Assembly (NCBI GenBank): GCA_900617105.1
Contig: UYFQ01000179.1
Location: forward strand, 1 to 34,417
DNA: 34,417 nt
Reading direction: 5' to 3'
From: Hydrurus foetidus
Taxonomy: Eukaryota
In this document: piece by piece, positions 1-34,417 of the stretch
How positions within the stretch are numbered: the stretch's first letter is position 1
Layout: every line of letters starts with the position of its first letter
The notes under the pieces: generated by a model
Databases searched by the model: none
Told to the model about the DNA's origin: nothing
Seen by the model: the letters and a program-made list of their open reading frames with translations, nothing else
Made by a program: the position numbers and the translations under genes

Positions 1-182
1 GCAATTTCTTAGCAAATTTTAGCCCTATGGAGATTTATGAATTTGCTAGCAAAAATAAACAGCAAAATCTACGATTACGAGCAATATTTAGAATTTAGTA
101 GCAATTTATTTTTTTCTCCGCAGCAAATTTTTTTTAGTAGCAAATTTTTTTTTGCCATTCCTATGTTCGTAATTTTCATAGA

Positions 183-313
183 ATGACGGTAACAGCTGTC
201 GCTTGAGTGGTCAGCTCCACTTGCCGTAATGTTGCTAGAGAGATAGCTCCGTATGACTTAGACTCTCAGCAGATACTGATGCAGTTAACTGTAAGCAAAG
301 CAATCGTGGTTGC
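183..313 (+). pseudogene. hAT transposase fragment 5' of the LTR insertion
   Basis: Frame TCRNVAREIAPYDLDSQQILMQLTVSKAIVV continues as AQKLESDSLTRFRDTLKVLQGCRL at 6959 once element 1 and one TTGC copy are removed. Confidence 0.55.
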
Positions 314-505
314 TGTAGCTCGAATGGGAAAAGGAAGAGGTGGAAGGCTAGAAGAGGTAGTTAGTTACAGCAGGAAGCTAGAAGCTAGGGTTAACTTCTA
401 CGTGGAGGCTGTAAGTGGCTACGACGATACAACAGACTGTAGTGTACGGTGGGTAGTGTACCGTAGTACTATCCGGTAGGATCGGGACCTTGAGGAACTA
501 CCACA
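314..505 (-). repeat. 3' LTR of element 1 (192 bp)
   Basis: Identical to 6759-6954 except one small indel patch (GACCTTGAGGAAC vs GACCTTGGACCCGGAAC). Confidence 0.97.
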
Positions 506-527
506 TACCCCACTTATCCTTCTTTCT
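506..527 (-). other. Polypurine tract of element 1
   Basis: Minus strand AGAAAGAAGGATAAGTGGGGTA immediately precedes the TGTGG start of the 3' LTR. Confidence 0.85.
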
Positions 528-849
528 CAAAGAAAATCTAAATAAACTAAACTATGGCGAAACCCCGTTTCTATGTTGAAAAATAACATGATAACATAAA
601 TGATAATGAATGAAAACCAAAAATATGTATGTTTTAAATGCGAAATTATATGAAGGGTTTCGGTTTCGGTGGAGAAAGATAAGGATAAGGGCGGTATGCC
701 AGAATCGTTCTGTTGTACGAGGGTCAAACGTAATTATGTCAGATTTTACTGACTAAAAACCATAAAAATCCCTCGTGGGCAAATCTTCAAAAGATAATAC
801 GCCTGCCTCGGTGGTTGATCCTCAATATTCCTGGGAACAAACGCGACAT

Positions 850-1020
850 GTTATTGTTCCTCAGTATACATGGAGTGCATCACAGAGCCGGAGATTCTTC
901 CGGCTCCCATGTATTATGTGAGTCATCATAGTTGAGCCATTTTACATGGAAACGACATCGTAGTCGGTTTCTTCTTATCACCCGAGTGATTAAGAACTTC
1001 TCAACGAAATACTCCATGTA
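850..1020 (-). pseudogene. Chromodomain at integrase C-terminus (frameshifted)
   Basis: Joining frames gives YMEYFVEKxLNHSGDKKKPTTMSFHVKWLNYDDSHNTWEPxKNLRLCDALHVY, matching the chromodomain pattern Y-x-VE...VKW-x-x-Y...NTWEP. Confidence 0.85.
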
Positions 1021-1153
1021 ATCGCGACGTGCTGCATCGGTATGCCCATCGAAGGTATCATAATTGAATATCTTAAGATTGTCACATGTACACTAATGTG
1101 TTAACCGCGAGAACATACTCGATCCTTCAAAATACAACAAAAATCTTTTCCAT

Positions 1154-2034
1154 TTAGTGTGTAGTCGAGTTGGAGGGTGTTCTTGTTTTACCAAGACATA
1201 CGACCCTATAGGAAACACTGTCAAACCGGATGTCGACTTTTGTGTTTTTCATCACATTTTGAAGTGAGTCGATTGCTGCATCGAGGACTTTGTCCTGTAT
1301 CTCGATTAAATCAGCAATATATGTTGAATTTGATGATGATACCACTGGTAACAAATGAGGTGTTAAAATTCCTCGATTCAAATCAAGTTTATCCGCAAAT
1401 AGGATAGATGCTGGACTTGCACCCGTACGTTTATTAACTGAACTATTTATATTCGTTGTACGAACGGAATGCATTTTGCATAATTGGACAAGGGACGGTG
1501 TATCGAACACCAATCCTTTCAAATGTCTATTTATCTCTTTATTGACTCGTTCAACAATCGCATTCTCTTGAGAAGAGTAAGCTAGAGTGAGATTATGGGG
1601 CGTCCCCGTAAGATCTAAGAACTCTTTATGAGATCATTAGCGAAATGGGATCCACGATCCGATCTTATCATGTTTGGCGAACCAAATCGACCAAAATGTG
1701 TTAATAAATTCTCCGCTGCAGATTCGGCAGTAGCGTCCTTACACCAGAACATTTCTGTCCATCTGGAGAAGGTGTCAATTATGACGAGAATATACCCCTT
1801 ATCGGGAAAAGGACCCACAAAGTCAATATTCAACGTATCGAAAATTGCGTGAGTAGAAGTTGAAAAATGGGCTGCATTGATTTTCGCATCAACCGCACTT
1901 AGTTTTTGACAACACGGACAGTTTCGTATGTATGAACGTACGTGCTGTTTCATATTTTCCACACTTGGTTTAGACTGTAAAGTCGAGTGAGGGTTCGGTC
2001 GACACCGTTGTGACCAACAATTGCATTGTGGCAC
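1154..2034 (-). pseudogene. Integrase of element 1 (split by 1-bp frameshifts)
   Basis: HHCC zinc motif (HNAIVGH...CPCC), DFVGP, IDTFSRW, IRSDRGSHF, and QENAIVERVNK in the next frame (D,D35E core). Confidence 0.93.
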
Positions 2035-3371
2035 ATTTGAATATGAAGTATTTGTTCATCTGTGGCCGGTTCGATGACCGTTAAAGCCGCCACACTTGTG
2101 GAAGAAGATGTAGATGATGATGAACAATCATCTTTGACAATTGTCAATGGTAGAGCAATCTCAGTAAGATTCGGACATAAACGTGACAGCGCATCGGCTA
2201 GTTCGTTATCAGATCCTTTAACAAAATGAACGGTGAAATCTAGTTCTTGCATTGCAATGAACCACCGTGCTACCATCGAAGTAGGATTTTGTTTCATATA
2301 TGTCAAATTCATATGATCAGTATGAATAGTGAATTTTCGATCTCGGATAAGGTAATCCAATTGTTGGCAACAATAAAAGATAGCGTAAGCCTCCTTTTGT
2401 ATTGTTGACCAATTAATCTGAGTTGCAGATAAAGATTTGCTAATAAAAGCGATTGGTTTCCATGAGTCATTAATGACTTGGAATAATACACCACCGATTC
2501 CATAATCAGATGCATCAGTATATAATCTGATGGGTGAAGTTTCGTCGATGAAATACATCAATGGACAACGAGATACAGCGATCTTTGTCTCATTGAATGC
2601 GTTTTTCCCCTCGAGGGTCCAAAAAATTGGAGAGCGTTTAACCGCTTTTGGATCCACCATCATGTGAAGTGGTTTTACCATTTCTGAGTGAAAAGGAACG
2701 AATTGACGGAAATAATTGGCTAAGCCAAGGAATCCCCGTAATGCCGTAACTTCTTTTGGAAGTGGAAAGTTGAGAACTGTCTCAATCTTTTCTTTCGACA
2801 TGGATAATCCATCTTTGTCGATGACTCGTCCGACGTACTCGATACGTTTAAGACCGAATCGGCATTTCTTTGCTTTGAGTTTAAGATTTTTAAGCCGAAA
2901 TCTCTCAAAGACTTTCCTCAAGTTCAAAAGAAACTCTGCTTCGCCCCGGCCATATACAATGCAATCGTCGAGGTACATCTCGCAACAGCTGTATATGAGA
3001 CCGTGAAGGACCGTTGTCACCATCTGCTCTTGAAAGTAAGAGGGGGCACGACAAGGGCCAAAAGGCAATCTTGTGAATTGAAACACCCCCATGAAACATA
3101 TAAATGCCGTATAGATTCGGTGGGGTGTATATAAGGGAGCTTGATGGTAACCCGCGGTTAAATCCATCACCCCATAAATATCCGGTTTTCGATTACCGAT
3201 CCTCTCAAAGAGGTGTTTGATATTTGGTAGTGGAAAGGAGGCCGGCTCAATGCATTCATTGAGTGCGCGATAATCGATGCAGGTTCGATATGTATCGGCT
3301 GTCTTATTTACCATTACAGGATGACTGTAGTATGCAGCGTTCGACCTCTCGATCACACCATCTTCCAACAT
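1950..3371 (-). CDS. pol: Reverse transcriptase / RNase H of element 1 pol
   Basis: CIDYRALN, MDLTAGYHQ, RLPFG, YLDDCIV, LRGFLGLANYFR, LYTDASDYGIGGVL, EAYAI, TDH, NELADALSR. Confidence 0.97.
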   Translation of the reverse strand: MLEDGVIERSNAAYYSHPVMVNKTADTYRTCIDYRALNECIEPASFPLPNIKHLFERIGNRKPDIYGVMDLTAGYHQAPLYTPHRIYTAFICFMGVFQFTRLPFGPCRAPSYFQEQMVTTVLHGLIYSCCEMYLDDCIVYGRGEAEFLLNLRKVFERFRLKNLKLKAKKCRFGLKRIEYVGRVIDKDGLSMSKEKIETVLNFPLPKEVTALRGFLGLANYFRQFVPFHSEMVKPLHMMVDPKAVKRSPIFWTLEGKNAFNETKIAVSRCPLMYFIDETSPIRLYTDASDYGIGGVLFQVINDSWKPIAFISKSLSATQINWSTIQKEAYAIFYCCQQLDYLIRDRKFTIHTDHMNLTYMKQNPTSMVARWFIAMQELDFTVHFVKGSDNELADALSRLCPNLTEIALPLTIVKDDCSSSSTSSSTSVAALTVIEPATDEQILHIQMCHNAIVGHNGVDRTLTRLYSLNQVWKI

Positions 3372-3468
3372 CTCTTCGATAGAAGTGCGGAGATAATGTT
3401 CCTTTTAGAGGATTGGGGTCGCACGGGTGCGTGGTTCGATGGAACCTCCCATTTCTGCCGTGGCAGGT

Positions 3469-5517
3469 TTATCTCAAACGGCTTGAGGTCAGCAGCTTGC
3501 GGGCTAGCTTATCACTGAATATATCAGCGAATTCAGAACAGAGAGTACGGAGATCCTTTTGAAGGCTTTCATCTCCTTCAAAATGAATCTGAGACAAGAA
3601 ATCATCCGGCCCGTTGGGCGGTACATTCCGGCACGTCTTGTCACGCAAGAAAGGTGCGAAGGTATCAGTTTTATCATCGTCAATCTCGTCAACGGAGAGT
3701 GCGACACCGCTTGGCCATATGGCTTCCACGTCATAGTCTGATGTAACTGTGTCCCCAGAGGTATGTGTGAGGATGGGAATCGAGTCACCATCTAGGTGCG
3801 GGGTATCACCCGTACGTTTCGCGAGTACAGTCGAGACACTGTCCAGTCGCTGACAACCCACATCACCACATGGACTTTGGGTAGCTACTCCCTTGGTACC
3901 ATCCTGGGTAACGTTACACGTGAACGTTGTATGACAATCTGACCCTACGACTTCCTTGGTTAGAGGTGCGTGCAGAATGGCCTTCTTAGGTGTTGGCATT
4001 GGGCAGAGACCGTATGGTTCTCTCCGATTCGAAAGTCTTGCTTTGGTGATACCCTTTAACATATCGTATGTAGGTGTAATCGACTCCACTTCCGGTTCGT
4101 CGGGTATAAAACCCTCAGATATCATACGTCTGGTGTACTTGTGCCAGTGAAGTGGGTCAAGCTTGGCTATCGCTTCCCTTTCTTCAAACTCGAGCCAACG
4201 AGCATCACGCTTCCTTTTGTTCTCGGCACTAAGCTCGGGAGAAATACCAAAAGCGAAAGGTGTTAATGACATAAAATCATATTTATTTACAGTTTTTCGA
4301 CTTAGTAAAAGTTCAATGTCTGTGTTCCTATTAACCCGCATCGTTAAAGGGATGGTATGACATTCGCCGTCATAAGAGTGAAATTTAAGAATTAAATCAA
4401 TCATTTCGTTATTTATATAGCACTGGCCATCGAGACCAGAGCAAACAGTAATGGGTTTAGAAGCTTTATAACAGTCATGTTTAGCATTCAACTTATCAAT
4501 CATCGTGAAAGAAATAAAATCCTCGGAGTAATTGGCGGTATCGAGTACGGCCTTGCCCACAACGCGTCGTACGCTAGATTGGCGCTCCATATTCTTATCC
4601 TGTATCAAAACCGTTACGTTGAGATGATCAGAAGGTAGAATTGATGGATCATGCAAAAATTCATCGGGAATAAATGCTGGAATGACCGATGCAGTAATGC
4701 ATGATACTGAATGTTCCATGTCAGTGACATCAGATGAATCGACATCAGGATCATATGTACCTTGTTGGTTTGCAGAGCCGTTGCTCGCGTTGTTATCCCC
4801 TTGGGGTGGGTTGTATCGACCCCCTCGAGGGTTTTTACCTTGATACCCTCTGCCACCACCTTGGTTGCCCGTAGGACCAGGGTTCCCTTGGTTGCGGTTT
4901 TGGTTACTTTGGTTTCCGTAACCTTGGTTGTTGTGGTTTCCGGAACCTTGGTTCTGGTTACCTTGGTTTTGATTCCCACGGTTTCCCGAACCTTGGTTTT
5001 GGTTTCCCTGGTTTGGGTTGAACCCCTTACCTCCACCCTGGTTACCCTTGTGCTTCTTGTTATTGCACATCAAGTAAGGGGGTGCCCCTGCAGGGTGGAA
5101 TCTCTCCCTGGTTTCGAACCCAGGTAGGATGAGTCTTTCCTGCCACATAACTTCCCCTTGTGCCAGCCATGCCTTACCTACAAACGAATCAGACCAGTTA
5201 CAGCCGTGATCGTTGTTGGTATCGGAATAGTACATGACTGTACAATCTGATAGAATATGTGCAGGGTTTCCGCATGAGCGACAAACCCGGGCAGCGGATA
5301 CTAACGGTTCGTCAAGTGTCGAACGTACCGCCAGGTTGCTACTCCCACTTGGGATATCTACATCACGGATAGCCAGTGTGCTCGCCCGCTTTTTAGTAGA
5401 GCGGGGAGGAGGGACTGCTGTACTCGGAAACGAGTAGACAATGTCAGGGTTGCCATAACTCCTGCTCATGTGAATTGCGTCGCGAGCCGCCGTGACGACC
5501 GCGATAATGCGCAGCAT
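3469..5517 (-). CDS. Gag C-terminal part with zinc knuckle, G/N/Q-rich linker and aspartic protease (element 1)
   Basis: CRSCGNPAHILSDC = CX2CX4HX4C; AVLDTANYSEDFIS protease motif; 682-aa ORF. Confidence 0.9.
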   Translation of the reverse strand: MLRIIAVVTAARDAIHMSRSYGNPDIVYSFPSTAVPPPRSTKKRASTLAIRDVDIPSGSSNLAVRSTLDEPLVSAARVCRSCGNPAHILSDCTVMYYSDTNNDHGCNWSDSFVGKAWLAQGEVMWQERLILPGFETRERFHPAGAPPYLMCNNKKHKGNQGGGKGFNPNQGNQNQGSGNRGNQNQGNQNQGSGNHNNQGYGNQSNQNRNQGNPGPTGNQGGGRGYQGKNPRGGRYNPPQGDNNASNGSANQQGTYDPDVDSSDVTDMEHSVSCITASVIPAFIPDEFLHDPSILPSDHLNVTVLIQDKNMERQSSVRRVVGKAVLDTANYSEDFISFTMIDKLNAKHDCYKASKPITVCSGLDGQCYINNEMIDLILKFHSYDGECHTIPLTMRVNRNTDIELLLSRKTVNKYDFMSLTPFAFGISPELSAENKRKRDARWLEFEEREAIAKLDPLHWHKYTRRMISEGFIPDEPEVESITPTYDMLKGITKARLSNRREPYGLCPMPTPKKAILHAPLTKEVVGSDCHTTFTCNVTQDGTKGVATQSPCGDVGCQRLDSVSTVLAKRTGDTPHLDGDSIPILTHTSGDTVTSDYDVEAIWPSGVALSVDEIDDDKTDTFAPFLRDKTCRNVPPNGPDDFLSQIHFEGDESLQKDLRTLCSEFADIFSDKLARKLLTSSRLR

Positions 5518-6182
5518 GGCGACTTCCCACGTCTTGGGGACTCATTGTCACGTGCTTTATGAGCGACGTAATCACCCAAGATTCGGCTCCCTCGAGGGAG
5601 TCGTTTCTCAAGAATCGCTATCAACTCGGCATGCTGAGATGCGGTGATATGACGGACACGTTCGTGATCCGTGGCGATCTCTTTGTACGCCATGTACGTT
5701 ACTAACTCTTCCTCATCGGAGGAAAGAGAATAGTGGAAAGGGACCTTAGCAAACAGTTCTGCTAAGGTATGATCCCCTTGTTTGTTCTTGCAAAAGTATT
5801 GCATTACCAACTTGCCAACACTCTCTATCGGAAGGAGGTTTTGCCAATTAAGGCGTTGCTCGTTGGTAATAACTGCCAGTGTCGACTGATCAGTTAAGAT
5901 TTTAACATGAAGCAAATCGATTGCTTGACGTTGCATGCATTGCTTAATATGCAAGTGAGGTAAGCGTTGTGCTTGCTCATAGAATTCTTCAGCATCCTGC
6001 GGAGTAATATAATCTCCCCGTAGGATGAATATCTCACGCTGGATCTGAAGCGTCTGGGGAAAACCCATGCTTGACGATTGTGAGCTTTGTGAGATGTTAA
6101 GGATGTTTCCTTCCTCATCAACCTCATGCTCGTTCTCTGGCTCATTTGGCTCAGGCTCAGGATGTAGACCCTCGTCTTCCAT
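5466..6182 (-). CDS. gag: Gag N-terminal part of element 1 (joined to the next ORF by a frameshift near 5540)
   Basis: First long ORF downstream of the 5' LTR; the alternative frame reads PKTWEVAMLRII into the 682-aa ORF. Confidence 0.75.
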   Translation of the reverse strand: MEDEGLHPEPEPNEPENEHEVDEEGNILNISQSSQSSSMGFPQTLQIQREIFILRGDYITPQDAEEFYEQAQRLPHLHIKQCMQRQAIDLLHVKILTDQSTLAVITNEQRLNWQNLLPIESVGKLVMQYFCKNKQGDHTLAELFAKVPFHYSLSSDEEELVTYMAYKEIATDHERVRHITASQHAELIAILEKRLPRGSRILGDYVAHKARDNESPRRGKSPCCALSRSSRRLATQFT

Positions 6183-6747
6183 CTCCTATCGTAGGATGAG
6201 CAATCGATATAAATCGAATTGTATCGAAGCGCGGACGAGCTTTCCTCGTCAAAAATTTTTGCGAGAGCTTCGCCTCGTTCGCGTATCGAGTACTTTACGC
6301 AAGTAACAGCGAATGAGATGATTTCAACCCACTCTTGTCGAGAAAAATTCTATGGCGTCGAAGCCGAATTTTGGGTGATAAAAATTTTGGTGTCCTGTTA
6401 AGGATGAAGGAAGAACTTCCTGTCGACCAAAAGACGTCCTTAGACTAATCTGATGTCTCTAGCAGTGGAACCGGTGTCCAAATTGCCAGTGGAGAACTCC
6501 TTAATTTCGAGTTGGGAAGCCTCTCGCGACTTCGACCAAAAACGAACTTTTGAAAACACCTTTCGGAGGGTTTCAAGCAGGAAGCGGCTATGCCAAACTC
6601 CTGTAAACTTAAACTAAGTTCTCGGAGCTTCGGGCTCAGCGAGAAAACGACTCCTCGGAAGTCGTGGAGTGAGTATACTCCTTTGGAAGTCTATCTAAAG
6701 TTTGGGACGAGTAGATGGGTAGAAAAGAAGAGAAGGAGGATGAGCGG

Positions 6748-6759
6748 AATAGCGCTATT
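6748..6759 (-). other. Palindromic PBS-position motif AATAGCGCTATT (element 1)
   Basis: Perfect 12-bp palindrome overlapping the terminal A of the 5' LTR; no TGG tRNA-type PBS. Confidence 0.85.
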
Positions 6760-6954
6760 GTAGCTCGAATGGGAAAAGGAAGAGGTGGAAGGCTAGAAGA
6801 GGTAGTTAGTTACAGCAGGAAGCTAGAAGCTAGGGTTAACTTCTACGTGGAGGCTGTAAGTGGCTACGACGATACAACAGACTGTAGTGTACGGTGGGTA
6901 GTGTACCGTAGTACTATCCGGTAGGATCGGGACCTTGGACCCGGAACTACCACA
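6759..6954 (-). repeat. 5' LTR of element 1 (196 bp)
   Basis: Direct repeat of 314-505 with TG..CA termini. Confidence 0.97.
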
Positions 6955-6958
6955 TTGC

Positions 6959-7296
6959 TCAGAAGCTTGAATCAGACAGTTTGACTCGCTTCAGGGATAC
7001 GTTGAAGGTGCTCCAAGGGTGCCGTCTCTAGGATATTAATTTGTGAGAAATACGACGCTAGGATTTGTGATGGGTGGTCCTTCTGGAGGAGATACTACGA
7101 CTCCCTTCCGTTATGGTACAAAGGAGCTGCTGAAGTTGCTCTGGTGATGTGCTCTAGCGCCTCTGTCGAAAGAGTATTTTCACAACTGAATTGCATGTTT
7201 GATAAGCACCAACAACAAGCACTTAATGATTATAAGGAAGCCTCAATTAAGATTGGGTACAACGAGAACTATCGTGATAAAAAGCAGTACGCATAA
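6959..7296 (+). pseudogene. hAT transposase C-terminal dimerisation region (stops and deletions present)
   Basis: WSFWRRYYDSLPLWYKGAAEVALVMCSSASVERVFSQLNCMF; SSASVERVFS is the hAT dimerisation-domain signature. Confidence 0.85.
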
Positions 7297-7304
7297 CACG
7301 TAAC

Positions 7305-7497
7305 AGTGGCAAATTGAACATTTTAGGTAACAAACTTTATGTTTCAGTAGCAAATTTATTCTAATAGTGGCAAATTGAACATTTTAGGTAACAAACTTTA
7401 TGTTTCAGTAGCAAATTTATTCTAATAGTGGCAAATTGAACATTTTAGGTAGCAAATTTCATGTTTTAGTAGCAAATTTATTCTAATAGTGGCAAAT
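7305..7497 (+). repeat. 61-bp tandem repeat, ~3.2 copies, in hAT subterminal region
   Basis: AGTGGCAAAT recurs at 7305, 7366, 7427 and 7488. Confidence 0.92.
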
Positions 7498-7929
7498 AAA
7501 AAGAAATTTTGGAGCAAAATAGTGCCAAAATAGTCCTAAAAAGCAGCAACTATTTGCTAGCAAAATTCTGAAAAGTCAGTAGCATAATCGCGAAAAGCAA
7601 AGCTCAGCCTGTAATCCGTGTGCGCGTTTGCCCTAAAATATGAATATTTGGCCATTTTTGGCGAATACAAATAAAGAGGCACTTGACAGTATCTTTTTGT
7701 ATTTTGCGTCTTCTGCGGGGATACTTCTTCATCTCTTGTCTTCAGTGAGGGAGTCAGTCTGCAGTCTGTAACTTTTGTTAACCGACTCGTCGAGAGTCTG
7801 GCGAGCGTCTTTGCAGTGCGGACGTGTTGTGCGGTAGCTGCCGACTTATTTCACCGCAATTAATGAGTAGCAGCGCAATCGCATGGTCATTTAAGAACAC
7901 ATTTTTAGTTGCCCACAGCCAGAAAGGTC

Positions 7930-10900
7930 ATGTCGTTACTCCCCTATGCTTGCTTCATAGTGGACAGCGTTGAAAGAGTTGGCAACTTTCTCATCGATTT
8001 ACTGGGCTGTCAGGATTTTCAAAGAGAAGCTCTCGAGAAGCCCGTGCATCATCGAATTATTCTCCTTCCTGGTGGATCTTCCATCACTATCGTACAGAGA
8101 AGCAGCTGTGACGAGGCCACTCTGGCTGCTTTCAATAGCTATGCAGTGAAATTCATGTTTGTTGCTGTCGAGGATGTTCAGAAAGTTCGAATTGCTGCAG
8201 CAAAATTAGGGGCACAGATAACGAGAGACGATGTAGCTGACAGAGTCTCAATTTGCTTTCTTGATGGTGTTGATGAGATAATTATTCATGCATTAGACGC
8301 TGAGAAGAGCATGGGGAGTCCGCATGATATGATAATGAGTGCAATGTCCTCCCAAGTGCAAGCCAAAAGTCTTGAAGATGTGGCAGTTGCAGGTATCTAC
8401 ATTAAATCTTTCTGACGAGAATTATGATGTTGATCTGTTTTAAGGGGTCACATCAAGTATCGATAACTTTCGCACAGCTCTCATTTAATTTTTCTTACAA
8501 AGAATAATCAGCCTTTCCCTACTGAAATGAAGTAATTCATTAAATTTTCCAAAATATCACTCCATCTGAATCTATTAAAATCTCAACGGAACTATTTGAA
8601 AGTTTTTACGATCAAGGGATTACTTGTAAGACCCTTTTTTGACTACTTTTAAAATGTGATATAGGTGTAGAAGTCGTCGATAAGGTAAAGAAAATAAATC
8701 GCAATCCTCGTCCAGTCATACCGACAATGTCAGTGTCTGTTTTATCGAACAATTCGAAGAGCTACGTTCCATGCCATCCCAATAGTCGAGAGGTGAGTGA
8801 GTGAGTCACATACTATATTTGTGATGATGTGATCCTTATGTAGTCTTGGAGGATGGCAAGTCACACTGGGCCTGAGACGAGGCTAAACATGTCTAATCCC
8901 TCACCTTGAGGAGTTCACAAGAAACAAGCTTTTTGTTTTATAATTGAGACAAAACTTCTTTGCTGATGTTTTACCCATCATGGCAGCACTGTTGAATAGT
9001 GCGGAGAGACATCGTTCAAGTTGCTGCAAAAATGGATTATTCTCATGTATAACATACAGATAATGCACTGTCACAATAACAGACTAGTTACATAGAATGT
9101 TCAACATCGCGTGAGAGATTTCAAAACGAATAAACACTATCCCTCTCTGATCCGATCCTGCATTGTACTTTAGTATATATACATAGGCCTTAATTATGCA
9201 CTATGTAAGACTCTACATGTACTCCACTGTGATATGTACGTACTGTCTAAGTGCTATATTATAACAGATGCACATGTACAGTACTTTATTATAATGTACG
9301 TACTGCACTATATTATGATCCCTCAAGGCGGTTCCTTTCGAGACGGAGATATTCAAGGGCTTCGCTCTCCTGATATGTCGCACCGATCCCGAAGACCCGC
9401 ACTACAAAAACTTCTTCACTGGAAAGTACGTACGCAGGCAATATTTTGTATTCTGTATTTTGTGTTTTGTATAGTCAGTATTTTTCGCAGAAGTGTTATT
9501 TATGTGGGTCAATGTTTTGTATTAAGATACTCAATGCGAAGCGGTTTATTGTTACTACCGTACACCCAGTGATCATAATATCATTCTATATCATTGAAAT
9601 CTCAAACTGTACTCCCTACGTTCTCTTCGTAGACATTTTATTTCTATTTGTAAAACCGTTTCTTACGCACCGAAAACGAAAACCAAGAACCCACGAGTTT
9701 TCCTTTTCGGAAAGTTTCCGACTGAGAAAACTGAGAAAACAGGATTTTTCTCAGTTTTTTAATCCTCAAAGTTTCCGAAAATGAAAACTCGCGGGTTTTT
9801 GGTTGTAGTTTGGCCTAAATATACACACATTAAGATTTTAATTACTATTATCGTATGCGATTATTCTGTTTCCCTTATTTCGTATTGCATACTAATTTAT
9901 ATAGTACTACTACGTGTTTTTCTCCATAGACGAGTTTTCGAATTACAAGTCCAAGGACAATTTAAAAGACTCCCCATAGGGGAAATAGTTGTGGGTGGGG
10001 AAAGTACAAATAAAATGGAACTGGGATTAATCATGCGATCAGTATGTAAAGCAGTATGTAATTTCGGAAGTACGATAATCAACGATTTGCATTTTTCATT
10101 TGGTGATGTACAAACATTATTAGATTATCAACTTCCGCACATGGCAGCACCACTATTTACAACAATGGATCGTGTCATTGTCACGCCAGAAAAAGGAATA
10201 TTACCAAAAATAGGGGAACCGTTTTTAGAAGATCCGGAATACCGAAAAAAAAGAATGAAATTCAAAAATATAGATGATGCAAATATACAACTCACCAATG
10301 TATACTCCTTTTCTGTTGCATCATCAAATATTGATTTTTGTAAATGGAGTACTGTTGGAATTCCTATGGTTCGATCTATGGACCTTCGGACCATTTGGGG
10401 TGATTCAGATCTAAGACTTGTTGCGTATGAAATTCCCAAAGAAATAAAAGAGAAATATCCTAATAAACACCCTCAGGAAATGGTGAATTATTTATTGAAT
10501 ATAAAGGTAAAAAAGAAAACAAAGTTAAAAATGTATGCCGCGAGAACATATATGTCTGAATGTATGCATGTCTGTCTGTATGTATGTGTGTATGTATGAA
10601 TATATGTATATATGCATGAATGTATGTGTGTATGTATGTATGTATGTATGCATATATATGTATGTGTGTGTGTATGTATGTATGTGTGTATGTATGTGTG
10701 TAGGGGTGTGTGGTGAAGGGATGTAAGTGTGTATGTATGTATGTATGTTTGTGCATACGTACCAATGACGTGTGATATTTCATCCCTGTAATTTTCACGC
10801 ATCTTGTTTTATTGATGACAAGTATTACTTCGGGTAAATTCATCTTTTTATTTGTGCACCCCATCTCACCTCCTCCGCGCCCTTTTCTTGTCCCCCCTCC

Positions 10901-13900
10901 CCTTCTTCATCTTAGCTGCATGGTCTGGACCCCGATAAGCCTGTTGAAATCGCTCTGGATGCTACAGACGAGTACGAAGAGGATGACAAAGAAGACGCCA
11001 TGCAGTCAGCTGAAGCCACTCCACTCGAACACACACCGCGCAGTCACGATCTCACAATTGAAACTCCGTCTGACATAGAGGTGTGTGTGGTGCGATATGG
11101 TGCGGTGTGCTGTAGTGTTATGAAGTGTAGTATGGTGTGATGTGATATGGTGTAGTGTAGTGCAGTGTGATATGACATGGTGTTGAGTGATATGGTGTAT
11201 TGCGGTGCGATGTATTGTAGTGTGATCTGATGTAGTGTGGTGTCATACGGTGTGGTGCAGTATTACATGATGCTGTAAATTTCACTGTTTCTAGATATGC
11301 TCGTACTCCTCCATGATCTGAGTGCTTAACGAAATCCTTCGTATGGCACATTGATTTCAATTAACTTTTTCCCTATGTTCTTATTACAGGTTGCTCACTT
11401 CCCAACTGATGGGGTGTACTACTCTTCCCCCCCTAGAGACAGCTCGAATATGCAGGGGAGAAAGGTCGAGAAATCAGCCAGGGGTGCCAAGCTGTACCGG
11501 ACCTCTAGTGACGATGATGCGGAAGATGATGATGAAGGGGACGGAGATATGGATGGAGATGGGGACGGGGACGAAAATGATAAGAATTCGAGTGTGGTGA
11601 ATGATGAGGAAGAAGAGGATGATGATGATGGAGACGAAGGGTTTGGATTGGATACAGTCACAGAAGCTATGATGCTAGCCAAAATGCAACAAAAACAGAA
11701 CAGAGCTAAAGTAGCACGTAAAGTATCCATGCTCTCCCTTTTACTACCTACAGAGGGGGAGGGGGGACGAGATGGGGGGGACGTTGGGCCAGGGTCGCCG
11801 TCAGGGGGTAATTTCTCACGGAATGTAGGGTCTTGGTTCCGAAGGAGGGTTGGAAAGGGGGAGGATACCCGTGTGGGGGAGGTGAGGGAGAGTGAGGGGT
11901 ACTATCGCACAGACTATGTCATGGAGAGCGAGGGTGACATGCGGTACTGCCCTGCGTGCATTGAAGTTAATGATAGGAGGAGGGATGGGAGGAGGAGAGT
12001 GGTGTATGTCATGCCATGGGGCAATGATGCAGGTACCGCACTGATTGTTGTGACGATTTTAGACGTAGATGCATATCTTCAATCACACAGGCAGACATAC
12101 TGACACACGTCACAGTGTAAACAATTTCACGCCCACACACCTGCTCTATTAACACCCTCTGCATCCATTAATAATTACTCTCAACTTGGACGCAATTTCT
12201 TCAACAAACATACCTCCTCCTCATCCAATGTAAATCTTCCCAATCTAGTCCACTTTTTCTTCGTCTGATGAGAGCAATTTACGGATCAAACATACTCCTG
12301 TTACAGCAAGTACATTTCTTCTCCAACTACCTCTGACCTGTCACTTCTACTCACCTCCTTTTCCCGCTTTCTCTTTTATTAGACGGTCTCCAACCGCGTC
12401 TTCGCTCTTACACGGAGATATCCTCCGCTATCCCGATGCAACCTTTGAGAAAAACGCACAAGACAAAACGTCTATCTATTGAAGAGAAGAAGCGATTGCA
12501 GATTATTGAATCTCATCGCAGTGCCCTACTCACTGGTGGTACGTATGGTGAAGTCCATTATCTGGTTATCTATCCCTCTCCTCCTTCTCACGCCATCACT
12601 GTATCATCCCTATCCTTTTTCTCTCTCCGTTTCTCTCTTTCTTTTTCTTTCTCTCCCTCGCCCTTGCTCACTCATGCACACTATCAACGTCATCCCTACC
12701 CTTTCTATCTTTCTCTTTCTATCAATGCCTCTCTCCCTTTGCATCTAATCCCCATGTCATCCCTCTGATCGTCTCTACACCTGCACTACTACACTCCCTT
12801 TCCCATATCCCCACTCTCCTTCACATTCTGCATCCCCCACTCATCTCCCACACTGCAGGTGGGTTCGACACAACAACTGACGGCTCCATTTCTCCTTTTC
12901 CCGTAAGAGAATCTTCGAACACTCTTCAAGGCTCACTGCCCACTACCTCCAGCACAACTTCGGCCACTACCTCTTTTACTCTTCATTTGAAAGCTCTGTT
13001 AGGGGATGCCAATGATACTGATACCAATTTTCTGGGTGGTTTTGTGTCTGTCAGAAAAGTAAAAGGTGTGTCATTTAGTGTTTGATTGCTAGTCTCTCTT
13101 CTCTTCTCTTCTCCGATTCAATATGATGGTGACTGCACACTGTGAGTCTGTGACATGTTCATCGACGTGTGTTCGTATTATCAGTACCTCCGTCACCGTT
13201 GCGATCATACAAGAGCCTTCCCAGGAAGCGCAATCTGTCTGTCTACGTGCCTGTCTGACGCATCTGTCTGTTCATGTCCTGTATGTACGTAGGTCTCTCT
13301 ATTAGCCTGCTTATCCGTCTGCCTCATCTCGTGCGCATACATTTCCGTTCTGCAGGCAAGGTGGGTCCCGAGCGGTGGGAGGGATCGGTTGCCATGGCGA
13401 CTAGCGGCAGACACTGGACAGAACAAAGCATGCAGGTCAGCACTACCCTATTCTGTTCTATCCTGTCCTCCCCGTCCTGACCTCGCCTATAATATACTCC
13501 CCATCCTGTCCTACTCTATCTTGTCTCATCTTATCTGTCCTTCTTGTCGTGCTCTGTTGCCTTCTCCTGTCCTTCTTGTCTTATCCAGCTGTGTCATGTC
13601 TTGTTCGCCTCACTAGATGGATAGAGGGAATATGTACTTACCTAATATACTGATGTCCTACGTTCCGTAGTGCTCTCTTCCCGTAGTTTCACTCCTATCA
13701 GCAGCTCCATTTCCTGTTAACTCCTACCCCCTACCCCACACACGCACACTCCCCCTCACTATATTTCCCTCTTTTTCCCCCCTCAACTCGTTTCGCTTCT
13801 ACGTGCATCAGATCACGAAGACTGAGGTACTGCTGAGGAAGAATCACGACGCTATCAGAGTCAGGTGAGTGGGAAAAAAGGAGGCGAAGAAGAGGAAGGA

Positions 13901-16900
13901 TGGAACTGAATTGGATCGGATCGGATCGGATGGGATAGGATGAAGCAGGGTGGGAGTGACGGATGAAGGAAGGAGGGAAAAAGAAAGAGCATGATAGGAT
14001 AGGATAGGAAAGGAAAGGAGTATGATATTATTTGGAATGAAATAGAACAAAGGGGTCAACAAAGCTTGCTTCTCTGACTTCAACTCGCTCCTCGTATCAT
14101 GTCTTGCTCATCTCACACCCATGCCAAGTTTACTCTCCCACATTGTACGGGACATTGGTACCTCTTCCCCTCTCCTTACTCTTATCAAAATATCTTGGAA
14201 AGTCATATTTTATTATGATTTCTACGTGCATCAGTCTACGGATTCCGATCAAGAATATTATCAGTGTGAGACCAATGCTAAAAGATGGACTGCCTTTCCC
14301 AGGTAGAACAGAATGGGAATAAGTTAGAATAAGGAGAAGAGTAGAAGACTTCAGTGAGTACTGAATAAAATGCTTTTTCAAGAAAATGAGAATGCCATCG
14401 TGGGAAGTTCTTTTTCTTCTAGCAGTCATACTTGCTGCAATGCCAGCAACGACATCAATCGTTCTTGGCTCGGTATCCATTTACTGTACTCTCGATGTAG
14501 TATAATGCTCCCAACCTTTTATGGTGATTAACTTTCTTAACATCTCTATGATCTTTTTCTCCTTTCTCTGCATGCAGGTTTCTCTTATTTCTACATCGAG
14601 ACTTTTTCAAGGTTGCATTACTTTCTAGTGAGGTCGGACAGACAGCTGCAGGAATGGATCAAAGCATTCGACTGCCTGGACAGTTCAGGCACTCAGGTGA
14701 GATTGGAGATAAGAGGAGGGGAAGAAAGGAGATGAGGGAAGAAGATGAGAAAAGAGGGGAGGAAAGGGAAAAGGCGAGGAGATGTAAAAAGCAAAGGAGA
14801 AAATGAGGGGAGAGGAAAGGAGATATAAAATGACAGAGCAGAGAAAAAAGGGGAGACGTATCGTAGAATAAGAGAAAAGGAGAGTTGGTACTCGTAAATA
14901 ATAGGATAATTTCCCCCCCAATAGATCTCTTCTTCATTTCTCTTACATCTCTTTAAATCATTTTCGTTATTTCTTAGGAACAAGATTTTTATCTAGCAAG
15001 ACCTCCTTGCTGGCGGTGAGAACTTTCTTCAAGAACAGTCTTCGAAAACATTCCTGTGACGCTTTCTTCCTTCCTGTCTTTTTTAGATCACAACTCTCTC
15101 ACTTTCATGGCATCATCTTTTTCTCATAGCCCTATCATATCTCTTCGCTCCTCCTCTCCTTTTCTTCCTCTCATTATCTCCATCTAGACTAGAGAAGAAG
15201 AGACTGTTCAATTGCAGACGTATTCTGTTCTCCTCCAGCGCCACGTCATCAGCTCTTCCTAACGAATTGATGACGTACTTAAACAGACCTGTTGCTTTGG
15301 CAGAAAGGTTTGTTTGTCTGTCTGTTCGTCTGCCTGCCTGCCTGCCTGCCTGATTACTTCACGTATTATTGGCTCATACCAATTTCCAATTTCTGAATCT
15401 GAATCCTATTGAAACTTCTTACCGCTCATTCTTCTTTTTATTTTCTCCTTCACTTTCAGTTTGCTCAAGAAAGTGCTTAAGCTGGCAACTGTTATGTCAG
15501 AACAGATGTTAGGTGCGTCTTCTCAATTCGAATTTCATTGAATAAAGTCCTCCGAGAGGGCTTTGCTTTGCCTGGTACATATTTATCAGTGCATACTGCA
15601 TGTTAAAGTTAAAATTAATCCGATGATGATTTTAGGAAATGTGTATTTCATTGTCAGTATAAGCTGTCAATTGTTTTTGAGTACTAAATGATTAGTCATC
15701 ACTGTACTGTGCAGTCGAACAGTACATGCCATCTGTTCGGTATATTTGCATGCGCTAAACGTACGTGATACTCTTCGTAGTAGGTGAATAGATATAGTAT
15801 TACAGTCTACGACATCGCCAAGCTGATATAGAAGTGTTTTTCAGTGACTATAAAGGCTGAAAATTGATGTCAAATACCAAATAAATCCAATATACTCTCG
15901 AAAATAACAATAAAAAAACTCCACTTTTGCACATTTGACCCAGGATCTTTCTCTGTTGAAGAAACTTCTTTATGGATTGATTTCCTCGATCAATTATCTG
16001 TACTACAAGTGCTGAACATCAGCGTATTGCCGGATAAAGAGAGAGCAGTGTTTCTGCTTAACATTTATCATGTTATGGTAAGTCTTTTTGAGGAGCAATT
16101 ATACGGAAATAATTTTCTTTGTATTCGAAAATGACAGCTGAGATAAAAATTGTATCATCGCACATACATCAAATAAAATTCAATCAGTTCCACTTTACCG
16201 TTCAATTGTGATATCAACTATGGATTATTTTTCAAAGTTGTCTTGAGGTATTCTGATACTGTTCCTATTTATCTAGTACAATGCGAGGATTTCTCTTCTT
16301 GCCCAATTTATCAATCCATACTTCTCTACTTGTATGTCTGATTTTTCAAGCATTTCACTGTTTTCTCCTTTTCCCCTTTTTGATCTCGTTTCCATTCATC
16401 ACGATCTACTCTTCTCCTTTCAACAAGAGCATCTCTCTTTTATTACATTTGATTATCAAGCATAAGATTTGTCATTTAGTTCAATTTCCTATCATCTCAC
16501 ATTATGTATCATCTAATTGAATCATTTCCTCTCTCTTCTGATCTTTATAGGTTATCCACGGATCACTCGTAATGGGTCCCCCCCCTGCCTGGTCCTCTTG
16601 GCCTTCCTTCTTCAACGACATCTCCTACCTCCTCTGCTTCGACATAGTGGGTATCGCTGAGATGGAGCACAACTTACTGAGGTAACTAATTGTATTTACT
16701 GACTTAAACAGTACACCAGCATATCACTGTTTTGTAATCGTTGACCCACAATGTATATCTCATTTTCTTTTACTTCTTCATTTGTTTTATACAATCTTAT
16801 CTTCACATCTGTCCTCCACCATCATTATCTACCATCTAATGTCGTTATCTCTCACCCAACACAATTATACTACATCTAATATTCTTAACTACCATCTAAT

Positions 16901-18891
16901 ATCGTTATCTCTCACCCAATACAATTACATCTCATCTAATATTCTTATCTACCATCTAATATCGTTATCTCTCACCCAAGACAATTATATCTCAACTAAT
17001 ATTCTTATCTACCATCTAATATCGTCATCTCTCACTCAACACAATTATATCTCAACTAATATTCTTATCTACCATCTAATATCAGGGCGGGTATGTCTCG
17101 TCCCTCCAGCTCCCTCTCAAAAGTCCCTTGTCCCCAAACCCTCTATCCAGAAATGGCTCTCACACAGGTACAGTAAAAAAAATTCAATGCTTTTTATTGC
17201 GTTTTAGTATATGTGGTGTGTTTTTTATGTATTTGATTATGTGATATAATTATATTATGCATGTTAACATTGTCACTGTTATCTATGCATTGTATTTGTT
17301 GTAGCATCCGTGTGGCATGATAATTGTACTAGTATAACAACAACACGCGTATTTCATGATAAAATATTCTACAAGTGCGATTACAAATTGCAGCAGACCT
17401 CCTTCCTACTTCTTCTCCCTTTCCTCCCCCTTCCATTTTTCCTCTCCTCTCCTTTCTTCTTATGTCGTATTTATTCATTTTTGTTTCCTGCCGAATTTCA
17501 TTTCTCCCGTTAAAATTAGCGGGATTTCCGGTTTAACTTCTGCATCAATCCGGGCTCTCTGTCCATGTTGCCGTACGTGCCTCTGTACAGCGTGAGCACT
17601 TTCGATGCACAGCTAGACGAGGTGAGGAATGTTTATTACAACACTGATTGTTACACAGATACTTATTAGACAACACTACATTATGTAATGTAAACGATGA
17701 GAGAAATCACACAATACCGTGAGCGATACACCGTAATACAATGCAGTGCAGTATATGCCATGCCATGCAATGCAATGCCTCACAGCAGCATCATGATGCA
17801 TCAAAAATATAATTCCATCACTCTCCCCACTAGAATTCCCATCTCACTTAATGGACCTTGGAACTGATTCCGTAACTTCGTATTCTTCAAATTTTCCTAA
17901 GATGACTTCTCGTTTCTTGGAAGACAGCGTAGAGATCGATTTGACAAGAAGAGTTGTCACCCTCCCCAAATACTGTCACTGGTGCGTGGTGTCATCTTAT
18001 GTCATGTCATGTCATATCTTGACAATACATTCAAGTTTACCCATTCTCTCTCTATTTCCTTCCCTTTCTTTTCCCTCTCTATTTCATTTCCCTCGCCCAT
18101 TCCTTTCCGATTGAATTCGGTATAATGTCATAGGAAACGTTCAAAATTAAGTATCTGGTTCAGCTAATTACCTTTTACCTGTCAGAGAATATACATAATA
18201 ATATACAATCAATTCTGTCATTCACTTTCTCCCTCCCCCCCTATCTTACTCCATGTCCCATCACATCTCCACTTCCGACTTTACTATTCTCTTTTCATTT
18301 CTTTTCTTCTTTAATCTCGTCACAGTTAATTTCTATTCTATTCTCTTCACTTCTCTTTTTTCCATTATTTTTTTTCTATTCTCTACACCTCACTTTCATC
18401 GTACTCGCTTCTCCTTTCATCTCATTTCTTCTCTTCTTTTATCTTCTTACATTTCTTTTCCTCCGTACAGGTATCCCTCTGATTTCTCATCACGGAGATA
18501 CGGGTCAACCAACACACCCACTCCTTACACCGCACAGAATGCAGGGCACGGGGTCAACGGCACAATGACGTCATCATCCGGTATGAATAACACCGGAAAT
18601 ACGGCGAACACGGCTGCCCCTATGAATGGCCCCCCTCCCACTCCTATCGACTGCTTGAAAGTTTTAGTGCATTATTTGAGAAGAGAGGAAAAAGAAAAAG
18701 TGCTGCACTTGTTGTTCGAAAGTAGTCCCCCCGCAGTGAAGTACAAAAAGTTCACCTACAGATGCCGTACTTTAATATCGGAGAAAGATTACTTTAAAAA
18801 AGCTGCGCCTAGTTGGAACCATACCGGGCATGACGGAATCCACGGCAGCCACGGTACGAGTTCAGAAGAAAAAGAACCAGTAAGCATTTGA
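7930..18891 (+). CDS. 21-exon gene, ~1305 aa: VOC/glyoxalase-like N-terminus, DUF1769, acidic linker, PH-like domain, DUF547
   Basis: GT-AG exons 7930-8392, 8665-8792, 9328-9425, 9930-10506, 10916-11080, 11390-12032, 12383-12538, 12859-13065, 13356-13435, 13812-13864, 14235-14302, 14578-14696, 14978-15015, 15188-15307, 15460-15512, 15944-16077, 16551-16681, 17086-17167, 17520-17621, 17902-17981, 18471-18891 give 3918 nt with all phases compatible. Motifs: PFETEIFKG...FFTGKRVFELQVQGQF (DUF1769-like), LQEWIKAF (PH helix), ERAVFLLNIYHVMVIHG...EMEHNLLR...DFRFNFCIN...VTLPKYCHWYPSDF (DUF547-like). Confidence 0.88.
9675..9815. mobile_element. MITE-like imperfect inverted repeat in intron 3
   Basis: AACCAAGAACCCACGAGTTTTCCTTTTCGGAAA (9681-9713) pairs with TTTCCGAAAATGAAAACTCGCGGGTTTTTGGTT (9772-9804). 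Confidence 0.55.
10560..10752. repeat. Intronic (TATG)n/(TG)n microsatellite
   Basis: Degenerate TATG/TGTG runs. Confidence 0.9.
11081..11272. repeat. Intronic degenerate pentanucleotide microsatellite (GTGAT/GTGTA-like)
   Basis: Visible 5-nt periodicity. Confidence 0.8.
16824..17083 (+). repeat. 60-bp tandem repeat, ~4.3 copies, ending at a splice acceptor
   Basis: ACCATCTAAT recurs at 16831, 16891, 16951, 17011 and 17071. Confidence 0.93.
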
Positions 18892-20358
18892 GGTCACTGG
18901 AATATATGACAGAATTATATGATATATAATTGCACTATGGTGCAATGCGCTACTGTGCTGAAGTGTAAGGCTACTCGAACTGCTCTGGAATATGAAGGTA
19001 CAGGGTCTTCATATTTACCATCCGATCGCTCTTGAGATGTATGTGGGTTGAGAAGAGGAAGAGGAAGAGGGAGAGGGAGAGGGAGAGAGGGTAGTGGCGG
19101 TCATCGTTACGAAGTGCAGTAAGTGTTGCTGTAGGAGTTAGGGTGTATACGTGAGGCGAGGACTATGTTGAAGTAAGGGGGGTCAGATGCAGCAACAGCT
19201 CTCAGGCAAGCCACAGATGCTGCTCATAGTGATCACTATGGAGGATGTGCTGATCGTGCCCTGCCCTTGCTGCTTCCCGGCCGCGTTGCCTAGAACTTAC
19301 AGACTGACAGGCAGTCAGATGTTAAGTGAGCGATGTGTGGAATAGGAATCCACGTAACGCAAGTTAGGCAAACACGTTGCACAGTCAATTAGATGGACGA
19401 GGCGGCAGAACACACAGGCACACATGCAAACACAGAGGCACACAGACAGAATGCAGACAGACAAACAGGCAGATACACGTACATACAGGAAGACACACCC
19501 ACAGACAGCATGCAGACAGGCAGACACAGACTCGCAGACACGCATAAACACATTTAACACCTACACAGACACATGCAGGTATTTACAGACACACACATGA
19601 ATATAATACTCGTACTTTGCTCCACCCTCAACTCTCGGATCCCTCTTTTACCCCCGGATCGGGTTCTTATCGATTCTCCATCCGCATATCTGCACAGAAA
19701 CTCTTCGAGCCATATTCTGTTAGCTTTCACTAGGCGATCGAGACCACACTTACGTAATTACTTTTCCACTTTATGATTGGGTTTCCAGGAAACCGTTATT
19801 CTGTTTCGCGGATTCTCCCTGTTTGCTGTTTACCGATATTGCACAGTAAACAGTTGAACTTATCTTTATGCTTGTAATATAAGTTCTTCGCCTTATCTTG
19901 ATATCTTTAGAGTCATTTATCCGCGTTTTAGAGTCATTTTATCGAAAGATACGTTGGGTGACGTAAGTGATATGATGTAAAAGTATTCGACAGTTGTTTA
20001 CCTTGTCAATTTATGTACATATCTTCATACTGGGATCGAACACCAGACCCGTTAAATGGTAGCTACGTCACTAAAAACTGTACGTGCCAAAAACTGCACC
20101 CCACGCGTGCATGTGCTTCACGTGCCGACGTAGGATTTATCTCCCACTTCCCACTTCCCACTCACTCATATCTCACAAACTATCGACGACTTCCTAGATG
20201 AAACTGAGCAAAACCTTCTCAAAACTTCGCTGTCGCCGTCACATCGGGAGTTCAGACTCCTATATCGTCTCTGTCTAAGAAATTTGCGGAAGGCTGCTCT
20301 TTGAAAATTACGAATTCAATTACCTTGATTATCAATGAATTTTTGAGCGAAGTCAGCC

Positions 20359-23300
20359 ATGTCGTTACTACATGGAAATCTAGACTATCTTGATACGCTT
20401 TTTGCATGTGACCGAGTAACCAGCAAGAGCCATTCTACGAGTCCTTGTAGACTGCCTCGAATACAGCGAACATTCTCGAGAAGTAATGGCAGCTCAGCGA
20501 CGTATGCAGACAAAATTCGCGACAGAGTTGACAATGTCAAGAAGACAAAAAACAAGCAAAAGGGATTGTCTAGTTCAAACGTCAGTGAGTTGTACCGCGG
20601 AACAATCTTCAATGATGAGATTGAGATTAAGCGTATATCAAAAACTGTCGTCAATTCTTCTTCGCATGACAGAGCTGTGAAGACAGTTTTGCCTCATCTC
20701 ACCGACTCAAATCATCTAAAAGTTTATTTAAGAGAGTTCGAGAAGTGCTCAAGATTACTAGAATCTTTCTGGGGACAGTTGGATTATTTTTTCACTTCTT
20801 TCCATCGGTTGCAATGCCGACTGAACTCTGAACGCTCTGGGAGCTTTAATTGCGCAACTGACGATGACTATAGCATAGAAAAGGCACAGTTTCTTTCACT
20901 TATTATTGGTTTACGGAACAGTTTTATCAGAGTTGCAGAATGTTATCAAACTGCTTCTACTTTGTTTCAGCGTGACAGATCTGAATCAATCGTGCAATCT
21001 CTTTTAACTATGGCGAAATCATTGAAGATGATGATTGACCACCCAACAGTGACTGTATTTCCTGAGCCATTCCTATCATGGCTAACAGTGTCACCGGTCA
21101 GAAATATTTTCTTCATGCCGAGAAGAATTGATGGAACATCCGCTGTTCTGGAACGTTCCTCAACTTTAAAAAAAGATTTTTTTCCATTTGAAAATTCTCA
21201 ACACGAATTATATCCTTCTGATCTTATTCCTGGGAAACTTGAAATCGGAAGAATGACGTCACTCGGTTCTTTTATTTGGTGCACCATTCAGTCTTTACCA
21301 GATGAGAATATGAAGGTTCCTAAGAATGATCTCACACCAGACGTTACGGAACGTACTGTACCCAAAAATATTCTAATATCAGATACTGTGCAACATTCTG
21401 TAGAAATGTCCGTAACTAGTCGCCAAGAAAAAACGTCACAAACTGAAAAATCGGCAAATAATAAATATTTGAACAAATCTTCGCCAACAGCGTTATCACA
21501 TCAAGAAAATTTCGAAAAGGAATTGAAATTGTCTTTAGAGCTGTTAATTAAAGAAAAATTTCAGTCGACTAATCAACACTGCGCTTCTCTGCAACGTGGA
21601 CTACATAGAAAAGCTCTTCGAAATTGTTTTACAAAATGGCGCAGTCAGCTTAAAATGGAAATTTGTGACAAAAATAATCCATTTGTTTGCGTTGAAGAAA
21701 AAATTACAACGGTGAGATAAATATAATTCCTGCTGTGCAATTTTGTTTCTGTTTCTTCATAGTAGTAGAATACGTTGCTTCAGACTTACGAGTATCTATT
21801 TGTTCAAATACTGAAATCGATGCATACATCGTATGCACACAAAAAATTCAATTTATTTTTATTTTATTTTTATTTTTATTTTTTATCTATGTCTTCTACA
21901 GATTATTAAGATTTTTGAAAAGTTTGAAATCACAAGCGATAAAAGTCAAGTGTTGAAGACTCAAAAAGGGGCCAGGCTTCTAAAGCTCTTTTTCGATGTG
22001 TGGGTTAACAGCATCAAATGGTACGTACATAAGTTTTTCAGTTTTGCGTACTTACATTTTCACGTTTCTTTTTGGGGCGGTCTTCTGGGAATTATCTTAA
22101 GAACTAGTATTGCATGTATCTACGATATGTTGTATCTACGATATGTTGTATCTACGATATGTTGTATCTACGATATGTTGTATCTACGATATGTTGTATC
22201 TACGATATGTTATATTCACGATATGTTATACGTGAGTAATCTAGATAAAAGGAGCATTCCAAAGTGAAGAAGATAGCGTGCTTTTTAGAGCATACTATTT
22301 CGGATTTAGAACAGAATAACACCAAAGACAACAGAATGGCATGCAAAGCAGTGTAGATAGAAGCTTTGATAAAGTTCAGTGTTTAATGTAACAATTTTGG
22401 AAAAATATTGGGAAGAGGTGGGAGGGAAGAGAAGGAAAAGTAAAGAAGGATCAGGGGACAGACTGATGATATTCTTACTATGCACACGTATGTTTAGTGA
22501 CGTTATATGTTATCATTTGAACCATTCTATGCTCTATACTCTACACCACTATCAATTGAAGATGAATCTAATGTGATTTGTATATCGACGATTATGATGA
22601 TGACGACAACAATCTTGATTAAGAAAACAACACGAATCCTTAGGTGCATGAAATACAACCAAATCCGTAAAAAAGCTGACAAAGAATGGACGTCAAATTT
22701 CTTCCACCGTTTCAAGCACATCTGTCAAAATTGTTTTGACAATCGCAATTTCAAAAAATCTGTGCGTGCGTTGTACTTACGGTCCACATTCAGATGCGTG
22801 CAAAACAAAATTCTTATCGACAGGTGAGCTGTTATCATATTGATTGAATTTGCAATGTACTGTACGTGCGTTACAGAATTGTTTAACATTTTCTTGATTT
22901 TCTTCATCACTCTTTATCGCGATGTACTCGTTTTATTTTTGTGTCGGTTGGAAGTCCGTTGATGATAGTCAATCAATGCGATACTTAATGCAAAATACAA
23001 CACAGTCATACTCTTATCGAAGTGCATACTAAAACACATTGATTTGATTCTTGCATTTCTATGTTCTTATTTTTTTTAAAGCTCCATGTACACATTTGTA
23101 TATGCTGTCAATAAGCCACTTAATAAACCACTAAAATACTCCTCATTGCTACTTTGACAGACATGCCCTGAACACCAATATCCGGTACAACACTACACTG
23201 TCTTTTGAAAAAAGAAATTTCGGCCTCCGTTATTACACATTAAAATGGATTCGGAATACGAAAATTAGTATTGCATTAAATTATTTGAATATTTTGAAAA

Positions 23301-24100
23301 ATATGGTGCAACTAAGAGTGCATTTTCAATTATGGAAAAAAGGAAAATGTTCAATTAATAATTTAGCGTTTCTTGAAAAGAGGCCAAATTTTGAGGATTT
23401 TAATTTCACTAATTCTCATCAGATTACAATACCTGAATCAAATACAGAAGAAAAACTAAATGACGAATTACAGAGCTGTATAGAAAAGGAGAGATCTGAT
23501 GATGACTTATCTTATTTGATCGACTTTCAAGAAAGCTTATCTCCAATTTCCGTATCAGAAAATGTACAAAGTGAAAAGAATATTACTGATAGAGTTGAGT
23601 CATTTAATTTGAAAAAAGATAAAAGCATCAATGATAATGATGATGGAGTATCAACTGATTTTGATGAAGCTGTAAAGTCGAGTGATTTAGTACTGCATTA
23701 CTCGATGGCTAGTAGCAAGAATGTGTCATCTAAATTAACGAAAAACGATTCCGAAATAATGTCCAAAGAACTTTTTGACGAGAGGGAATATCACAACAAA
23801 TTATTCTTAGAATATGAGCAGCGATTGCAACAGATAGAAGAGTGCATGTCTTCACACACATCATTCATGGGCGATGCCGTTGCATCCACACAAATATCCA
23901 ACCATCTAAATGCCTTCTTGAAAGCGGAAGAAGAAAAAAAGACACCGGAATTGGACGTAAAAGCCGTAGAAGGTGCGGTTAAAAATATCAAAATAGAAGG
24001 GGAGAAAAAAACAAAAAGATCGAAAAACGTTCGGAGACGTAGTCGAATCAACCGAGCAATAAATTGTCAAAACAGTTTCGCCACGAATAAAATTGTGTAA
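20359..24100 (+). CDS. 4-exon gene, ~863 aa, unknown protein with a few Sfi1-like (F-x-x-W) motifs
   Basis: Exons 20359-21711, 21902-22020, 22644-22823, 23161-24100 (2592 nt, phase compatible, GT-AG). Motifs KALRNCFTKWR, LLKLFFDVWV, LRVHFQLWKK. Function is speculative. Confidence 0.75.
22116..22230. repeat. 16-bp tandem repeat GTATCTACGATATGTT, ~7 copies (intronic)
   Basis: Direct inspection. Confidence 0.93.
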
Positions 24101-24360
24101 ATACAGAATCCAAAATACGAAACATAGCAGAGGTTTGAGAATCTGCTTTCTGTGTGATTGTCGGCTTTAGTACTGTATTAAGTCATAGATATGAGTTGCG
24201 CAGTGCATTAATAGTGTGCCTCACTACCTTTTACAACAATACACTACACTGCATAGTACACTACACCGTACTATACAGTACTATACTATACTATGCTATG
24301 CAGTATTTTCAGACAAAGCCACAGTCTACCCCCTGTACTTCACTATTCTCTACAACACTA

Positions 24361-24463
24361 TACTGTACTGTACTGTACTGTACTGTACTGTACTGTACTG
24401 TACTGTACTGTACTGTACTGTACTGTACTGTACTGTACTGTACTGTACTGTACTGTACTGTAC
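24361..24463. repeat. (TACTG)n microsatellite
   Basis: About 20 perfect copies. Confidence 0.97.
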
Positions 24464-24571
24464 GTTCTTACAAATCCCACCCCCTCTAAGATAGACTTGA
24501 TCTGTCAAGTTGAAGTATCTCACAGACGTCACTCAATGTCGCTGACTGACCCGCACGTTGACACGATCTCC

Positions 24572-24599
24572 AACACACACATACACACACACACACACA

Positions 24600-24645
<46 letters not shown>

Positions 24646-24680
24646 CACACAAACATATACACACACACACACACACACAT
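24572..24680. repeat. (CA)n microsatellite
   Basis: Direct inspection. Confidence 0.97.
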
Positions 24681-25385
24681 AACTACAGCCGATAAATCTT
24701 CCTACTGCTCTTCTTTTTTCTTTCCACTTTTTTTCTATGAGAAAATGTCGAAAACGTGCTGTACATTTGTCATGAAGTACAGTACACGGAATGAATTGAA
24801 TTGGTTACGATATGTGCACCCTGTGGCTGTCACAGTCGTCATTCTTTTCTTATTCCTTATTTCCAATGCGATATTTAAAACACCGTCTGACTTAGTTGCA
24901 CAATTATATAATCAATACCGTGCTGAAGTCACGGAGATGATTCTATATCGTTTTTATTAAAAAAAAATGTATGATCTCATTGATTTCACTTTCGAATTAT
25001 GAGTCGTCCCTCGTATTCTAAATTGTTCAATTTTTCAATCCGTATTTTGTACTCGTATTTTTATTTCGTATTTTTTATTTTCTATTCATTTCTGAAGAAG
25101 AATTCAGAATTCACCACGCTTTGTGATGCACTTGCGCTGGAAGTTTAAATGAATGATATTGTACGTATCACTTATATCACTTGATATCTTGATAGCAAAC
25201 CGAATTTCATTTTTAAAGAGCAATGTTAGAATGATACTGATATATTTATTTTGTTAAACCGGAAATAAGAAACATTTACATTATGTAATTGTTACGTTCT
25301 TGATTTTAATTGAATTAATGGGCTCAATTAGTTAAACAAAAATCGCTTTTAGCTCTAGTATCCTCTTGGGTCCTCTAGAAACATT

Positions 25386-25576
25386 AATGTCGAATATAGA
25401 GACAATGTCGAATACGGAGTGTAGATAATGTCGAATGTAGAGATAAGGTCGAATATAGACTCTAGATAAGGTCGAATATAGAGATAATGTCGAATACAGA
25501 GTGTAGATAATGTCGAATATACAGATAATGTCGAATACACAGTGTAGATAATATCGAATATAGAGTGTAGATAATG
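25386..25576. repeat. Minisatellite with AGATAATGTCGAATA core, 16-21-bp units
   Basis: About 9-10 copies of the GATAATGTCGAAT-like core. Confidence 0.88.
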
Positions 25577-26508
25577 CGTCACAGCTGTCACTGGATGGTA
25601 TAACTCTATCGTGCAGCGATAGCTCTTTCTTTTCAGAGGCTGGCTCATGGTAGAAAGATGGGCGGATCGATTTTGAAATGTAATCTACATTATGGGGGCA
25701 TACAAAAGTTATCTGGGTAACGTACGGTAACGTCTTGTGCTATCGTGTGACAATAGCTTTGCCTTACGCAACGCGCCCTTCTCCCCTGTAGTCAATCTGT
25801 TCAAATCGGATGGATTACGTGCACGTATTGACTAAGCCAATTTTATAAAAAATGAAATGCTACTGCGCTTGTCTTATAGTAAGACGGGTGGGTAGATAGA
25901 CAGACAAATAGATAGATAGAGAGACAGCATCTCTCGGCCACTACACATCCCAGCTTCTTTTGCGCCACAATGGAAAATGTACGATAAAGGTACAAATCAT
26001 TCTTACGTCAGATTGATATCCAACCCGTGAGAATTACATCGAATGAAACTGCCCGATGAAATCAAAACAGTCAGTTTTGTTTCAGTCATGCAAATGTAGC
26101 ACTAATAAAAACTGAAAGTCCTATCTTGTCTCGTCTCGTCTTGCTTGTGTGGACATGCTGGTGAAAATCTCAAAATGCTCGAGAATAAAAAAGTACAGAA
26201 GTCTTACGATCCAAATAATCTTGTCTTTTTAAAATTACATTACCGTACTGTACTGGTTCAGAAACAAGTACGTGCACACATACGTGCGAATGTACATGTA
26301 CAGAGCTTTCTCATGTTACCCTAAAAAATGCAATGAGGAAGTCGCTTAACAAAATATTTGTAAAAATAAGCCTTATAAAAAAGAAAAAAAGCAACTAGAA
26401 GTTTAGATAGCAATGCGTTTTTTATTTTTGATATTTTCCAACTATGTAACATACTGCCTACAAGGCGTGTATATCGCGCCACAAATTCATGTGCGATTTT
26501 GCTTATGA

Positions 26509-27879
26509 TTAGGACGGTTTTGGAACAAATCTGATGACACCGTATGTCATAACGAACAACAGAATTACCCACAGAACAGAACCTAGACTGGAGAAAAAAG
26601 ACCTTTTCATGACTTTTTCCCTTTCGCTCATCTGAGTGAAGCAGATGAGGAGAAGGCAAATATAAGATAAGCGAGAGTAATTGCCTTGCATTAAATCAAA
26701 TCAAATAGAGCTCCACTAAATTACAGGGTGAAAATGTAGAAATAAAATAACTATTGAAAATAAACAGTTTTTATAAGAAACTCCGTGTGCAACCATTTGA
26801 TATGACATCCGGTGATAACCCATTGACAGACTCTAAATTTTACGTAATAATTATGATCCAATCAATGAAAAAAATCCTTACCTTTTTCTTCTGTCTGCTG
26901 AGTTCATCAAAGTTGTCGGAAGCATGATGCTGAATCGACTCCAATTGCTAGAAATTAAATTAAAATAAGTAAATAAATAAATGGATAAATAAAATGGTCC
27001 AAAGCTCTAGAAGAGTTGCCGTAATTCAGAATGTTGCTGATAACGCACCTGATTCTGCTCCGTTAGGGAATTGCTTATCTGCATTGTTGCTTCTTTCAGA
27101 ATTCCAGTTAAATCGACTAGTTCAGCCGTTAGGAGAGCTTGAGCTTTCTTCTCTTCCTCTATTTCCTGTGTCGATATAAGCTGATCGAGGAGGGAATTTT
27201 GCGAACAGGAATGAGGTCAATTAAACTATATCCTGATAAGATCACTGAAGCGGATTGCGATCAACAAATCATACCCATACCTTTTGCTCCTGTAAAAGGG
27301 AGTGGACTCTTTCGCCGGAACTTTTTTCGGAAAGATTCTCATTGCTTGCACCTCGCACGCCTGAAGTCGCCACCTTTTGATCTAGATGGCATTCTTCCTG
27401 CCGAAAAGTTCCTTCTAAAATTGATTTTTTCGATTTCGACAGCTCAATTTTTTTGACTCGCTGCAATCTTTTCGCCAGCTCAGATTTCAGATCTTCCAGC
27501 TGAGACCGCAAGAGTACGCCGGTTTGGGGGAGATCGTCTTCGCCATCTAGTGTGCTGCAAATGAATGATGCCACATTTACTAGTTGTTCCAATCCCCCCG
27601 AATCCATGTTTTCATGCTCTCTTACAGATTTCAAGGCAATATTTCTGAACCGACTAGCATTCAATACATCCATCTTCGAGTCAAGCACAGTAGTATCCCT
27701 CATAATGTGCTGCAGATGATATTCATCTCGAGATCTATGATCTATTTATGAACAGATCGATGGAGTTCGGAGGTTCCTTGTTGCGCTGTTGAGTTGGAGC
27801 TGTTGTGTGTTGTGTAATAACTTCTTGTAACTTAGGACTTAGGTCGGTCCATATCCAATATGGTACCGTCTCCTCCCAT
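26509..27879 (-). CDS. USE1: USE1-like tail-anchored Qc-SNARE, 5 exons, ~264 aa
   Basis: Exons (minus) 27879-27867, 27741-27281, 27180-27049, 26947-26882, 26631-26509 = 795 nt, phase compatible. SNARE coil AQALLTAELVDLTGILKEATMQISNSLTEQNQQLESIQHHASDNFDELSRQKKKM, then TM SLGSVLWVILLFVMTYGVIRFVPK. The 13-nt first exon is the least certain part. Confidence 0.8.
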
Positions 27880-29821
27880 ATGTTTTATTTTGTTTGAGTT
27901 CAGAGGGTTGCAAGTTCTCCTTAGGCTGACAGCCACACGTTATATCCACTTGTTCAGAAGATAAAACTTCCGCTAATGAGGTAGTGTTTGATGAAGCATT
28001 GGCAGATATTTGATCGGGGAAACGTGAAAATAAATTCAATTCGCGAATTGTTTTTCGTCCCACTATTAGATCAAATTTCGAATCGTTTAAAACATAAGCC
28101 GTGATTAGAAAAGTATAATAATTATTTAAATCAGGGCAAAAATAAGAAAGAGTTAAGTCTATAGTGTCAGAAATATCATAACAATGATTATCTAATCCAC
28201 TACAAACTTTACACAATTTCTTTGAAGAGTTAGAAACGAATTGTGTGAAATTATGATTAGTTATAATGCGGCGATGTATAAAGTTGCCAGCAAAAGAGCC
28301 GGTGTCCAGGAGAGTAAAGACTCTATTACTTTTTTCCAGCATAACCTCCTGTGAGAGGGGAGATACGAAGAAAGGAATAAGTTCTGGATCATCGGAAAGA
28401 ATAGATGATGAATTTAGGTTGCATAGTTGCTCACCTTTGTTTTTCTTCGCAGCGTGCGTCGAGTCTGCTGTTGAAGTAGCAGGTTTTGACGAAGCGGAAG
28501 AAGAAGAGGAAGACGATGAAGAAGAGGTCGATGTCTTAGGTAAAGTTGGAATAAACTTAGCCTTTGAATCGACTTTCAACAACTGCTTATGACCCTCAGA
28601 GTTGATATAGGGTGCGTCTGTACTGTTATAGTACGGAGACGTAGTGTAGAAACACGTGGCGACAAAATGGCCGAGTCTCCCACAACCTGTGCACAGAGGT
28701 CTTTCGAATTTGTCAGACTTGTCTGATTGCACTGATTGTTCGCTCTCTCGTGGACGTTTTTTGATTTTGTCCTGAGAGGAACGAGGAGGAGCTTTGATTT
28801 GGCGAGAGTGATCACCATACAAAGGAGAGACATCAATGAACCGTAAGGCATCAATTGATTCTCGTAGCTTAGCAAGCTGCGCAAGCCATACGAATCGAAA
28901 GTCTTCGATTGTAATGAGTCTTGGCGTTGTATTGTTAAGACTACGCTGTAACACTGCTCTCCAATTGATAGGTTCGACTGGCAACTTCTCGATGAGAATT
29001 TTGGTTGCCTGAAGTTGGAGAGCGGGTGTTGCATCAGGGAATCCATCAACAATATCAGCTAAAAGCTGATCTGTCTTGTCTTCCACTGATTTATCTTTCT
29101 GGTCGAATTGAAGTGCGACCTGAGAGACACTTTCAATGAAACTCAGCTTGTCAGTTCGATTGACAGCTGATGTAGGAACTGTGAGATTTAGTTCTCTACA
29201 GAACAATTGATTCGACCAATGTTTCCAATTGTTACAGGAGTCGCGACGATCGGGATCAGTTGCAAACTTACGCTTGAGAAGCGTTGTAAACGATTGATGG
29301 TTGGAAACATGGATTACATCAACTGGTTTAAATGGAGTTCCATTTGAAAGGAGGACCTCCATTACCCGTAGTACTTCCTGACGAGAGGGCACGGCGCTCA
29401 ACTTAGGAGCTCTCTCACCCGTTTGCACATAGTGCTGAGGTGGTGCCATCGAACGAGGAATCTCAGCCGAAGCTGGTGTCGCAGACGAATCTGGTGTCGC
29501 AGTCGAAACTGGTGTCTCAGCCGAAGCTGGTGTCGCAGTCGAAACTGGTGATAACGTTAGAGCGGATAAAGCAGATAAAACAGGAACATCAATGACAGAC
29601 GAGACCGCAGGCTCCGAATTCCGCTGAGGAATCGGTGCAGACAGGTCGCCGGCGGGGTCCTGAGCCGCAGGTGGCCCAGGAGACTCGATGCTATCTCCTC
29701 CACGATTGTGGTGCTCCTCGTAACGTTGTCGGAAGGCGACGGCGACAGCTCTAGGAGGCTGTCGTTGTCGGCGAAGGGAGTTGATGGTGCTAATCCTCTT
29801 GTCCTGGCGTCGGAGAGCCAT
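27839..29821 (-). CDS. gag: Gag-protease ORF of element 2 (660 aa, truncated before RT)
   Basis: CTGCGRLGHFVATC zinc knuckle; TLLDTGSFAGNFI protease; VCSGLDNHCY matches VCSGLDGQCY of element 1. The last ~14 codons run into USE1 sequence. Confidence 0.9.
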   Translation of the reverse strand: MALRRQDKRISTINSLRRQRQPPRAVAVAFRQRYEEHHNRGGDSIESPGPPAAQDPAGDLSAPIPQRNSEPAVSSVIDVPVLSALSALTLSPVSTATPASAETPVSTATPDSSATPASAEIPRSMAPPQHYVQTGERAPKLSAVPSRQEVLRVMEVLLSNGTPFKPVDVIHVSNHQSFTTLLKRKFATDPDRRDSCNNWKHWSNQLFCRELNLTVPTSAVNRTDKLSFIESVSQVALQFDQKDKSVEDKTDQLLADIVDGFPDATPALQLQATKILIEKLPVEPINWRAVLQRSLNNTTPRLITIEDFRFVWLAQLAKLRESIDALRFIDVSPLYGDHSRQIKAPPRSSQDKIKKRPRESEQSVQSDKSDKFERPLCTGCGRLGHFVATCFYTTSPYYNSTDAPYINSEGHKQLLKVDSKAKFIPTLPKTSTSSSSSSSSSSASSKPATSTADSTHAAKKNKGEQLCNLNSSSILSDDPELIPFFVSPLSQEVMLEKSNRVFTLLDTGSFAGNFIHRRIITNHNFTQFVSNSSKKLCKVCSGLDNHCYDISDTIDLTLSYFCPDLNNYYTFLITAYVLNDSKFDLIVGRKTIRELNLFSRFPDQISANASSNTTSLAEVLSSEQVDITCGCQPKENLQPSELKQNKTYGRRRYHIGYGPT

Positions 29822-29912
29822 TGTCTTCGACTGTCGGAAATAGGTGATGGATTTACAATTGATGGAGCGGAGAAACGAACTTCTCGCGAAGAAAAAGCTT
29901 CGGTATCGACCG

Positions 29913-29924
29913 AATATCGATATT
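29913..29924 (-). other. Palindromic PBS-position motif AATATCGATATT (element 2)
   Basis: Perfect 12-bp palindrome; on the minus strand it reads ...CCAC-AATATCGATATT, the same geometry as element 1. Confidence 0.75.
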
Positions 29925-30153
29925 GTGGTCTGGGGCGGGGCCTAGGACGTTGGGGCTGATGTTGGTGGACGGTTGGTGCAAGCGGTGGGCAAGGAAAGCA
30001 AGAGTCGGTGGAATAGACTTGTGTTAGTATCTTACAGTTGAGTATCTACAAGTGATGTGTACGCTAAAGTGCATTCACGTCATATGTGGAACTAAGACCT
30101 AAAAGTGGAATCTGAGCGTAATATACCTATTGTACCTAGTTAACCTAGACACA
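29924..30153 (-). repeat. Putative 5' LTR of element 2 (~230 bp)
   Basis: TGTG...CACA termini upstream of gag; the outer boundary is inferred because no second copy is present in the window. Confidence 0.55.
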
Positions 30154-30185
30154 TTGTATCCCCTTAGGAATGCAATAAGGCTACA

Positions 30186-30470
30186 ACCTCTCGTCCTCAC
30201 TCGTCCAGCTCCAGCATCACCTCTCGTCCTCACTCGTCCAGCTCCAGCATCACCTTTCGTCCTCACTCGTCCAGCTCCAGCATCACCTCCGATCCTTACT
30301 CGTCCAGCTCCCGTACCACCTCCGATCCTCACTCGTCCAGCTCTGTCACCAACTCCCGTCCTCACACGTCCAGCTCCAACACCACCAGCTCGAGCACCAC
30401 CTCCCGTCCTCACTCGTCGAGCTCCAACACTACACCCCGTCCTTACTCGTCGGGATCCAGCACCACCTCT
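30186..30470. repeat. 33-bp tandem repeat, ~8.5 copies
   Basis: Unit ACCTCTCGTCCTCACTCGTCCAGCTCCAGCATC; reads (LTRPAPASPLV)n on the plus strand. Confidence 0.92.
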
Positions 30471-30989
30471 GGTGATGGAATGTAGCTAAAGGATTATTCA
30501 GAGACTTTCAACCTCAGCTGTAAAGGACCTCTGCTGTCTAGAAGCTTTCATCGCAGCGTTCCAAAAATGTCATTTCAAAAAGAGGAATCTGAAGTGGAGA
30601 AACTGTCAACTGAGAGTCATTTGTGTCAAATTCAAAATAATTCCTACTATTTATTTCTTTTGAAGACGTGGTCTACGCAGCGCGGGTATTTTGTATTTTG
30701 ATTTTAGGTACAAAATATTAATTTGTATTCTGTATTTTATATTTCGTACATACACAAAATGGAGACAATCGACAACCAAGAGAAATCAGAGAGCATCCAA
30801 CATCCAACACTTAATGATGCTGCAAACCAGCAAACCATAATAGACAATCGACAATTCTGAATTCAGCCACAGTCCTCAGGCACCATGTCAGCTAAACAAG
30901 AATACTACATGCACAACAATACTAAATTTTTCTTGAAGTATGTAACGAAATTAAGCCTCTTTCAGTGATATCTTGCGATTGTTAGACAC

Positions 30990-31132
30990 CTTGTCCGACT
31001 TACAGATTGTGTCCGACTTCAGTTAGACAGTCGGACATCTATTAATGTTATGTTCGACTTATGTCGGACGTCCGTCCGACTTTATTCCGTTTGTCCGAGT
31101 GTCCGTCCGAAGCATCATTTTGCGTCGGACAC
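30990..31132. repeat. Array of ~9 GTCCGAC/GTCGGAC motifs in both orientations
   Basis: Motifs near 30992, 31011, 31030, 31052, 31063, 31074, 31093, 31105 and 31124. Confidence 0.75.
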
Positions 31133-31316
31133 CAGCCCTACCATTTTTGTACTTCGTATTTCGTCCAGTCACGTTTGTTATGAAACGACGAAATACAAAA
31201 TTAATCGTTTTTGTAATTCGTATGGTTGTCGTTCCGTATGCAATTTCGAAATACTAAACACATATCTGAGTCAGCTGTAGACAATGCTCGTAGTCATTAT
31301 TATATTATTCAAACGA

Positions 31317-32689
31317 TGAAGCGTTCCGCCGCTCCTAGTACTACGCATCCTTCGGGAGCGTCCAAGAAAATGGAGCCGACGAAAGTCGTCGAGTCTTCCG
31401 TTATCAAGAAGCTAATGAAGCCTCTGAAGGTCGTAGATAAATCTGGTCCGCCACCTCCGATCAACGCAAAACAGCAGAAAGCTTTTCATCATCTTTTGTC
31501 CGCAGCAGCGTACAATTCGGTACTGGAAGGAAACACGGACAGCACTGAGGGACTTCGAGAATTATGTGCCAGATATTATCATGGATTCGATGAAGATAAC
31601 ATCGGCATAGCTGCTAGTTTTCTCCAGGGCTATGACTTCGTTAGTGACTTTTGTATGGATTTCAACATTTTATTTGACTATGGATATTTTCGCAAAGTCC
31701 GTTGATGTTATTATACTTCTAAATCAAGTCAATTTACAGGGAAAACGCTGGCAAAATTTAATTCATGCTATACCTTACATTTATAGATGACGACGTGAAT
31801 GACAATGAGTTTGATCACGAAGAGGAAGATGTGAAGGGAAAAAAGTGGTTAAATAAGGGATTTCACAATCTTTAAACAACTTCTATCCAGCGTCCTCTAC
31901 GGCCCTTATGGAGTTATGGCAGACAATTTCGATATCACTCCATGCCTCTCTATCGACTCTAAGGGAATAGATGAGCAAGCGAAACGCTACAAGAATATGA
32001 ACTGTGCCAACAACGCATCAACCAAGATCAAGATGATCAATCAGGACAGGGATACAGAACCCGGACGAGACATGTCAGCCCATCACATTGAGAAGTTTGG
32101 TATTGCCCGTGAGGAGACAAGTGTGATAAAGGATCAATTTTACTGCAAGAATCTTATGGAGAGTTTCACTGTGGCGAAAGAAATGGCGGGCCGTTGCATT
32201 AATACCCAGGAAGAAACAGATCATTGGTATCGTATCATGGATGAATACGCTCGAGAAATTTCACCCACCCTATTGCTACCTAAAACTGTTATCCCACCAT
32301 CAAAAGTACCATCAGTCCGAACGACCCCGGCTCCTGAAACAATCCCTCAGACGAAGAAAACCACTGCCTCTAAGCTTAATTCCGTGGTCCAGAAACTATA
32401 CGTTACAAAGGAATTGGAAACCATACCTGTTAAAATTGTTGTTCTAACGCAGGACTCTGAGTACTACGATCCTAATGACTTTATCGTGAGGAACCATAAA
32501 GACAGAAAATGATTCCTATAACTGTGAGTAGAGAGAGAATATTGAAGGAAATGAGGGAGAAAGAAAAGAGAGAGGAAGAAGACAGACGAAATAAAGACGA
32601 AGAAGAAGACACAGAGGGGGAACTAGAGTTCATACAGCCAGATTCCAATACTATCAAAACTGTGAATCCATACTCACCAAGAGATTCCT
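31317..32689 (+). pseudogene. Frameshifted coding-like region of unknown product, interrupted by element 3
   Basis: Consecutive plus-strand ORFs (31317-31705, ~31790-31875, 31916-32512, 32509-32689) with protein-like composition and a probable intron; no motif recognised. Confidence 0.45.
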
Positions 32690-32899
32690 TGTGTGGCTCC
32701 CTCAAGGTCTGCTACCCCATTCAGCCGATTAGATGCTGTTTCCACCTTAGTACCTTCGTGTTCACAGCCACGACTATCAGTCACTAGCTAGTTTGTGCTG
32801 CTTTGCAGAAGTTACTAGCGTACCTCCTGTTTGCATCCCTAACTAACAAGTTCCTTTTAGCCTTTAGACTTCCCTTCTTTCTAGCCCTCAAAGGTCACA
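32690..32899 (+). repeat. 5' LTR of element 3 (~210 bp)
   Basis: TGTG..CACA termini; shares CCTCAAGGTC, AGAAGTTA..CTAGC and TAACTAAC..TAGCCTT blocks, in order, with the sense-strand LTR of element 1. Confidence 0.75.
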
Positions 32900-32910
32900 G
32901 TAGATCTACT
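32899..32910 (+). other. Palindromic PBS-position motif AGTAGATCTACT (element 3)
   Basis: Perfect 12-bp palindrome starting at the terminal A of ...TCACA. Confidence 0.8.
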
Positions 32911-32990
32911 TCCTTTAGTTTCTCTTCTTTAGACCCTATCCTCCTACTCTAAGCTACCATCCTCTATACTACCCTGCTGCCCTAACTCAC

Positions 32991-33339
32991 CCGATTACCT
33001 GCGTGGAGAATCTCGAATTTTATTCGAAATTCTCGTTTGCGAGCAATTCTTACTATCGCGAGCAAGTCTCCGAAGTCTGGTCGCCGTAAACTTAGTCACT
33101 CGGTTTCTCCCGATACTTGACTATTTTGTGGTTGCTTGAGTTTCATCTCAGCAATCCCATACCGATTACCTGCGTGGAGAATCTCGAATTTTATTCGACA
33201 TTCTCGTTTGCGAGCAATTCTTACTATCGCGAGCAAGTCTCCGAAGTCTGGTTGCCGTAAACTTAGTCACTCGGGTTGAGATTTCTCTCCCGATACTTGA
33301 CTGTCTTGTGGTTGCTTGAGTTTCATCTCAGCAAACCCA
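32991..33339 (+). repeat. ~171-bp tandem duplication in element 3 leader
   Basis: CCGATTACCTGCGTGGAGAATCTCG... at 32991 and 33162; the second copy has a 9-bp insertion. Confidence 0.93.
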
Positions 33340-33640
33340 AATTTTTGTGCAGAGTTAACTCCGTTAACTTCTGCCCATCTCTCGCCGCAAGCTTTGCTTG
33401 GCTGACGTCCGTGGATAGCTTTGCCTTCCACGCCGTTCTCGTGATTGGTCGAGCAAGTCTCCCAATCCCGACTTATTTTGTACGGATTGATTCACTCATC
33501 CGTCCAGAACCTGCTTGACTTATTGTGCTTCGTCTAATCGCCTGTTTGATTTTCATCCAAACGGCACGAGGCGAAGCCCTTGCAAAATTTTTTTGGCGAC
33601 CCCCGCTATTTAAAATTGTCAAGACATAAGTCATCTAACG

Positions 33641-34417
33641 ATGCCGTTATCCGATGACTCTTCGGAGATATCGCCGTCGCTCGCCGAATTAACCACTCAA
33701 GTAATTCCGGCAGCGACGACTGTTTCAAAAACTCAGTCGACACCAACACCGCCGACAGCAGTAGCTGCGTCTGATGGAACTGATCGACCGGTATTCCCAG
33801 TAACAATACTGGGACCTACCAACAGTTCCAATCAGGCGCCGCCTAATCGTCATAACGACGACAACGACGACGAAATTCAGACAACGCGACAATATGACAA
33901 TGTCACGTTGCGTTCGTCAGACGCAAATCGTCAGCAAACACGCCATAACGGCAACCCTGACCGGGATGACGACGACGACGATACCAACCCTCGTCGCCGT
34001 GTAGATTCACCCCCACAACGATATCTCCGTCGTCAGGGCCTCGACAGTTACGACAATTCAACTCGTCGGAATAACCTCGTCGACGGAGATGCAACGGGCG
34101 ACGACTCGCCCACTCACAATCAACAAAGTGGTAGCGAAGACGGTGGTGACGGTAATCGTTATGATAACCGTCAACGCCACGAGTCTAACCAACGTCAATA
34201 CAATGACGATAATCGAAACAACAACGATTATCGACGTTCTAATGATGACAATCAAGGTCACAACGACAATCGTCGTAACTACGATGACTCCAACCCTCCC
34301 AGGGACAACCCTCCCAGGGACAACCCTCCCAGGGACAACCGTAACACGGGCCCTTCATACGGTACGGAGCACCGTAACGACAACCGTTACGATAACGATG
34401 GACGTCAATATAGCGAT
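33641..34417 (+). CDS. Probable gag N-terminus of element 3 (259 codons, open to window end, N/D/R-rich)
   Basis: ATG at 33641 (MPLSDDSSEISP...) with no stop to 34417; absent from the ORF track because it is incomplete; positional equivalent of gag. Confidence 0.65.
   Translation, partial: MPLSDDSSEISPSLAELTTQVIPAATTVSKTQSTPTPPTAVAASDGTDRPVFPVTILGPTNSSNQAPPNRHNDDNDDEIQTTRQYDNVTLRSSDANRQQTRHNGNPDRDDDDDDTNPRRRVDSPPQRYLRRQGLDSYDNSTRRNNLVDGDATGDDSPTHNQQSGSEDGGDGNRYDNRQRHESNQRQYNDDNRNNNDYRRSNDDNQGHNDNRRNYDDSNPPRDNPPRDNPPRDNRNTGPSYGTEHRNDNRYDNDGRQYSD

Follow-up and report, generated by a model that had tools for sequence, protein, structure and literature searches.

The long terminal repeat (LTR) retrotransposons described here carry a palindromic feature that is real, clade-wide and selected for self-complementarity, and that begins in every case on the terminal A of the 5' LTR. 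As judged from sequence comparison, this palindrome occupies the place of the tRNA site, and there is about an even chance that it pairs co-packaged RNAs and lets one of them, once cut, prime reverse transcription on its partner. The window, i.e. the whole stretch of 34,417 nt that was analysed (UYFQ01000179.1), holds perfect 12-mer palindromes at 6748-6759, 29913-29924 and 32899-32910, each beginning on the last A of an LTR, just as had been predicted. The mere presence of a 12-mer palindrome means little, with 16 of them in the window vs 9.8 ± 3.3 expected under a Markov model; it is the register that is not chance. The window has 748 YACA sites when both strands are counted, and a palindrome of at least 10 bases starts at three of them, which are exactly the sites of elements 1-3. 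A TGG, the mark of a site for the tRNA 3' end, was sought within 8 nt of the LTR end of the three elements and found in none, again as predicted, and it was likewise missing from all 36 junctions inspected for it (0/36).

Three elements and their LTR ends

The features of the three elements are compiled below, where loci of relatives that were fetched are designated L followed by a number and the polyproteins of relatives P followed by a number.

6759..6954, minus strand: element 1, 5' LTR, 196 bp, TG..CA, direct repeat of 314-505
6748..6759, minus strand: element 1, putative palindromic primer site, its first base being the LTR-terminal A
6955..6958, minus strand: element 1, target-site duplication GCAA, left copy (right copy 310-313)
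3469..6185, minus strand: element 1, gag-protease region, broken by frameshifts, with ORFs homologous to P0252, P0260 and P0314
1950..3404, minus strand: element 1, reverse transcriptase and RNase H (Pfam RVT_1, RT_RNaseH)
895..2055, minus strand: element 1, integrase, frameshifted, with C-terminal chromodomain (Pfam rve, Integrase_H2C2)
506..530, minus strand: element 1, polypurine tract, a purine run adjoining the 3' LTR
314..505, minus strand: element 1, 3' LTR, 192 bp
29924..30185, minus strand: element 2, 5' LTR, 262 bp, with ends inferred from relatives
29913..29924, minus strand: element 2, putative palindromic primer site, identical 12-mer in L005, L029, L207 and L227
27839..29820, minus strand: element 2, gag-protease ORF, where the element stops
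32692..32899, plus strand: element 3, 5' LTR, 208 bp, TG..CA, with solo copy L228
32899..32910, plus strand: element 3, putative palindromic primer site
33614..34417, plus strand: element 3, start of a low-complexity ORF, presumed gag, which continues beyond the window

Element 1 is a chromodomain Ty3/Gypsy element that is complete, though it carries frameshifts. Its two LTRs are ≈ 97% identical to each other and GCAA is duplicated at both flanks; the Pfam domains follow the order PR-RT-RH-IN with an RT of the Gypsy type, for which the Ty3 enzyme is the best solved relative (E 5e-66), and a chromodomain follows the integrase at about 895-984 (Pfam Chromo, E 2.7e-8, above the cut-off). The gag-protease region shows 47-59% identity to the intact 1800-aa polyproteins P0252, P0260 and P0314. 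Here the LTR end is fixed because the 3' LTR of the same element sets the boundary. The element is surrounded on both sides by a 61-bp AT-rich repeat array (7301-7497 and 1-160), and a host gene at 9763-10599 carries a Duc1 (DUF1769) domain, the close homologs of which are all environmental proteins.

Element 2 comes without a second copy, and its junction is backed by the Gag relatives L207 and L227 (34-38% identity), with which its LTR aligns both at the start, TGTAGCC, and at the end, and in which the same palindrome follows an LTR likewise beginning TGTAGCC. Its gag-protease is 55% identical over 592 aa to the intact clade polyprotein P0269. A second RT match was sought in the window for this element and none was found, the element ending after the protease region (27839); homology identifies it as a truncated member of the Ty3/Gypsy clade of element 1. 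A 33-bp tandem array adjoins the start of its LTR (30153-30497).

The LTR of element 3 is a real one, judged by the solo LTR L228, which is 95% identical over 32692-32899 with both ends included. The end of the LTR is fixed because this copy diverges right past the terminal A. The start of the ORF (267 aa, low-complexity) was compared with Pfam and with the 290 relatives' proteins and matched neither, so that an assignment to Gypsy is not shown for element 3; of the three Gypsy elements originally predicted, elements 1 and 2 are backed by homology. Its long leader contains a tandem duplication of ≈ 175 bp, 92% identical (32991-33339). Solo LTRs were also seen inside the coding regions of other retroelements (L228:601-807 and L040 at about 5113-5393), and a target duplication sought at L228 gave no clear one.

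Register and self-complementarity among relatives

An alignment search with the RT yielded 1 viral, 78 metagenome and 29 genome-collection loci, the metagenome loci being drawn from the best 80 of 511. Among the first 79 loci, with this same limit on their metagenome part, a perfect palindrome of at least 12 bases begins at 34 of 4411 sense YACA sites, vs 1 of 2819 on the antisense side and 1.4 ± 1.2 sense sites in 30 Markov nulls, and the palindrome counts peak at the LTR-terminal A. Of 38 clade loci, 26 have a palindrome of at least 12 bases upstream of gag (2.6 expected), compared with none of 8 outgroup loci, and 31 have one of at least 10 bases (7.5 expected), where the loci include near-duplicates and the counts are not independent events. 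All seven clade loci lacking one of at least 10 bases are accounted for: L003 and L055 had been given wrong gag starts and both carry such a palindrome, and the contigs of L008, L025, L028, L040 and L049 begin too near or inside gag. L040 is actually a solo LTR within a pol gene, and L001, at first taken for another miss, has its 12-mer after a TA end.

LTR pairs found blind to palindromes point the same way, as all three clade pairs (element 1, L029 and L045) have the palindrome and both outgroup pairs (L061 and L067) have a TGG. Second copies fix the LTR end exactly in L058 and within 1-2 bases in L004 and L024; terminal inverted repeats predicted the LTR end with too much noise for a blind test. 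In the RT tree (80 rows, midpoint root) all palindrome carriers lie on one side and, L062 excepted, fall within a clade with a support of 0.997; the opposite side (support 0.964) includes six loci with TGG after the LTR. More than 100 intact single-ORF relatives belong to the clade.

Contigs of these eukaryotic Gypsy elements turned up in large number in several bacterial MAGs of the genome collection (L198-L225), one contig being 92% identical to the RT of element 1, and bin contamination is the likely reason. A looser junction pattern gave 47 matches in five such contaminated bins; of those fetched, only L235 and L247 have gag homology, and both carry perfect palindromes. Near-palindromes from the same pattern were considered as mutation intermediates and rejected for want of gag homology. 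A pattern scan of viral contigs with the junction of element 2 returned 118 loci, none with gag or pol homology, and these were discarded as chance matches.

The 41 junctions collected represent 24 distinct palindromes, and all 41 begin on the LTR-terminal A. Their lengths are 10 (n = 5), 12 (n = 29), 14 (n = 3) and 16 (n = 4), and perfect pairing reaches 1-2 bases into the LTR in 10 of the 41; the fixed length of 12 that had been claimed gives way to a range of 10-16, in which 12 is the mode and not the rule. In an alignment of 24 12-mers, both partners of the pair have changed in 42 of 144 cells and a single partner in none, such that every cell pairs, a result that is partly circular in that the rows were selected as perfect palindromes. 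Variation is greatest at the two central pairs and almost absent from the outer bases, A-(A/G)-T. A test that is non-circular for the centre defined the sites by their outer four pairs alone: 19 of 46 such sense sites have a self-complementary centre vs a background of 5.9%, and by inspection none of the remaining 27 could be placed at a junction. Close relatives differ by matched changes in the centre (L024/L056, L005/L007 and L003/L004). What is conserved is hence self-complementarity together with register, and not sequence, which is what had been proposed from the three elements of the window.

In 38 of the 41 junctions the terminal A is followed by AT or GT, and an AT likewise separates CA from TGG in L061 and L078, two tRNA-primed loci of the outgroup; these may be the two bases that the integrase removes. 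TA replaces CA before the palindrome in 4 of the 41 (L001:2728, L042:3268, L053:3788 and L207:374), and some families may have TG..TA LTRs.

Proposed pairing of two genomes and its rivals

Priming of one genome by its sister can be pictured as follows. Two packaged genomic RNAs would pair via the palindrome, forming a 12-bp duplex that folding predictions often extend by pairs between U5 and the leader. The RNase H of the RT would then cut one RNA at, or just inside, the 3' end of the palindrome, as the cleavage of an RNA duplex in Tf1 suggests, and the resulting 3'-OH could copy U5-R of the uncut partner. The new DNA would fold back on the primer's own U5-R, and trimming of the primer by RNase H down to the palindrome would provide a natural stop for plus-strand synthesis, while the uncut RNA, retaining its palindrome, would keep the overlap for the second strand transfer. 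Only one RNA may be cut, because cutting both would lose this overlap. Since each DNA strand would take its copy of the site from a different one of two antiparallel RNAs, a change arising in one arm would be carried over into the opposite arm, and such self-templating of the arms would explain the free turnover of perfect palindromes.

The pairing itself is in keeping with predicted energies, in which folding of the dimer beats that of two monomers by 10-20 kcal/mol for elements 1-3. In 29 of 37 rows the U5-leader flanks pair with each other better than they do when swapped (Wilcoxon p 0.003 for rows that are not independent and that include L207, positioned two bases off), and this pairing is individually significant in only 5 of the 37, so that the predicted extra pairing of the U5 end with the leader amounts to a modest trend. 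With regard to the cut, which the original prediction had placed after base 12, positions after base 9, 11 or 12 come into question. The duplex end alone does not set a cut after base 12, because the length varies and the pairing enters the LTR in 10 of the 41 junctions, and bases 9 and 11 fit equally well; the claim is not supported as it was made, and cutting simply at the end of the duplex would not hold for all junctions. If the AT or GT after CA is removed by integrase, this would point to a cut after base 9. It also weighs against sister priming that the weakest cores, the 10-mers, reach only about -4 to -5 kcal/mol and make poor primer duplexes without flanks, and that the model requires just one of two equivalent RNAs to be cut.

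The first alternative, which we consider unlikely, is that the palindrome is a dimerisation or packaging signal only, located at the primer site by chance, and that the primer is another RNA, be it a host small RNA, a small RNA derived from the element or an RNA binding elsewhere. Ty1 and retroviruses do have palindromic sites for dimerisation (PMC4974528), and both the central co-variation and the dimer energies fit this role equally well. It would, however, leave the elements without any primer site, and it does not account for a palindrome that starts on the LTR-terminal A at every one of the 41 junctions. Selection at the RNA level should moreover allow G-U pairs, yet one-sided changes number zero, an argument that is partly circular because the rows were chosen as perfect.

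Less probable still is a fold-back, in which a single RNA would form a stem of 4 bp with a loop of 4 bases, aided by U5-leader pairs, and, after being cut, prime its own U5. For element 1 and a number of relatives, folding of the monomer does yield this hairpin together with pairs in the flanks, and hairpins have been modelled for the GalEa elements (PMC5445492). The hairpin energies are only 0 to -6 kcal/mol, however, and cutting the sole RNA would split the primer site from the body of the genome and remove the overlap for the second transfer. Of the two options originally offered, pairing of two RNAs and fold-back, the former is the better fit, because the central four bases co-vary and always self-complement, which a loop would not need.

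We give low odds to a role at the DNA level, whereby the end of the plus-strand strong-stop DNA would anneal to DNA or genomic RNA, or a dimeric protein would bind the palindrome. A 3' end that is its own complement would be able to anneal to either strand, and DNA overhangs at the primer site are functional in Tf1 (PMC11042837), but such a role is unable to supply the first primer, and the free turnover of the sequence argues against a fixed protein site.

It is highly improbable that a host tRNA or half-tRNA serves as the primer and that the palindromy is incidental. Half-tRNA priming with AT-rich sites exists (PMC6317226, PMC10886601), but its use is reported only for Copia in plants in the available text (PMC6317226), none of the 36 junctions has the TGG of a tRNA site, and each of the 24 symmetrically co-varying sites would require its own tRNA. 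A comparison of 40 junctions with 110 non-host proxy tRNAs, which recovered only 2 of 6 positive controls, gave a longest match of 8 nt and a mean of 5.7 vs 6.5 for shuffles.

An equally small probability attaches to self-priming of the Tf1 type, in which the first bases of the transcript would pair with the site. The elements share the chromodomain Gypsy character of the Tf1/sushi group. The Tf1 primer is 11 nt long, and the internal part of the 12-mer is of this very length. Longer matches occur in the LTRs of L070 (11 nt) and L010 (9 nt), and element 3 has a match of 8 bp that includes G-U pairs. Against this, the longest exact LTR match is at most 7 nt in 34 of 36 junctions and 4-6 nt in elements 1-3, which bears out the original judgement that this is not the Tf1 geometry; an LTR complement of at least 10 nt to the site was reached in only 1 of the 36 (400 upstream bases stood for the LTR in 9 rows, and the LTR start of element 3 was taken as 32524). 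The Tf1 geometry, furthermore, has no need of a palindrome. The match in element 3 (32705-32712), which lies close to where its LTR begins, pairs with the palindrome at -11.7 kcal/mol, below all 60 shuffles of a sparse sampling, with two G-U pairs in the window and one in L228:614-621; a similar LTR segment was sought in elements 1 and 2 and found in neither, and the match is probably due to chance.

Comparison with known priming systems

The published precedent comes from Copia, namely the Conserved Hairpin Site of the fungal GalEa Ty1/Copia elements (Donnart et al. 2017, PMC5445492), which have no tRNA site and for which the mechanism was given as unknown. As here, the GalEa palindrome takes in the final A of the 5' LTR, its variants change symmetrically, and it was proposed as a replacement for the primer site (PMC5445492). 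It differs in belonging to Copia, in having 10 bases and in occurring as two dominant sequences (PMC5445492), whereas element 1 has the RT-RH-IN order of Gypsy. GalEa elements also possess a complementary arm, CHSeq2, 12-41 bp downstream (PMC5445492); a second arm of this type was sought at the same distance in our 41 junctions and found in none, with 1.2 expected.

Tf1, Tf2 and Tj1, sushi, and Tcn1 are likewise chromodomain Ty3/Gypsy elements without a tRNA primer, and their primer site adjoins the LTR (PMC4600332, PMC6317226, PMC11042837). Cleavage of an RNA duplex by RNase H is known in Tf1 (PMC4600332), and the cutting envisaged here is likely, by analogy, chemistry shared with that group. 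The primer of Tf1, on the other hand, is the 5' end of its own transcript, paired with a non-palindromic site, whereas the present site is self-complementary and has no complement in the LTR. The dictyostelid Skipper, for which a novel priming mode was suggested, resembles our elements in being a chromodomain Gypsy without TGG and without a Tf1-type LTR complement, but its site is a polypyrimidine tract and not a palindrome (PMC5006619). The retroviral DIS and the PAL sequences of Ty1 are palindromes that pair two genomes, but they are present besides a tRNA site and do not replace it (PMC4974528). For plant LTR elements three primer types are given (PMC6317226), bivalve TRIMs are another case in which priming was left open (PMC6934838), and the available text of the Helenus paper makes no mention of palindromes (PMC10886601).

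A literature search for a palindromic primer site in Gypsy, or for an experiment on one, found neither within its coverage, outside which lie Repbase Reports and most subscription papers. Gypsy families of Thalassiosira pseudonana are reportedly annotated in Repbase as self-primed by a 12-bp palindrome, with neither co-variation analysis nor experiment; if so, they would share superfamily, place, length and interpretation with our elements. The main text of the diatom paper, as available, does not mention palindromic self-priming (PMC2806351). The feature is accordingly one form of priming independent of tRNA, for which Copia supplies a published precedent and Gypsy probably one at the level of annotation. 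The present comparison contributes the co-variation of the centre, the series of lengths and the missing second arm; taken together, these make pairing of two genomes the reading that fits best.

Priming without a tRNA site is understood only for the Tf1 type, and the papers on GalEa, Skipper and the bivalve TRIMs leave the question open. From the 24 natural palindromes, the co-variation of their centre and the lack of a second arm, one would expect two non-palindromic mutants to complement each other in trans. If sister priming is true, dimerisation and priming would merge into one signal, RNase H would make a primer out of the sister genome, and the elements would be freed from the host tRNA supply and from silencing by tRNA fragments. 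Beside the tRNA, half-tRNA and Tf1 modes, these elements would then represent a fourth mode of LTR priming, to which we assign a little less than an even chance, in which a genome is cut at the palindrome and sacrificed as the primer of its sister, the site serves as the template for its own compensatory changes, and which would have arisen more than once, in a protist clade of chromodomain Gypsy elements and in the fungal GalEa Copia elements.
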